This document shows, in pieces, positions 1-64,000 of a stretch of 64,000 nucleotides of DNA; position 1 is the first letter of the stretch; each line of letters opens with the position of its first letter. Under the pieces are notes generated by a model. It had not been told where the DNA came from, made no database searches, and saw nothing but the letters and a program-made list of their open reading frames with translations. Source of the stretch: Patescibacteria group bacterium (GTDB lineage: Bacteria > Patescibacteriota > Microgenomatia > UBA8517). Made by a program: the position numbers and the translations under genes. The DNA lies in contig DATDRP010000002.1 in NCBI GenBank assembly GCA_035291665.1, forward strand, positions 1,085 to 65,084. Reading direction: 5' to 3'.

Positions 1-341
1 ATTTTCTCAACCGGAAAATACTCTTTATAATCAATAGGTCCTTCCAAGTCCAATGTTTCTCCAAGCGGATTAATGATTCTTCCCAGAAGCTTTTCTGAAA
101 CTCCCGTCTGATATATTATCCCTGAAGATTGTGCAATATCCCCGCTTTTAAGGTTTTCAAAACCATCAAAAACCAAAACACCTGCCCTGACTTCTTCCAA
201 ATTAAAGACAAGTCCTTGGATACCTTTCTTGAACAATACCTTCTCACCCAACATTAATCCGTCTAATCCGTTTATCCAAACGACTCCGTCTGAAAGCGCT
301 ATAATATTTCCTTCATCTACAATTTTAAGATCTTCATACAT
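1..341 (-). CDS. atpA: ATP synthase F1 alpha subunit, N-terminal part (runs off window start)
   Basis: Minus-strand translation from ATG at 339-341 gives MYEDLKIVDEGNIIALSDGVVWINGL..., matching the alpha N-terminal beta-barrel domain. It sits directly downstream of the delta and b genes. Confidence 0.8.
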   Translation of the reverse strand, partial: MYEDLKIVDEGNIIALSDGVVWINGLDGLMLGEKVLFKKGIQGLVFNLEEVRAGVLVFDGFENLKSGDIAQSSGIIYQTGVSEKLLGRIINPLGETLDLEGPIDYKEYFPVEK

Positions 342-345
342 ATTT

Positions 346-532
346 TTATATCTTTTCTAATAAGCTTTTTACGCTTAAATCCAATGTTTTCGATCCGAAC
401 TTAACAGTAAATCCGGCAATCAGGGTTTTGTCTATTTCATATATTACTTCAACTTTTTCCCCAAACATGCCATAAAGAGATTCCTGAATCTCTTTTTTAC
501 TTTGAGTACTAAGGATTTTCGAAGAAGCAACT

Positions 533-546
<14 letters not shown>
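346..546 (-). CDS. atpH: ATP synthase delta (OSCP)-like, C-terminal domain only (66 aa)
   Basis: ORF-track protein ends ...LIAGFTVKFGSKTLDLSVKSLLEKI, like the delta C-terminus. An in-frame stop at 577-579 limits the frame to 76 codons or fewer. It lies between atpF and atpA. Confidence 0.5.
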
Positions 547-1274
<728 letters not shown>

Positions 1275-1317
1275 TCACACCCCCTAACTGAGATCGATTT
1301 AAAAAATAAATAAATCT

Positions 1318-2061
1318 CTAATGATGTTCTTCTGTAGAAACAACTATAAATATAGTTGTCAGCATCGTAAATACTAAAGCTTGTATAAATCCAACAAAAA
1401 TTTCAAGTATTAAGAAAGGGACCGGTACAACTAAAGGAATCAAAAACGTCATGACCAGTAGGAGTACTTCTCCTGCAAAAACATTACCAAAAAGCCTGAA
1501 AGAAAAAGATAATACTTTTGAAATTTCCGAAATTAACTCAAGTATCCCAACAAAGAATTTTATCGGGTTAGAGATATTAATAAACTTCATGAAATATTTT
1601 TTTACCCCCAGCGATTTGATAGACATCACCTGAATGGTTACAACCGATACAATGGCTAATGCAAATGTGGTTGATAAATCGGCATTCGGACTTCGAAAAA
1701 GCGGAACCAATAACTTTTCATCGCCAAGATGCTCCCAAATCCCGATAGGACCAACCCCCGGAAGAAGGCCGATCCAATTTGAAAATATTATATAAATAAA
1801 AAAAGTTGTCAGGACCGGAAACAGAATATCAACTTTTTCTCGAGCAATATTTTTCAAAAAATCATAGAATCCCGTAAAGATAAACCTAACGATAAACGGG
1901 AGACCGCTTTTATCTTTTTTGCCTTTAATTTTTATTAATAATACTAAGGCAAACAAAATTAAAATTACCAGAAATGAAGTTATTGTTGAATTTGTGATCT
2001 GAAGATCACCAATATGCATTACCGGTTCCGGTGAAACTGAAATGTGTAAAGTTTTTTTCAT
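1318..2061 (-). CDS. atpB: ATP synthase F0 subunit a
   Basis: Polytopic membrane protein with conserved Arg region SFRLFGNVFAGEVLL and C-terminal LILEIFVGFIQALVFTMLT. Confidence 0.85.
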   Translation of the reverse strand: MKKTLHISVSPEPVMHIGDLQITNSTITSFLVILILFALVLLIKIKGKKDKSGLPFIVRFIFTGFYDFLKNIAREKVDILFPVLTTFFIYIIFSNWIGLLPGVGPIGIWEHLGDEKLLVPLFRSPNADLSTTFALAIVSVVTIQVMSIKSLGVKKYFMKFINISNPIKFFVGILELISEISKVLSFSFRLFGNVFAGEVLLLVMTFLIPLVVPVPFLILEIFVGFIQALVFTMLTTIFIVVSTEEHH

Positions 2062-2300
2062 TTTTGGTTAATTGTGTCTTTTGCTTTTATTATTTTATAG
2101 ACACTTGCGAAAACAGCTATCAAAGTACCAACTATTGTGAACAGCGGCATTGTTGTGAATTTCTTATCTAAAAAAATCCCAAATAAAAGAAATGCTACGG
2201 GTATTAAAGTTAAAGAAAATGCCAAGTCAGTAGCTTTGGAAATAACATACATCATATTTAATTGATTATTTTTAACTATTTTTTTAACTTTTTTGGACAT
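2058..2300 (-). CDS. AtpZ/AtpI-like small membrane protein
   Basis: 80 aa, two TM helices, immediately upstream of atpB with a 4-nt overlap. Confidence 0.5.
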   Translation of the reverse strand: MSKKVKKIVKNNQLNMMYVISKATDLAFSLTLIPVAFLLFGIFLDKKFTTMPLFTIVGTLIAVFASVYKIIKAKDTINQK

Positions 2301-2373
2301 AATTAAAGAGCAAAATCATTGCTCATCCGAAGCTTATTTTAATTTATAAGCACTGGTTGGTCAACCAAGGAAA

Positions 2374-3189
2374 TCAACCGGAGAATTCTCTAATTACTTC
2401 ATTAACTATTCTTTTATTTCTTTCTGCAATTTCCTTTGCAAGACATTTATCTGCGCGGCTTTCAGAAGCGTCAAAAGTCCTTATAAAATCTTCTTTACCC
2501 TGATATTTCTTTTTAATTTCGGGGGCAATCTCAACCGCAATTTTGAGTTGAACTTTTAGTATTTCTTTGATGTCGTTTTCAGAAACCCCGGCATCCAAGG
2601 CATACGTTACCCAATCGGCGCTTACTATTAATGCTTTACCACCCAAACTTCTTTTTTTATCTTCTTCATAACTAATTCCTCCACCCACTGTAAAATCCAA
2701 CCATTCAGCCTTATGATGGTGATCCTCAACACTTCTACCCATATAGCCGTATACCGAAAGACCGTTGATTTTCCCCGCCAAGAGCGGTTCATCAGCAATC
2801 GGCAGATGTCCGAAATAGCTATCGTTATACAATTTTGAGGTAGCGGTTTTTGACTCATTTTCATTAAACCCTTGTGCTGACGCAGCACCGCATCCCGGAT
2901 GACTGCACGCTCCGAATACACATCCCAACTTATCTGCGACATTTTTAAAGGCATTAATAATAGTATCTCTATTATTGTCAATAATATTTCGCGTACTTTC
3001 AGGAAAAAGCTCAGGTTTACCGGAATTGTGTTTGGTTATCAAAGACCCCAGGATTCCCAGTTTTATTCCCACGATCTTCGCGTCTTCATCCATGCATGCA
3101 ATAACCGCTACGTTCATAATATTACCTTCCTTTTCGTTATATTTAAGATTACCTTCTACCATGTTTGGATTCAAGAATTTTCTTGCCAC
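2374..3189 (-). CDS. hypothetical protein with conserved Cys/His motif (GACSHPGCGAAS, EDHHH)
   Basis: 271-aa ORF co-directional with and upstream of the atp operon. No family confidently recognised. Confidence 0.45.
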   Translation of the reverse strand: MARKFLNPNMVEGNLKYNEKEGNIMNVAVIACMDEDAKIVGIKLGILGSLITKHNSGKPELFPESTRNIIDNNRDTIINAFKNVADKLGCVFGACSHPGCGAASAQGFNENESKTATSKLYNDSYFGHLPIADEPLLAGKINGLSVYGYMGRSVEDHHHKAEWLDFTVGGGISYEEDKKRSLGGKALIVSADWVTYALDAGVSENDIKEILKVQLKIAVEIAPEIKKKYQGKEDFIRTFDASESRADKCLAKEIAERNKRIVNEVIREFSG

Positions 3190-3220
3190 ATAGGTGGTAT
3201 CGGATATAATATAAGCTTAG

Positions 3221-4372
3221 ATGAATAAATTCAAGACATTTTTTTTAATTTTCATTTTGTCTGCAATTCCCACTTTTTTTGTCTGGCTGCCTTTTTTTAT
3301 GCGATTAGAGAAATTTTGGACGATACCTCTACCCCGGGAGGGAATGGCAACAATTGTTGCCAATTACGACGGACCGCTTTATATTGCTGTGGCAAAGACT
3401 TTTTATAATACCGAAAGTCTATCAAAACTGCCGTTCACATTGCCGGTCGAATATTATGCTGCGCACTTCCCACTTTATCCCTTGTTGATCAGGGGATTTT
3501 CATACATCTTGGGTTACCCATACTCTATGCTCTTTGTTACTTTTATAACATCCATCCTGGCTATATGGTTCTTCTCAAAATATATTGCCGATTTTGTGGA
3601 TAAGGATGAAATAATATGGATGACCATTCTTTTCTCGGTCTTTCCCGCCCGATGGCTGGTTGTCCGATCAGTAGGATCACCTGAACCTCTTTTTTTGTTT
3701 GGTGTGATAGGCGCAATCTATTTTTTTCGTAAGGAAAAATACTTGCTTGCGGGCATAATGGGAGCGATTGCAACCCTCACAAAATCCCCCGGAATCTTAC
3801 TTTTCCCTGCATTATTTATGGCCATGATGGTTTCAAAATTTAACAAATCTGCAATTCTCAAAACTTCAAATATCTTAAAATCCATAAAACTTTCAAGTTT
3901 ATTGCCGCTATTTTTGATCCCTCTGGCATTGATCGGAGTTTTTTATATTTATCAAACTCAATTCGGAAGTTTTCTTGCTTATTTTAAGTCTGGCGACAAC
4001 ATTCACCTTTTCTTCCCACCTTTTCAGATATTTAATTACTCGGCGCCTTGGGTAGGAACTTTCTGGTTAGAAGAAGTAATATTTGTCTATCTCCTCGCGG
4101 CTATCGGAGTATATAAATTATTGGAGATCGATAAAGTCGGAAGCTGGTTTGCGGGGATATTTTTTATAAGTATTCTTTTTGTTGCTCATCGGGATCTTAT
4201 CCGATATTCTCTTCCTCTTATTCCTTTTATATTAGCCGGCTTTTCAAAATATCTTGTTAAAAAGGAATTCAAATTTGCTTTTGCTATTATAATCATTCCC
4301 ATTTATCTTTTCTCGCTGGCTTTTATATCTCAAAATGTAATGCCAATACCTGATTGGGCGCCGCTACTTTAG
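3221..4372 (+). CDS. polytopic membrane protein, putative GT-C-type (ArnT/PMT-like) glycosyltransferase
   Basis: 383 aa with about 10 predicted TM segments and an N-terminal loop carrying YDGPLYIAVAKTFY. The fold assignment is an inference. Confidence 0.4.
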   Translation: MNKFKTFFLIFILSAIPTFFVWLPFFMRLEKFWTIPLPREGMATIVANYDGPLYIAVAKTFYNTESLSKLPFTLPVEYYAAHFPLYPLLIRGFSYILGYPYSMLFVTFITSILAIWFFSKYIADFVDKDEIIWMTILFSVFPARWLVVRSVGSPEPLFLFGVIGAIYFFRKEKYLLAGIMGAIATLTKSPGILLFPALFMAMMVSKFNKSAILKTSNILKSIKLSSLLPLFLIPLALIGVFYIYQTQFGSFLAYFKSGDNIHLFFPPFQIFNYSAPWVGTFWLEEVIFVYLLAAIGVYKLLEIDKVGSWFAGIFFISILFVAHRDLIRYSLPLIPFILAGFSKYLVKKEFKFAFAIIIIPIYLFSLAFISQNVMPIPDWAPLL

Positions 4373-4614
4373 GAAAGATATTAAGAAATTACGATATTAG
4401 GATGAATGATAAATGGCAGTACCCAACTACCAATCTTTCAACCTTATCTCCTACAACCTACCGCTCATGCTTACTGCTTACCGTCTTTTCTCTTTGTACT
4501 ATTTACTTAAAACTTAAGACTTAATACTCAATAGTTTACGCTTTTATATTTTTAATTTATTGCTTTTCACTTTTGACTCTTCTCTTTTCTCTAATCAATA
4601 TGCTTTAATGTTGT

Positions 4615-4920
4615 ATGGGGGTTGAATATACACCACAACAAGCTTCAGTAGCGCTTCTTCCCCAAACCAGCCCCAGTCCGTCTGATGTTGAAGACCGTCT
4701 CACAAAATTAAACGCAAACAAGAAAGATCGCGGCAGAGTCTTGGCACAACTTTATAAAAAAGCAAAATCAGACTCTTCGTTTACCAACGATTTCGTAACT
4801 TTATGTGTGGACGATCCCGATTTGGGATGGCGTGCGTTTCATCACGGCGTAACCGTCGAAGCCAAAAAAACCGAGCATGGATATGAGTCAATACCCCACA
4901 TTATCCTTCCAAAACCCTGA
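4615..4920 (+). CDS. hypothetical protein (compositionally distinct island)
   Basis: 101-aa ORF in a locally higher-GC segment. No recognisable family. Confidence 0.3.
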   Translation: MGVEYTPQQASVALLPQTSPSPSDVEDRLTKLNANKKDRGRVLAQLYKKAKSDSSFTNDFVTLCVDDPDLGWRAFHHGVTVEAKKTEHGYESIPHIILPKP

Positions 4921-4959
4921 TAGTCTTTGAAAACCCCTAAGCTATAAAATTCATATACA

Positions 4960-5211
4960 ATGTCAACGGAAGGTTTCAGATGTTCTTGGGTTATGAGGTA
5001 TCACCAAAAAATAGGATTAGGCCCATGGCGGAAAGTTGGTTATGGCGCTACCATTAGTAAACCTACGGAAAATGTACCTTTAGTTTTGTCTGGTGGAAAT
5101 GGACACAAGCGGGAAATTCTAACGAAAGAAGAGCTAGATAAACAATCGATTGATGTCAATCTGTCAGGGAACGGCCACCGATCACTCTTCCGAGAACATA
5201 TTCCTTCCTAA
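4960..5211 (+). CDS. hypothetical protein
   Basis: 83-aa ORF in the same higher-GC segment. Confidence 0.25.
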   Translation: MSTEGFRCSWVMRYHQKIGLGPWRKVGYGATISKPTENVPLVLSGGNGHKREILTKEELDKQSIDVNLSGNGHRSLFREHIPS

Positions 5212-5217
5212 ATTGAC

Positions 5218-5544
5218 ATGGAACGACCACTATTAAGAGATTACATAGAAAAAGGATTACCGTTGCCTTCCCATGGAAAAGTTCTGACATTTACTACAAT
5301 TTATGACGCACCAGTCGGATATGAAGATCAAACTCCGTATGATATCGCAATCGTCGAACTTCAAAATGATAACGGTGACCCCGGTCCGTTTATTACGGCA
5401 CAACTTACTGATTTTGGAGATGAACCGGTTGAGATCAGTACCCGCGTTGAAATGGTTACCAGAAAAATAAGAATTGATGGAAATTCGGAGCGGGGGCTTA
5501 TTTTATACGGTGCAAAATTCAGACCGATTCTGAAAAAAGCGTAA
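5218..5544 (+). CDS. DUF35-like OB-fold protein (the Zn-ribbon N-terminus appears absent)
   Basis: GKVLTFTTIY...PYDIAIVEL...ISTRVEMVTRKIR resembles the OB-fold part of DUF35/ChsH2-like proteins. Confidence 0.4.
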   Translation: MERPLLRDYIEKGLPLPSHGKVLTFTTIYDAPVGYEDQTPYDIAIVELQNDNGDPGPFITAQLTDFGDEPVEISTRVEMVTRKIRIDGNSERGLILYGAKFRPILKKA

Positions 5545-5546
5545 CA

Positions 5547-6437
5547 CTATTCTTCTACCTCGATCGTAACTGTTGCTAACTCTTTATTCATAATCGATTT
5601 TTCCTGAAGAGGATTAATTGTCAGCTTTCTTTCAAGAAGCTTCAAATACTTCAGATACCCTTTGAGGGCGTCTTTAACTCCAGATCGTATTTTTACACCG
5701 TTATAAGTTTCACCCAAAACTTCAGTCACGGGTACAAATTCGAAATCCTGTAATTTGTAACTTGAGAATACTTTTTCCGAGGATAAATCTTTAGGTAGTT
5801 GGATATGATATACAGAAACGCGAATATCGGCAACTTCCAAGTACATAAAAGGGCTTAAGCTTTCCGATACAAGTTCCTCCGGAAATTCTCTATTTATTGA
5901 TTTGTCCGTAAAAACCTCTTGTTGGAGAATCCTCTTTATATTTTCGCTTCTTGATTCACCTTTTTTGGAATACCCCATCGGAATTGAATACGAACCGAAT
6001 GTTTTTCCGAGCTGAATTCTGGGAGTCGACACATCTCTGGCTACCAATATCCGGTTTATATTATCATATGGTGTAATCACGAGCGCGGTTCCTAATCTTC
6101 TTGTTATTCCTTCTTTGACATAAGCCAAAACACGATATAACGTAACGGCTGAAGTTTTGTAGTTTGGAGGAAGTTTTTTATACAATTTTTCAAAAGCTAT
6201 GTTGTCTTTTGCCAAATGGCCCAAAAAGTCAACAGCTTCAGAAAATTTATTGTTCGGACCGACCGCTTTTTTGATATCCCACCGATCCAATACTCTTTGA
6301 TAGTTGGCATACGAAATTGGCAGGAAATATTTATGCTTCCTATACACTTCATCAACTGTTCCGTATTTCATATATTCCCGGACCAGAAATTTATTAAATT
6401 CAATTTCATCGGTTGGAAATTTGTGGTTTTTACTCAT
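5547..6437 (-). CDS. Nudix-fold-like protein with degenerate Nudix box, N-terminal HTH-like region
   Basis: ALVITPYDN..RILVARDVS...LGKTFGSYSIPMGYSKKGESRSENIKRILQQEV fits the G-x5-E-x7-R..E pattern, but the catalytic Glu residues are replaced. Confidence 0.4.
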   Translation of the reverse strand: MSKNHKFPTDEIEFNKFLVREYMKYGTVDEVYRKHKYFLPISYANYQRVLDRWDIKKAVGPNNKFSEAVDFLGHLAKDNIAFEKLYKKLPPNYKTSAVTLYRVLAYVKEGITRRLGTALVITPYDNINRILVARDVSTPRIQLGKTFGSYSIPMGYSKKGESRSENIKRILQQEVFTDKSINREFPEELVSESLSPFMYLEVADIRVSVYHIQLPKDLSSEKVFSSYKLQDFEFVPVTEVLGETYNGVKIRSGVKDALKGYLKYLKLLERKLTINPLQEKSIMNKELATVTIEVEE

Positions 6438-6838
6438 GGAGTGTCTATTTTACTATAATCCACCAGTTATTTACATCTATTTACGTCTATTTGCATCACC
6501 TTCAATCTTCAGAATGTAAAAAATGTGAAGTGTGGATTTACATGCTAATAACGCATATGCGTTGCTATCTTGTCAAATTCTAAATATTGTCATTGAAAAT
6601 GCTTCATCTCAAATTCAATCTGAAAGGAAGAGGAATTGCTTAGCAAATTAAATTATTTGGCCTCAATAACAATTTGTATTTTGAAATTGATATTAAAAAT
6701 ACCTCGCTTCAGATAATATGAAGTTACCCGAGTTTCCAACTTTACTCACTTTTCTGGAAGGTTAAAAAGTTAATTTCGGAATATAAAGTTGTGATGTATT
6801 TGAAAAATTAATATCTTAATATCGAATCACTTAAAATA

Positions 6839-7981
6839 TTACTTCCTGCTCCAAGGCATTTTCCATGTCTTCCAAATTACAGCGTTGTACATGAAGTAAT
6901 TATACGGAAGTACCAGTAAAAGTATTATGAAAGGAAGAAGTAGTTGACGGGACCCTGTCCCGAAAAAAGCAACTCCCAAAGATCCAAATATCGCTTGAAT
7001 AATAAGAGCACCGGTCGAAGTTAAATTAAATTGGAAAAATTTCTTAAGAAGAAACCCTACTCCTGTTATCTTTTCGGATTTAAAAGTCCAAAGGTTATTA
7101 AGTATAAAATTTGATACAATCGCAACTTCTGTTGCTGCTGCCCAAATTCCCCATTCCGGAAAACCAAGCTTTGCAAAAACCGCCAATCCGACCGCATTAA
7201 CAACATATCCGATAAATCCTACAGTGCCGAACTTAATAAATCTTGCTTTATCCTTAATTCCCAAAATAGTTGCTACTTTTAAGGTTGACACAGTCTCTTT
7301 CATATTAAACTTTGATTGTTCTTTTGTGCGCGGTGCAAATTCCAAGGGGACTTCTTTCACCTTTTTGGCGTTTTTTATACTCTGGTATAAAAGATCAACT
7401 TTATAGGCAAATCTTTTCTGTTCCATAAGATGATCGATATCGATCTTGTCCAAAACACCTTTAACTTTAGTCAACCGAAATCCCGTTGTAAGGTCGTGTA
7501 TCGATGGTTTCAGAAGTACCAATCTTATGTATAAATTTCCAAAGTAGCTTACGGCTTTCCTGAAAAGCGCCCATTCTTTCGGAACGGATCCGCCGGGAAT
7601 ATAGCGCGAACCGATTACATATTCAGCACCTTCCAAATACGCGTCAACCATGGGTTTAACAAATCTGGGTGGATGCTGAAAATCAGCATCCATCTCCATA
7701 ACGGCATCGGCTGATAACTTATCAACGGCATATTTGAAACCTGCCACATAATCGGCTCCCAGTCCGCCTTTATCTTTTGAGAGTAAATGAAGATTTTTAT
7801 ATTTGCCCTGCTTATCTGAAACGATTTTTCCTGTTCCGTCGGGAGAATTAGCATCAACGACAAGAAGATGCATATCGGCATCTTTAATTTTGGGAAATTC
7901 CGTACCGCAAAGTGCTTCGACCATCGGACCGATATTTTCGGCTTCGTTGAAAGCCGGCATAACTATGACAATTTTGTCCAT
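6839..7981 (-). CDS. GT2 polyprenol-phosphate glycosyltransferase (DPM1-like) fused to a GtrA-like membrane domain
   Basis: N-terminus MPAFNEAENIGPMVEAL...VVDANSPDGT...EMDADFQHPP (GT2 DxD motif), C-terminal 4-TM GtrA-like region. Confidence 0.8.
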   Translation of the reverse strand: MDKIVIVMPAFNEAENIGPMVEALCGTEFPKIKDADMHLLVVDANSPDGTGKIVSDKQGKYKNLHLLSKDKGGLGADYVAGFKYAVDKLSADAVMEMDADFQHPPRFVKPMVDAYLEGAEYVIGSRYIPGGSVPKEWALFRKAVSYFGNLYIRLVLLKPSIHDLTTGFRLTKVKGVLDKIDIDHLMEQKRFAYKVDLLYQSIKNAKKVKEVPLEFAPRTKEQSKFNMKETVSTLKVATILGIKDKARFIKFGTVGFIGYVVNAVGLAVFAKLGFPEWGIWAAATEVAIVSNFILNNLWTFKSEKITGVGFLLKKFFQFNLTSTGALIIQAIFGSLGVAFFGTGSRQLLLPFIILLLVLPYNYFMYNAVIWKTWKMPWSRK

Positions 7982-8121
7982 AAATTAATCGTAGCAAAAA
8001 TCTATATAAAAAAACATTACGAAACTTCTATAACATCGTCCCCATCTTAAAAGATGGGGTAATAATGAAGATTTTATTCGTACCGTATTGCCTCAATCCG
8101 TTCAACAAGTTCAGGATTTCG

Positions 8122-9336
8122 TTATTCGTAACGAATGGCCTCAATCGGCGGAAGTTTTGCTGCACGACGGGCGGGGAAAACGCCAAAGAATATTCCGATA
8201 GCGGACGAAATAATAAGTGTAATCGCAACCGAAAAGAAATTGATAGCCGCCGGGAAAAATATCCTAACTATCAAGACTATTGCTGTTGAAAGCAGTAATC
8301 CCAATACACCACCGATGATGGACAATAAGATTGACTCCGCCAAAAATTGAGTTAAGATATCTCTTTCTGTTGCCCCAATTGCACGCCTGATTCCGACTTC
8401 TTTTGTTCTTTCGGTCACAGTCGCATACATGATATTCATAATTCCGATTCCGCCGACTAAAAGTGAAATCGACCCGATAGCGACAAGTATCGAGTTTACA
8501 ATACCGAATATCTGGTCAACAGTCGATAGAATTTCTGTTTGTTCTGTCACCGAAAACTCGTCCTCTTTGTATCTTTTCAAAAGTGTTTCTTTAGCTTTCG
8601 CTTTGACAATTTCGACATTGCCCTCATCTTTTGTTCCCAGGTATATCGTAAAAAAAGTTTTATCCGGATTTAAGGTTCCGAATACTGTTTTGTAGGGAAT
8701 AATAAGCGAAGCGTCCATTTCCCTGTCTCCCTTTTTCTTTGCAACACCAATTACCCGAAACCTCTGATCCCCGACTCTGACTGTTTTTCCTACTGCATTT
8801 TCAGGCTGTCCGAACAGTTTCTCTGCAATAGTAAATCCCATTACTCCGTTTTTGGACCTGGATGAAACTTCACTTTTCGTGAAGAATTCACCTGCGAGAA
8901 TCTCAAGATTCAAAATCTTGAATATTTCCTCATTCGATGATTCAATATAGCCGAGATATCTTTCTCCATCGGCCTCAACAACGCTGCTTTTGAAAAATAC
9001 GGGAACAACATAATCTGCTTCTCTGATTTTTTGAAGGTTAGCAACATCCCTTTCATCAAAATCAGCTCCCCCCGCAAAACCCGATCCGAATCCGCCACCG
9101 GCTCCGCCTTCGCTGGAAAATACGTTACCGGGAAAGATTATTATCAGGTTCGCACCTAAGCTTTCAAACTGCTGTTTAAGATAATTTTTCAGTCCCAACC
9201 CGAGGGCAATCAAAAGCACAACCGACATTACCCCGATCATAATTCCGAGAGACGTCAAAAATGTCCTGACTTTGTTTCTTTTGAAATCTGCAAAGGCTGA
9301 TTTTAATAGATCAGTAAATTCGTTTTTCATTAACAT
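8122..9336 (-). CDS. ABC transporter permease, MacB/FtsX family
   Basis: N-terminal TM, large periplasmic domain, C-terminal FtsX-type 3-TM bundle. Adjacent to the ATPase and HlyD genes. Confidence 0.8.
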   Translation of the reverse strand: MLMKNEFTDLLKSAFADFKRNKVRTFLTSLGIMIGVMSVVLLIALGLGLKNYLKQQFESLGANLIIIFPGNVFSSEGGAGGGFGSGFAGGADFDERDVANLQKIREADYVVPVFFKSSVVEADGERYLGYIESSNEEIFKILNLEILAGEFFTKSEVSSRSKNGVMGFTIAEKLFGQPENAVGKTVRVGDQRFRVIGVAKKKGDREMDASLIIPYKTVFGTLNPDKTFFTIYLGTKDEGNVEIVKAKAKETLLKRYKEDEFSVTEQTEILSTVDQIFGIVNSILVAIGSISLLVGGIGIMNIMYATVTERTKEVGIRRAIGATERDILTQFLAESILLSIIGGVLGLLLSTAIVLIVRIFFPAAINFFSVAITLIISSAIGIFFGVFPARRAAKLPPIEAIRYE

Positions 9337-9381
9337 AACAAAATTAACGGTATTAAGAAATTTTAATTTTTTACAATACCA

Positions 9382-10059
9382 TCATAAATACTTTTTAACA
9401 ACCACACCGTCTTTTATATAAATTTGTCTTTTTGTCCGAAGGGCAACATCGTGTTCGTGGGTTACCACGATAACAGTTACTTTGAGATCTTTATTCAAAT
9501 CTCCTAAAAGATCCATAATTTCATCACCGGTTTTGCTGTCAATGTTTCCTGTCGGTTCATCGGCAAGAATCACTTTCGGTTTCATGATGAGTGCTCTTGC
9601 AATTGCAACACGCTGCTGCTGACCGCCTGAAATTTTATTCGGGAAAAAATTTCTACGATCCCAAATTCCAAATCTTTTTAAAAGTTCGTCAGCTCTTTCC
9701 AAGGGATCAAAATCAAGTTTGACTTTTGAGTACTTGGCAGGAAGAAGAACGTTTTCGAGCACAGTAAATTTATTAATCAAATTGAACTGTTGAAAGACAA
9801 ACCCGACATTCTTATTTCTGATGTGAGAAAGCGTGTCATCATCCAATTTTGAAACGTCTTTTCCGTCCAGAAATACTTTCCCGACTGTCGGCTGTTCCAA
9901 AAGTCCTATCAGGTACATTAATGTAGATTTTCCCGATCCCGAAGAGCCCAGGATTCCGATATATTCACCATCTTCAATCTTTAAATTAACACCATTAACC
10001 GCTTTAACCTCTTCATCACCGAGGAAGTAAGATTTGCTGATATTTTGAAGCTTAATCAT
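9382..10059 (-). CDS. ABC transporter ATP-binding protein (MacB/LolD-like)
   Basis: Walker A GSSGSGKST, signature ISGGQQQRVAIARAL, Walker B ILADEPTGN. Confidence 0.85.
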   Translation of the reverse strand: MIKLQNISKSYFLGDEEVKAVNGVNLKIEDGEYIGILGSSGSGKSTLMYLIGLLEQPTVGKVFLDGKDVSKLDDDTLSHIRNKNVGFVFQQFNLINKFTVLENVLLPAKYSKVKLDFDPLERADELLKRFGIWDRRNFFPNKISGGQQQRVAIARALIMKPKVILADEPTGNIDSKTGDEIMDLLGDLNKDLKVTVIVVTHEHDVALRTKRQIYIKDGVVVKKYL

Positions 10060-10154
10060 TTCAAAAAAGTATCACAAGAATTTGAAGTATCAGAAGTATC
10101 ACAAGAATTAAATCGGCTCGTGGTACTCGTGATGCTCAGACTTCCCGTGATACA
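10060..10154. promoter_or_regulatory. intra-operon intergenic region with GTATCAC heptamer repeats (three direct, one inverted GTGATAC)
   Basis: aagtatcacaagaatt occurs twice, plus gaagtatcagaa and cccgtgatac. Lies between the HlyD and ABC ATPase genes. Confidence 0.3.
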
Positions 10155-11186
10155 TTAATCGTATATAGTCTCCCCTTCTTTAATATCTCCGCCGGTAATT
10201 TCTGTTCTGTCTTCCCCCTCAAGACCTATTTCAACAAAAACTTTTCCGTCTTTGTCCGATGTGTGGACAAAATATTTACCATTTTCGACGTTTACAAATC
10301 TTGGAGGAACAAATAATACGTTCTCTTTTTCTTGAAGTATAAATTTCGCATCACCGGATAATCCGATCCTGTATTTCTTGATATCCATGTTCTCATTCTC
10401 AAAACCCACCCTAACTTTATAAACGCTACCGACTTCACCTGCTCTCGGGGTGTACGAAATAAATACAATTTTACCTTTCAGGGTATCGTCAGGCAATGAG
10501 TCAAGCAAAATTTCAACATCCTGCCCGACAAAGAGGTTAAGTACCTCTGTTTGATCTGCAGTGACGTCAAAATACATCGTTTCCGGATTGATAAGTTCTA
10601 TTTGAGTTTCGCTGGCCAAAACAAATACGCCTGAATACGGATGGGCAACTGCAGTCACAATACCAGCAAATGGCGCTGTGATAGTTGCATTTCTCAAATT
10701 ATATTCTGCGGCGACAAACGCTTCATAAGCCTTATCTTTTGTTACTTCAGCTGTTGTACGTGTATCTTTTTGTAAAAATGTTTCATCATTGTCGTTATCC
10801 TTAACCTGGTCATGAACGTACTCAACTGTCGCTTCGGCTGCCCGTAAAGTAGCTTTAGCCTGCTGGTAATAAGTGTTTAGGACTGTTGTATCAAGTTTGG
10901 CAAGCGCCATCCCTTTTTTGACCGTATCACCTTCTTTAGCACTAATCCATGCAATATCTCCTGAAGTAGGGAATCCCAATTTGGCGTATTCATCCGCGGT
11001 AATTTCTCCTGATAGAACAAGCTCCTGCGTTACCTTACCCCACTCAACAACTGATTTTTCCTTACCGCTGTTTTTACCGACAGTGAGCTTATACCCAATA
11101 AACGCGGCTATTACTATTAATATAATGGTAAAAAACCAGAATTTTTTTGTTTTAAGAAAACTTTTCTTTTGATTTTTATCTTTCAT
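10155..11186 (-). CDS. HlyD/MacA-family periplasmic adaptor
   Basis: N-terminal TM anchor, coiled-coil hairpin, beta-barrel region. Operon with the ABC ATPase and permease. Confidence 0.75.
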   Translation of the reverse strand: MKDKNQKKSFLKTKKFWFFTIILIVIAAFIGYKLTVGKNSGKEKSVVEWGKVTQELVLSGEITADEYAKLGFPTSGDIAWISAKEGDTVKKGMALAKLDTTVLNTYYQQAKATLRAAEATVEYVHDQVKDNDNDETFLQKDTRTTAEVTKDKAYEAFVAAEYNLRNATITAPFAGIVTAVAHPYSGVFVLASETQIELINPETMYFDVTADQTEVLNLFVGQDVEILLDSLPDDTLKGKIVFISYTPRAGEVGSVYKVRVGFENENMDIKKYRIGLSGDAKFILQEKENVLFVPPRFVNVENGKYFVHTSDKDGKVFVEIGLEGEDRTEITGGDIKEGETIYD

Positions 11187-11351
11187 ATGATTTCTTCAGT
11201 TTCAGCTTTTTTGACAGCAAAATCGTGTAAGCTCTAAACAGCCAACTTAGTCGAGTATATCAATAAGTTGAGTTCTTCTCAAACCTATATTAATCATATT
11301 ATTAGCTCATCTGTTGGTAGCTTTTGTTACAATTTGATATCATATATTGCC

Positions 11352-11960
11352 ATGAATTCTTATACAGAAATCTTTTTTGATGTAGAAACAAAAAAGATAT
11401 TTGCCGATATTCCCGACTTTGATCCCGGGAAATTAGGTGTTTCAATCGTTTCCGTATACAAACGGATTATCGATGACAATTATACCGAAATTGAAGGTAA
11501 AATGGAAAGTTTTTGGGAAGAGGATTTTGACAAGATGTGGCCGGTTTTTAGCGATGCCAAAAGAATAATTGGCTTTAACACTTTGCGTTTTGATGTTGCC
11601 GCACTGAAACCTTATGCACCGCCATATTTTGCAAAACTTCCGCATTTTGATATCTATGCAGAGATTAAAAAAGTATCCGAACATGCAGCCGGTTTGTCTG
11701 CAATAGCAAAAGAAACGCTCGACAGGGATAAAATCGATGACGGACTTAATGCTGTGTATTACTGGGAAAAGGGTGATAAAGAAAGTCTTGAGAAATTAAA
11801 AAATTATTGTGAGGACGATGTCCTTTTGACAAAAGATATATATGAACATGCCCTGAAGCTTGGTGAAGTTTCATTCAAGGACCGATGGAATACACTCCGA
11901 AAAGTTAAGGTTGATTTTTCGTACCCGAAAGATGAAACACCTCAGTCCTCACTTTTTTAA
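11352..11960 (+). CDS. DEDDy-type 3'-5' exonuclease domain protein
   Basis: Exo I motif FFDVET, Exo III motif YCEDDVLLTKDIY. Start set at the internal ATG at 11352 (MNSYTEIFF); the ORF track extends it to 11268. Confidence 0.6.
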   Translation: MNSYTEIFFDVETKKIFADIPDFDPGKLGVSIVSVYKRIIDDNYTEIEGKMESFWEEDFDKMWPVFSDAKRIIGFNTLRFDVAALKPYAPPYFAKLPHFDIYAEIKKVSEHAAGLSAIAKETLDRDKIDDGLNAVYYWEKGDKESLEKLKNYCEDDVLLTKDIYEHALKLGEVSFKDRWNTLRKVKVDFSYPKDETPQSSLF

Positions 11961-12012
11961 TTTCAAATCTATTTTAAAAGATTCTTTTACTCCCTACTAT
12001 AGGAAATAGTAC

Positions 12013-12768
12013 CTATCTTAAACCCACGATACATGCAAAACGGCCTTGTTGGGAAATGGGTAGATTATGCTCCCGTACATGGGAAAAGAACCTTTCATCT
12101 TTGGCCGTATCTATTCCGCTTTCGAAAAAGTTATTTTTTGAAACACCGGAATCGATCAACTGCTTTTTTACAAAACCCTGCAAATCTACCTTAAACTGAT
12201 CTCCAGCGATTTTATGCATGAAATCTTTCCATCTCGGGTCATCTTTTTGCGAAGGATTAACTTTTATGAACGAATCCTGATGAACAGAAGGTCCGATCCC
12301 GACAACCAAGTCGCCAATCTTTGAGTTATACTTTGACTTGAACTTTTCTACTACCTTTCCGGCAATATTTTTGTCCACGCCTTTCCACCCGGCATGGACC
12401 AGAGCAACGACATTATTAACGGGGTCGTAAATAATAATTGGCAGACAATCGGCAATAAGAAGAAAAAGATAAATCTCCTTTTTATCTGTTATCAACCCGT
12501 CAACTTTTACGGCTTTGTGATAATCAAGAATGCTGACTCCGGCTAACTTCGGATCTGCATCAATGATTTCATCTCCATGGGTCACCCACATACAAACTGT
12601 ACTTTTTATATCAACGTCGATATTGTTTAAAAAGTGGGCTCTGTTCTCCGACACCTTTTCAAAATCGTTAACCACTCCGTTAATCGAATTTGCCATGTTT
12701 CCATCACTCTTATCCGAAAAAACATGGAATAAATACTTATACTTAAGGAGTTGTGGAATTTTATACAT
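12013..12768 (-). CDS. pgeF: PgeF/YfiH (DUF152) family purine nucleoside phosphorylase/laccase-domain protein
   Basis: Conserved HAGWKG motif and surrounding family pattern. Confidence 0.7.
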   Translation of the reverse strand: MYKIPQLLKYKYLFHVFSDKSDGNMANSINGVVNDFEKVSENRAHFLNNIDVDIKSTVCMWVTHGDEIIDADPKLAGVSILDYHKAVKVDGLITDKKEIYLFLLIADCLPIIIYDPVNNVVALVHAGWKGVDKNIAGKVVEKFKSKYNSKIGDLVVGIGPSVHQDSFIKVNPSQKDDPRWKDFMHKIAGDQFKVDLQGFVKKQLIDSGVSKNNFFESGIDTAKDERFFSHVREHNLPISQQGRFACIVGLR

Positions 12769-12777
12769 ATTAAAATA

Positions 12778-13326
12778 TTAAAGTAAATTTAAATCTTTTA
12801 TAAAATAATTGCCGGTCGCTACTTCCAGTCTTTTTTGATGTGTACCGTGTACAAATGCCTTTGCTTCATTGGAAGCCAAATCGATTGCTTTACCGATCCA
12901 TCCGTTCATTGTCGGAACGAATATTTCTTTAATGCCGTAGTTTTTCATATGTGGTATGCATCGAACACAAGTATAAACTTCCTTAAAAAATAACATTCCC
13001 GATTTCGGGAAAAAACCTGCCACATACAGTTGTGAGCGATTTATTGCATTGTTTTTTAATAGTGCATTGTTGATTGCTTCAATTTCAGCATGATTTGCCA
13101 TTCCCTGCCTTACGGGTCTAACAAGTTTCCCAATCGATAAATGAGCAATCGCACGATTAAATCCTTCGCCAACTACTATTCCATCATTAATAAGGATACT
13201 CCCATATCTTTCCACACCTTTTGACTGTCTGGCCAGTTTGATACATTGCAAATATTTTTCATCCTTCAAAATATCCGGGATGAACTTCTGCTCTACCGAA
13301 CCATTTTTCAATTCACAATACGTCAT
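12778..13326 (-). CDS. CMP/dCMP-type (cytidine/deoxycytidylate) zinc deaminase family protein
   Basis: HAEIEAI zinc-binding motif and downstream TCVRC (PCxxC-type) motif. Confidence 0.65.
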   Translation of the reverse strand: MTYCELKNGSVEQKFIPDILKDEKYLQCIKLARQSKGVERYGSILINDGIVVGEGFNRAIAHLSIGKLVRPVRQGMANHAEIEAINNALLKNNAINRSQLYVAGFFPKSGMLFFKEVYTCVRCIPHMKNYGIKEIFVPTMNGWIGKAIDLASNEAKAFVHGTHQKRLEVATGNYFIKDLNLL

Positions 13327-13456
13327 GATTTTTGATTAAGTAAATTATTATTGCCAATAAACACTTAACAAAGCCTGCTTGAAATACGTTAAATGCTTCA
13401 TAATTTTCAATATTTGATTACGAATTTATCAGCTTAGAAGGTATAATACAACCAGT

Positions 13457-14173
13457 ATGAAAATTGATATTTTGACACTTTTTCCCGATATGTTTACCGG
13501 CCCTTTTGGAACATCGATGCTCAAAAAAGCCCAAGATGACGGATTTGTTGAGATTAATATCCACAACCTTCGGGATTGGGCTACGGATAAACATAAAACT
13601 GTCGATGACCACCCGTATGGGGGTGGAGCGGGAATGGTAATCCGTGTTGATATTGTTGACCGGGCACTCCAAAATATTAAACCGAAAACAAAAAACCAAA
13701 AAACGAAAACTGTTTTGCTTTCAGCCAAAGGAGAGCTTTACACTCAACAAAAAGCTCTGGAATATTCAAAATTGGACCATCTTATATTGATTGCCGGACA
13801 TTATGAAGGTGTTGACGAAAGGGTTGCCCAGAATCTGATTGATGAGGAAATTTCCATCGGAGAATATGTTCTTACCGGTGGTGAAATCCCTACAATGGTG
13901 ATAACGGATTCGGTGGTACGGCTTATTCCGGGAGTTCTTAATCCCGATTCGTTATTGCAGGAGTCTCACTCCCCTATATCTCACTCACAGCCCACAACCC
14001 ACCCCCCACTTTCCTCTCCTACAACCTATAACCAACAACCCACAACTAATGTCGAGTATCCCCAATACACCCGTCCTGAAGATTACAACGGTTGGAAAGT
14101 TCCAGTTGTATTACTATCCGGCAACCACAAGGAAATAGAAAAGTGGAGAAAAGAAAAATCTTCCCATCCATAG
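13457..14173 (+). CDS. trmD: tRNA (guanine37-N1)-methyltransferase with a P/T/S-rich low-complexity insertion near the C-terminus
   Basis: MKIDILTLFPDMF...DHPYGGGAGMV...YTRPEDYNGWKVPVVLLSGNH. The insertion is HSPISHSQPTTHPPLSSPTTYNQQPTTN. Confidence 0.85.
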   Translation: MKIDILTLFPDMFTGPFGTSMLKKAQDDGFVEINIHNLRDWATDKHKTVDDHPYGGGAGMVIRVDIVDRALQNIKPKTKNQKTKTVLLSAKGELYTQQKALEYSKLDHLILIAGHYEGVDERVAQNLIDEEISIGEYVLTGGEIPTMVITDSVVRLIPGVLNPDSLLQESHSPISHSQPTTHPPLSSPTTYNQQPTTNVEYPQYTRPEDYNGWKVPVVLLSGNHKEIEKWRKEKSSHP

Positions 14174-14196
14174 AATTTGTCAGTCACTATTTAAGT

Positions 14197-16851
14197 TTAC
14201 TCACGGATTCTCTCCGGTAAGGGAAGTAGATTAACAATTTCCCATCCCCCGTAAAATTCGTCTTTTTTTATTTGAACATGCAAAAAGGTCCGTAAAAATT
14301 CTCTGTCATTCCGTTTTTTGAAATACAGGTCAAGCTCGGTCTTTTTATTCCGGTACAAATTTCCATCCAATTTACAATGAATAAGACCGTTTCGCTCCAA
14401 AGTTACAAAATGTGTTTGCGAAGGCTGAAAATATCTCCAAGAGGCAATGCTCCCAATTGTTTTTTGTAATTTTTTGTTCTCTTCAAATTGATAATCGGGA
14501 AATATTTCCTCTGAAGGATCACCTGTAAAACTGACACCGAAATGCTGCATTTGGTGAAGCCCCAAATCAATTGAATCAACTGCTGCATCTTTCTTCACCC
14601 ATAACAAATTGTATGCGGTTTTTTGAATGATATTTGAACCAATCAGGTCATAACCCAATATAACTTTTCCATTTTCTGAGTACGTTTTACTGAGGGTTTT
14701 TGCGGGTGTCAAAAGCCCAATCCCCGATTCTCTTCTGGCAGCATTGAGATACACTTGTAATGGATACATTCCACCTCTCCCGGTTGCTGCTCTTCTGAGT
14801 CTGGAACTCCAAAATTCTGCTGGTTCCTCTTGCTTTGAAACCATCTCATGCAAAACTTCTTCTGTTTTTGCATCAGAATGACCCCTGGCAAATCCATACC
14901 CCACCCTGAATACATCGCTGAAAAGCTGATCCGATATTCCTTTGGGGTATTTGGAAAATATTAAATTTTTAATTTTAACGAACAAAACATCCTGCTCTAT
15001 ACCCGGGAGATTTTTTGACAACATTTTCAAAACCCTGTACGAATTCTCTTCACCCAGACCTAAACTTCCGACAAGTTGCATAATTTGTTCAGGATATAAA
15101 AAAACGCCTTCCGTATTCTTTGTAATCTTGACCAATTCGGGGTAAGGAGCATATATACTTGTTATGTTTTCAATCCCCTGATAAAGAGAACTTTTCGCCT
15201 TGGCAGAAGCTGGTCGTATGCTTCCTTCGATATTTGAAAGATCTTTAAATTCAGGTTTTCTCCCCGCTTTTTTCAAAGATTTTCCCATATGATTTATGGC
15301 AAGCATTGCGGTTGGACTTTCAATGGTTCCGATTCCAATTGTTGAATTTCTATCGTAAAAAATAGAGTCCAGAGCTTTACTAATCTGTGTAGTATTTATT
15401 TCATAAGTGTTATTTACTTCTTCCACAATACCCAATCCGATATTCGTAGGGAAATCATATTTTGGTGCGTGTATCACATCTTCGGCATCTTTCTTCTGCA
15501 TCTGAAGTACACCCGAATGATATATGGGGGCAATATCAACAGCAACTACTCCGGGGTGTACTATCACTTTACCCTCAGGAATATCCGCTTTTTCAATAAT
15601 TTCTTTATCTTTGTCTTTGAGACCGGAATTCTTCAACGAATCCTTTCTTAAATGCGAAACTATTCCCAGCACATGTGTCCGACCGGAACGAGTTGCATAT
15701 TTTACGAGTTTGGGCCTTCCTGAATCTGAAACTGAGCGGTCAATATCCGGAAAATCAACCATCCCAACTGCACCCATTCTGTACTCATTGATGAACCTGT
15801 CAAAATTCGTTGCCATTGCATCACTTGTACCAAATAAAACACTCACAGCCTGGCTATTACGACCGCTACCTTCAATATTGTTTGCGATATTTTTATCAAT
15901 ACAAAATAGATGGTGATCATACGATTCCAAAATATACCCAGCCAGATTGTACTTGTTGATTAACCTAAGCTCCATATTAATTCTTTCAATTACTTCCGGA
16001 CCGACTTTTTTTTGTGAAAGTTTATTTTCAATCAAGGCTCGCAAAACCCCACCAGCGCTCATCCCGCTATCAAACCACTTCATGATCTCAGGCTCCAAAA
16101 TCTTCGGTTGGGGAATGGGAACGTTAATCCCATCAGTAATCTCAAACGAGCGCTGAATTACATCAAGCCCCAATTCATGATAAAGTTTATAAATTTCTTC
16201 TTTGTCCGGAAATGTATGGAGTTTTAGATCCAGCCCCTCATACAGCTGAGGAATACTTGGAAATGCTTTACGCAGTATTTGATAGATATGGGCATCTTTT
16301 TCAGTAGCAACAGTCGGATGTGTAAGCACAAGCTTATGGTATTTTTGTTCCAAATTAAGCAAATTCGGAAGTGTATCTTTTGAAGGTGGAGTGTCCACCG
16401 CAATAAATACACCTTTTTCTCTTAATAAACCTTCATCTTCCACGAAATTGCCTCTTACAAGAGTGATTACATCCGGCTGAATTATTTCATCCCGATTCAG
16501 ATTACGATTTTTTGAAGCCAGATCTGAAATATTTTTAAGGCCTTCGATTGATTTTGCAATGAAAGTTATTTTTTCCGGAGGTGATAAAAAGCTTCTTCTG
16601 ACAGCGGGAAGTTCAATTCCTGGAAGTGCCCTGACTTTGTTCAAATCACAAAGTGAAAGATAAGTCCAAATACCGAAAAAATTATGATCAGTCAAAGCAG
16701 AAGGAATTCCCAATCGGATTGACTCCTCAATTATGTTGAGGGGAGAAGCTGAAGCTTCGAATCTTTGTCCTTTAAAGTCTCTTATTCTGGAATATATACT
16801 GCACGTTCGAACTGCAGCATATTCGAATTGAGGTACCTTTTCCCGTTCCAT
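14197..16851 (-). CDS. family C DNA polymerase, DnaE-like, divergent and short (884 aa, degenerate PHP domain)
   Basis: GSGRNSQAVSVLFG...ATNFDRFINEYRMGAVGMVDFPDIDRS parallels the DnaE GRGSAAGSLV...LLFERFLNPER..MPDFDVDF block. PHP-like N-terminus lacks the His ladder (VRTCSIYS...TDHNFFG). A YGFARGHS block is also present. Confidence 0.55.
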   Translation of the reverse strand: MEREKVPQFEYAAVRTCSIYSRIRDFKGQRFEASASPLNIIEESIRLGIPSALTDHNFFGIWTYLSLCDLNKVRALPGIELPAVRRSFLSPPEKITFIAKSIEGLKNISDLASKNRNLNRDEIIQPDVITLVRGNFVEDEGLLREKGVFIAVDTPPSKDTLPNLLNLEQKYHKLVLTHPTVATEKDAHIYQILRKAFPSIPQLYEGLDLKLHTFPDKEEIYKLYHELGLDVIQRSFEITDGINVPIPQPKILEPEIMKWFDSGMSAGGVLRALIENKLSQKKVGPEVIERINMELRLINKYNLAGYILESYDHHLFCIDKNIANNIEGSGRNSQAVSVLFGTSDAMATNFDRFINEYRMGAVGMVDFPDIDRSVSDSGRPKLVKYATRSGRTHVLGIVSHLRKDSLKNSGLKDKDKEIIEKADIPEGKVIVHPGVVAVDIAPIYHSGVLQMQKKDAEDVIHAPKYDFPTNIGLGIVEEVNNTYEINTTQISKALDSIFYDRNSTIGIGTIESPTAMLAINHMGKSLKKAGRKPEFKDLSNIEGSIRPASAKAKSSLYQGIENITSIYAPYPELVKITKNTEGVFLYPEQIMQLVGSLGLGEENSYRVLKMLSKNLPGIEQDVLFVKIKNLIFSKYPKGISDQLFSDVFRVGYGFARGHSDAKTEEVLHEMVSKQEEPAEFWSSRLRRAATGRGGMYPLQVYLNAARRESGIGLLTPAKTLSKTYSENGKVILGYDLIGSNIIQKTAYNLLWVKKDAAVDSIDLGLHQMQHFGVSFTGDPSEEIFPDYQFEENKKLQKTIGSIASWRYFQPSQTHFVTLERNGLIHCKLDGNLYRNKKTELDLYFKKRNDREFLRTFLHVQIKKDEFYGGWEIVNLLPLPERIRE

Positions 16852-16904
16852 ATAGAGCTATATAGATCCAAACTCTTAAGCCACTGTAATCAGCCACTAA
16901 TTAT

Positions 16905-16949
16905 ATAACTCCATGCAACTGCACACCCTTAGGGTGATACATGCGTACA
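16905..16949 (+). repeat. REP-A element (CACCCTTAGGGTG hairpin plus ACACCCTTTACCC) 3' of the RAYT gene
   Basis: gcaactgcacacccttagggtgatacatgcgtacaccctttaccc. Near-identical copy at 19395-19440. Confidence 0.7.
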
Positions 16950-16963
16950 CCCTTTACCCAAAC

Positions 16964-17629
16964 TCAATCAATTAATAAATATTTAATATTTCCAAGTTTC
17001 CGTTGATAATCAACTTGATTAGCTACAAATTTTCGATACATTAATCTTGAGCCTATAATTTCAAGAATTAGTTTTGAATCTACAAGGGTCTCTTTTTTAC
17101 CGAGATAAATCGGAAATGAGGTTAAGACGCTGTCTTTTAATTCTTTTGTATCCATTAAGTATGATGTCACCGGATTCAAATGGATGTATCTGGATACATG
17201 AAGCAGGGTTTCATCACTGCTGATATGCTTAGCTTTAAACGGATTTTGAAATAGTGAACCATGTCTTTTGTTTTTAACATTAAAATATTTTGCATAGCTA
17301 TTTTGGAAATTCGATAAAAAATTGCGGATTCCATTTTCAGCTGTTTGTCTGAGAAGTAAATGAAAATGATCAGGCATAAAACAGTACGCGTAAATTTCTA
17401 CAATCTTTTTATCAAATGAATTATTTTTAAGATAGTCCAGTTTCTGAAAATCTTTTAATTTATTGAAAAAGGAGTACCTTATAGTTTGCTCATAATGGTA
17501 AAAGGAAATTAAATTTAGAGCTCTTTCTATGTCTCTTTTCTTCGAGAAAGTCCATTCATTGGCAGTTGTCCTATTGTAAACATGGTAGGTTTCACCATTT
17601 GCAAACACAAGGTTGCGTTTTCTCGGCAT
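16964..17629 (-). mobile_element. REP-associated tyrosine transposase (RAYT, IS200-like Y1 HuH transposase)
   Basis: YHVYNRT N-terminus, HuH motif MPDHFHLLL, catalytic Tyr motif SRYIHLNPV. Flanked on both sides by inverted REP-A copies. Confidence 0.75.
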
Positions 17630-17646
17630 AGAAGATTTATAATTTA

Positions 17647-17767
17647 TTTTACAGATTTGGGGGTAGGGTGTAAATACAATTTCACCCTTGGGGTGTAAGG
17701 ATTTATTATTTTACAGATTTGGGGGTAGGGTGTAAATACAATTTCACCCTTGGGGTGTAAGGATTTA
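17647..17767 (+). repeat. tandem duplication (2 x about 61 bp) of REP-A in inverse orientation, 5' of the RAYT gene
   Basis: ttttacagatttgggggtagggtgtaaatacaatttcacccttggggtgtaaggattta appears twice head-to-tail. Its reverse complement matches the 16905 copy. Confidence 0.75.
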
Positions 17768-18322
17768 CTCCGATAAAATTGCAGTTACAACGAAGCGTTT
17801 TGTATCAAAAAATCCGCTGCAAGTATAAAGAGTTATTCTTCTATCTTCGGTCGGATTAAGAATCGAGGATTGGTAAGGTCCCACCTCCTGAGTAAAATGG
17901 ACGACAAATTTTCTGGTTGCTCCGCTTGCAAAATCTACATAAATCTCGTCATCCGGCTTAACTTTTGTCAGACTTTTTAATAAATTTGGGAAATTATGCC
18001 CGTAGATGATGCTGTTTCCTATTTCACCGGGGACGGGTGACGTTTCCAAATAGGAAACACCCTTTTTTGTCGATTCCCATCGGTTATTCACAATCTTGGA
18101 AGGAATTATCGGTAAGCTGGAGTCAATTGAAGGAATCCTTAATATTGTAGGATTAGAAAAGTCTGCCGGAACATTCCCGCTTATCAAACTGCTATTTTGA
18201 ACTTCCGGTGCCTGATTAAATTGAAGTCTTACAGAACTATTCCTCTCCCATATCAAATATCCAAAAGCACCAAATCCGATTAAACCCAAAAGAATTAGAA
18301 GGTTGGCAAATGCTTTACGCAT
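17765..18322 (-). CDS. sortase family transpeptidase
   Basis: N-terminal TM anchor, His motif IYGHN, catalytic Cys motif TLYTC, conserved Arg near the C-terminus. Confidence 0.8.
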   Translation of the reverse strand: MRKAFANLLILLGLIGFGAFGYLIWERNSSVRLQFNQAPEVQNSSLISGNVPADFSNPTILRIPSIDSSLPIIPSKIVNNRWESTKKGVSYLETSPVPGEIGNSIIYGHNFPNLLKSLTKVKPDDEIYVDFASGATRKFVVHFTQEVGPYQSSILNPTEDRRITLYTCSGFFDTKRFVVTAILSE

Positions 18323-18354
18323 AAATAAATATAAAGAAAATTACTAACTTAAGC

Positions 18355-19188
18355 TTAGTTGGCTTTTTTACGAAGCGCAACTCCTGCACTTGTCAGAAGT
18401 AGTGAAGCTGCAAAGACTGAGTATAAAATAGCTGAATTTCCGGTTGTTGCCAATCCGAGGACCGATCCGCCTCCGATTACTCTGTTTGAAGAAGGTTCAG
18501 ATGGCATACAATTATTGACTGCGTAGACAACAAAGTAATAGGTTGCATTAGGATCAAGAGCCTCAACTGTATAGCTGGTTACGTTTCCGGTATTAGGTAC
18601 ACCGTAAGGGTATTCTCCCAATTTTGTTCCGTAAGCCAGTGTGTAATGAGTGGCAAATTCCTCTTTTGTCCAGGTTATGGTTGCTTTACTTCCTGACTTT
18701 ACGACTGAAAGGATTTCAGGTGCATCCGGCCTTCTTGAATCACAAACCGGTGCTCCGGGAGGATTGTGCGGAGGATTGTCAGGTGGATTTGATTTGCAGC
18801 TATAATTGGCATTTTGGGCCAAATAAGGTGAGGATTCCAATCCCCAATCTGCTCCTGACGGAACGTAGTACCAACCAAGTTTTGTTAAAATATCAATTGC
18901 TGTTTGTTCAAGAGAACTAATTTTCCACCAATTTGTTTGAATTCCGCTTCCGTCTTCAGCACAAAAACACTGAATAAGATTCTCTCCTGTGTAATATACT
19001 GCATCCGACCCGCTGACACCTGTTTCACGGCCGACAATATAATGAGTTCCTGAGTCATAACTTACTTTTTTTGTCCCTTGGGGATTTGAACATGAAGGAA
19101 AGCTTGGTGCCTCAGTTGCTGAAACTGCTGCGGCCAAGACAAATACTAAGATCACCTGTGCTACGATAAATGCGACTCTTTTCAACAT
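18355..19188 (-). CDS. secreted fibronectin type III domain protein with LAxTG-like (LATTG) C-terminal sorting signal
   Basis: Signal peptide, Pro-rich linker, FN3 domain (ATITWTKEEF...YYFVVYAVN). C-terminus LGLATTGNS, hydrophobic stretch, then RKKAN. Confidence 0.6.
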   Translation of the reverse strand: MLKRVAFIVAQVILVFVLAAAVSATEAPSFPSCSNPQGTKKVSYDSGTHYIVGRETGVSGSDAVYYTGENLIQCFCAEDGSGIQTNWWKISSLEQTAIDILTKLGWYYVPSGADWGLESSPYLAQNANYSCKSNPPDNPPHNPPGAPVCDSRRPDAPEILSVVKSGSKATITWTKEEFATHYTLAYGTKLGEYPYGVPNTGNVTSYTVEALDPNATYYFVVYAVNNCMPSEPSSNRVIGGGSVLGLATTGNSAILYSVFAASLLLTSAGVALRKKAN

Positions 19189-19394
19189 AAATTTTGTTTT
19201 TCTGGGCAGAAAACAGGGTACTAACTAACTATGGCGGAATTATATAACATTATAGGAAGTTATGTCAAGTATTTTATATATCTTGATATATCGACTATCA
19301 ACCAGTCTGGGATCAACATACAATGAGTGAGATACAAATAAATTTTTAATATAGGCTTATACTATTATATATACTTATCTCAAACACCATAATT

Positions 19395-19440
19395 GCACAC
19401 TTGCACACCCTTAGGGTGAAACATGCGTACACCCTTTACT
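19395..19440 (+). repeat. REP-A copy
   Basis: gcacacttgcacacccttagggtgaaacatgcgtacaccctttact. Confidence 0.7.
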
Positions 19441-19485
19441 CTCCGCATATAAACTTGATCATAACCTGAACGATTGAGGGTTTTC

Positions 19486-19528
19486 GGGGTAAAGGGTGTA
19501 AATATAATTTCACCCTTGGGGTGTAAAT
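19486..19528 (+). repeat. REP-A copy, inverse orientation variant
   Basis: ggggtaaagggtgtaaatataatttcacccttggggtgtaaatg. Pairs with the 19395 copy in a BIME-like arrangement. Confidence 0.65.
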
Positions 19529-19535
19529 GCATTGC

Positions 19536-20699
19536 TCACAACTCACAACTACTGACACTCTCTCCGTTTACGCACTGATCCGTATCTGAATTTCCATGAA
19601 GCGTATCCGTTTCGGTTCCTCCATCCAGAAAATCATTTCCTGAGTTTCCTCTCATCGTGTCGTTACCCGCTTCACCATAAACCTTATCGTTATCTGACCC
19701 CCCCCGAAGCTCATCATTCCCGGCTCCCCCGTAAATTTCATCATTTCCTGACTCACCGTCAATATTATCCTGTCCCTCGCCACCTTCAGCGTAGTCGTCA
19801 TCTGATCCGAGATCAATATTATCGTTTCCCAAACCTCCGTACGCTTTATCCTTCCCTGAACCTGTTTCTATTTTATCGTTCCCTTCCCCACCATAAACCG
19901 TGTCATTGCCATACCCGCCGTCTATCTTGTCATTTCCCGGTCCTCCCAAAATTACTTCATCGCCGGATTCACCGACCAGGTGGTCGTTTCCCTCACCGCC
20001 AACAATACAATCACTATCACTACTGGCCCAAACTTTATCATTTCCCCCATATGCCAGGATTAACTCCGGTTGAACCGACCCGTAAATACGCTCACTTTCG
20101 TCAGTTCCTTCAACAATCCTGCCAAAAGTCATATGCCGACACTCGGGTGGAATTTTATTGTCAGAAATTTCAGTCGACCAGGACAAATCAAATTTCAACC
20201 TGGCATTTTGATATTCATTACCCGCTTCGGGAGGAAATTTGACCGTCATACAAAAAGCTCTTTCCTGACCGGGATCAAAATTGCCCAAATTTACAGCTTC
20301 AAGCTCATCAAAAAAATTACGCATTGTCTTGAAGCCGTTTGATCCTCCATAAAAATCACCAAATCCGGTTTCATCAACAATCACTTCCAGTATTCCAGAA
20401 AAATCCTTCTCTTCGGATCCGAATATCGCTCGCATCAATACATCAAATGACTCAGTTTCATTTACATTTTTTATCTTGAAGCACCTCTTTTCAACGTCCC
20501 CCGGCTTCATGTCATCAAGTGTAAAAATGGGATCAGGCACTCCGCCACCTTCGTAAGTTACTTCAATAAGATCAACCTCCTCCACCTCGCTTGCTTGAGC
20601 CTGTTTTATAACAGTCATCACTCCGTAGGCCACAAATGGAAGCAACAATAATAACAATATTCTCTTATTCATTTTTATTCTATTTATTAGTTTCAGCAT
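19536..20699 (-). CDS. secreted RTX-type calcium-binding repeat protein
   Basis: Signal peptide. C-terminal half is about 12 tandem GGxGNDxI-type nonapeptide repeats (GGEGNDHLVGESGDEV..GGPGNDKIDGGYGNDTVYGG...). Confidence 0.7.
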   Translation of the reverse strand: MLKLINRIKMNKRILLLLLLPFVAYGVMTVIKQAQASEVEEVDLIEVTYEGGGVPDPIFTLDDMKPGDVEKRCFKIKNVNETESFDVLMRAIFGSEEKDFSGILEVIVDETGFGDFYGGSNGFKTMRNFFDELEAVNLGNFDPGQERAFCMTVKFPPEAGNEYQNARLKFDLSWSTEISDNKIPPECRHMTFGRIVEGTDESERIYGSVQPELILAYGGNDKVWASSDSDCIVGGEGNDHLVGESGDEVILGGPGNDKIDGGYGNDTVYGGEGNDKIETGSGKDKAYGGLGNDNIDLGSDDDYAEGGEGQDNIDGESGNDEIYGGAGNDELRGGSDNDKVYGEAGNDTMRGNSGNDFLDGGTETDTLHGNSDTDQCVNGESVSSCEL

Positions 20700-20835
20700 A
20701 TTCTTACTATATACACCGCTTCGACCTTGCTCAGTGTCTTTACTTACAGGGGTTCCCCTTTAAAGGTCGATACTCAAATTTCTAAGTACTCTAATTAACC
20801 TAATTTCTAATTAAAATCCAATACCCAATTACTAA

Positions 20836-22452
20836 TTAAGGTACACAAACATTATTGTTTGATATTCCTTTCGAAACACCAGTGCATGGAAGAGTCCATA
20901 TTGTATTTCTGTCCGTATTTCTTCCAGTAGACTTATCGTCCGTCAAAGCACCAAAAGTGTGTTGATCGATAATTTGACCAGATAGATTAATCAATTTCAA
21001 TGTTTCCCCGCCTGTATTATTTAACCACCCTTCTGATCTTTCATATACTGAATAAGTTAAGGAGTTAGCTGTACCTAGGGATGAGACATTTTCAATGTTG
21101 TTTGCAGCATCCACTAAAGTCCAGTTGGTAAGATCGATATTTTCTAAACTTGGATTATATAATTCCACCCACTCAGTTGTAAAAGTTGTATCGGGATTAG
21201 AAAGTAGTTCATTCAAAATTATATTCGATCCATATCCGGGAGTCGGTCTTTCGCGGACAATAAAGTCGCTCGGTTCAAAATCATCCCCCGTTACGGAATC
21301 AATGCCAATTGGCACTCTTTCGATAGATTGATTTTGGGATGGTATTGCATCCCCGTTAACGTTCCATCGGGTAACATCAATTACAGTTGTGCCATTCGTA
21401 TCAATTAACTTAAGCTGCCCTACGTCTATATTAAGAGTTCCTCCCAAATTTCCAGTTTGAGTTCCGTTATCGTCATAACAGCTATTCCAGATCGCAGAAC
21501 TATGGGCAAGAAGCAGAAATTCACCGGGTTGAATCGTCAAATTATTCGCTGTAACTAAATCGACGGTATTAGTACCATCTGTAATCTTGTAATTTTTAGG
21601 ATTAACGGCAAAATTATAACCGTTATAAAGCTCGATCCATTGGGCTTCAGTGTTACCCTGGGAACAACTCGAGTCAGGTAAAACTTCGTTGATTACCAAA
21701 GTTTGTGCAATTCGAGTCGGTGGCGACCACTCTCCAGCCCGGAATAGATTGCCAAGAGATCCTTCGGTGTCGGAGAAGAATGATGCCGAAAAAGAAAGCA
21801 TCACAATAGCTGCTCCGAAAACAGGAATGAAAGTAAACATTTTTTTGACTCCGCGTTCTGAATCTACGGCGTGTGCTTGACCTTTCCGATTTTTAATCTT
21901 TTTGACAATCTCCGATATCAAACTTCTCAGCTCTTCATATATAAGAATAGTAGCCGGGACTATAACTAATAGTATAAAACCCCAGGGTTTTTTGGCGTAA
22001 TTCGCCAAATACCCCACATAAGGCACAGCCAGCTGTACTTTGCCGATGATCTGGTCTGGCCTCACACTTGCGGAGTCAAGATCTTCATTGGCATCCCCTT
22101 TTGTAATAAAAACAGGATCTTTACCGATACCGTCCGGGAATTTTTTATAGGCAATTCTATGCGTAACAACGTTCTTCCCACGCCCGCTTACATCAAAAGT
22201 GACAACATCTCCGCTGACATAATTTTCCGATTTGACCACAAAGACAACACTGCCAACTTTTACTCCGGGCTCCATTGAACCGGATTCAACAATATACATT
22301 CGGGGGAGTATTGATTGCATCGATTGAAGCTGGTTTCCTTTTTGAAGATTGTCAATAAATTCTGCTCCATTCTGACCCAGCAGAAAAAACAAAGCTACCC
22401 AGATGGGGAGTACCAGTATTCCAAGTACTATCAGTAATATTTTCTTTAACAT
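20836..22452 (-). CDS. SipW-type signal peptidase I fused in frame to a SipW-cognate signal peptide and two lamin-tail domains (LTD)
   Basis: N-terminus ESGSMEP (catalytic Ser box) and KGDANEDLD box, TM segment, then SFSASFFSDTEGSLGNLFRAGEW (SipW-cognate motif), then INEVLPDSS...WIELYN and LNELLSNPD...WVELYN LTD motifs. Internal ATG at 21838-21840 with GGAG upstream. Confidence 0.7.
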   Translation of the reverse strand: MLKKILLIVLGILVLPIWVALFFLLGQNGAEFIDNLQKGNQLQSMQSILPRMYIVESGSMEPGVKVGSVVFVVKSENYVSGDVVTFDVSGRGKNVVTHRIAYKKFPDGIGKDPVFITKGDANEDLDSASVRPDQIIGKVQLAVPYVGYLANYAKKPWGFILLVIVPATILIYEELRSLISEIVKKIKNRKGQAHAVDSERGVKKMFTFIPVFGAAIVMLSFSASFFSDTEGSLGNLFRAGEWSPPTRIAQTLVINEVLPDSSCSQGNTEAQWIELYNGYNFAVNPKNYKITDGTNTVDLVTANNLTIQPGEFLLLAHSSAIWNSCYDDNGTQTGNLGGTLNIDVGQLKLIDTNGTTVIDVTRWNVNGDAIPSQNQSIERVPIGIDSVTGDDFEPSDFIVRERPTPGYGSNIILNELLSNPDTTFTTEWVELYNPSLENIDLTNWTLVDAANNIENVSSLGTANSLTYSVYERSEGWLNNTGGETLKLINLSGQIIDQHTFGALTDDKSTGRNTDRNTIWTLPCTGVSKGISNNNVCVP

Positions 22453-22539
22453 GCTACAAATGGCTACGAATTATTTAAAAAATCGGTTTCAAATAGTTCA
22501 TTAAACTGCTACAGATAGTTTACTGCCGACAACTTTATT

Positions 22540-22758
22540 TCATTTCCTCGTAAACATTCTTACTCTTGTTATTACTTTTCCGTCTTCATTGGGCCTCTCT
22601 GACAGCTGGACTTCAAATCCTAATCCGTCTTCGTTTTTCTCAACCAAATTCGAGGCTAATTTTGCCTCCTCATCACTGCCTCCTGCCGTCTTCACCCCGA
22701 TGAACGCCAGAATTTGAGAAGGCGAGTGGGTGTTTATATCAAGCATTTCGTCAGTCAT
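22540..22758 (-). CDS. hypothetical small protein (72 aa)
   Basis: One of three small overlapping co-directional ORFs between the TasA-like gene and the SipW fusion gene. Confidence 0.35.
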   Translation of the reverse strand: MTDEMLDINTHSPSQILAFIGVKTAGGSDEEAKLASNLVEKNEDGLGFEVQLSERPNEDGKVITRVRMFTRK

Positions 22759-22994
22759 GGTTCATTATTTTCGTGAAATACACTGAAACTGATCTTTTCA
22801 TTCGGTTTGTAAGTTTCGTTAACTACAATTCCAAAAGTTGTATCATTTTCGGGATCCAGTTCGTAAAGAAGTGCTGCCAGCGTTGCAGTTTTCTTATTTC
22901 CGCACAAAGACTCAACAAATGTATAAGCTAAACTTTGCGATTCATTCCAGCTTTTCCCTTCAGAAAAATCAGGATTTATTTTTTCGGCACACAT
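22755..22994 (-). CDS. hypothetical small protein (79 aa)
   Basis: 4-nt overlap with the downstream ORF, suggesting translational coupling. Confidence 0.35.
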   Translation of the reverse strand: MCAEKINPDFSEGKSWNESQSLAYTFVESLCGNKKTATLAALLYELDPENDTTFGIVVNETYKPNEKISFSVFHENNEP

Positions 22995-23191
22995 AATTTT
23001 CTTCTTGACGGGTTTACTTTACCGTCATTGACATTAACCGGCATAGATAGAATCCTTTTATATTCACTTTCAAGAGCCCGATAGGTTTCATATGTAATTG
23101 TTCCGGTAAGATACTGATCCGTTAGATCAATTAAACTCAAATCCTCTAATCGGACCTCTACCCCGTTATTCAAATGTTGCTCGATTATCAT
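22976..23191 (-). CDS. hypothetical small protein (71 aa)
   Basis: Overlaps the next ORF by 19 nt, co-directional. Confidence 0.35.
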   Translation of the reverse strand: MIIEQHLNNGVEVRLEDLSLIDLTDQYLTGTITYETYRALESEYKRILSMPVNVNDGKVNPSRRKLCVPKK

Positions 23192-23227
23192 TCGCGTTCA
23201 TACAATTTACTAATCAACCAATTAGGC

Positions 23228-23302
23228 AGACCACGTACTTCGACACTTTAAAGTACCTGGTCTGCCCTTCACCCTGAGTAATCTCATTGGGTGAAGAAAA
23301 CA
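23228..23302 (-). repeat. two consecutive stable hairpins 3' of the TasA-like gene
   Basis: ggcagaccacgtacttcgacactttaaagtacctggtctgcc (9+6 bp stem) and cttcaccctgagtaatctcattgggtgaag (8-bp stem with the CACCC/GGGTG core). Confidence 0.45.
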
Positions 23303-23308
23303 GACTTG

Positions 23309-24667
23309 CTAAGTACCCGGCAGTTCTGTACCACAAAACGTTTGGACACCATCCAAATCATATGCATCTGCCGTAGCTTCGAAAAGACTCTTATCGCTTT
23401 CGTCGGTAATTCTCAGGTATGCTGCCCAGGGTAGCCCTGATGTACTCAAGTCCAAAAATGAATCCCGAGCGGTACTAGCAGAAACTACGAAAAAGTTGAC
23501 TCCGTTCTGACTGGCTTCAACTTTGATCTTTTCATCGGGATAAACTCCTCCCGTTACTTCAAAGACCCTGAAGTCAAAACCCGCCATATCAACTATCGGA
23601 TTTGCAAAAGATAACACAATATTTCCTCCGCCTATATTTTCAGCTCCAAATCCCAAGCTGAAAAAAGTATCTGCAATAACTGGTGAATCTGAAGGAGCAC
23701 CCGTACTTTCCGGAGCACCCAGTGCATCATTCGGATCATCTCTATCTGCCAAAACTGCCGTCCCGTCTTTACGTAATCCTTGAGCAGACGACACAACACC
23801 TGTTGCGTATCCGGGGATACAAGCCACAGGAGTCGGTGTAACCGTTATTTCAGGAGGATTGCAAAGGAACCGGTCGTTATGTCTTGCTTGTTCAGCAAAA
23901 AACGTTAAATCAACCATAAAGTTATCTGTTTGAGATTGATTATCCAGTCCCGATCCATCACAAGTGAAACCACTACCTCTGTCATCGGGGGTACCATCTC
24001 CTTGTTGCAGCGGTGTTTCACCGATATCTCCATAACAGAAATATTTTGCTATATAGAATTTTTCAGGACCAATTGGCCCAAATGACCCACCGGAATCCCC
24101 TTTCAACCATTTTTCCTGTCCACCGAAAACGCTGAGAGCGTTGCCTCGTGTCAATACTTCTTCTTCTGTTTCAAATACATTATCTCCGTCATCTATCCAA
24201 AACACGAAGTTCAAATTTTGACCCAGCTCCCCAAGGTTTTCACCGGGATCTTGACATAATCCATTCTCATCAAGCATTTCGGGTTCGGTACAAGAAAGAT
24301 CGTTGTTTGCAGTAACTTTGAAGTCTCCGCAAAGCCATGCTGGATTGGCGACAGAAAACGAAATTGTGTCTTCTTCCCAATCGCCAGGCTTTAGGTCATG
24401 CAGATCAAAAAAAAGTTCTCCATCCAAACTTTTAGACCGCCATGTGCAGGAACATTCGTTCCCATCTTTATTTTCTCCATCCCAAAAACCTTCAATACAG
24501 GCATTCCCATTGTAATAACAAGTGTTATCAATCTCCAAATCAATTGCACCTGCTTGAAACAGGTTTCCGGATGAAGTTTCTTCATCAGAGAAGAAAGCTC
24601 CGGTCACCGCAAATGCGGTTAATCCAATTAATCCAAGTGTTATCAAACTAAATAATATTTTTTTCAA
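23309..24667 (-). CDS. secreted TasA/camelysin-like protein with SipW-cognate signal peptide, TTG start
   Basis: AFAVTGAFFSDEETSSGNLFQAGAIDL. Paralog of the 25152-26306 protein (shared NFVFWIDDGDNV, GSGFTCDG, QTDN..DL.FFA.Q.R.N..FLC). Start codon TTG at 24665-24667 preceded by AGGGAGGAGGTGA. Confidence 0.65.
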   Translation of the reverse strand: MKKILFSLITLGLIGLTAFAVTGAFFSDEETSSGNLFQAGAIDLEIDNTCYYNGNACIEGFWDGENKDGNECSCTWRSKSLDGELFFDLHDLKPGDWEEDTISFSVANPAWLCGDFKVTANNDLSCTEPEMLDENGLCQDPGENLGELGQNLNFVFWIDDGDNVFETEEEVLTRGNALSVFGGQEKWLKGDSGGSFGPIGPEKFYIAKYFCYGDIGETPLQQGDGTPDDRGSGFTCDGSGLDNQSQTDNFMVDLTFFAEQARHNDRFLCNPPEITVTPTPVACIPGYATGVVSSAQGLRKDGTAVLADRDDPNDALGAPESTGAPSDSPVIADTFFSLGFGAENIGGGNIVLSFANPIVDMAGFDFRVFEVTGGVYPDEKIKVEASQNGVNFFVVSASTARDSFLDLSTSGLPWAAYLRITDESDKSLFEATADAYDLDGVQTFCGTELPGT

Positions 24668-24684
24668 TTTTTATTTCACCTCCT

Positions 24685-24724
24685 CCCTGTGAAGTAGCGG
24701 TCTGCGCACTTCACGGGATCCCGT
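24685..24724. repeat. family C GC-rich hairpin (CCCTGTGAAGTAG...CACTTCACGGGATCCCGT) abutting the SD of the TasA-like gene
   Basis: 10-bp stem. Related copies at 24997, 25055, 26385, 26514 and 57503. Confidence 0.5.
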
Positions 24725-24856
24725 CCTGTTAGATAATTTCATATCTCATGGGACTGGGACCTCCATTCTAACTTCAGTTTACGGATGAAGCTCCGGATCT
24801 TTGAAAAATAAAAACTTAAAATTCAAAGCTCAAAACCATAATTTCAAACTTACTGA

Positions 24857-24914
24857 CACACCCTACGGGAGAAATCCTTATTAGATATTTCAAAGGTATT
24901 TCACCCCAAGGGTG
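24857..24914 (+). repeat. REP-B element (about 57 bp)
   Basis: cacaccctacgggagaaatccttattagatatttcaaaggtatttcaccccaagggtg. Confidence 0.7.
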
Positions 24915-24927
24915 TTTAAATTTTTAA

Positions 24928-24970
24928 TTTTATTCCGGGTTTCGGAGGGGCAAGCCTCCCGAAACCTTTG
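24928..24970. repeat. 11-bp-stem hairpin (ggtttcggagg...cctcccgaaacc)
   Basis: Inverted repeat read directly from the sequence. Sits in the 480-bp hairpin-dense spacer between the two TasA-like genes. Confidence 0.4.
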
Positions 24971-24996
24971 TCAAACTCTTTTTAAGGATTTTGCCA

Positions 24997-25032
24997 CCCC
25001 TGTGAGATAGTTTTTCACCACCTCACGGGGTG
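24997..25032. repeat. family C hairpin copy
   Basis: cccctgtgagatagtttttcaccacctcacggggtg. Confidence 0.45.
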
Positions 25033-25054
25033 ACTGAATTTTTCAAATTTTCTC

Positions 25055-25092
25055 CGACGAAGTAACGATTAACGTACTTCACGGAGTCCCGT
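25055..25092. repeat. family C hairpin copy
   Basis: cgacgaagtaacgattaacgtacttcacggagtcccgt. Confidence 0.45.
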
Positions 25093-25151
25093 AAGATATT
25101 AATTTATCTTACTGGGAGAAATTAGATTCCTTAACTAACTTCCTTGCGTGA

Positions 25152-26306
25152 CTAATTCGGTGCACAATCCAAATGAAAAGTGATACTGTTTCCCAAACTA
25201 TCTACCAAATCATGCACAACGTATCCTGTTTCACCAGCTGGGAATGTGTAATGTGGATAAACCGGATAGTTAAATCCATCCACTGCTAGAGCTCCTGGTT
25301 TAGCCATTCCATTACCTCCAACCAGATTAAGGCTTGAGTCGATTCCCCCACCGACAACATGTGTTCCGGCAGGACACGACCAACCAGCCCAACCTCCATC
25401 GCCAAATCCATCTTGAGTCCTACTTATTCTTGTAGGTTCAACAGGCCAAGTTGGTTTCCAATCAGAACAAAGGAAATTCGGATTGTTCCTGTGTTGGACC
25501 GCGTAGAATTGCAAATCACCGACAACTATGTCTGTTTGAGCTGCATTGTCTACTGGTTCGCCATCACAAGTGAATCCTGTTCCTCTTGCCAATGGACCGT
25601 TAGTTGCACCTTCAAGTTTTCCTTGTCCATCTTGAGCAACCGGATTTCTGGCTAAAGTTCCAAAACACCAGTATTTCCCGATGTGTACGGTTTCTCCACC
25701 TGGAAGAGGATTACCAGTACTCTGATCAGCCAATGCAATTTGACCCGAATCACCCATTCCACTCAGTGGTCCACTTAAGAACACACTTTCTGGACCGTTT
25801 TCCCCAATTTCGTAAACATTATCTCCATCATCCCACCAGAATACGAAATTCACTTCTTCGTCCAGTTCGCCATCTTCAAGTAATGGGTCTGCCCCGACTG
25901 TTAGATCGTCTCCAGTTTCAGGTTCAGTGTAAGTGTTGTCATTGTCATCTGTCAGCCTTGCAGCTGCACATACCCATGCATCATTATTATTTACATGAAC
26001 CGAAATTGTGTCTTCACCGTAATCTCCCGGTTTAAGATCAACAAAGTCAAAGAATTTTTGAACTGTTAAGTCCGCCAATTCCCATGATGTATTTTTACTT
26101 GCAACAAAAGCACCAATTGGTCTTTCGTATCCAGGAATGTTCCAATCGATTGCATAGCTTTCGTTATCGATCAAAAGGTCAATTGCACCTGCAACAAATG
26201 TATTTCCAGTTGATGTCTCTTCATCAGAGAAGAATGCACCGGTTGCGAGAACCGCACCTATTGCAACTACTCCGATAGAAAACGCACTTAATAAAATTTT
26301 TTTCAT
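25152..26306 (-). CDS. secreted TasA/camelysin-like protein with SipW-cognate signal peptide (paralog)
   Basis: MKKILLSAFSIGVVAIGAVLATGAFFSDEETSTGNTFVAGAIDL. Start taken at ATG 26304-26306 with SD AAAGGAGGTGA; the ORF track extends it to 26354. Confidence 0.65.
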   Translation of the reverse strand: MKKILLSAFSIGVVAIGAVLATGAFFSDEETSTGNTFVAGAIDLLIDNESYAIDWNIPGYERPIGAFVASKNTSWELADLTVQKFFDFVDLKPGDYGEDTISVHVNNNDAWVCAAARLTDDNDNTYTEPETGDDLTVGADPLLEDGELDEEVNFVFWWDDGDNVYEIGENGPESVFLSGPLSGMGDSGQIALADQSTGNPLPGGETVHIGKYWCFGTLARNPVAQDGQGKLEGATNGPLARGTGFTCDGEPVDNAAQTDIVVGDLQFYAVQHRNNPNFLCSDWKPTWPVEPTRISRTQDGFGDGGWAGWSCPAGTHVVGGGIDSSLNLVGGNGMAKPGALAVDGFNYPVYPHYTFPAGETGYVVHDLVDSLGNSITFHLDCAPN

Positions 26307-26317
26307 ATATTTCACCT

Positions 26318-26338
26318 CCTTTCTTCTTCGAAGAAAGG
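26318..26338 (-). promoter_or_regulatory. 5'UTR hairpin whose 3' arm overlaps the Shine-Dalgarno sequence of the TasA-like gene
   Basis: cctttcttcttcgaagaaagg gives a 9-bp perfect stem. On the mRNA its 3' arm continues directly into AGGAGGTGA. Confidence 0.45.
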
Positions 26339-26384
26339 AACCCGTTGGATGCATTTATGCTATCCAACTGGGTACCTCCTCCCC

Positions 26385-26420
26385 CTAAGAGATAGCTCCT
26401 GCGGAGCATCTCATGGGGTC
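26385..26420. repeat. family C hairpin copy
   Basis: cctaagagatagctcctgcggagcatctcatggggtc (GAGATaGCTCC / GGAGCaTCTC stem). Confidence 0.45.
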
Positions 26421-26513
26421 TTCGACCTAATTTTTAAATAAACAACCCATAATCATTTAGTAATATTCTTATTTAAATAATTTTTAATTCTGTTTTTGAT
26501 ATACCTCTTTCCC

Positions 26514-26556
26514 TTCCAGTGAAGTAGTCTTTCCGAGACACTTCACGGAATCACGT
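26514..26556. repeat. family C hairpin copy
   Basis: ttccagtgaagtagtctttccgagacacttcacggaatcacgt. Confidence 0.45.
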
Positions 26557-26575
26557 TAGATGTGCGAAGCACTAT

Positions 26576-26836
26576 CTAACTGTGACCACCAAAATAGTTT
26601 TTCAATCTACCTTTGATATACCGTTTTCCCCAAGCACTTTTTAGATAAACTTCCCTTTTATATGCATCTTTTAAATTTAATGATGCTTCGTAATAAACAA
26701 GTTTAAAAGGTCTCCTAAATTTCGTCGCTTTCACTAACCCTTTGTTGTGTCGTTCTAACCGTTTCTTTAAATCGTTTGATGTTCCTGTATATAACTTTTT
26801 ATCCTTCAAACTCTGTAATACATATACAAAATACAT
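26576..26836 (-). CDS. GIY-YIG nuclease domain protein (small, Slx1/YhbQ-like)
   Basis: MYFVYVLQSLKDKKLYTGTSNDLKKRLERHN is the GIY...YIG motif with the following Arg/His. Confidence 0.7.
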   Translation of the reverse strand: MYFVYVLQSLKDKKLYTGTSNDLKKRLERHNKGLVKATKFRRPFKLVYYEASLNLKDAYKREVYLKSAWGKRYIKGRLKNYFGGHS

Positions 26837-26875
26837 ACAGTAAAATGCATACCCTTTACCCCTTGCGCTTAACTC

Positions 26876-26932
26876 TCACCCTTCGGGAGAAATCCTTATT
26901 CTATATTTAAAGGTATTTCACTCCAAGGGTGG
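26876..26932 (+). repeat. REP-B element
   Basis: tcacccttcgggagaaatccttattctatatttaaaggtatttcactccaagggtgg, preceded by a REP-A fragment (accctttacccc). Confidence 0.7.
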
Positions 26933-27226
26933 TTATTTTATTAAACCCAGCTCACGTTTTCTTTGTTCTTCTTGTCTTTTATATTCTGCAATTTGCCGAT
27001 CCTGTTCTTGTGATAATTCATTGCGAACAATTTGCAATCTGGCAATAGCTAAATATTTATTTCCCTCGATTCCCGCTTCTCTTACTCTGGCAGATTCTTC
27101 CAAATTACCTTGCTCATTCAACAAGGCTTCATATTCTTTCAAAATAACGCTATCCTGTCTCCGGCATACTTCCGCAATTTTGTATATCATCGGATTATTT
27201 TCTCCTTCGAATTTAATTCCTACCAT
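26933..27226 (-). CDS. hypothetical small protein (97 aa), paralog of 27319-27588
   Basis: N-terminus MVGIKFEGENNPMIYKIAEV compared with MARIKNEGEKNPFEAKMEEV in the neighbour. Confidence 0.4.
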   Translation of the reverse strand: MVGIKFEGENNPMIYKIAEVCRRQDSVILKEYEALLNEQGNLEESARVREAGIEGNKYLAIARLQIVRNELSQEQDRQIAEYKRQEEQRKRELGLIK

Positions 27227-27245
27227 AGGATATGTTTTTTTATAC

Positions 27246-27302
27246 TCACCCTTCGGGAGAAATCCTTATTCTAAATTTCTTGGTATTTCACCCCAAGGGT
27301 GG
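27246..27302 (+). repeat. REP-B element
   Basis: tcacccttcgggagaaatccttattctaaatttcttggtatttcaccccaagggtgg. Confidence 0.7.
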
Positions 27303-27318
27303 TTATGTCAGCAGTAAT

Positions 27319-27588
27319 CTATTTTCGAAAACTCTTTTCAACTGTTATTCCCGGTTCTGCTGAATTCAATTCATCAAAAGCTATCCGGCTTTTTGCGATT
27401 GGCAAGGTCAAGGCAAGTTGAATCATAAGCTTCCCTATCAATGCCGCGTTAGTGAAATCTTTATTTTTTACTAATATACGTTTATATTCTGACAAAATCT
27501 CTTGAGCAGACCTCTGACTCACTTCTTCCATCTTTGCCTCAAATGGGTTCTTTTCTCCTTCATTTTTTATTCTTGCCATAACATTCAC
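27319..27588 (-). CDS. hypothetical small protein (89 aa), paralog of 26933-27226
   Basis: See the paralog. Flanked by REP-B on the 3' side and a REP-B half-site on the 5' side. Confidence 0.4.
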   Translation of the reverse strand: MNVMARIKNEGEKNPFEAKMEEVSQRSAQEILSEYKRILVKNKDFTNAALIGKLMIQLALTLPIAKSRIAFDELNSAEPGITVEKSFRK

Positions 27589-27595
27589 CTCTTTA

Positions 27596-27612
27596 TTTCA
27601 CCCCAAGGGTGG
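27596..27612 (+). repeat. REP-B half-site (tttcaccccaagggtgg)
   Basis: Matches the 3' arm of REP-B. Confidence 0.5.
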
Positions 27613-27633
27613 TTATTTGTACCGCTTCCAACT

Positions 27634-27661
27634 AAAAAACCCCAACGTTCGCTGGGGTTTT
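27634..27661. terminator. bidirectional rho-independent terminator-like hairpin
   Basis: aaaaaaccccaacgttcgctggggtttt: GC stem flanked by an A-run and a T-run. Confidence 0.5.
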
Positions 27662-27847
27662 AATGTTTGTATTAGGTTGAATTGGCCGCAGAAGGAATGT
27701 GGAGTATTGAGGCAGAAACTATCAGTCATAGTTATTCTTTATACAAAGCGTATATAGTTTTGTCAATAGGTCTTTCTATATAAATCTTATAGTTATCTTA
27801 ATGGGGATATATACTAATGATTCTTTCTGCCCTAAGTATCCCATAGG

Positions 27848-28432
27848 TTGTATTTGAAAACTAGCCAATGTAAAATACGCATCATGTCAAAAGAAAATAT
27901 TGAAAATGCATTCGATCAGCTTTTTAATGCTGATCCTAAAATTGCATACAATTATTTGGACAGGATTAACTTGGCAATTTTAAAAACCAGACATGCCCTT
28001 GATAACGGCTATCCCGGATGTGTCACGAGTACTGTTGCGTTTACACATCTTGGTGTAGCGGACAATTTTAACTACAATTCCACATTCCGTATAATCGATA
28101 TTGTAAATATGTCATTGGAAGTGTCCAAACTTTCTAAAGAAAAATTAAACCAAACATCCTTCCACGTATATGATCCTATATCTTCCGAAAAAATAAAATC
28201 AGCTCTGGGTAAATTTCATTCTGCATGGATAACCAATTCAAAAATAAAATCATCCGATTGCGGACATATGATTGGCTTAATACCGGGAAGGTTTTCGGGT
28301 GAGTTAATTATCTGGGATACAATGATGAAGTTTCTTTGTAACCAAACATACAACTATGAATCATTAATACTTGGAATCGAATCCGTAATAGACGAAAAGG
28401 ATAACTTCGGAACAATATTAACTTTCAAGTAG
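27848..28432 (+). CDS. hypothetical protein with conserved Cys...His...Asp signature, paralog of 28662-29267
   Basis: Shared blocks C(V/T)S(S/T)(V/I)AFTH, SAW(I/L), GH(M/L)IGL, (I/V)WDT(M/T)M(K/N)F. No known family recognised. Confidence 0.5.
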   Translation: MYLKTSQCKIRIMSKENIENAFDQLFNADPKIAYNYLDRINLAILKTRHALDNGYPGCVTSTVAFTHLGVADNFNYNSTFRIIDIVNMSLEVSKLSKEKLNQTSFHVYDPISSEKIKSALGKFHSAWITNSKIKSSDCGHMIGLIPGRFSGELIIWDTMMKFLCNQTYNYESLILGIESVIDEKDNFGTILTFK

Positions 28433-28435
28433 AAC

Positions 28436-28476
28436 TCCACACCCTAAGGGTGAAATTGTACTCACACCCTTTACCC
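28436..28476 (+). repeat. REP-A variant
   Basis: tccacaccctaagggtgaaattgtactcacaccctttacccc. Confidence 0.65.
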
Positions 28477-28490
28477 CGATCGTTAACATT

Positions 28491-28547
28491 CACCCTACGG
28501 GAGAAATCCTGATTCTATATTTAAAGGTATTTCACCCCAAGGGTGGT
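28491..28547 (+). repeat. REP-B element
   Basis: caccctacgggagaaatcctgattctatatttaaaggtatttcaccccaagggtgg. Confidence 0.7.
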
Positions 28548-28661
28548 TGGGGTGGTGTAGTTAAAACCATTTGTAAAAATTACCCCGACCAGAAATTATT
28601 TTTGATCGTAAATATGTTATAGGGTATAATACGTTTATTATAATAAAATCCAAACCCCCGG

Positions 28662-29267
28662 GTGGATTATAGCTATCATGAGTGGTATGATATTGCCTTA
28701 ATTATTAATATGGGAAAAGAATATCCCAAAGGATTTGATGAATTGAGAAAAACGCAAAATTATATTCTCGCTTTATCATTCTGCGACAGGCAACGTCAGG
28801 GTATCAAAGCAGCTGAAAAGTGTATTGACAATGAATTGGGTTCCATATGTGTTAGTTCATCAATTGCTTTCACCCACCCGAGAGAAAAAATTAATCAGCT
28901 TGATTATGTAAAAGTTTTGTATGGGCAAATATCCAGTATCGCTGCCTCAGTAGCTCTTAATCATATCCAAACATCAACACAGGTTCCATTTGATTCAAAA
29001 AATCCGCTCAAAACAAAGGTTTTTACTACTGCGCTCGATGAAGCCGTATCTGCTTGGATTTTATGGCATGGTCCAGAAGTTAAAGGGCACCTGATAGGTT
29101 TGGTTAAAGCAAGGACATCAGATGAATATTTTGTCTGGGATACTACAATGAATTTTAAATTTGAAAACCTGTATTCAACTTCTGATGTACTCAAAATTTT
29201 AGATTCTCAGCTGAAACGGAAGCAATATGAAGGAAAAGTCATTTCATTCAGAAATTTACCTACCTGA
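28662..29267 (+). CDS. hypothetical protein with conserved Cys...His...Asp signature (paralog)
   Basis: See 27848-28432. Confidence 0.5.
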   Translation: MDYSYHEWYDIALIINMGKEYPKGFDELRKTQNYILALSFCDRQRQGIKAAEKCIDNELGSICVSSSIAFTHPREKINQLDYVKVLYGQISSIAASVALNHIQTSTQVPFDSKNPLKTKVFTTALDEAVSAWILWHGPEVKGHLIGLVKARTSDEYFVWDTTMNFKFENLYSTSDVLKILDSQLKRKQYEGKVISFRNLPT

Positions 29268-29275
29268 AAAGAACT

Positions 29276-29316
29276 ACACACCCTAAGGGTGAAATTGTAT
29301 TCACACCCTTTACCCC
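29276..29316 (+). repeat. REP-A variant
   Basis: tacacaccctaagggtgaaattgtattcacaccctttacccc. Confidence 0.65.
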
Positions 29317-29328
29317 GTTCTTAAACAT

Positions 29329-29385
29329 TCACCCTTCGGGAGAAATCCTTATTCTAAATTTCTTGGTATTTCACCCCAAGGGTGG
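29329..29385 (+). repeat. REP-B element
   Basis: tcacccttcgggagaaatccttattctaaatttcttggtatttcaccccaagggtgg. Confidence 0.7.
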
Positions 29386-29393
29386 TTGAGTAT

Positions 29394-29789
29394 TCACCAG
29401 TTTCGTCCAGTGGAATTATTAATAGTGGGGCGGTAACCTCTAATTGGGACTTCATTTACAAAAAAAGATTTATTACCTTTATTCATTTCAAAATGAAAAT
29501 GTGCTGTATGACCCGCTCTTGGTTCCGTAGTAATTTGCCAATCACCATTTGAGTTAAAAATAACATTGCGATAAGTAACTCTGGCATCCACAGAATAATG
29601 CTTTTTACCCTCGTCGACTTCAACTGAACCGATAGGTTTGTACGCCCTAAGAAGCCCAGACGAAGCTTTTTTTGGAAACGGACATGGACCACATTCAAGT
29701 CCACGCTGACAAATATCATTTAAAAAAGGACACCAGAATTCTTTCGCCATATTAATGCAAATTATAACAATGAAAACCGGATAAATCAA
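29394..29789 (-). CDS. small M23 (LytM-type) metallopeptidase domain protein with Cys-rich N-terminus
   Basis: HYSVD (HxxxD) followed by GHTAHFHFE (HxH). N-terminal CPFLNDICQRGLECGPCPF. Confidence 0.55.
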   Translation of the reverse strand: MIYPVFIVIICINMAKEFWCPFLNDICQRGLECGPCPFPKKASSGLLRAYKPIGSVEVDEGKKHYSVDARVTYRNVIFNSNGDWQITTEPRAGHTAHFHFEMNKGNKSFFVNEVPIRGYRPTINNSTGRNW

Positions 29790-29814
29790 TATTATAGGCT
29801 GTATTACAACATAA

Positions 29815-29872
29815 TCACCCTTCGGGAGAAATCCTTATTCTATTTTTCTTGGTATTTCACCCCAAGGGTGGT
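29815..29872 (+). repeat. REP-B element
   Basis: tcacccttcgggagaaatccttattctatttttcttggtatttcaccccaagggtggt. Confidence 0.7.
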
Positions 29873-29933
29873 CCTACAGGTAGACAGCGCAGCAAAAAGT
29901 TGACTTACCACAAGCTAGTCGTAAAATATCTTC

Positions 29934-30284
29934 ATGTCCCACGAAAGAAGACTTACATTAAACACATTTATTGAATCTTCAGAAATAAATATTGATGAAA
30001 TTTTTGCCGTTATTTGGCAAGTTAACGAACAGGGGAAAGTAACAAAATGTCTGGGTATGGGAGTTGGTGTAGGTAAAGAAGATGCATTAGGTGCTGCGTT
30101 TACTATGGGAATGAGGATAGAAAATATTCAGCCGGGAGATAGGCTCGAGGAAAAAGAAGCAATTACATTCAGAGAAATCAGCTATCCGCAATTGGTAGGT
30201 AACCTTCTCAAAATTGGCCGTATAAACAAAGACCAAGCTGTGGAACTAATGGCAGCACTAAAGGAAAAAACAGGCAGAGGTTAA
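29934..30284 (+). CDS. hypothetical protein (116 aa)
   Basis: ORF with reasonable composition in the cassette-like region. No family recognised. Confidence 0.4.
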   Translation: MSHERRLTLNTFIESSEINIDEIFAVIWQVNEQGKVTKCLGMGVGVGKEDALGAAFTMGMRIENIQPGDRLEEKEAITFREISYPQLVGNLLKIGRINKDQAVELMAALKEKTGRG

Positions 30285-30329
30285 CTCCATAAAAAGAAAA
30301 TGCAAACTAAACGCACACTACCTGTATAA

Positions 30330-30812
30330 TTGACACAAAATATGGTAAGAGAATTGAATTATGATGGACTGGTAACACCCCCTGAATTTGAAGACCGATG
30401 CAATATGTTTCTTGATGAAATTGAAAAAGTTATAACACCAAAATATCCGGATTTGGAAATATCTCAAAGGAATGAAACGACTGAAGGCTATGCAATTGAT
30501 GAAGAAGTTAAAAAAACAATGATACAACTAATCGGACCTGAGAAGTTCCGAAAATATTTTAACCGGAATACACTCCTACAAAGGCTGAATGACCAACTAT
30601 CGATAAGTGAAAATACCGCAGTTGTTGATATTTGTGGAAACAGTGAATTGTCTATTCCCCGGATTGTAACCTCTGCCCACGAGGTTATCGAGCTTGCGGA
30701 GAAATACCGGGGTATTTATCAGCCATATGGGGGTAACGAAGAATTAGTCAAAGTTTTAATGGAAATACCTGAAAGTCCATTTGCATATCTTCACTTTATT
30801 TTCAGGGATTAA
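30330..30812 (+). CDS. hypothetical protein (160 aa)
   Basis: ORF. No family recognised. Confidence 0.4.
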   Translation: MTQNMVRELNYDGLVTPPEFEDRCNMFLDEIEKVITPKYPDLEISQRNETTEGYAIDEEVKKTMIQLIGPEKFRKYFNRNTLLQRLNDQLSISENTAVVDICGNSELSIPRIVTSAHEVIELAEKYRGIYQPYGGNEELVKVLMEIPESPFAYLHFIFRD

Positions 30813-30821
30813 TTTGTATAG

Positions 30822-33140
30822 TTACTTTCCCGATACAGCCTTCAGAAGGAGAAGTTTTTTCTTTAAGATGAACGCTCCCGGGATCAAAGGAAGTCCCAAA
30901 AGGGCATATGCCAAATTAATTCTGACTTTATTTGCAGTTTGCGCTCCTTCAACAACTCCGCCTGTTGTTTCGTCAGACGCTGCATCTGCCAGAAGCGATC
31001 CTCCGCCAATTCCTGTTCCGAAAGCTTTTGGTTTGGTGAAGATTGCGCTTACCAAGGTTGTTGCAACACTTCCTCCGCTGGAACCCGATCCGCCTGAATT
31101 GTTTCCGCTACCTCCTCCTGATCCTCCGCCGCCATTGCCTACCGGATTTGTGACAGGATCAGTGGTCGGATCCAAAATTCCGGGATCTCCTCCTCCAATT
31201 GCCGGTTCCGGATCTGGTTCCTGTTCAAACCCGGGTGGAACAATATCACCCAACCAGCTACCGAATACATTTACAACCGTGACAAAGAGCTTGCCTGTAC
31301 CTATAATATTATTGTTCACAAAGTTGACTATGTTGGCAACTATCTTCGCATCTCCCGTTACTATTGATGAACCACCCATATTCTTCTCAGCTGAGTTGTC
31401 GCCTGTATTTGCGGTGAGAACTACGTTATTAACAACATTGGCGTTGTTGACTTGCGTGAATGTATCGTTATCGTTAACCGTCACATTAGTCGTGTTTACC
31501 GAATCGGTTCCATTGCCATCATTGACTGCCAAAATATCACCCGCATCGTTGACGATAAATTCAAATCCTTCAGAACCCGCCAGGTTGGAACCGTCGCCGC
31601 CGATAATTTTACCTATCCATTTCCCTGCTTCATTAACGATCACCAACCATGCATTTCCACCAATAATATTGGTGTTGGCAACATTCAGAACCTGCGCCAC
31701 AATCCCGGCATCTCCGCTTGTGATGGACGTGTCTCCACCCATGACTTTCGAAAGTCCGTTGTCGCCGGTTGAGGCATCGTAATAAAGATTGTTGTCGATG
31801 TTTGCATTGTTCAGTTGGTTAATAAGATCACTCTGGTTGATATCAACATTTGCAGTATTTGTGGAACCTGAATTATTATTTGTATTTGCTACGGTTACAT
31901 CGGATCCTGTGCAGCAGGCTTCAAGCATCCCGACCGGGATAATAATATCTCCGACCAAGTTTCCGAAAATATTGACAACCGCATAGACAACATCTCCGGC
32001 AATGTTGTTGTTTACCATGTTTACAATATTCGCCTCAATATTGGCATCTCCGGTTGTTATCGAAGCTTCACCCATATTTTTGTCAGCCTCGTTTTTGCCG
32101 GTAATGGCGGTCAATACCATATTGTTTTCCACATTGGCGTCATTCTGCTGGAACGTTGTATCGTTGTTGTTGACTTCCAAATTTCCGGTATTGGTTGAGT
32201 CGGAACCATTTCCGGTATTCAAAACAGCTATCTCTCCCGTACCGCAATTAGAAATGCAGCTATCGGCAAAATTAAGAATAATATCTCCAACCTGATCATC
32301 GACAACGTTAAACTCGGAAACCATAATCCCATCGATATTGGTGTTAACAGCATTAATAATCGTTCCTGTAACATTGGCATCTCCTGTTGTGATTTGTGCA
32401 TCTCCCATATTTTTTTCTACCAGGTTGTTTCCGGAATCCGAAACGTTGTCCATATTGTTTACAACGGTAGTCGTATTTGTCTGAGAATGATTGGAGTCGT
32501 TGTTGATTGTGGCTGAACCGGTATTCGTACTGCCTGTGCCGTTCCCTGAGGATTTGACAACAATTCCGCCGTCAACTCCTGTGTCTGAAGATGTCAAAAC
32601 ATTTTCAATTCCCGTATTTATTATCGCTCCGGTATTATCCGCATTGCCGGTTACAATTGAGGCGTTACCCATTAAGTCGCTTTGAACTTCATCGCCAGTC
32701 GACTGAACAACGGGGGCTACAAGCCCGGAGGAAGTAAGCGGTCCTGGGATTTCCGCTGTCGAAGTCTGAACCGGCTCTTCAGAAGTCGCCGGTGAAGTTG
32801 GTTCTTCCGTAGTTGTTTCTTGGTTTGGTCCTTCCTGAGTTTGTGGAATTTCCCCGGAGGATGTTCCTTCTCCGCTAACAGCTGGCTCTGTTGTCTGATC
32901 CGTACCGTAAACCGGCGCATCGGGTGCAATCGGCGCATTGCTCTCATAAGTTGGTGCATCGGGGGCTGTTGGCACTGATGGGGTATCGCCTTCATACGTT
33001 GGTGCCGTTGGCGCTTCAGGCGCACCCGGGGGAGTTGGAACTGCATAGGTATATCTGGCTCCATTTAAGATTACCATCATAGCAACCAAATAGATTGCAA
33101 CTACCCTTTTGACTATTTTCTTATTAAAAAACTTCCTCAT
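30822..33140 (-). CDS. large secreted N/T/G/S-rich repeat protein (4 x about 110-aa repeats, PT-rich N-terminal linker, Gly-rich C-terminal stalk, hydrophobic tail)
   Basis: Signal peptide MRKFFNKKIVKRVVAIYLVAMMVILNGARYTYA, APxAPTYE repeats, then four repeats sharing NTGNGSDSTNTGN...ANV.NN..L.A.TG.N.A.KNMG.A.ITTGDA.I.ANIVN.VN.NI.G. C-terminus GGGGSGGGSGNNSGGSGSSGG, hydrophobic stretch, KKK. Confidence 0.65.
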   Translation of the reverse strand: MRKFFNKKIVKRVVAIYLVAMMVILNGARYTYAVPTPPGAPEAPTAPTYEGDTPSVPTAPDAPTYESNAPIAPDAPVYGTDQTTEPAVSGEGTSSGEIPQTQEGPNQETTTEEPTSPATSEEPVQTSTAEIPGPLTSSGLVAPVVQSTGDEVQSDLMGNASIVTGNADNTGAIINTGIENVLTSSDTGVDGGIVVKSSGNGTGSTNTGSATINNDSNHSQTNTTTVVNNMDNVSDSGNNLVEKNMGDAQITTGDANVTGTIINAVNTNIDGIMVSEFNVVDDQVGDIILNFADSCISNCGTGEIAVLNTGNGSDSTNTGNLEVNNNDTTFQQNDANVENNMVLTAITGKNEADKNMGEASITTGDANIEANIVNMVNNNIAGDVVYAVVNIFGNLVGDIIIPVGMLEACCTGSDVTVANTNNNSGSTNTANVDINQSDLINQLNNANIDNNLYYDASTGDNGLSKVMGGDTSITSGDAGIVAQVLNVANTNIIGGNAWLVIVNEAGKWIGKIIGGDGSNLAGSEGFEFIVNDAGDILAVNDGNGTDSVNTTNVTVNDNDTFTQVNNANVVNNVVLTANTGDNSAEKNMGGSSIVTGDAKIVANIVNFVNNNIIGTGKLFVTVVNVFGSWLGDIVPPGFEQEPDPEPAIGGGDPGILDPTTDPVTNPVGNGGGGSGGGSGNNSGGSGSSGGSVATTLVSAIFTKPKAFGTGIGGGSLLADAASDETTGGVVEGAQTANKVRINLAYALLGLPLIPGAFILKKKLLLLKAVSGK

Positions 33141-33353
33141 AACTGTGATTTATTACTTATTATAAAATTCCAATTCTTAAATTCTAAATTCCTCATTTCC
33201 TGTCTCTTCCTACCTCCTATTTCCTACCTCTTACCGCATTCTCTTTTCTTTTCTCTATATACTTTTCGCTTTTCCCTAAAGTATCGTCTTTTGGTAGCGG
33301 AGGAATTTACTGAAGTGCTAGTAATTCCCCCCGCTAACCAAATGAAACACCTT

Positions 33354-34667
33354 TTATGCTAGATGTAAAAAAGCCAAGAGTTCACTTAAATCTAAAGTTA
33401 AATTTAGATTAAATCCCTCCAAAGGCAATTCCCAATCCCAATCAGGTGCTTCGCCGTAGACGTTAACGTTTCCGCTATTGCCTACTTCGACTGTTGTTGC
33501 TGCATCACCGGTATCCACTGAAGGATCTCCGTCGTGTGAGCCTACAACTTCTTCTGCTTCGTTGTAACCTGTTTTTGCGTATGCATCAACATCGTTATCA
33601 ACTCCGCATTTGTGATGTCCACCGTTAAATCCACCGAACCATAAAGAGAATGGATACTCATATTGAGGTAGTCCACAATTATCTTGAAAGACTGCCACCT
33701 CGTCCTCCAAATCGGCTTTGATCTTGTTCTCCGAGTCTGAGTTGTTTCCGGCGATTTTTGCGGTCAAATCCCACAAACATCCGTCACAATCAACGTTTGC
33801 CCAGTTAAAGTTGACCATATTGTCAACGGTAACTGTTGTGTCTGCATTACCAGTATCGATTGAAACCTCCCCACCGGCGGCCTCTTCAATCTCGTTTTTA
33901 CCAGTTGATGAAGACGCGTCGACATCGTTATCGATGTGACCATTGTTATCTTGAGACAGATAGACTGATCTATCTAAATCGAGATAAATTTTGTTTGTTG
34001 TGTCTGTACCGTTACCAAGTATCTTCAATGAAACCAAACCACTTCCTCCTTGACCGCCGCTCAAAACTGCAGAATTTGCATTCGCAAAAGTTGAGACAGT
34101 CACGGTTGTGGTTGCGTCGCCGGTATCAATAGATGAATCTCCACCGGTAACTTCTTCGATCTCATTTTTTCCTGTTGATGAACTTGCATCGACATCGTTG
34201 TCAACGTCGGCGTGGTTATCCTGGAAAATAGCAACTCCTGATCCTTCTTCATTGTTAACATCAAGGTCAACTTTGTTGTAGGAATCAGAACTGTTACCGC
34301 TAATTAAAACATCAACATCAGATGCACATGATCCGCAACCTTCCACCGATGCGGCGTTTGAGTTTACGGAATTGACTACTGTGACATCAGTTGTTGCTTC
34401 ACCGGTTTCAATAGATGCTTCTCCACCGGCAGATTCTTTGATCTCGTTGCCTCCGGTACTAGCGGATGCATCGACATCATTGTCGATATTAGCGTTGTTG
34501 CTTTGTGAAACATAAGTAGAATTATTCAAGTCTACATTAGCTTGATTTGTCGTATCTGTATTATTACCAGAAATTTCAATAGTTACAGCAAGTGCCGGGG
34601 CCGCGGTATATACCAAGGTCGCAGCAGTTGCGATTATCGAAATTGCTTTCTTTTGTAGTTTATTCAT
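33354..34667 (-). CDS. secreted N/D/T-rich repeat protein (paralogous repeat architecture to 30822-33140)
   Basis: Start taken at ATG 34665-34667 (MNKLQKKAISIIATAATLVYTAAPALA signal peptide) with SD AAGGGGGGTGA. About 4 repeats of GN..D..N...LD......Q.N.A..DNDVDA...TG.NEI.E..GG..SI.TG.A.T.VTV.N. Confidence 0.6.
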   Translation of the reverse strand: MNKLQKKAISIIATAATLVYTAAPALAVTIEISGNNTDTTNQANVDLNNSTYVSQSNNANIDNDVDASASTGGNEIKESAGGEASIETGEATTDVTVVNSVNSNAASVEGCGSCASDVDVLISGNSSDSYNKVDLDVNNEEGSGVAIFQDNHADVDNDVDASSSTGKNEIEEVTGGDSSIDTGDATTTVTVSTFANANSAVLSGGQGGSGLVSLKILGNGTDTTNKIYLDLDRSVYLSQDNNGHIDNDVDASSSTGKNEIEEAAGGEVSIDTGNADTTVTVDNMVNFNWANVDCDGCLWDLTAKIAGNNSDSENKIKADLEDEVAVFQDNCGLPQYEYPFSLWFGGFNGGHHKCGVDNDVDAYAKTGYNEAEEVVGSHDGDPSVDTGDAATTVEVGNSGNVNVYGEAPDWDWELPLEGFNLNLTLDLSELLAFLHLA

Positions 34668-34774
34668 TAAGTATATTTTCACCCCCCTTCTATCTTGACT
34701 ATTTCCCCCTTCGATGAACTCAGGGAGGCACTTCGTCAAGATTAATGTTCAAATTAAATTAAGTACCCCGTTTT

Positions 34775-34848
34775 ACAAAAAAACGGAGGCGCCCCGATTC
34801 GAAATCTTCTATCCAAATTCAAATCGGCGAGCCTCCGTTTGCGGTCGG
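34775..34848 (-). terminator. long composite hairpin followed by a T-run on the minus strand (terminator or leader structure)
   Basis: aaacggaggcgccccgatt...aaatcggcgagcctccgttt: 10-bp outer and 7-bp inner stems. The minus-strand reading is followed by TTTTTTTG. Confidence 0.45.
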
Positions 34849-35116
34849 CAACGTCCTACAAATATCTAAAACCAAGATTCTTATTTGGGGCAGAAAATTT
34901 TCAAATAACAATTTATATTGATATAGGACTTATTACAAATAATTTGTAATATATTATATAGTCGAAAAAAAAATGTTTGTCAATAACCTAAAAGACTAAT
35001 TTTTCAGCCATTTTTAAGCCCGTTTTATAATTGTTTTGTAATTTAAATTACTATAGTGTAGCTAAAATATATTATCCTAATAAGTAATAAAATAACATTA
35101 CTTTATAATTATGAAG

Positions 35117-35284
35117 TTATCCTTTTTTTCTTGTTGTTTTTATTATTTTCCTGAAGGTTATCTGACTGACCGATCCTTTCTGGATATAGATCTCTACACT
35201 ACCAAAATTTCCCACGCTCTGAAGTGCATTTGAAATATCTTCAATCAAACGAGGTGACATCTTCCTTGTAGAGTACTGATCCAT
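35117..35284 (-). CDS. unannotated small ORF, YezD/DUF2292-like (55 aa)
   Basis: Minus-strand translation MDQYSTRKMSPRLIEDISNALQSVGNFGSVEIYIQKGSVSQITFRKIIKTTRKKG. The GSVEIYIQKG.V.QI pattern resembles the DUF2292 small-protein family. Below the ORF-track size cutoff. Confidence 0.45.
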   Translation of the reverse strand: MDQYSTRKMSPRLIEDISNALQSVGNFGSVEIYIQKGSVSQITFRKIIKTTRKKG

Positions 35285-35310
35285 TTTTTATATATGGCCG
35301 GAGGCAGGTA

Positions 35311-36153
35311 TTAAAAATTAAGCTCGACTTTTTCCTTATCGCCATTAATTTCTCCAACCCGAAGGAAAAGTTGTTTATCGCTCTCATTCAAGGGGAAACC
35401 AATCCGGGTTGTTTTTGTTGACTGTGCCTGCACTTCAACCGGATCGTTATGAATGTCCGGTGCCAGCCATTCTGTCTCGTTTCCGTTGATTGAAAGACGG
35501 ACATAATCACGCGTATTAATATCCACATTCGAGGAATATTCATTTGTTACCTTGAGATAGACTATCAGGAAGGTTCGCCCTTTGACTGCAGTTGCCTTTT
35601 GACCTTTGACAATTATTTCATCCCGAAGTTCTGCTTTTTCAATTGTATATTTGATTTTACTCAGTTCCTCTCCTTTTGCATCCTTCAAAGGGAAATAAAA
35701 ATCCCTGTTTATAGAAATCGATTTTTGCGGACCACCGACCTCAATTTTGTCGCCGGCTACGGATCCGCCTCCACCAAATTTAATTTTATTTCTAATGAAT
35801 AAAAATGCCGAAACCAAAACCAATAAAGTTATCAACAATAGTATAGTTTTTTTAAATTTTTTTGAATCACCTGAGAATGGATTTTGGATCCTTCTTGGAC
35901 TCCCTGCATCTGAGAAATCAGATGACCTGTGTTTGGCAAATGACATCATATTCCGAAGTCCCAGCGAAAATTTCAAAATAAGTGACTTGAAAGCACCGGG
36001 AACTGTTTTTAATTTTAGCACTAACACTTTTATTTTTGTCGAAAATTCCGGGAAGTGAAAGGTTCGCCTGGCTGTCGGCGCGTCAATTACACCTGCCGAT
36101 TCAGTTACCTGGTCATGGATGTGTGCTGAAAACGCCAATTTCTTAAATATCAT
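35311..36153 (-). CDS. membrane-anchored DUF4352-like extracellular protein
   Basis: TM anchor KTILLLITLLVLVSAFLFI, then a beta-rich domain (TFLIVYLKVTNEYSSNVDINTRDYVRLSINGNE). An internal start at 35949 (MMSFAKH) may be the true start, since the track start abuts a terminator. Confidence 0.5.
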   Translation of the reverse strand: MIFKKLAFSAHIHDQVTESAGVIDAPTARRTFHFPEFSTKIKVLVLKLKTVPGAFKSLILKFSLGLRNMMSFAKHRSSDFSDAGSPRRIQNPFSGDSKKFKKTILLLITLLVLVSAFLFIRNKIKFGGGGSVAGDKIEVGGPQKSISINRDFYFPLKDAKGEELSKIKYTIEKAELRDEIIVKGQKATAVKGRTFLIVYLKVTNEYSSNVDINTRDYVRLSINGNETEWLAPDIHNDPVEVQAQSTKTTRIGFPLNESDKQLFLRVGEINGDKEKVELNF

Positions 36154-36159
36154 TTTTTA

Positions 36160-36186
36160 AATTAAAAAACCCCTTTTTCAGGGGCA
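36160..36186 (-). terminator. rho-independent terminator of the 36246-36839 gene
   Basis: Minus strand reads GCTGCCCCTGAAAAAGGGGTTTTTTAATTT: CCCCT/AGGGG stem followed by a T-run. Confidence 0.55.
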
Positions 36187-36245
36187 GCTAAAGTGGTAGT
36201 TATGTTATCGTTAAAGTCTTTGATTTGTCAAGGGCAATTCCAAAG

Positions 36246-36839
36246 CTAATTACCAATCTCCACTTTGATGTGGGTTATTGATTCACCGGGATTTCTGGAA
36301 ATTTCAACATTTACCTCAAACGATCCCGATGCGGCCGATAGCTTATTAAGGATCTTGTCATCAGCGCTGGATTTAACGAAAGAGTTGACGTTCAGATCAA
36401 ATGATTGAATTTTATTTTTATACCAATCTGTAACCTTGTTCGGATGATCCGGACTTTCCAAATTAAGAGTTTTAGTACTGCTCCCAATATTACCAGCTCC
36501 GGGATAATAAAAATCATTTATTGGCGGGTTTGAGGCTGAATTATTATTGCTATCCGATTCCACATCGTTTTTGATTTCTATTTTTTGCTGAACCGGTTGG
36601 GGAGTTTGCGTTGTAGATGGGAGTGAAACTTCTTCCGATATTATACGTGGAGTATCTGTCGGGGAAATCTCATCAGTAGACTTTGCATCGTTTGACTCCG
36701 ACAGGACTTTTTTTTCTAAATTCAGACTATAACTTTCAGGAGATGGGTTATTCTTGATTTCTTTGTACCGAAGATATGAAAATCCCAAAAATAATATTAA
36801 TGTAGCTGAAAAAACTAGGGCATGTTTTTTTAGAGTCAT
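36246..36839 (-). CDS. secreted/anchored hypothetical protein, S/N/P-rich
   Basis: N-terminal signal/anchor MTLKKHALVFSATLILFLGFSYL, low-complexity middle, structured C-terminus. Confidence 0.5.
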   Translation of the reverse strand: MTLKKHALVFSATLILFLGFSYLRYKEIKNNPSPESYSLNLEKKVLSESNDAKSTDEISPTDTPRIISEEVSLPSTTQTPQPVQQKIEIKNDVESDSNNNSASNPPINDFYYPGAGNIGSSTKTLNLESPDHPNKVTDWYKNKIQSFDLNVNSFVKSSADDKILNKLSAASGSFEVNVEISRNPGESITHIKVEIGN

Positions 36840-36940
36840 GATCTTTTCTTTGTAAAAATCATTATACCTTGTTTGGCAAGAGTGAATTATTTATATAATA
36901 TCACTTACTTCAAGAGCATCTTTCACATCCTTACTGTCAC

Positions 36941-37213
36941 CTAACTATGTTGTTGAACGTCTGATTTTTTTAAATTGATAGCTTCAGCTCGGATTATCCG
37001 TCTTTGAATTAAATTTCTGTGTTTGCAAGCGGTAATCACAGGATGTATCCCGGATTGCATCGAAGCTCGCCTTCCGTTGACAGGCATAAATTTCAACCGT
37101 ACTTCCAGCATCTCACCGTCAAGCATAATTTTCGCGTCCCGGCAAAAAATACCCGGACATAAATCACATTTTCCAATATCATACCCTAGTATTTCAAAGT
37201 TATATAATTTCAT
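36941..37213 (-). CDS. Cys-rich hypothetical protein (possibly the 3' half of a split gene)
   Basis: CDLCPGIFC motif. Overlaps the upstream ORF by 10 nt in a different frame. Confidence 0.3.
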   Translation of the reverse strand: MKLYNFEILGYDIGKCDLCPGIFCRDAKIMLDGEMLEVRLKFMPVNGRRASMQSGIHPVITACKHRNLIQRRIIRAEAINLKKSDVQQHS

Positions 37214-37221
37214 TAATGTAA

Positions 37222-37566
37222 TCAGGCTTTACGCCTTGCCAAAACCGCTTTGGTTTGCATTATCCTGAAAATACAGGTATTGATACTCCCATGCTCACCC
37301 AACGACGTTATTTCATCTGCTCTGATAAAATATGCTTTTCGCTGTTCGGATCCCGGATTTTGCGCACAGATTACATTTACACAGTTACTGCAAAATTGCG
37401 CATCAGGTGAAACTTTGTACCACTTAACCAATTTTTGTTTAATAACTTCCATCAATCTCACACTCCTTTTTGATTCATCGGTTTTCCAAACTGTTGCGGT
37501 TCCGGCAATGATGAATCTTTGACAGGGATTTTCTTGAAAATACAGCATTTTAATGTTTTTTACCAT
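37222..37566 (-). CDS. Cys-rich hypothetical protein (possibly the 5' half of a split gene)
   Basis: FCSNCVNVICAQNPG motif. Adjacent frame-shifted partner downstream. Confidence 0.3.
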   Translation of the reverse strand: MVKNIKMLYFQENPCQRFIIAGTATVWKTDESKRSVRLMEVIKQKLVKWYKVSPDAQFCSNCVNVICAQNPGSEQRKAYFIRADEITSLGEHGSINTCIFRIMQTKAVLARRKA

Positions 37567-37604
37567 TCCGAAAGATGGGAACTTAGAAAATGAAGTAAAT
37601 TATT

Positions 37605-38612
37605 TTATTTCCAACCTTTGGGGTGGATTTTATACCATTTTACAAGGCTTTCGACTGAATCTTTTATCGTACGCTTGGGCGTCCAACCGAGTACTTTTTT
37701 CGCTTTTTTGATATCACCTATTAACTTTGTCGGTTCCCCTTTCCTGGGTTCGCCTCTTTTTGTATCAAATTTAACACCTGTAATCTCCTGAACCGTATTT
37801 ACAATTTCAAGCACAGAATTTCCTTCCCCCGTACCCAAATTAATGATTTCCTGACATTTATTTTTTTGCAAATATTCCAAAGCTTTTATGTGAGCTTCAT
37901 TCAGATCGACCACATTTATATAATCTCTGATCGGCGTACCATCCGGCGTGTCAACTTTACGGTAAGTCAGAAAAAACGGTTCTATCCCCATGGCACCTCT
38001 CACTGCATTTTGAATCAACAAGACTGACGGATCTTTTGAATCACCAATCTCTCCGTCATCGCTGGCGCCGCAGACGTTAAAATAACGAAGGATTACGAAG
38101 TTGAGTCCTTTACGCTTTCCATAAGTTTCAATCATCATTTCCACAATTCTTTTTGAAATGCCATATGGGGTACCTGAATTTATCGGATGGTTTTCGTCTA
38201 CCGGCACATACTTAGCCTCGCCATATACTTCACATGTTGAAGAAAAAACAAGATTTTTAATACCTGCCTCAAGAAGAGCAGTAAGAAGATTGTGCGAACC
38301 GACCACATTATTTTCGAAATACTTTTGCGGATTTTCCATTGATTCATTGACAAGGCAGGACGCGGCATAATGCAAAACAGCATCAACATTTTTCTCTTTC
38401 GAGAAAACTTTTTTAAGAGAGACCGGGTCTTTTAAATCAGCATCATAATAGGTAATTTTTGAACCGAACTTCGATTTCAAAAATTCAAGAGGCTGCCTGT
38501 GACCAGTGGTAAAATTGTCAATCACAACAACCGTATATCCTTTTTGTAGTAGGAGATAGCAAGAAACGGAACCAATATATCCGCCGCCGCCAGTTACGAG
38601 AACTTTCTTCAT
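37605..38612 (-). CDS. galE: UDP-glucose 4-epimerase
   Basis: MKKVLVTGGGGYIGS Rossmann motif. Extended SDR with YxxxK (YGISKRI), 335 aa. Confidence 0.85.
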   Translation of the reverse strand: MKKVLVTGGGGYIGSVSCYLLLQKGYTVVVIDNFTTGHRQPLEFLKSKFGSKITYYDADLKDPVSLKKVFSKEKNVDAVLHYAASCLVNESMENPQKYFENNVVGSHNLLTALLEAGIKNLVFSSTCEVYGEAKYVPVDENHPINSGTPYGISKRIVEMMIETYGKRKGLNFVILRYFNVCGASDDGEIGDSKDPSVLLIQNAVRGAMGIEPFFLTYRKVDTPDGTPIRDYINVVDLNEAHIKALEYLQKNKCQEIINLGTGEGNSVLEIVNTVQEITGVKFDTKRGEPRKGEPTKLIGDIKKAKKVLGWTPKRTIKDSVESLVKWYKIHPKGWK

Positions 38613-38688
38613 AATTTCAAAGTTATTTTACCTGACATTATTTTATATTACTAATTCAAAAAAACTATTAGTTTAAACTAGTTGAGTT

Positions 38689-39120
38689 TTATACTAACTC
38701 CAGTTTTTTAAGCAAGTATTTTGGTTTACCCGAGAGTTTGGGTGCAATTCTATATATAAACAAAGCCGTGAGAATGGAGCCGGAGATATCAATAAGAACA
38801 TCTCTCAACTTGGGTTCGCGACCGGGAGTAAATGATTGGTGAAATTCGTCAGAAAAAGCGTAAATCATTGCAATTATAACTGATATAATGGCTGCTTTCT
38901 TTTTATTAACTGAACTTTTAATTAAAGCTCTAAACAATAAAACGGTAAATGTCGAATATTCAATCAGGTGGGCAGTTTTTTTGATTATGAAATCCTTCCA
39001 GTGAATTTCCGATGCCCTGCCGGTCGGGCTCGCGGAAAAAAGAAATATTACCGCTGCCCATAAGACAAAAGGAAGCCAATAATATAGAAATAATTTTTTG
39101 GGGATATATGTATTTTCCAT
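38689..39120 (-). CDS. VanZ-like family membrane protein
   Basis: 4 TM segments with conserved HxxEY (AHLIEYS) and SDEFHQSFTPGR. Confidence 0.65.
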   Translation of the reverse strand: MENTYIPKKLFLYYWLPFVLWAAVIFLFSASPTGRASEIHWKDFIIKKTAHLIEYSTFTVLLFRALIKSSVNKKKAAIISVIIAMIYAFSDEFHQSFTPGREPKLRDVLIDISGSILTALFIYRIAPKLSGKPKYLLKKLELV

Positions 39121-39238
39121 GGCATCCTCCTACGAGCCAAGTCAAACTTGGTTGTCGAGTCAGACTCGATCTGACTCGGGAGTTTCTTGAACACTGATAT
39201 TAATTATATTGTAAACGTGATGGGGAAATTAAGGAAGT

Positions 39239-40144
39239 CTAGTTTCTCGAAAATATTTTTCTAATATCTTTTATCGACCATTTTTTCTTCTGGGCGACAT
39301 AGGCAAATGCCGAAAGACCCAAAACTCCCGCACCTGACCCTATAAGTATAATCGGAACAAAATCCGTTTTTCCGGAATCGCTTTCATACCCCATGACACT
39401 GGCGCTACCCACTCCGTTTGAGTCTACTATTTCGGATGGTTCGCTTTCTTTTAGGTCTAACTTGATCTCTTCCGTAGGCTTTGCCATTGTGAGAACTTTG
39501 GTGGGCTTGGCAGTAGGCATGGGAGTTGATGTCGGCTTGGGGGTCGGTGTTGCCGTCGGAGTGGGCGTGTTGGTTGGCTGTGGTGTTGCCGTCGGAGTAT
39601 TGGTTGGTTGTGGGATAGAAGTGGGAGACGGGCATGGAGCTAATGTAACTCCATAATTACTTGTTCCTTTGGTTGCTGCAGCTAACCTTTCAATTGTGTT
39701 GCCAGGATCTGATCCTTCCGTCACAACAATTCTTCCTACGGTTTGGCCATGATCAGGGGGGCATACATTTCCTGCACCTCCATAAGTTATCGAATCTATG
39801 GGATTATCAGGATCTGAAATTAAAATCAACTTAATTGTGTCACCTGAATTTCCCAATCTATTCGACCAATCAATAGTACAAAAATTGCCTGTACACGTAG
39901 CTTCAGACAAATTTTTAACATTATCAGAGTCATCAATTATTTGATAGTTAGTCAGTTCCTCACTGTCGTGATAAATTTCTACCCAATCCGGCCAGTCTGA
40001 ATCATCACTAGTTCCAGCAGCTGAACTAAACTCATTAATCACAACAACGGCTCTGGTAACTGAAACCGACATCAGTAAAAATAAAAAGCTGAAAATCAAA
40101 ACTGCAGGCAGGTTTAAAAATGTTGCTCGCCCAATTGTTCTCAT
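39239..40144 (-). CDS. surface protein with lamin-tail domain, PT-rich linker and C-terminal TM anchor
   Basis: VVINEFSSAAG...DWVEIYH LTD signature, TNTPTATPQPTNTPTPTATPTPKPTSTP linker, C-terminal hydrophobic segment then KKKW. Confidence 0.65.
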   Translation of the reverse strand: MRTIGRATFLNLPAVLIFSFLFLLMSVSVTRAVVVINEFSSAAGTSDDSDWPDWVEIYHDSEELTNYQIIDDSDNVKNLSEATCTGNFCTIDWSNRLGNSGDTIKLILISDPDNPIDSITYGGAGNVCPPDHGQTVGRIVVTEGSDPGNTIERLAAATKGTSNYGVTLAPCPSPTSIPQPTNTPTATPQPTNTPTPTATPTPKPTSTPMPTAKPTKVLTMAKPTEEIKLDLKESEPSEIVDSNGVGSASVMGYESDSGKTDFVPIILIGSGAGVLGLSAFAYVAQKKKWSIKDIRKIFSRN

Positions 40145-40162
40145 GAATTAATTAAAAATACT

Positions 40163-41338
40163 CTAATAATTAATGTGAAGATAGTATGTTTCAAGGTCCG
40201 AGTCATCATGGTTGACTTTAACGTAACGCAGTGCGCAGCCGTTCGATCCCGAAAAGCTTCCTCTATATAGCTCACCTGCCTTAACTGCTTTGACGCTTGG
40301 AGAACTATTGCTATCAATATCGATTCCGTTATGGAACGAATAAACCCTGCCTACCCAGGTATTTCTCACCGCCCATGTGCTTCCAAAACCCTGCGAATAT
40401 TTTATAGGTTCGTTCAAAGGCCAACTCCAAGATCCGCTCGGGTTAAAAGGATCTCCGTCAGAACTCCCGCAAGCCGATCCCGAACAGTTTTCATAACCAA
40501 TTCCGCCTCTTAAATAATTGAATGGATTTTGAGCTGCTCCATTGGTACTCACAATAAAATGAAGATGCTCGCCGCTGCTGTTGCAGGAAGGTCCCTGGAT
40601 AACTGATGCAATCCGATCTCCTTCATTGACATGCCCCACCCGGGTTTCCGTACCTTTCCCTGAAATGATGGCAACGATTGCTTCGTATTCCGAACGAGCC
40701 GATGCTAAAAGCTGTTGGTATTTCTTTTCATCATTTTTTGTTTGTTCCAGGAGTTTCGCTTTTGCTGTTTTTTGAGAATTCAACGATTTTTGCTGGACAA
40801 TCAGTTCGTTCTGTAAAGTCTCCTGATCAGATTTTTGCTCTTCATATGTCACTTTTGCTTTGTTGAGTCTCTCCAAAAGATCAACATCTGATTGTTGGAT
40901 GCGTTTGAGGTAGTGGAAACTGGAAAATGCATCAGATATTGTATCGAACTGCAGGAATAACATATATCCTTCGGAAAAACGGGACATCTTGTAGGTTTTA
41001 CTTGCACGCTCAGAAAAAGCATCACCCAAAGCGCTTACCGAAATTTCAAGTTGGTCAATCCGCCCACCCAGAAGATTTATTTTTTCTTCGGTTTGGGAAA
41101 TTTTCAAAAGAGTCAGCTTAATCTGCGCATCGTATTGAGCTACCTGGTTGGATAATGTATCAGCCTCCGCAGAAAGCCTTTTTATCTCGTTTTCGTATTG
41201 TTGAATTTCCTGCGATAGTCTCTGAAGTTTCTCTTCTTCGGTCTCAGCGCTGACACTTTTTGTTCTTAACAAAACCGCAGCCGAAATTAGAACGGCTATC
41301 AAAAGTAATAAACCGAGTTTTTTTAGGTAACATTTCAT
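40163..41338 (-). CDS. EnvC/PcsB-like coiled-coil protein with (apparently circularly permuted) M23 peptidase domain
   Basis: Signal/TM, about 200-aa coiled coil, then GEHLHFIVSTNGAAQNPFNYL (the M23 C-terminal HxH block) before FHNGIDID...AVKAGEL...YYLHI (M23 N-terminal blocks). Immediately downstream of ftsEX. Confidence 0.7.
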   Translation of the reverse strand: MKCYLKKLGLLLLIAVLISAAVLLRTKSVSAETEEEKLQRLSQEIQQYENEIKRLSAEADTLSNQVAQYDAQIKLTLLKISQTEEKINLLGGRIDQLEISVSALGDAFSERASKTYKMSRFSEGYMLFLQFDTISDAFSSFHYLKRIQQSDVDLLERLNKAKVTYEEQKSDQETLQNELIVQQKSLNSQKTAKAKLLEQTKNDEKKYQQLLASARSEYEAIVAIISGKGTETRVGHVNEGDRIASVIQGPSCNSSGEHLHFIVSTNGAAQNPFNYLRGGIGYENCSGSACGSSDGDPFNPSGSWSWPLNEPIKYSQGFGSTWAVRNTWVGRVYSFHNGIDIDSNSSPSVKAVKAGELYRGSFSGSNGCALRYVKVNHDDSDLETYYLHINY

Positions 41339-42252
41339 TTCTTCTTTCCGGCACGGGATACGGCTATAAAACTACCCACTAAACAAAGAAGTGTTCCGAT
41401 AAAAAGCTCGATTCCCAGAATGATTCCAAAAATGCTTAAAAGCGTAATAGTATCACCCGGAAGTATCGGTATTTCGCCAAAATATTTAAGGAGCGACGGG
41501 GTGCTGTAAAGTATGATCAAGAGCGAAATTAACCAACCGGCAAAGACACCTGTGAATGCGTAAAGCAGAGCTTCAAGCATGATCGGGGATCGAATGAACC
41601 CGGGTGTAGCCCCAATAAGCGATAAAATCTCTACTTCATTTCTTCTGGTGGTCATACGCATACCCATGATGACCAAAATCAAAATGAACGATGTTCCGAG
41701 TAAAAATCCGGCAAAAATTCCCCCTCCAAGACGGATGTAATAACTGATCTGGCGCAGTCTTGCCACAACGTCGGTTAAGCTCTCTTCACCCCCGAGGCTT
41801 GCCGTAAAACCAACCTCATCGACAATTGATTCATTCTTAAGTTCGGTAATCATCCCTTCAGCATATGAAAGATCATTCAGTGTAAACTCTACGCTGGCAG
41901 GAAATATGGAAGGGGATACCAATTCAGTTAAGAGGGGATTTTCCGATGTGGCGTTTTTGTATATTTCCAATGCTTGTTCTTTTGAAACGTAAGTTACGTT
42001 TCTGATTTTTGAATCTGACTTCAACTTATTTATAAGGTCTTGGCTTTCCAGTTCCGTTGCCGTGTCAGTTAAAAAAGCTATGATTTGAGGCCTTGTTTCA
42101 AAATATCTGATTACCTGATTCGAAGAATATACAAAAATCAGAAGTATAGTTGTCACAAAAAAAGTTATCATCAGAACAAAGAGAGCCGATAACGCCTGAA
42201 AAGGGGTTCTTCGAATATTATTTAATGCTGTTTTAACGTGTATATTTGCCAT
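41335..42252 (-). CDS. ftsX: cell division ABC transporter permease FtsX
   Basis: N-terminal TM, periplasmic domain, C-terminal 3-TM FtsX bundle. 4-nt overlap with the downstream gene. Confidence 0.8.
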   Translation of the reverse strand: MANIHVKTALNNIRRTPFQALSALFVLMITFFVTTILLIFVYSSNQVIRYFETRPQIIAFLTDTATELESQDLINKLKSDSKIRNVTYVSKEQALEIYKNATSENPLLTELVSPSIFPASVEFTLNDLSYAEGMITELKNESIVDEVGFTASLGGEESLTDVVARLRQISYYIRLGGGIFAGFLLGTSFILILVIMGMRMTTRRNEVEILSLIGATPGFIRSPIMLEALLYAFTGVFAGWLISLLIILYSTPSLLKYFGEIPILPGDTITLLSIFGIILGIELFIGTLLCLVGSFIAVSRAGKKK

Positions 42253-42254
42253 AT

Positions 42255-42989
42255 TTATTTTTTTACCGGCTCAACGGATTCGATTATTTTATTCTCATCT
42301 GATTTTACACTTTTATTATCTTCAGTCTTCTTTTTCGAATCAAATGTTAAGACTCCTTTGTCCAACTTAATCACCCGCTTCTTATGTTTTTCAATAATTC
42401 CCTGATGATGGGTAGCAATAATTATCGTTTTTCCTTCTTTATTAATTTTCTCAAAAAGGTCAATTATTCCCTCTGCCGTATCCCAATCAAGATTTCCGGT
42501 TGGTTCGTCTGCCAAAACCACCTTCGGATTAACAACCAACGCTCTTGCAAGGGAAACCCTTTGAAGCTCTCCGCCGGATAATTGTGACGGGAAAAAGTCT
42601 TCCCGGTTTTTGATGTCCACCAAACTTAAAACATGCGCAATCCTGTCTTTCCAATCTTTTTCCGGTACTTTTGAGACCGCAAGAGCAATTTCTACATTTT
42701 CCCATAAAGTTTTTTCCGGTATAACTTTAAAATCCTGAAAAACAACTCCGATTTTTTGACGCAAACCGGGAATGTCTTTGATTTTCAATTTCGAAAGATC
42801 CTGTCCATCAAAAATTACCTGACCTTTATCGGGGAGGATCTCCTGAAGGATCAACCTCAAAAGAGTAGTTTTTCCGCTGCCGGATGGTCCTGTTATATAA
42901 ACAAATTCACCGCTTTCTATACTGAGATTTATGCTTTCCAGAGCTCTTACTTTACCGAAACTTTTAGTGACATTTTTAAATTCAAACAT
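42255..42989 (-). CDS. ftsE: cell division ATP-binding protein FtsE
   Basis: Walker A GPSGSGKTT, signature LSGGELQRVSLARAL, Walker B VLADEPTGNLD. Confidence 0.85.
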   Translation of the reverse strand: MFEFKNVTKSFGKVRALESINLSIESGEFVYITGPSGSGKTTLLRLILQEILPDKGQVIFDGQDLSKLKIKDIPGLRQKIGVVFQDFKVIPEKTLWENVEIALAVSKVPEKDWKDRIAHVLSLVDIKNREDFFPSQLSGGELQRVSLARALVVNPKVVLADEPTGNLDWDTAEGIIDLFEKINKEGKTIIIATHHQGIIEKHKKRVIKLDKGVLTFDSKKKTEDNKSVKSDENKIIESVEPVKK

Positions 42990-43134
42990 AAGTCTTAATG
43001 CATCTTAAGAGTAGCAAAATTCGAACCCGACGACAAACCCGAAAAACATTTTTAGCCACGAAAATTCAGTTTCTTTTTACCCTTAACTTCGGAAAAGCGG
43101 GTGGTTCTCCGGGGAAAATTCATGAAGAATTCTT

Positions 43135-43662
43135 TCATTCAACCACTTTTATTTTACCAACATCCATCAGCCAACCTGCAGATTTTGCAGAAATTGTCTC
43201 ACCCCAGACTGTAACTTTCTTATCTATAAACACATCCAAATCAATCACAGTTGAAGTCAAATAAACATATTTTTCCTCACCCATATCACGATCAAGGTAG
43301 TGAGTGCCTTCTCCTTTGATGCCCCCGGACTTGAGAACCCCCTCGGCAGAATCTCTGAACGTGGACTCATCCGTTACTCCCGCTTCAGTCACCTGCTTTT
43401 TATCGTCTACAACTACATCACCGCCGGATTTTGATATGCTTGATTTAGCCTGGGTTCCCGACAAAAACCAACCCGTTGCCACACCTGCCAAAACAACAAC
43501 TAAAGAACCCAGAATCAAAGAAAGTGTCTTTTTTATATTTTTTTTCGGCATCACTTCCTTAACCAATGGTTTTTCAGCTGGAACTTGAGCCTCGGGGTGA
43601 ACTTCCGGAGTCAGAAGGGAATCTGTTTTTACAACTTCTTGGGGTTTCGTTTTTTCGTCCAT
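43135..43662 (-). CDS. membrane-anchored hypothetical protein
   Basis: Charged N-terminus, single TM, extracytoplasmic C-terminal domain. Confidence 0.4.
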   Translation of the reverse strand: MDEKTKPQEVVKTDSLLTPEVHPEAQVPAEKPLVKEVMPKKNIKKTLSLILGSLVVVLAGVATGWFLSGTQAKSSISKSGGDVVVDDKKQVTEAGVTDESTFRDSAEGVLKSGGIKGEGTHYLDRDMGEEKYVYLTSTVIDLDVFIDKKVTVWGETISAKSAGWLMDVGKIKVVE

Positions 43663-43774
43663 ACAAATAAGTTCTATTTCAATATATCACAAGCGAAATT
43701 TAAATGAAAATACTGAAATTACGTTTAGTAAAAAGTAAAGGGATCGCCTAAAAAAATACGGACTTACCTTATAC

Positions 43775-43816
43775 GGGGTAAAGGGTGTACGCATGTTGCA
43801 CCCTAAGGGTGTAAGG
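43775..43816 (-). repeat. REP-A copy (reverse orientation)
   Basis: ggggtaaagggtgtacgcatgttgcaccctaagggtgtaagg, 3' of prfB. Confidence 0.7.
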
Positions 43817-44890
43817 CTATAATCCCAGCTCAGCTTCGATAAATTTATCAATTTCACCATCCAGAACTTTATCGGGGTCGGAAGTTTCAACGTTAGTACG
43901 AAGATCTTTCACCATTTTATACGGATGAAGTACATACGAACGGATTTGGTTTCCCCATGAAGCCGGCCGATATTCTCCTTTGAGTTTTTCCACTTGGTTT
44001 TTTTCCTCTTCCTGTTTCCGAATCCAAAGCAGCGCACGGAGATGTTCCAGAGCAAATTTCCGGTTTTGTTCCTGAAAACGTTCTGTCTGAGAGGTTACCA
44101 CTATTCCTGACGGAATATGCTTCAATCTTACTGCAGTCGAAACCTTCTGAACATTTTGACCACCCTGAGTTGAAGCGCGGTAGAATTGCCAATCAAGATC
44201 TTCCTCTTTTATCTGAATATCCGGAAGGTCGGTTTCTTCCAGTTCGGGAAGCACTTCGACCAGTGCAAATGAAGTTTGTCTCAAATTGTCCGCATTGAAA
44301 GGGGATTGGCGGACCAGTCTGTGGGTGCCGGCTTCATTTTTAAGATATCCGTAGGCATACTTCCCTTCAATTTTTACTGAAACACTTTTTAACCCGGCTT
44401 CCTCACCTTCGCTTACCGACAAAACAATCGTATTCCATTTTCTTATTTCACAAAAACGAAGATACATCCTATATAACATGCTTGCCCAATCCATAGCCTC
44501 TGTTCCTCCCTGACCGGCATGGATTGAAATTATCGCGCTACGCTTGTCAAAGGGCTCGGACAGAAGCAGTTCAACCTTAAGCTTATCCAACATACGTTTG
44601 GTGTCCGAAACGCTTTTTTCCATATCATCGCTTAGGGAATTTTGCTTGGCCAAATCGGAAAGAAGCGTGATATTAGACTCAATTTCTTTGAATCTTTGAA
44701 TTTCATCATTCAGGTCGGAAAGCTCCTGCATTACTTTTCTTGCTGATTCCTGGTTATTCCAAAATTCAGGATCAGTTGATTTCCCTTCCAAAATATGAAG
44801 ATCTTCCTCTTGCTTCGCCAAATTGTAATTCTTCCTGATATTCTCAAAAGAGGCTACTAACTCATCAACTTTTTCTTTAATAGTGATCAT
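43817..44890 (-). CDS. prfB: peptide chain release factor 2 (uninterrupted, no +1 frameshift site)
   Basis: SPF tripeptide (RQSPFNA), GGQ motif (TQGGQNVQKVSTAVRL), 357 aa in one frame. Confidence 0.85.
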   Translation of the reverse strand: MITIKEKVDELVASFENIRKNYNLAKQEEDLHILEGKSTDPEFWNNQESARKVMQELSDLNDEIQRFKEIESNITLLSDLAKQNSLSDDMEKSVSDTKRMLDKLKVELLLSEPFDKRSAIISIHAGQGGTEAMDWASMLYRMYLRFCEIRKWNTIVLSVSEGEEAGLKSVSVKIEGKYAYGYLKNEAGTHRLVRQSPFNADNLRQTSFALVEVLPELEETDLPDIQIKEEDLDWQFYRASTQGGQNVQKVSTAVRLKHIPSGIVVTSQTERFQEQNRKFALEHLRALLWIRKQEEEKNQVEKLKGEYRPASWGNQIRSYVLHPYKMVKDLRTNVETSDPDKVLDGEIDKFIEAELGL

Positions 44891-44932
44891 AACGTTGTTA
44901 GTATATTAAATTATCCAAAAATGATAAAGAAT

Positions 44933-45403
44933 TCATGGTTTACAAATGAGGTCGGTAAATTTTTCAGCTTCTTTCTGGGAAAGTTTTGTATAAACCGAAT
45001 ACACCTGATCGGCGCTGACCGGATTTTTTGAATCCAAGGACGTGCCGGAATTTTGTGTTCCCAAAACTTTAACAAAACGGCTCCGTCCGATATCCAAAAT
45101 AGTTGATATTGGTTTCGGAGCGCTTTCGATTCCTAATACTTCCGTAAATATTGTGCGACCATATAGCATAAATAATCCCTCAACTCCAACCGCGAGAATG
45201 AATCCCCAAAACAAGAATGCAATCGTTTGTTTTCCCATACTCCAATTGACATACAAAAACCTGATCCTCGCAAAAGTGAAAACAATCATAAACAATAGAA
45301 GAATTAATACTCCCACCAGCCAATAAGTCGCATCAATATTAAAAGATCCAACCTTAAAAGATGTAACGGTTTTATTAAGTAGAACCAGAATTTTCTGCCA
45401 CAT
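44933..45403 (-). CDS. hypothetical membrane protein
   Basis: Three predicted TM segments. No family recognised. Confidence 0.4.
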   Translation of the reverse strand: MWQKILVLLNKTVTSFKVGSFNIDATYWLVGVLILLLFMIVFTFARIRFLYVNWSMGKQTIAFLFWGFILAVGVEGLFMLYGRTIFTEVLGIESAPKPISTILDIGRSRFVKVLGTQNSGTSLDSKNPVSADQVYSVYTKLSQKEAEKFTDLICKP

Positions 45404-45471
45404 ACTCCAAGCCTAATTTTATCACAGCTACAAATAAAGATAATTACTTTTGAAGATTTCAAAAAATCTCA

Positions 45472-45987
45472 TTATCCTTTACGAACCGAAAGGAGTTCAA
45501 CTTCGAAGATTAAAGTTGCATTCGAAGGAATATCGGGAGGAGACCCGGCTTCTCCGTATCCCAAATCAGGCGGGATGGTCAACTTTCTTTTTCCGCCCAC
45601 TTTCATTCCGTTAACACCCTGATCCCAACCCTGAATAACTCTTCCTTGGCCCAGGGGAAAATCAAAAGGTTTCTGCCTTTCATACGACGAATCAAATACG
45701 GTTCCGTCCGTCAGAGTTCCTTTGTAATTCACAGTTACCAAATCTCCGGATTTTGCTTCCTCACCCGAACCAACCACAAGATCTTCAATTTGAAGATCGG
45801 CCGATTGAGTTGTATTTTGCGAATCGTTATTCATATTGAATTCAGGAATAGGGTTTTCAACTTTACCTTTCCCATTAATTAAATACGCAAAAAGCCCTCC
45901 TGTCAAAAGCAAAAAAAATCCTAATATGATCGCTGCGTTTTTCAAATCAAAAGCGATTTTTGTATTTTTCAAATCTTCTTCAACCAT
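45472..45987 (-). CDS. FKBP-type peptidyl-prolyl cis-trans isomerase
   Basis: [45 protein letters not shown]...[10 protein letters not shown]. Confidence 0.8.
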
Positions 45988-47147
45988 AATTTCATTAAAT
46001 CCAAAAAGTCTCCGGCATCAAGTGCAACTCTTATTTTATACATCAGATTATTATAAAAATAAATATTATGAATCGTTGCCAGGCGTGATCCCAGAATCTC
46101 ATCAGACGTTAATAGGTGGTTAATATAAGCTTTCGAGAAGGTTTTACAGGTATAACAGGAACAGCTTGAGCTCACAGGTTTTTTATCATTTCTAAAGGAA
46201 GAATTCTTTATATTTATTCTGAATTTGTTTTCTACGGAACCGCCATCCTCCGGGAATATAAACAAAAGACCTGTTCTTGCCATTCGGGTTACTGAACTAT
46301 TGTCGAAAATGTCCACTCCCCTCTTGACAGCCTCAAAAACTCCTTCCGGTCCCCCACCCAGCCCGAGCGCGTGGAGTGGTTTGTCATCCGGAATATTTCC
46401 TGCAATAGTATCGAGGGATTTTGCAGTTATTTTCGGATCGGAGCCTATGGTCTCGTCCCCTATTGCAATTCCGGGAAATCCCATTCTTATTATAAATTTT
46501 AAACATTCGTTTCTTAATTTTTTATCAAGTTGACCTTGAATTATTCCGAAAAGCGCCTGATACTTTCCGTATTTACTCTTCTTCCTTGATTTTTCCCAAA
46601 AACGAAACGATTGCTCTTCCCACTTCAAAGATCTTTTAAAAGCCTCAGCGTTTTCCTTTTTTGTGTACTCATAACCCATCGGCTGGTCCAATGACATAAT
46701 AATATCTGCTCCCAATACGCTTTGAATTTTCATTGACAGTTCGGGGGTTAAAAAATGTTTTGATCCATCAATGTGCGAATAAAAATACATACCAAAGTCT
46801 GAAATTTTTGATTTTGGCTTCACTCTTACTTTCCTGTTCCATAAAAAAGACACTTGATATCCGCCGCTATCGGTTATTGCCGGACCGTTCCAACCCATAA
46901 ACGGCGCAAAACCGCCAAAATTCTCTATCGTTTCTATACCGGGTTTGAGATATAAATGATAGGCATTTCCCAGAACCACCTGTGTTTTAATGTTTTTCAA
47001 ATCAACAGGGTCAAGGGACTTTACTGTAGCTTTTGTTCCGACTGGAGAAAAAGCCGGTGTTTCAATATCACCGTGCGGGGTTTTTATTACACCCCCTCTT
47101 GCAAAACTTTTTTTGTCAAATTTCTTAACCTTAAATTCAAAATCCAT
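45969..47147 (-). CDS. tgt: queuine/archaeosine-type tRNA-guanine transglycosylase
   Basis: DSGGYQV and the zinc motif [17 protein letters not shown]. Confidence 0.8.
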
Positions 47148-47169
47148 GTGGTGATTATATCAATTTGTG

Positions 47170-48003
47170 CTACAAGTTTCGAAGTAGGGCAATTCCACCG
47201 TAGATCCCGCTGTACTCTCCAAGCGATGACTTACGAAGGAAGGGAAGTTTTGGAAACTTTCTGTTGAGTTTTTCCATTTCGGTTCGCACTTGATTCAAAT
47301 CAAAATAATCGGATGAAGAAACTCCTCCGCCCAAAATAATTATATCCGGAGACCAAAAGACTGTTACGTTTGTTAAACCCACTGCTGTCTTTTTTACAAT
47401 ATCTTTCCAGACCCGTTTCTCCGTCAAACTTTCAGCATCTTTTTTATAAATTCGTTTGATTGAACTGCCGGAAATCAAATCTTCTAATGTGGCAATTCTT
47501 TTTCCGCTTTTTCCCAGACTTAAACTTTGGCTTAGACTTAGACTGATAATCTGTGACCCTGGTTCGAATCCGAAAGATTTTTCATCAATCTTGCCGTTAA
47601 CAATTCTCGCCCCTCCGACGCCGGTGCTGATAGTAATATATGCAGCAATTCTGAACCCCTTTCCTGCTCCGTAAACTGCTTCACCCAAAGCAGCAAGAGC
47701 TGCATCGTTCTCAAGAAAAACTTCTGATCCAAGCTGCTTTTCCAAGCTGCTTTTTAACTTGAAACCCTCCCATCCGTGAAGATTCGGACTTTTGAAAATC
47801 GTATTTCTATCTTTATCAAAAACTCCCGCAATTCCTCCGACTGTTTTATAAATCTTTTGTTCACCGACAAATTCCAATATTCTGTCCAAGCCATCAACTG
47901 CCGATTCCGGAGTGTTTATGATTTTTGAAGATACCAACTTCAGCGACTCATTAACAAGTCCCAGCCGTATATGCGTTCCTCCTATGTCAAAGACAAGATA
48001 CAT
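47170..48003 (-). CDS. ROK family sugar kinase (glucokinase-like)
   Basis: MYLVFDIGGTHIRLGLV N-terminal ATPase motif, ROK-like core. Confidence 0.7.
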   Translation of the reverse strand: MYLVFDIGGTHIRLGLVNESLKLVSSKIINTPESAVDGLDRILEFVGEQKIYKTVGGIAGVFDKDRNTIFKSPNLHGWEGFKLKSSLEKQLGSEVFLENDAALAALGEAVYGAGKGFRIAAYITISTGVGGARIVNGKIDEKSFGFEPGSQIISLSLSQSLSLGKSGKRIATLEDLISGSSIKRIYKKDAESLTEKRVWKDIVKKTAVGLTNVTVFWSPDIIILGGGVSSSDYFDLNQVRTEMEKLNRKFPKLPFLRKSSLGEYSGIYGGIALLRNL

Positions 48004-48092
48004 AAATTAAAGATATAAAGATATTAAGATACTTGGGTATTAAGAAATAATTTCTCCTAATATCCTAATATCCCATCACCTAATATCTTCCC

Positions 48093-50069
48093 CTATTTTA
48101 TTGGGTAGCAAGCTTTGCAGATTCCCAACTCCTCAAGCTTCTCAAGATAATCAACTACAGTGATGACATACTCTGCATGACTCCAGGTAAGAGGTGTTGC
48201 CGAAAGCGATTCGCCCGTATATGCATTTACCTGTTCAGGTAATACCCCGGAGGCAAGCGCTCTTTTGGCAACCCAGGTAAAATCTTTTACTATTTCAGGA
48301 AGTTCCGACTCGCTTTTTACAAACTCTAATTTATACTGCGTTGACCAAAGTGTTGTGATTATCCAAGGATTACCCGGAATATTGCCGCCCGGATTATGAT
48401 AAATATCACCCTCAAATCGCGCGATTCCGCCGATATTCGTATTCAGAGACAGCCTTTTTTTCATCACCTCATGGGCTTTCACCAGAAGTGGGTCGTCAAA
48501 CGGCAGCACCTTATATCTGTAAAGACCATAAAAACTAGAGACATCAATAGTTTCATCAATTAAACCGCCGTCAAGCGACCGCTGTTTATAAAAATAATTA
48601 TTCTTTTGATCATATAAATGCTTCAATATTCCGTTTTTGATTGTTTCCGCAGCATTTTTATATTTCTCTTTATGACTTGTTTTTCCCAACATTTCTGCAA
48701 ATTTTGATGCCTTTTCCAACGCCCCGTAAACGGTCGAGGAAGTAAAAGTTGAAATTCCGTATTTCATTTCCCAAAGATCATAGCTCGGTTTCGGAAGGCC
48801 TGTAATACTATCAGTATAATAAGTCATAAAATCAGCTGAAATTTTTATAAGGTCATTGTATACACTTTCAATAAATTCCAGGTCTTTTGAAAGTTCGTAA
48901 TATTTCCAAAGCGCAAGAATAATCAATGCTGTTCCATCTTCCTGGATTGGAAGATGCGGTTTTCCATCACTGACCCATGCGTGCCACGAACTCCCCAGCG
49001 ATTTATCGGGTCTGTATTTTTGTAAAAAATATCCTTCAGGAGATATAACGTCACGGCAAAATTCAAAAAACCTCCTCGAAGCGTTAAAATCACCGGCTTT
49101 TGCAAGGGCTAAAGCTGAAATTGCTCCGTCGCGAGGCCAGATATAAGAATAGGTATCCCTTCCATAAAACAGCATATCCGAATCGCAGGATGCCAGGATT
49201 GCGCCGTTATCAGCAACATGCGTGCGAATAAAAAGAAGCGATTTGTTAAATAAATTTATTATTTCATCGCTTAGGGAATAAAAAGAGAAGTTTTGATTTT
49301 TTACCCACGCACGCCAATAATTTTGCGTTGAACGCAATATGTAAGAAGGGGTTTTTTTTAATACCAGAAGATTCAGGCTTTTTACATCGCTAATTGATTT
49401 ACCGACAGTCATAAAATAACAAACGGATTGACTTTTTTTCGGAGGAATCTCAAAAGACATTGAAATAACGGAGTCCACTTGTCCATGTTCAATTGGATTT
49501 TTTGAAAGGATTCCATCCTCTGCGTCTTTAAAAGTGCCCTCTTTTCCTTCCAAACCAAGTATTCCGACGCTGTAATCGTCAAACTTATCCTTATCCGTGA
49601 CCAGATTTATCAAAAAAACACGTCTTCCCTTGTAATGAATAATAACCTCGTCAAAAGGATCATAATATGCGGTATCGCCTGTGTGGGTTTGCGAAATGTT
49701 GAACTGTTGATTAAAAAATATCTTTACGCTTCTTTTAACATCGTATAGGTTTATTATTTCTATATCGCGGACAAACACATTTTTCTCATTGTAAACAACA
49801 TCTTTAAAAATAAGCTTTATCCCCAAGTCTTTGCTTTCAGCCGTTATGACCGATGACATCGTGTCGTTCTCATATTCGACAACTACACCGAATTTTCCGC
49901 CATCCAGCCAATGCAAAGCCCCATCCACAAATATTCCTATTTTGTGAGTCTGATATTCGTCAATGTGATTTTCCAAACCCGGATAATGAAAGTATAAGTC
50001 TTTCACCTGACCAAAACGGTCATAACCGATAAGCATATTTCCGTTTCCCAGGCAGGCGTATTTAGGCAT
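48093..50069 (-). CDS. GH15 family glycoside hydrolase (glucoamylase/glucodextranase-like)
   Basis: N-terminal beta domain plus an (alpha/alpha)6 region with the IWPRDGA motif. Confidence 0.7.
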   Translation of the reverse strand: MPKYACLGNGNMLIGYDRFGQVKDLYFHYPGLENHIDEYQTHKIGIFVDGALHWLDGGKFGVVVEYENDTMSSVITAESKDLGIKLIFKDVVYNEKNVFVRDIEIINLYDVKRSVKIFFNQQFNISQTHTGDTAYYDPFDEVIIHYKGRRVFLINLVTDKDKFDDYSVGILGLEGKEGTFKDAEDGILSKNPIEHGQVDSVISMSFEIPPKKSQSVCYFMTVGKSISDVKSLNLLVLKKTPSYILRSTQNYWRAWVKNQNFSFYSLSDEIINLFNKSLLFIRTHVADNGAILASCDSDMLFYGRDTYSYIWPRDGAISALALAKAGDFNASRRFFEFCRDVISPEGYFLQKYRPDKSLGSSWHAWVSDGKPHLPIQEDGTALIILALWKYYELSKDLEFIESVYNDLIKISADFMTYYTDSITGLPKPSYDLWEMKYGISTFTSSTVYGALEKASKFAEMLGKTSHKEKYKNAAETIKNGILKHLYDQKNNYFYKQRSLDGGLIDETIDVSSFYGLYRYKVLPFDDPLLVKAHEVMKKRLSLNTNIGGIARFEGDIYHNPGGNIPGNPWIITTLWSTQYKLEFVKSESELPEIVKDFTWVAKRALASGVLPEQVNAYTGESLSATPLTWSHAEYVITVVDYLEKLEELGICKACYPIK

Positions 50070-51306
50070 ATTTTTTGTGATCTATTTTTTTCTTGTTAAT
50101 TCTCAGCTTCAGATCAGAAAGTGCGTTCATGTAGCTTATGAATGCATCATACGGACTTTCATATGGATTAAAATATTTGTGAACATCACCGTCTGAATAC
50201 CATTTCGTACACATGTAATAGAAATGGTCTGAAGTTTGAAGCCGCCTCCAATCGTCGACAATTTTTTGATCACCGGAATTAAGAACTTTACCTTCCAGTG
50301 AATATATGCTTTGGAGAGCACTCGACTGAATATTATTACCGATCCAGGCAGACAAATCCCGCTCTGTATCCGCCCAGGTTATAACGTCCGGTACATCGAT
50401 AATATCCCTAACCGGATATTTTTTAACCGCCTCCGTCGGGGTAACAAAATTATTATCCGGATTTTTCAATACTTCGCCCGGAAAATGGCGTAAAAATTCA
50501 AAAATTCCCTTATCTTCCCATTGATGTTCGCCAAAAGTCTCATAATCCATAAATAAATTAATAACTTCCGCATTTCCATTGTGTTCATTTACCCAACCGG
50601 AGAATTTATCTGCTGTCAGAGGCCAGCTTTTCCAGCTTTTTTCGGAAAATCTGAAAGCGATATCGTCCGATAACTTGTAATTCTTAAGAAGTAATTTTAT
50701 TACCGGTTTATTATATTTTTTTATTGTCTGTCCGATATTCGGTTCATAAATAAAATTCGGACTTCTCCACCCCAGTATGCGATCCCAACCTTCAGCCAAT
50801 ATTGCTTTGTAGCCTTTCCTGTGAGCCCACCAGGCAAGAGAATTGGTATATGCAAGTTCGGTGTTGCGAAAGACTGCCGGTTCAAACTTAAATAATTTTT
50901 TAATTAATTTCCTGTGAAGATTTACCTGATTTTCAAATTCGGTGAGTGAATAAAAATAGGCAAGCGAGTGATAATATGTTTCGGATAAAAGTTCCACCCT
51001 GCCGGTGGCAACCAGCTCCTGGAATGACTCCAAAACCTGGGGATAGTGTTCCTGGATTTGTTCCAAAAAAACTCCCGAAAAAGAATAACTGACTTTGAAA
51101 TCTTTGTGCTTTTTCAGAAGTTCCAAAATTACTTTATTCGCAGGAAGATAGCTCTTATCGGAAACTTTAGTAAGTATTCTTTTATTATTAAGATCGGTAT
51201 CCGAATTATCGTTAAAATATTCGTGATCTTTGCCAATATCAAAAATCCGATATTTTTTTATTCTTAACGGCTGGTGAACCTGAAAATATAAACAAATGGA
51301 TGGCAT
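50062..51306 (-). CDS. GH57 family alpha-glucan enzyme (amylase/branching-type)
   Basis: N-terminus CLYFQVHQPLR (GH57 HQP motif), 414 aa. Adjacent to the GH15 and glycogen synthase genes. Confidence 0.7.
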   Translation of the reverse strand: MPSICLYFQVHQPLRIKKYRIFDIGKDHEYFNDNSDTDLNNKRILTKVSDKSYLPANKVILELLKKHKDFKVSYSFSGVFLEQIQEHYPQVLESFQELVATGRVELLSETYYHSLAYFYSLTEFENQVNLHRKLIKKLFKFEPAVFRNTELAYTNSLAWWAHRKGYKAILAEGWDRILGWRSPNFIYEPNIGQTIKKYNKPVIKLLLKNYKLSDDIAFRFSEKSWKSWPLTADKFSGWVNEHNGNAEVINLFMDYETFGEHQWEDKGIFEFLRHFPGEVLKNPDNNFVTPTEAVKKYPVRDIIDVPDVITWADTERDLSAWIGNNIQSSALQSIYSLEGKVLNSGDQKIVDDWRRLQTSDHFYYMCTKWYSDGDVHKYFNPYESPYDAFISYMNALSDLKLRINKKKIDHKKYA

Positions 51307-51418
51307 AATATTAAAATCAAAAATTAAAAATATTGTTTGGTTCTTGAATTTTGATTATTGGTCATTATCAGAATTAATAGATCTTCGTTGTGTTATATTA
51401 ATTTGAGTAGTCCATTAA

Positions 51419-52639
51419 TCATCTGATTAGTTGCTGGTAAATTCCCACCATGTCATCTGCAGATTTATCCCAAGTCAGATTCATAAGTTCTTTGACACTT
51501 TCGTTTCTTAAATCTTTCGGCAGGGAATCGTATTTCAAAACTGCAATAATTTTATTGGCTAATTCTTCAACATCCCAATAATCAACTTTGAGAGAGTTTT
51601 TCAGTACTTCTGATACTCCTGATTGTTTTGAAATGATAACCGGCGTTCGGTTCTTTACCGATTCCAACGCCGTAATGCCAAAAGGTTCGGAAACAGACGG
51701 CATTACAAAAACATCTGCCGCTTGGTAAATCTGATTTTTTTCATCACCCCGGATAAACCCGGTAAATATATATTTATCTATTACTCCAAGTCTGGCCGCT
51801 TCGGACATCATGTAGCCTTGCATATCACCCGATCCGGTCACAACAAATGTCGCTTTGGGGTAATAATCGGAAACAATTTTTGACGCCCGGACAAAATAAT
51901 CAGGACCTTTCTGAAGCGTAATCCGTCCGAGGAATAAAACCAGTTTATAGCCTAACTTTTTAAGTTCCGTCAGGGATTGGGAGACGTTCGGCATCGAAGC
52001 GTCGTCAACACCATTGTAAACCACATGAACTTTATTCGGATCCACGCCATATTTTTCCTGAAGCGTATTTTTCATGAATCCCCCCACTGGAACAATCACA
52101 TCGGCATTATCAAACCCGTATTTTTCGACTTCATAAACGTACATATTCGGATTATTCCCACCCGTCCTATCAAATTCAGTAGAATGAATATGTGCAACAA
52201 CCGGTTTTTTCATTATGCTTTTTGCAACAATCCCCGCCGGATAGGTCAGCCAATCGTGCATATGAATAATATCGCTGTTGGTTTTTTGGGCAATCGATTT
52301 TATATTTCGGGCATACTCAAAAACCTTCGCAAGGAATTCTTTTTGGGAGAACTTACTTCCCTTGCTGCCGAATAATTTTTTCCATTCGGGATATGTTGTA
52401 TAAGTGCTTTGGAGAGATTTAAGAATGTCGGTTTCTTTCGTATCGGCAAAAATTACATTCATAAAATCCGCTTTGACATTCATCTTATACGGGAGGACAA
52501 AATTAATATTGACACCTTTTTTTGAAAGAGCTTTAGCAAGACCGTAACAAGCCTCTCCCAAACCGCCGCTATTAAAAGGCGGAAGTTCCCAACCCACCAT
52601 TAATATATTCATATTTTTAAGTATAAAAAAACTAATCAA
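51419..52639 (-). CDS. glgA: glycogen/starch synthase-like glycosyltransferase (GT4/GT5)
   Basis: ILMVGWELPPFNSGGLGEACYGLAKAL N-terminal motif, C-terminal GT-B fold (SVSEPFGITALES). Confidence 0.65.
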   Translation of the reverse strand: MISFFILKNMNILMVGWELPPFNSGGLGEACYGLAKALSKKGVNINFVLPYKMNVKADFMNVIFADTKETDILKSLQSTYTTYPEWKKLFGSKGSKFSQKEFLAKVFEYARNIKSIAQKTNSDIIHMHDWLTYPAGIVAKSIMKKPVVAHIHSTEFDRTGGNNPNMYVYEVEKYGFDNADVIVPVGGFMKNTLQEKYGVDPNKVHVVYNGVDDASMPNVSQSLTELKKLGYKLVLFLGRITLQKGPDYFVRASKIVSDYYPKATFVVTGSGDMQGYMMSEAARLGVIDKYIFTGFIRGDEKNQIYQAADVFVMPSVSEPFGITALESVKNRTPVIISKQSGVSEVLKNSLKVDYWDVEELANKIIAVLKYDSLPKDLRNESVKELMNLTWDKSADDMVGIYQQLIR

Positions 52640-52823
52640 TCAAATTACTTATGTAAAGTTTTATTTTTTAGATTGATTTTGTTACTTTTTTCAACTCCCG
52701 AAAACGAATAAATTGTGCTTAAAAGTAGTTTAAAATTTATCCTCTGAATTCAGTATCAATTAAGATTTCTGCTATTGCAATAGCTAATGACTCTCAGCGG
52801 TACATTAATGTACCGGTTTATCT

Positions 52824-53744
52824 TTAAGGAAGTTCAATGAAACTGGATGGTGAGGCTATTTTGAGTTCGGACATATCATATCCCAAAAAATTAATGTCAA
52901 AGGAGAAATCAATATACTTTTTATCAGACCCGAAAGCTTTCGCCATGGTTTTTCCTTTAATTTTCGAAATTTCCCGATTTTTTTGTTTTATCCATATATC
53001 AAATTCTTTAAGTTCATCAAAACCCGTTTGGTGAGTATCTTTGAATGAGATTTTGTAATGATAATTTTGTTCTCCTTCAATTACATCTTTGGGCAGCGAT
53101 CCTGCATATAAAAGGTTTGACGGCTGTAATAGTTGGGACAGGTTATCGGTCAACTTATCAATCCCGGTTGCCTCGCTAACGTTGTTAAGATCAATCTTCA
53201 CATAATCTTTCAAAAATTCTTTGTTAACCAAACCTTCATCAAAAAATTTAGTTATTTTCCAATATAAATCTCCGTTAAAGCTGATTACATCCAAGACAAC
53301 TTCTTTATCGGTATTTTTGTTCCAGTTAATTGTGGAGCTAAAACGTAGATCGTCAGACTTTTCATATACGCCTGCGATATCAATACTGTGTTCCTGAGTC
53401 ATGATATCAGTTGGAATATTCATATATTCTAAATCTACAAATTTACTATTAACATTTTCTGGATCAACAAAATCTAACTTCAATGTGCCTTTGAAAGAAT
53501 AAATATCATGCTTTAAAAAATTATTAAATGCGTTTTTTAGGATAAACTCCGGAGAATTATATATTTTCAGATACGAATAAAAGTAAAATCCCATGAGCGT
53601 AAGAGTTATCACACCCATAATGATTACAATTTTTTTAAAATTGTTACGAAGAAAGTTTTTCAGGATAAATAAATTATCAGGTTTCAGAGTTTTTGGAATC
53701 TTTTTCGGATTAGGAATAATTTCGGGTTTATTGTTTTCTTCCAT
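52824..53744 (-). CDS. membrane-anchored hypothetical protein
   Basis: Single TM (IVIIMGVITLTLMGFYFYSYL) and a large extracytoplasmic domain. Overlaps the AAA+ gene end by 17 nt. Confidence 0.4.
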   Translation of the reverse strand: MEENNKPEIIPNPKKIPKTLKPDNLFILKNFLRNNFKKIVIIMGVITLTLMGFYFYSYLKIYNSPEFILKNAFNNFLKHDIYSFKGTLKLDFVDPENVNSKFVDLEYMNIPTDIMTQEHSIDIAGVYEKSDDLRFSSTINWNKNTDKEVVLDVISFNGDLYWKITKFFDEGLVNKEFLKDYVKIDLNNVSEATGIDKLTDNLSQLLQPSNLLYAGSLPKDVIEGEQNYHYKISFKDTHQTGFDELKEFDIWIKQKNREISKIKGKTMAKAFGSDKKYIDFSFDINFLGYDMSELKIASPSSFIELP

Positions 53745-56208
53745 TTTGGCTAATAAGTTTGTAATCGAAACCTTTTCCGTCAGCTGAAGGAACTATTTCA
53801 AATTTATCGCCGGGTCTTATTTTATTTTCAATGATTGCCTTTCCGACAACATCACCAATCTCAAGATCCACCAACCTTCGAATAGATCTTGCACCGAATG
53901 TCGGATCAAAACCGATTTTAACAAGCGCCTGACAAACTTCATCATTCACTAATAAATGGACGTTTCGTTTCAGAAGATTTGCTCCAAAATCAGTCAGAAT
54001 CAACTTCGCAACCTTTACCAAATTATCAAAACTCAGCGGTTCATATACAACTACGCCGTCAAAACGGTTCAGAAGCTCAGGAGAAAATATTTTATCCTGA
54101 AGGATCTTATTGACCACTTTATCCTGTAAATCAGTTATACCGGGTTCTTTGTTGACCAAGTCCCGGATGAATTCGGCACCGGCATTGGAAGTGGCAATGA
54201 TAAAAAGATGCCTGCAGTTGATGCGGTTACCGAATGCATCCGTGAAAAAACCTTCATCAAGTATGGAGAGAAATAAATTTATAATATTACTTGTTGCTTT
54301 TTCAAATTCATCCAGAAGAAGCAGTGATGCCGGCTTATTTTTTATTAATGTTGCAAGTCTTCCGGGAATATTTTTGTTGACCGAACCGATCAACCTCTCA
54401 AAGCCTTCACTTCCTGCAAATTCAGCCATATCGAAACGAAGAATTGCATCAGTGCTGCCAAAATAGACATTTGAGAGAACTTTTGCTGTTTCTGTTTTCC
54501 CGACACCCGTCGGACCCAAAAAAAGGAAAGATCCGATCGGCTTTGATTCTTTCGCACCACCCACATTTCTGGCACGCAGACTTTTTGAAATCAAACTGAC
54601 AGCTGCATTTTGATTAATTAGTCGTTCATGAATTGTTTCTTCAAGGTTTGAAAGTCTCGACTTATCCTCGGATGTCAGTGCCGAAAATTTGACTCCCGTC
54701 TTTTCCGTTAAAACCGCTTCGGCGTCTTCATAGGTTACTGTTCCACCTCCTTTTTGATCACGGTAGTTAACAACTGCGTCCATCAGCTCAATTGCTTTCT
54801 CCGGAAAAGGTGTTTCCGTAATATACCTATCGCTCTCATCAAGTATTTTTCTGATTGCGGGTAGACTCACGGTTACCTTTGAGGTGTGTTCCCAGTTTTT
54901 TGCCACTTCAATCATAATTTCAAGAGCCAGCTCCTTGGAGGGCGGGGTCACTTCTATATTTTCAAAATACTTTCTCAACCTCATATTTGGAGCTATAAAC
55001 CTTTCATACTCAACCGGAGTAGTAGGAACAATGATTTTGAGATTCTTTTTTTCCAAATATTCTTCAAAAACATCCGTAAAATCATATCCTTCAACCTCCG
55101 GATTGGTCAACCTTTGGATATCTCTGATCATTAATATAATATTTCCGGCTGCTGCGGTTTCATGAAATACATAGGCCAGATTTGTTTTTTTAGAGTTGAG
55201 ATCAGACGATCCCGACAATAGAAAATTGTAGTCAAATTCCAAGACGCGTTTGAAGCTTGCTTTTACACCCAGTTCGCCCGTCATTGATTTCTGAGCAAAT
55301 TCCAAAACAACTGTTTTCTTACCGACTCCGGGTTGTCCGAGAAGGATTATACTGCTGCCACCCGATATCACACGCTCCATTCGCTCTACAACTTCATCTC
55401 TTCCGATCAACCGATGGGCAAATGACTTGGCTTCGCTTAAATCAATTGAATATTGCGATAAAATAGGAATATAACCAAAGAGAAGGTCCAGTCCGATACC
55501 CGGTCGGCCGAATTTTTCCGTTTCACCCATATCAGACAAATCTTTCTTGATGCCGTCCCACCATCTTGCTGTTTGGAGTAAATCATCCGGAGTCAAATGG
55601 AGCGACCTTAAAGCATCTTCATTCCAAGTTTCCTCATCAACTAATTTTTGAATAAGTTCTTCAAAATTTTTTATTCTTGATAAACCACCCGATAATCCGT
55701 CCTTGAATACCGTAATTTGCTCAAACTCATTTTGTGAAATATTCAAGTGATTCAGGAAGAATTTACCGGCATCACTTTCAAAAACTGCTTCAAAGAGTTT
55801 GGTTCCGCTTTTGAGTTTTTGATTGATATTTTGGATAAACAGAATCGGTTTATTCTTATACCTCGTATATGCCGAAAGTCCGATTGGCGGAAGCAATAAC
55901 CAAATCAATACTCCCAATCCGCCTCCGAGAAATACAAAAACCAAAACAACTGATCCGGCAACAAATAATAAACCCCGAACCACCGCACCAATTCCTCTTG
56001 AAATAAGATCGAAAGTAAAATTTTCAAAGGCGCGGCTTATGGAAAATCCGGGTTTATTATCGTACGCAACCAGCCGCTTCCAGGGTGAAAATAGGGTTGA
56101 TATAAGAAGAGGAAGCGAAAAATAATGCTCAATATATTTGACGGAATAGATCCACCTTCGTATATAAAATAAAAGTCCATCCGTATAATGCCAACGAATA
56201 AAATCCAT
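53728..56208 (-). CDS. ClpA/B/C-family double AAA+ ATPase with N-terminal transmembrane region and degenerate D1 Walker motifs
   Basis: N-terminal 110 aa with two TM segments replaces the Clp N-domain. D1 has GQPGVGKKT and ILMIRDIQ (non-canonical). D2 has GPTGVGKTE and LLLDEFEKA (canonical), with a sensor region. Confidence 0.7.
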   Translation of the reverse strand: MDFIRWHYTDGLLFYIRRWIYSVKYIEHYFSLPLLISTLFSPWKRLVAYDNKPGFSISRAFENFTFDLISRGIGAVVRGLLFVAGSVVLVFVFLGGGLGVLIWLLLPPIGLSAYTRYKNKPILFIQNINQKLKSGTKLFEAVFESDAGKFFLNHLNISQNEFEQITVFKDGLSGGLSRIKNFEELIQKLVDEETWNEDALRSLHLTPDDLLQTARWWDGIKKDLSDMGETEKFGRPGIGLDLLFGYIPILSQYSIDLSEAKSFAHRLIGRDEVVERMERVISGGSSIILLGQPGVGKKTVVLEFAQKSMTGELGVKASFKRVLEFDYNFLLSGSSDLNSKKTNLAYVFHETAAAGNIILMIRDIQRLTNPEVEGYDFTDVFEEYLEKKNLKIIVPTTPVEYERFIAPNMRLRKYFENIEVTPPSKELALEIMIEVAKNWEHTSKVTVSLPAIRKILDESDRYITETPFPEKAIELMDAVVNYRDQKGGGTVTYEDAEAVLTEKTGVKFSALTSEDKSRLSNLEETIHERLINQNAAVSLISKSLRARNVGGAKESKPIGSFLFLGPTGVGKTETAKVLSNVYFGSTDAILRFDMAEFAGSEGFERLIGSVNKNIPGRLATLIKNKPASLLLLDEFEKATSNIINLFLSILDEGFFTDAFGNRINCRHLFIIATSNAGAEFIRDLVNKEPGITDLQDKVVNKILQDKIFSPELLNRFDGVVVYEPLSFDNLVKVAKLILTDFGANLLKRNVHLLVNDEVCQALVKIGFDPTFGARSIRRLVDLEIGDVVGKAIIENKIRPGDKFEIVPSADGKGFDYKLISQNGRKQ

Positions 56209-56407
56209 AGTTAATTAAGATATCAAAGCCGGATTAAAATTTCCCCGACGTTTCGTCCGCGATAATGAAAAAATAGTACAACAACCCACCCATACATGCA
56301 TATTTCATGATACCACAAGCAAGGCTGACTTGAGCTTTTTTCTGATGTTTACTGGGAAGATTGTTATTGTTAAATTAGGATTAATGAAATGAAGGTTACA
56401 AATGAAA

Positions 56408-57463
56408 TTACTCAAGCCGATTTGCTTCGTACAGTGCAACAACAAAAAGAGATTCACTCCACCCAAGTGGGGTGTTTTGGTTATATTCATAAGAATTTGA
56501 AAAATAGAGTTCAGGTATACCATCGGGGGTATCCAAAACAATCAAATCCTTGATAAGCTCAGCTGCTTTTTCTTTCATACCCAGCCGTTCATAAATTATT
56601 GCCAGCCATGCAAGACCAAAAGTCCATTCGGCTTCTTCACTGACGCTATCCTTATTTTTATTATAGTAGCGGTCGCCTTTATACCGGATGACTCCCCGAT
56701 CGCGCATCAAATGATATTCAACATTTTTAAGTATCATTTCTTTTTGCTCCTCGTTTACAACATCATATGGCCAAATTAATGAAAGCTGCGCCAAATCCGT
56801 AAACTTTTTTTGCGATTCTCGGGGAAGAAGAAGTTTCAATGCGTCTTCACCTTTTTTGATAAGCCACCTTGGGACTTCAACTCTCGGATGTTTCAAGATT
56901 GACTTAAGTCCTGCAACACATGCGCCTACAGAAGACGAATGAATTTCTTCATCTTCCTCCCACATACCGGAATCGGGGTCTTTATAATATTCGATTGATG
57001 CGAGGTACTTTATTAATTTGTTGACTATCCGTATATGATCCTCCGTTTTTAAAATTGAACGTTTTTGATTTGTTTCAAGTTCTCCAATCCTGAATAAAAT
57101 ACAACCGACGGCATCATTCTGTTTGTTCCCCCACTCTTCCCAAAATTCATCAAAAGTGTCGGGGTCAAAACGTGCGTGAATATAACCAGAGCTATATTGG
57201 GGTTTTTGCTTTATTGCGTCATCAATTTTATGCTCGTGTTTGATCAGAAGTTTTAATATTGCATGGTAGGTTTTTTCTACGGTTTCCCAATCGCCTATCA
57301 CTTCAAAAGCTATAGTTTCATAAAAATTATCCCTCAGCCAAGACTTGTCGTATCCTGTTCCCACCCCTTTGGACGAAGCCAAAAAAAGACCTGATTTTGT
57401 TTGAAGATTTTTCAGGATTTTTATATGCTTTTTGATTAAATCATCGTAAGTCAATCTTGCCAT
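56408..57463 (-). CDS. GH15-related (alpha/alpha)6 glycoside hydrolase-like protein, catalytic domain only
   Basis: YDKSWLRDN (WxRD-type motif), 351 aa. Confidence 0.5.
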   Translation of the reverse strand: MARLTYDDLIKKHIKILKNLQTKSGLFLASSKGVGTGYDKSWLRDNFYETIAFEVIGDWETVEKTYHAILKLLIKHEHKIDDAIKQKPQYSSGYIHARFDPDTFDEFWEEWGNKQNDAVGCILFRIGELETNQKRSILKTEDHIRIVNKLIKYLASIEYYKDPDSGMWEEDEEIHSSSVGACVAGLKSILKHPRVEVPRWLIKKGEDALKLLLPRESQKKFTDLAQLSLIWPYDVVNEEQKEMILKNVEYHLMRDRGVIRYKGDRYYNKNKDSVSEEAEWTFGLAWLAIIYERLGMKEKAAELIKDLIVLDTPDGIPELYFSNSYEYNQNTPLGWSESLFVVALYEANRLE

Positions 57464-57502
57464 AAATTATAAATATTATATTATTAATAATCATAATAAG
57501 GG

Positions 57503-57542
57503 AGTCCCAGTGAGATAGCCTTCGTCATCTCACGGGATCCTA
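57503..57542. repeat. family C hairpin copy in divergent promoter region
   Basis: gagtcccagtgagatagccttcgtcatctcacgggatcct, followed by atgagatgctccg, which is related to the 26385 copy. Confidence 0.45.
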
Positions 57543-57592
57543 TGAGATGCTCCGATTAATCCGGAACCATCTCTTAGGGGGGTGATATAAAT

Positions 57593-57979
57593 ATGGCAGG
57601 TTATTTTGGACACATCGAAGACTTAACATTAAAGAATTCGTTTTTCAGACAGGTTGTGTTCACCGGCAAGCATACGCAATTGGTTCTTATGAGCCTTAAA
57701 CCGGGAGAAGAAATCGGAGCTGAGGTTCACACCGGACTTGATCAATTTTTCAGATTCGAAAAAGGATCCGGAAAGGTGGTTATTGAAGAAACCGAATATT
57801 TGGTTAAAGACGGCGACGTTGTTATTGTCCCCGGGGGAAGTCTGCATAACATTATTAATACATCAGACAAAGATGAATTGAAGCTATATACTCTCTATTC
57901 ACCGCCCAATCATCCAGAAAGAACTATCCATAAGACTAAGGATGAAGCAGTGGAAGCAGAAAAGTCGGAGCACCACTAA
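57593..57979 (+). CDS. cupin domain protein
   Basis: Small beta-barrel signature (G.EIGAEVHTGLDQFF...GDVVIVPGGSLHNI). Confidence 0.6.
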   Translation: MAGYFGHIEDLTLKNSFFRQVVFTGKHTQLVLMSLKPGEEIGAEVHTGLDQFFRFEKGSGKVVIEETEYLVKDGDVVIVPGGSLHNIINTSDKDELKLYTLYSPPNHPERTIHKTKDEAVEAEKSEHH

Positions 57980-58284
57980 CCGAGTTTGTTTTTGATAACT
58001 AAGTTCTTAAACAAACAGCGTTCGCATCCGGTTTTACTAATCCTGATAAAATTTTTAAAGGGGTAAAATCCGGGAGTAAGTTTTTTTGTATCAAAGAGAA
58101 TTTGGATTACGTTCTTTTCAGAAAGCGGGATACTACCGCTGCGGGAGGCTTGTATTGGAATATCAAAATTCTTCATCATGCTTAAAAATGGTTCGTATAA
58201 TAAATCCTTTTTGGCACATCTTCCGCTATACGTCCATAAACAAGGAGGCGTCGAATAAAATATATTGGAATTTTCTTTAACCAT
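57976..58284 (-). CDS. hypothetical protein (102 aa)
   Basis: ORF with a 4-nt overlap to the cupin gene end. No family recognised. Confidence 0.3.
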   Translation of the reverse strand: MVKENSNIFYSTPPCLWTYSGRCAKKDLLYEPFLSMMKNFDIPIQASRSGSIPLSEKNVIQILFDTKKLTPGFYPFKNFIRISKTGCERCLFKNLVIKNKLG

Positions 58285-58385
58285 AAAAAATTAACTGAAT
58301 TCTACCACGCCTGCTGCTTCAATACACAAATGTCAGATATTTTATCAATTTTTATTATTATGATAGAATCGGATTTGCTTTAGAT

Positions 58386-59567
58386 ATGGATAAATATAAG
58401 TGGATTAAAGAAGTATTAAACACCCAAAAAGAAAATAATTTATATATTAATTTCCGGGAAATCCAATCTTCAATGGGTTCTTCACTGAAAGTGGACGGTA
58501 AAATAGTTATAAATCTTTGTGCTAATAATTATCTTGGTTTAGCGTCTGATGAAAGACTGAAAAAAGCTGCCGTTGATGCAATAAAAAAGTTCGGTATAGG
58601 TCCGGCTGCAGTCCGGACGATTGCGGGAACCACGCTCCTTCATAATGAATTGGAAAGGAAACTGGCAAAATTCAAAAAGTCTCAAGATGTCATTACTTTC
58701 CAATCGGGATTCGTTGCCAATATGGCAGTAATACCAATCCTGGTATCGGAAAACGATGTAATTTATTCAGATGAACTGAATCACGCATCAATAATAGACG
58801 GCTGTAAACTCAGTAAAGCCGAGGTCATTCGGTATAAACATTTGGATACAAAAGATTTGGAAAATAAGATAAAAAACCGAAAATTAAAAACCGACACCAG
58901 GCAACTAATAATAACCGATGGAGTATTTTCGATGGATGGTGATATTGCACCACTTCCGGAAATTGTAAAAGTAGCTAGAAAATACAATGCTTATACATTT
59001 GTGGATGATGCGCACGGTGAAGGAGTCCTCGGAAATAACGGCCGCGGAATTGTGGACCATTTCAATTTACACGGACAGGTTGATGTTGAAATCGGAACTC
59101 TTTCCAAAGCATTCGGAGTAGTAGGGGGTTTTGCCAGCGGTAAAAAAATCATAATTGATCTTTTACGTCAAAAAGCAAGACCCTTCTTATTTTCTTCCGC
59201 CCTTACTATTCCTGACACGGCTGCGGCGATAGCCGCAGTTGATATTCTCACAAAATCAGGAAGTCTTGTCAAAAAACTTTGGAGCAACTCGGATTATTTC
59301 AAGTCTCAAATGAAAAACAACGGTTTTGACATCGGAACAAGTGCTACGCCAATTACTCCTGTCATGCTGGGAGATGAAAAACTGGCAAAAAACTTTGCAA
59401 AGAAACTCTTCGAAAACGGCATTTTTGCAACTCCGATAACTTATCCGACGGTTGCGTTGGGAAAAGCCAGAATCAGAGTAATGATTAGCGCCTCCCATTC
59501 CAAAAAGGAACTTGATAAAGCTGTTAAAGAATTTGAAAAGGTGGGAAGAGATTTAAATGTAATTTAA
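58386..59567 (+). CDS. kbl: 2-amino-3-ketobutyrate CoA ligase (glycine C-acetyltransferase), class II aminotransferase
   Basis: PLP-Lys motif GTLSKAFG, fold-type I AOS-family pattern. Paired with an SDR-type threonine dehydrogenase. Confidence 0.7.
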
Positions 59568-59577
59568 CCTTCTAGCT

Positions 59578-60600
59578 ATGAAAAGTAACCAAGACAAACA
59601 AATCCTTGTGACCGGGGCGAATGGTGAAATCGGACACGGACTTTTAACTGAGCTTCACAAAAAAGGTTACCTTATCGTTGCTATAGATATTAATGCGTTA
59701 GACAGGCGGCTCTACCCTTTCATTAAAAAGTTCCATAAAGTAAATATCACATCATCAATAACACTTGAGAAAATCTTTCAGAAATATAATTTCTCATCAA
59801 TATTTCACCTTGCTGCAGTTCTTTCAACAGGCGGAGAAAAAAATCCGGAGCTCGCCCATACGGTTAACGTAGAGGGAACTTTCAACCTATTGTCTCTCGC
59901 AAACAAATACGCACGAAGAAATAATCAGGTAATAAAATTTATTTATCCTTCCACAATTGCAGTATACGGAATGGGCAGTATTAAAGCAAAAAATCAATCT
60001 ATAAAAGTAAAAGAAAACGAATATCTTAAACCAATCACTATGTATGGTATTAATAAGCTATATTGCGAAAATCTCGGTAATTACTTTTCAACTTATTACT
60101 CACAGCTTAATGCTAAAAATTTATTCATCGATTTCCGGAGCGTGAGATTTCCGGGAATCATCAGTGCCGATACGATTCCGTCAGGAGGAACAAGTGATTA
60201 CGGACCCGAAATGCTGCATCATGCAGCAAAAGGACTTACGTACAAATGTTTTGTACGCCCGGACACGACTATGCCTTTCATGGTGATGTCAGACGCCGTA
60301 AAAGCATTAATTCAATTGAATGAAGCAGATATTAAATCACTAAAAACCAAAATTTATAATTTAACCTCATTTTCCGTAAGTGCAAGCGATTTTGAAAAAA
60401 TAATAAAAAAATATTTTTCATCTTTCGTGATAGATTATTTTGTTGATCAAAAAAGACAGCATATTGTCGACTCCTGGCCAAAAGATATGAATGACTCCAG
60501 TGCGAGAAAGGATTGGGGTTGGAAACCAAGATTTAATTTTGAAAAATCCTTCAAGGAATACCTCATCCCCGCGATAATGAAGAAGTATATGGAAATATAA
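59578..60600 (+). CDS. tdh: L-threonine 3-dehydrogenase, extended-SDR (GalE-like) type
   Basis: ILVTGANGEIGHGL Rossmann motif, YxxxK (YGINKLY), 340 aa, directly downstream of kbl. Confidence 0.65.
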   Translation: MKSNQDKQILVTGANGEIGHGLLTELHKKGYLIVAIDINALDRRLYPFIKKFHKVNITSSITLEKIFQKYNFSSIFHLAAVLSTGGEKNPELAHTVNVEGTFNLLSLANKYARRNNQVIKFIYPSTIAVYGMGSIKAKNQSIKVKENEYLKPITMYGINKLYCENLGNYFSTYYSQLNAKNLFIDFRSVRFPGIISADTIPSGGTSDYGPEMLHHAAKGLTYKCFVRPDTTMPFMVMSDAVKALIQLNEADIKSLKTKIYNLTSFSVSASDFEKIIKKYFSSFVIDYFVDQKRQHIVDSWPKDMNDSSARKDWGWKPRFNFEKSFKEYLIPAIMKKYMEI

Positions 60601-60702
60601 CGCTTCTTATTGAGTAATTATCATCCGGAACCAATAGCCTCCACTCTTTTATCAATTGCATTTAAGCCTTGCTTTTGGCAACATTAACAAAAGGGGTTTT
60701 AA

Positions 60703-61932
60703 ATGAAAACTAAATTACCGAAATTACCCGATCTTTCACAAAATAATTTTATTAAACACTTTTCACTTTCAAACAAGCTTGTCGCTATTATTTTTGCAGT
60801 CTCAACATTGGCACTGGTTTCCCTTTTGTACCTGACTTTTCAAAAATCACTTAAAGTCCAAAAGGAATTGGGAAATTTGGGAAAGGAAAAATCCGATTTG
60901 ACAACTTCTTTGGAGCAAAGCCAAAAAGCCTTAGCTGAATTGGAAAATCAGGATCAATATAAAATTAATAAAGATCTCGAAAAAGAAATATTAAACATTC
61001 AAAATACATACAAAAAGGCAGTTGATGTATACGAAGACCTATTGGACTTGAAAACCAAGACCAAAGATACAGAAAAATTGGACGACTCTTTGGCAAAAGT
61101 ATTCACACTCCTATCCAAAAGGGATTATGAATCAGCCGAAAGCGAGCTTGCTTCTTTGAGTACTGAGATAAAAAAGCAGGAAGATGCAATTGCATCAACT
61201 TTTAAAATACCCGAAAATGTTCCGGCGTCCAATACTCCCCCAGGTTCGGGTTATTCAAGACAATCTGTCACAACCGATGCGGGAACGTTTCTTGTTTCCA
61301 TGGTTGCAGCGAACCTTTCTTCAACTAAAGTGATAGTTGATACAGCTTCCGATTCCAACTGTTCAGACAATTGTCCTGTATTGTCATTGGCGGAATATAT
61401 TTCAAGAAATGGAGCTTTTGCGGGAATAAACGGGTCGTATTTTTGTCCTGCAAGCTATCCATCTTGTGCCGGAAAAACCAATTCGTTTGATCTTTTAGTC
61501 ATGAATTACAAAAAAACATATTTTAATTCGGATAACAACGTCTATAGCAGCAATCCCGCCGTAATTTTCGGCGACGGCTATGTTCGCTTCGTTTCATCTG
61601 CATCAGAATGGGGACGCGACACTTCACCGTACGGAGTTCTATCCAATTACCCACTGCTTTTGATGAATAGCGAAATCAAATTCAGCGGCGGCGGAGACGA
61701 CAAATCAGTTGCCAAAGGTGGTCGAAGTTTCGTTGCCAACAAAGGCGGCACCATTTATATCGGAGTTGTTTTTTCGGCAACGATCGCAGAATCTGCAAAA
61801 GCCATGAAGTCGCTTGGTTTTGAAAATGCACTTAACCTGGACGATGGCGGTTCAACTGCACTCTGGAGCGGAGGCTACAAAGCAGGACCTGGCAGAAATA
61901 TTCCAAATGCAATTTTGTTTGTGGGAAAGTAG
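60703..61932 (+). CDS. secreted phosphodiester glycosidase (NAGPA-like, DUF2233) domain protein
   Basis: TM/signal, coiled-coil linker. C-terminal domain carries GINGSYF and NLDDGGSTALW. Confidence 0.6.
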   Translation: MKTKLPKLPDLSQNNFIKHFSLSNKLVAIIFAVSTLALVSLLYLTFQKSLKVQKELGNLGKEKSDLTTSLEQSQKALAELENQDQYKINKDLEKEILNIQNTYKKAVDVYEDLLDLKTKTKDTEKLDDSLAKVFTLLSKRDYESAESELASLSTEIKKQEDAIASTFKIPENVPASNTPPGSGYSRQSVTTDAGTFLVSMVAANLSSTKVIVDTASDSNCSDNCPVLSLAEYISRNGAFAGINGSYFCPASYPSCAGKTNSFDLLVMNYKKTYFNSDNNVYSSNPAVIFGDGYVRFVSSASEWGRDTSPYGVLSNYPLLLMNSEIKFSGGGDDKSVAKGGRSFVANKGGTIYIGVVFSATIAESAKAMKSLGFENALNLDDGGSTALWSGGYKAGPGRNIPNAILFVGK

Positions 61933-61957
61933 AAATATAAAACTTCAAAAAATTTCA

Positions 61958-62302
61958 TTATGAGGAATATTTTAAAAACAGTCTCTCCCAATCAACATCC
62001 AGTTTTTTAATTTGTTTTTCAATATTTTTCAACGCCATGGCCAATTGGGGTTTTAAGTGAAAGTCCGGGGTGTTATTGACTTCCGCCCATTGAAGCCATA
62101 ACTGACGCCGTCTGTTATCTAAACCTTGTTTCACAAATTGGAATTGGACATGTTTACTCAAAGTGTTAAATTCGGGAAATGTCGCCAAATATTCGGGTTC
62201 ATATTCTCCGAGATCAACAGCTTTTTGGAGCGTCATGAACTGCTTAACCCGCGGTCTTCCGCCTTTTATTTGTTCACCTTTTTCCATTCCTTCAAATGCC
62301 AT
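61958..62302 (-). CDS. hypothetical protein (114 aa)
   Basis: ORF. No family recognised. Confidence 0.35.
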   Translation of the reverse strand: MAFEGMEKGEQIKGGRPRVKQFMTLQKAVDLGEYEPEYLATFPEFNTLSKHVQFQFVKQGLDNRRRQLWLQWAEVNNTPDFHLKPQLAMALKNIEKQIKKLDVDWERLFLKYSS

Positions 62303-62321
62303 ATTTAAGGGTATTTTACAA

Positions 62322-63143
62322 CTATATTATTACTTTACATAATGTGCCGGGATATTCTATTTCATTTCCTCCGAAACTTCTTTTAAATCTTGTAAACCCT
62401 TTCCAGGATTTTAATGGATATCGCTCATCATAAATTCCTTCAAAATCGAATATCTTTTTTCCCTCTTTTTTTGCAGATTTAATCGCATCCCAGGCAACGA
62501 GCGTAGGAGTATAAGATTTTTTACCCTTATTGGTTGAAGCGGCATACATATAGTATGATATTTCCTTTGTGCTGACCCTGAGGATTGCAGACATCCAACC
62601 ACCGTCATCTTCAACAAAGTGAACCGAAGCATCTTTACCAAAAGATTTCGCCAGAGCGACAATTTCTTTTTTCTGACTGATAAACATACCCCTATTAAGA
62701 GCGCACCTCTGCCAAAAATCCGCAAACTTGTCAAAATTATTATTACTTTTCACTTTTAACTTTTCGCTTTGTACTTTTCGGATATTGTATCTTGTCTTAT
62801 GGTGCATCTCTTTCAAAAGCAGTTCTTCCGACTTTCCCAAATCAAGTTCCAGAGTTTTACTGGGTAGAAATGGTGAATTATTTTCTTTAAACCCCGATTT
62901 TATCAATTCATTAAACTGTATTTGGCTGCTCGGTTCAACATAAACTGTGGAAAGTTTAAAATTTTTTTCCAAAAAATGAATTAACGAATTCACGTTTAAC
63001 GAAGTCGGTCTTTGGATTTTTATAAACTTCCAAAATAAAACTCTTTTTACATGAATTTTAATACCATCAACCGTTTCCAACTCCCAACCAAGTTTCTTCA
63101 GATATTCGCCATATTTGTTGTTTTGTCTTAGATCGGCCAACAT
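62322..63143 (-). CDS. FemAB-family peptidyltransferase (peptidoglycan interpeptide bridge formation)-like
   Basis: YYMYAASTNKGKKSYTPTLVAWDAIKSAKKEGKKIFDFEGI resembles the FemABX C-terminal GNAT-like block. Confidence 0.6.
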   Translation of the reverse strand: MLADLRQNNKYGEYLKKLGWELETVDGIKIHVKRVLFWKFIKIQRPTSLNVNSLIHFLEKNFKLSTVYVEPSSQIQFNELIKSGFKENNSPFLPSKTLELDLGKSEELLLKEMHHKTRYNIRKVQSEKLKVKSNNNFDKFADFWQRCALNRGMFISQKKEIVALAKSFGKDASVHFVEDDGGWMSAILRVSTKEISYYMYAASTNKGKKSYTPTLVAWDAIKSAKKEGKKIFDFEGIYDERYPLKSWKGFTRFKRSFGGNEIEYPGTLCKVII

Positions 63144-63264
63144 TAATCAAAATAATATCATGATGGTGCCTGCGGGCATAGTCCGCTAAAATCCCCTCGT
63201 TAAATACGTTTTGAAAAATATCCTCCTTCAAGTATGTATATTTTTTTAATATAATTATTCGAAC

Positions 63265-64000
63265 ATGAACCAACTTGTGGCAATACTTTTACTATCAACT
63301 CTCGGGAGCATACTCGGGCTTGTGGGTGGAATAATTTTCTTGGCCACAAAAGGACTTGCAATAAAGCTTCGTCGTTATGCCGTTCCTTTCGCAGCCGGTG
63401 TGATTCTCTCTGCGACTTTTCTGGAACTTATCCCTGAATCGGTGGAGGCAATAGGTGAAAAGAGCTTTGTTTATATTCTATTTGCTTTTCTCGGATCGTT
63501 TTTATTCGAACAGTATTTCGCTACCATGCACCATCACGAAGGTAGAATATCGTCTCTTAACAATTCTATACCGTTAGTTTTATTCGGCGACACGATCCAT
63601 AATTTTATCGACGGAGTTACAATTGCTTCAGCCTATCTGACAAATCCATTTTTCGGGTTGACAGTCGCACTGGCGACATTTTTACATGAAGTTCCCCATG
63701 AAATAGGTGATTTTGGAATACTTTTATCTGCCGGTTGGAAAAAATCACACGCACTTCTGGCAAATTTATTTTCCGCATTTGCAACATTTGTCGGATCTGT
63801 AGTAGTCTACCTGTTCCTTCGCGATTTCAAAGATGTAATTGGGGTCCTTATTTCAATTTCGGCCGGTATATTTTTGTTTTTGGGAGCAACAGATTTCTTA
63901 CCCGAAGTGGGATCGGTTGCTAACCGGAAGAATAACAGGAAAGAAATATTAGTTGTTATACTGGGTGTATTGGCAATCTTCTTTTTGATTCGTTTGACCT
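63265..64000 (+). CDS. ZIP family metal transporter (ZupT-like), runs off window end
   Basis: ATG at 63265. Translation MNQLVAILLLSTLG..., with HNFIDGV and HEVPHEIGDFGILL motifs. Not in the ORF track because no stop codon lies within the window. Confidence 0.7.
   Translation, partial: MNQLVAILLLSTLGSILGLVGGIIFLATKGLAIKLRRYAVPFAAGVILSATFLELIPESVEAIGEKSFVYILFAFLGSFLFEQYFATMHHHEGRISSLNNSIPLVLFGDTIHNFIDGVTIASAYLTNPFFGLTVALATFLHEVPHEIGDFGILLSAGWKKSHALLANLFSAFATFVGSVVVYLFLRDFKDVIGVLISISAGIFLFLGATDFLPEVGSVANRKNNRKEILVVILGVLAIFFLIRLT

Follow-up and report, generated by a model that had tools for sequence, protein, structure and literature searches.

The array of small genes studied here is probably best understood as a RAYT-linked REPIN cluster that serves as a local hotspot for gene duplication and excision, a reading to which we give a probability of roughly 0.6. 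Its repeat, REP-B, is a compact REPIN-type element, a REPIN-like inverted doublet that folds into one bulged hairpin. We analysed a 64-kb stretch of DNA (the window) from an uncultured groundwater bacterium, together with its flanks and independent Rifle assemblies of the same population.

The repeat cluster and its small genes

The window contains six full copies and one half copy of REP-B, all on the + strand. The right arm (GGTATTTCACCCCAAGGGTGG, allowing up to three mismatches) gave + strand matches at 24895, 26912, 27282, 27592, 28526, 29365 and 29851, where the chance expectation is 0.00, and the left arm was matched at 26876, 27246, 28490, 29329 and 29815, and also at 24859 with one mismatch. 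These arm matches bear out the original prediction of seven co-oriented repeats including one half-site. The features of the array are as follows.

24858-24915, + strand: REP-B copy 1, between the two TasA/camelysin-like paralogs; with 83-90% identity to the other copies, it is the most divergent
26576-26836, - strand: 86-aa ORF with a GIY-YIG nuclease domain (PF01541, E 3e-15)
26848-26862: remnant of a REP-A tail, preceding REP-B copy 2
26876-26932, + strand: REP-B copy 2, loop type TATATTTAAAGG, abutting the stop codon of the 97-aa ORF
26933-27226, - strand: 97-aa ORF, paralog of the 89-aa ORF, without known family
27246-27302, + strand: REP-B copy 3 with loop type TAAATTTCTTGG, participating in the recombinant junction of the 2083-bp unit
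27319-27588, - strand: 89-aa ORF, paralog of the 97-aa ORF (in gene calls, 86 aa from the ATG at 27579)
27592-27612, + strand: REP singlet, consisting of the REP-B right arm alone (covariance model E 0.58)
27848-28432, + strand: 194-aa ORF (in gene calls, 182 aa from 27884)
28439-28477, + strand: REP-A unit ACACCCTAAGGGTGAAATTGTACTCACACCCTTTACCCC, directly 3' of the stop codon of the 194-aa gene
28490-28546, + strand: REP-B copy 4, found by left- and right-arm matches and by the covariance model
28662-29267, + strand: 201-aa ORF, paralog of the 194-aa ORF, predicted promoter at 28602-28630
29278-29316, + strand: REP-A unit, directly 3' of the stop codon of the 201-aa gene, in the second composite
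29329-29385, + strand: REP-B copy 5, recombined with copy 3 in one junction and with copy 6 in the other
29394-29789, - strand: 131-aa ORF, without family match (in gene calls, 118 aa from 29750)
29815-29871, + strand: REP-B copy 6, loop TATTTTTC, in the divergent promoter region of the 131-aa and 116-aa genes

The copies share 83-100% pairwise identity, and copies 3 and 5 are exactly the same across 59 bp (27246-27304 and 29329-29387). They are tightly clustered, with seven copies in 5 kb versus none in the remaining ~79 kb of the window and flanks (~84 kb in total), and a covariance model built from the six copies identified no additional one, either within the 64 kb of the window or in about 20 kb flanking it. 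REPINs are normally dispersed over a genome in tens to hundreds of copies; here there is one cluster in the ~84 kb examined. All seven copies within the window are extragenic and occupy seven of the eight consecutive intergenic spaces from 24668 to 29933, the exception being 26355-26575. The repeats had been described as separating single small ORFs, which holds for five of the six inter-repeat intervals; the first interval departs from it with two genes, the TasA-like gene and the GIY-YIG gene. The placement of all seven copies on one strand has a chance probability of ~0.016. Since the GC skew is negative along the whole + strand, every copy lies on the same replication strand. The orientation of REP-B tracks the chromosome strand, not gene direction, and four of the six ORFs point against the REP-B sites. 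The singlet has the 3' flank TTAT, as in copies 2 and 3, and is located 12 nt upstream of the ATG at 27579, the start of the 89-aa gene in the JGI and ENA calls.

The island of small genes is lineage-specific and adjoins a conserved SipW/TasA/sortase cluster. As first described, it includes a GIY-YIG protein, two paralogs of ~90 aa (97 and 89 aa; 34% identity, E 2e-9) and two of ~195 aa (194 and 201 aa; 27% identity, E 5e-17). The 194-aa ORF is a member of a small Cys/His family whose fold is probably papain-like. The 131-aa ORF had been called a mini M23 peptidase, an assignment that our analysis does not support: in its 131- or 118-aa form it had no match at E<=0.1 in Pfam, NCBIfam or PHROGs and none at E<=10 among PDB sequences, BLASTP against the genuine M23 protein of the window gave a non-significant E of 0.46, and the AlphaFold2 model was unusable (pLDDT 42). 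All that can be made out by eye in this ORF is an HxxxD...HxH motif. Its gene has a near-consensus predicted promoter at 29789-29761, and for several of the array genes a separate promoter is predicted.

At third codon positions, the paralogs share an identity of 0.31-0.35, indicating saturation; both pairs are real but old. There is a large age gap between these saturated positions and the repeats, which have retained 83-100% identity, and the repeats were therefore spread or homogenised later. The paralogs thus predate the REP-B repeats by far.

Fold of REP-B and its kinship with the RAYT flanks

REP-B comprises two inverted copies of a ~20-nt REP unit (CACCC-N3-GGGTG-AAAT; CACCCTTSGGGWGAAAT(A)CC) around a variable spacer of ~16 nt. 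The minimum-free-energy fold is a single long imperfect hairpin, in which stem segments of 8 (including a G-T), 3, 5 and 2 pairs follow one another, each separated from the next by a bulge, and end in a 16-nt loop, so the original description of two CACCC/GGGTG hairpins needs correction. Folding energies range from -24 to -26 kcal/mol for RNA and from -11 to -14 for DNA, and the z-scores from -3 to -4.7. There are two substitutions in stem positions, both uncompensated, and we therefore see no sign of selection on the long hairpin.

REP-B might instead be a host-selected terminator, mRNA 3'-end stabiliser, protein-binding site or transcription insulator, kept identical by selection between independently transcribed genes, with recombination being incidental. 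Such a role could account for the four copies located 0-60 nt 3' of stop codons, for three copies predicted to be terminator-like on the + strand (a GC stem followed by TTATTT), for a hairpin that folding predicts to be stable on either strand, and for the several genes that each have a predicted promoter. However, it does not explain why the repeats follow the chromosome strand rather than gene direction, or why the singlet and two of the full copies (1 and 6) are found 5' of genes or in the space between divergently oriented ones. For the four - strand genes, the reverse complement has no T-tract, ~60 other intergenic regions in the window do without REP-B, and an Rfam search with REP-B returned no match. 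We regard a host-selected function as unlikely.

The REPIN-type reading draws on the unit itself, which occurs in the left arm (CACCCTTCGGGAGAAAT), in the right arm as the reverse complement (CACCCTTGGGGTGAAAT) and in the head of REP-A (ACACCCTAAGGGTGAAAT). REP-B has the inverted REP units (arms CACCCTTCGGGAGAAAT and, as the reverse complement, CACCCTTGGGGTGAAAT), the short spacer and the one-hairpin fold that characterise a REPIN. The REP-A unit at 28439-28477 forms with REP-B copy 4 a 119-nt BIME-like composite, which is 91% identical to the second composite; the BIME-like succession of REP-A and REP-B that had been noticed is thus confirmed at 28439 and 29278. REP-A is also found around a gene for a RAYT-like transposase, 7 kb from the array.

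16923-16960, + strand: REP-A flank on one side of the RAYT-like gene
16964-17629, - strand: RAYT-like HUH/Y1 transposase ORF, 221 aa, with the HUH motif in MPDHFHLLL and the catalytic Tyr in SRYIH
17644-17767, - strand: REP-A flank on the other side, two tandem 62-nt copies in inverted orientation
19402-19527: inverted pair of REP-A (wide doublet), recognised by the REP-B covariance model (E 0.001)

The transposase ORF matches the profile PF01797 (Y1_Tnp) with E 7e-10 and scores 51 bits (E 1e-13) against the curated RAYT model NCBIfam NF047646 REP_Tyr_transpos, below the cut-off of 80; it is a distant relative. An alignment to the structure of ISDra2 TnpA covers both HFH (HUH) and RYI (Tyr). 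More than 1271 proteins match the ORF at E<=1e-10; among the matches listed, the length is ~221 aa and the named proteins are from Patescibacteria. The flanks of the gene are inverted copies of REP-A, not REP-B, and their head, ACACCC-N3-GGGTGAAA, is the REP-B arm unit. Orthologs with 62-64% identity in other Patescibacteria have inverted CACCCGTCGGGTG...GACAC flanks in unrelated genomic contexts, and the inverted flanks are present in the window as well as in the orthologous loci L034 and L036. The repeats had been assigned to RAYT-linked REP families, and the CACCC-N3-GGGTG-AAAT unit that the REP-B arms share with REP-A supports this. The RAYT enzyme might spread or homogenise REP-B via single-stranded DNA on one replication strand. 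Y1 enzymes act on lagging-strand ssDNA (PMC6006769).

Recombinant junctions in a natural population

Sharing one orientation and near-identical sequence (with exact identity over as much as 59 bp), the REP-B copies act as direct repeats for recombination. An exchange between two copies would create a tandem duplication of the intervening gene or genes or, alternatively, loop them out as a circle with one REP-B. REPs have been described as recombination hot spots (PMC11708052). The original prediction suggested that the locus may be a REP-driven hotspot of gene duplication and shuffling, and this idea gains support from four contigs of independent assemblies (L052, L043, L020 and L053) with exchanges between REP-B copies. 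Two units are involved.

27246-29328: 2083-bp unit with REP-B copy 3, the 89-aa, 194-aa and 201-aa genes and REP-A
29329-29814: 486-bp unit with REP-B copy 5 and the 131-aa gene with its promoter, a closed cycle in L052

L052 is 627 bp long with a terminal overlap of 141 nt and represents an exact 486-bp cycle of window positions 29329-29814 with zero mismatches. At its junction, the loop and the 3' flank are those of copy 5 and the 5' flank is that of copy 6, which places the crossover within the 28-nt left arm (29329-29356). The junction from 29387 to 27305, joining the 2083-bp unit end to start, is carried by both L020, from the ANAN16 assembly, and L043, a MEGAHIT contig (k=141). L053 contains REP-B copy 5 with the loop of copy 6, and the visible boundary of the exchanged tract is in the right arm, whereas the crossover in L052 is in the left arm. 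The differing boundaries fit homologous exchange better than one fixed cut site. We infer that the exchanges might proceed mostly by homologous recombination or template switching rather than site-specifically, and past exchanges of this kind could have given rise to the adjacent paralog pairs.

Within the dominant strain, the long contigs show no variation here: every one is 100% identical to the window over the array and keeps the reference order. There was neither gain nor loss of a REP-B element itself among the contigs compared. The junctions rest on short contigs (504-1413 bp), which would look the same whether they came from a circle, from a tandem duplication or from a rare chimera. 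Both this shortness and the reference order in all long contigs would be expected if the junctions were assembly or library artefacts and REP-B a static relic without current activity. Against this, the 29387|27305 junction was recovered in two different assemblies of different samples, and the overlap in L052 equals k exactly while the cycle matches the window without a mismatch. MEGAHIT contigs at k=141 also require reads across the whole 59-bp repeat. We consider an artefact quite improbable.

The closed cycle could also suggest a gene-cassette system that is driven by the HUH/Y1 RAYT enzyme and has the REP-B hairpins as its recombination sites. The enzyme would cleave two co-oriented REP-B hairpins in single-stranded DNA, each at the same position, freeing the gene as a circle with one REP-B that could be reinserted at another REP-B. 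If true, an enzyme of another kind would here serve an integron-like function, in which single genes are excised as circles and shuffled. The 486-bp cycle comprises exactly one gene and one REP-B, its junction is compatible with a cut at the 5' boundary of REP-B, the intervals mostly hold one ORF, all sites share one orientation and one replication strand, the RAYT gene is 7 kb distant, and Y1 enzymes use circular ssDNA intermediates (PMC6006769). Nevertheless, the exchange boundaries differ between L053 (right arm) and L052 (left arm), no cassette was seen at a new location among the contigs compared, and REP-B-like repeats are absent around homologs of the 194-aa and 201-aa genes in other organisms. 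Moreover, excision of the IS200/IS605 type leaves both end hairpins on the circle, not one. We are therefore doubtful of such a cassette system and think it rather improbable.

Least probable, to the point of being hardly credible, is a degenerate integron cassette array (CALIN), in which the REP-B copies would be attC sites of an integrase encoded elsewhere. Several features are reminiscent of such arrays: bulged hairpins of 57 nt that are homogeneous, point the same way and have single ORFs in between, GTT after the stem in five of seven copies, AAC 2-5 nt before the stem in four of six, and the closed cycle of one gene and one site. However, no tyrosine recombinase (PF00589-type) turned up among the window ORFs that were scanned, nor in the Pfam lists precomputed for the ~20 kb of flanks, in agreement with the original statement that no integrase is present. 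An AAC/GTT pair able to form an R box exists in three of six copies, all of them REP-A composites; the 3' side has no spacer and the loop is 16 nt; the L052 crossover falls within the left arm instead of at G|TT; of the six ORFs, four are directed against the sites; several genes have predicted promoters; and the arms are RAYT-type REP units. Integron cassettes rarely have promoters, and very small genomes lack integrons (PMC4889954). With no integrase found, inconsistent attC core triplets and predicted own promoters, the locus is therefore not an integron, and the resemblance is superficial, as originally proposed.

Comparison with known systems

With integrons and CALINs, the locus shares the alternation of single ORFs with homogeneous bulged hairpins of one orientation, as well as a recovered product that comprises one gene and one site; it differs in having no integrase found, no consistent R box, mixed ORF orientations and a crossover that is not at G|TT. 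IS200/IS605 "peel and paste" elements are similar in their HUH/Y1 class enzyme, ssDNA hairpin recognition on one strand, replication-strand bias and circular intermediates. However, the REP-B-bounded units have no transposase, the cycle carries a single hairpin instead of two, and these units were not seen inserted at any new site. We rejected the units as an IS200/IS605 insertion sequence, as there is no tnpA inside them and the RAYT flanks are inverted, not in the same orientation.

The 119-nt composites resemble the BIMEs of Escherichia coli in being REP mosaics of alternating orientation at gene 3' ends (of the 194-aa and 201-aa genes), but the sequences are unrelated and the composites occur here only twice. 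REP-mediated tandem duplication (Shyamala et al. 1990, cited in PMC11708052) has REP copies as the join point, and our junction contigs have exactly such a structure. In our case, the units measure 0.5-2 kb and are single small genes, one of which was recovered as a closed cycle, and the evidence is metagenomic, not genetic.

REPINs were defined by Bertels and Rainey (2011, PMC3116915), and clusters of them adjoining RAYT genes as well as strand-specific arrays are described there. At 57 nt, REP-B is very compact compared with the roughly 70-110 nt of REPINs, and it was seen only as a single local cluster whose copies are separated by whole genes, unlike REPINs that are dispersed or lie in tandem arrays free of genes. 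The host belongs to the Patescibacteria and has a small genome, and its RAYT gene is flanked by the REP-A variant rather than REP-B. Despite these differences, REP-B has the two inverted REP units, short spacer, single hairpin and extragenic location of a REPIN, and the same REP unit is inverted around a single HUH/Y1 RAYT-like gene.

The REP-B array, its genes and its setting

The 57-nt repeat REP-B had been described as recurring, in a single orientation, throughout the small-gene island at 24857-29872, and pattern searches recovered these sites, all on the + strand.

Features of the array (window positions)
24859, 26876, 27246, 28490, 29329, 29815; + strand; REP-B left arm (pattern search, 0.00 chance matches expected)
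24895, 26912, 27282, 27592, 28526, 29365, 29851; + strand; REP-B right arm (pattern search, 0.00 chance matches expected)
27884-28432 and 28710-29267; the 194/201-aa paralogs

REP-B occupies seven of the eight successive intergenic spaces between 24668 and 29933, compared with none of the remaining ~60 in the window. A search with a covariance model of the six full copies found no others in the window or its ~20 kb of flanking sequence, and the model also scored a wide inverted pair of the related repeat REP-A at 19402-19527. REP-A precedes REP-B after the 194-aa and 201-aa genes, as originally described, forming composites of 119 nt that are 91% identical to each other. At gathering thresholds, Rfam matched nothing anywhere in the window, and at E ≤ 5 it gave no relevant match in the array region. 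An 18-mer scan of genome contigs returned 17 matches, which by our own estimate is about the chance expectation for an 18-mer in a collection of that size; a related single hairpin occurred only on two Microgenomates contigs. Two scans of viral contigs gave no matches, and neither did two scans of metagenome contigs, although a JGI contig found by protein look-up holds the array.

The window has a GC content of 38.6% and, on the + strand, a GC skew that is negative throughout; no tRNA genes were found in it. Contigs from Rifle aquifer groundwater metagenomes match it at 100% identity, including a 516-kb JGI contig, and the sources label its proteins 'Patescibacteria group bacterium'. The array adjoins a cluster encoding a sortase, an fn3 protein, a HemolysinCabind protein, a SipW-LTD protein and two TasA/camelysin-like proteins. 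SipW-LTD relatives reach 57% identity at most, and the nearest named ones belong to Woesebacteria. At locus L038, from a relative with 48% identity in SipW, the TasA-SipW-HemolysinCabind-sortase cluster is kept but the array is absent, which makes the small-gene island lineage-specific. Between the SipW-LTD and TasA-like genes are three small, overlapping ORFs (72, 79 and 71 aa; 22540-23191) that match no family, and small ORFs are absent from the corresponding interval of L038. About 9 kb past the right end of the window, two contigs (L030, 1-2400; L031, 1-2200) differ between strains, one carrying HTH regulator and Terminase_2-like genes where the other has HAD/NUDIX and RNase_T genes, which may reflect a mobile-element insertion.

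Among the array genes, the GIY-YIG call and the paralogy of the 97/89-aa and 194/201-aa pairs were confirmed, whereas the assignment of the 131-aa gene as a mini M23 peptidase found no support in any profile, sequence or structure test. The 194/201-aa family is rare, with 15 representatives among 1.84 billion proteins, and Cys46 and His128 are invariant in it. The AlphaFold2 model is confident (pLDDT 87); Foldseek gave it weak matches (E ≥ 2e-3), with papain-like cysteine protease toxins and effectors making up many of the better ones. The two paralogs thus look like papain-fold Cys/His proteins and may be toxin- or effector-like. Several genes have their own promoter-like sites. Two of these (29761-29789 and 29900-29927; consensus matched at 10/12) end 6-10 nt upstream of the predicted starts of the 131-aa gene (118-aa call) and a 116-aa gene, which suggests leaderless or very short-leader mRNAs.

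A second repeat family, unrelated to REP-B and without an Rfam match, occurs on the - strand at 24680-24765, 25045-25125 and 26513-26590. Its motif, ~75 nt with two hairpins, reads GTTAGAT..ATCTAAC, then ACGGGAYYCC, then GTGAAGT-N10-12-ACTTCAC. The two TasA-like genes each have a copy close by, immediately upstream of the RBS in one case and immediately downstream of the gene in the other; the third copy and the GIY-YIG ORF overlap at the 3' end of the latter.

Hairpin structure and kinship with REPINs

Two CACCC/GGGTG hairpins had been expected in each REP-B. Instead, every copy folds as a single long hairpin with bulges and a loop of ~16 nt, as RNA or DNA and on either strand, at energies 3-4.7 standard deviations under shuffled controls. 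Variation is confined to the loop, apart from two stem substitutions (one mismatch and one G-T wobble) among copies that are very alike. The arms are inverted copies of a ~20-nt unit, CACCCTT(C/G)GGG(A/T)GAAAT(A)CC, which is also the head of REP-A (ACACCC-N3-GGGTGAAA...ACACCCTTTACCCC). Intergenic hairpins with a CACCC/GGGTG core and longer loops, of the forms CTTCACCC-N14-GGGTGAAG and CCACCCC...GGGGTG, lie beside the TasA-like genes at 23270-23298 and 24995-25032 and may represent older REPs or variants of them.

A single REP-A lies at one end of the ORF at 16964-17629, and two tandem inverted copies lie at the other. The ORF matches Pfam Y1_Tnp (E 7e-10) and, under the cut-off of the model, the NCBIfam REP-associated tyrosine transposase (RAYT; E 1e-13), and its HUH and Tyr motifs align to those of ISDra2 TnpA. 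These three lines of evidence identify its product as an HUH/Y1 protein. More than 1271 homologs were found at E ≤ 1e-10; among the matches listed, which are ~221 aa long, the named ones are all from Patescibacteria. Two orthologs (62-64% identity) in unrelated genomic contexts both have inverted CACCCGTCGGGTG...GACAC flanks, and the loci examined around RAYT orthologs are without REP-B. A REPIN is defined as a hairpin of two inverted REPs, with the same REP beside a RAYT gene (PMC3116915). Judged from sequence, REP-B and the RAYT-like ORF with its REP-A flanks fit this definition. The shared arm unit and the inverted REP-A around the ORF also bear out the proposal that the repeats belong to a RAYT-linked REP family.

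Exchange between REP-B copies in the population

The original prediction, that the locus might be a REP-driven hotspot of gene duplication and shuffling, hinged in part on variation of the ORF-repeat units among strains. All long contigs keep the order of the window, but short contigs from other samples differ. Contig L052, assembled with MEGAHIT, is 627 bp long with a terminal direct repeat of 141 nt, and is an exact 486-bp cycle of 29329-29814 comprising REP-B, the 131-aa gene and its promoter. At its junction, the 5' flank comes from the 29815 copy, and the loop and 3' flank from the 29329 copy; the exchange therefore lies inside the 28-nt left arm. In L043 (MEGAHIT) and in L020, an independent assembly from another sample, 29387 is joined to 27305 via a single REP-B; a 2083-bp unit with three genes, duplicated or circularised, has this junction. 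In L053, the 29329 copy bears the loop of the 29815 copy, and the sole visible boundary of the exchanged tract is in the right arm. At k=141, an assembly path through the 59-bp repeat requires repeat-spanning reads. The REP-B junctions in L052, L043 and L020, which may stem from circles or from tandem copies, and the loop swap in L053 lend substance to the hotspot proposal. Exchange points that fall in different arms speak for homologous recombination, gene conversion or template switching rather than for one fixed cut site. REP sequences are recombination hot spots (PMC11708052), and that paper cites Shyamala et al. 1990 for REPs as join points of duplications.

Contig L047 was rejected as a recombinant, its only difference being a scaffold gap of Ns. 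Contig L021, from a different Rifle sample, agrees fully with the window along 1374 bp save for 18 substitutions confined to ~100 nt of the 194-aa gene (28196-28291), beside the contig end. This cluster resembles what a divergent allele or a tract of recombination would leave; a diversity-generating retroelement was rejected since the substitutions are not A-specific.

The repeats and the genes they separate differ in apparent age. The paralog pairs share 29-35% protein identity, and their third codon positions are 31-35% identical, which amounts to saturation, whereas the REP-B copies are 83-100% identical to one another, with one pair exact across 59 bp. The repeats therefore did not merely drift with the duplicated genes, and their similarity would reflect one of three things: later arrival, ongoing homogenisation or strong constraint. 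Homologs of the 194/201-aa proteins elsewhere are rare, and no REP-B-like repeats were found at their loci L028 and L029, so the genes and repeats are no travelling unit across organisms.

A possible mechanism and comparison with known systems

We infer that the RAYT copies or homogenises REP units via ssDNA on one replication strand, which would explain why the REP-B copies are uniformly oriented, all on the strand of negative GC skew. The co-oriented, near-identical hairpins would then serve as direct repeats, whose recombination would duplicate or excise the intervening gene or genes. Repeated rounds would yield adjacent paralogs with REP-B between them, the arrangement seen for TasA1|TasA2, 97|89 and 194|201. 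A reading in which the RAYT enzyme itself cuts out REP-B-bounded genes as cassettes seems improbable to us.

The likeness to an integron was called superficial at the outset, and it is indeed one of layout only. No tyrosine recombinase was found in the window or in ~20 kb flanks. The attC sites of integrons are marked by conserved AAC/GTT triplets (PMC4889954); these are pairable in only three of the six REP-B copies, and the crossover that was observed falls elsewhere than at G|TT. The array ORFs are in mixed orientation. Integron cassettes rarely have promoters, and integrons are absent from very small genomes (PMC4889954).

Among the papers listed by our full-text literature search, none joins RAYT or REPIN with Patescibacteria or CPR terms. 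To our knowledge, work on REPIN-RAYT systems has almost wholly concerned Proteobacteria, with dispersed, gene-free repeats. New here are the putative REPIN-RAYT building blocks in a Patescibacteria bacterium with an ultrasmall genome, the packing of REP repeats among single small genes, and evidence from a natural population that such repeats recombine, leading to duplication or loop-out of genes. The array offers a testable route by which streamlined genomes could gain paralogs and vary a rapidly evolving gene island, and a place to ask whether RAYT enzymes move genes, and not just repeats.
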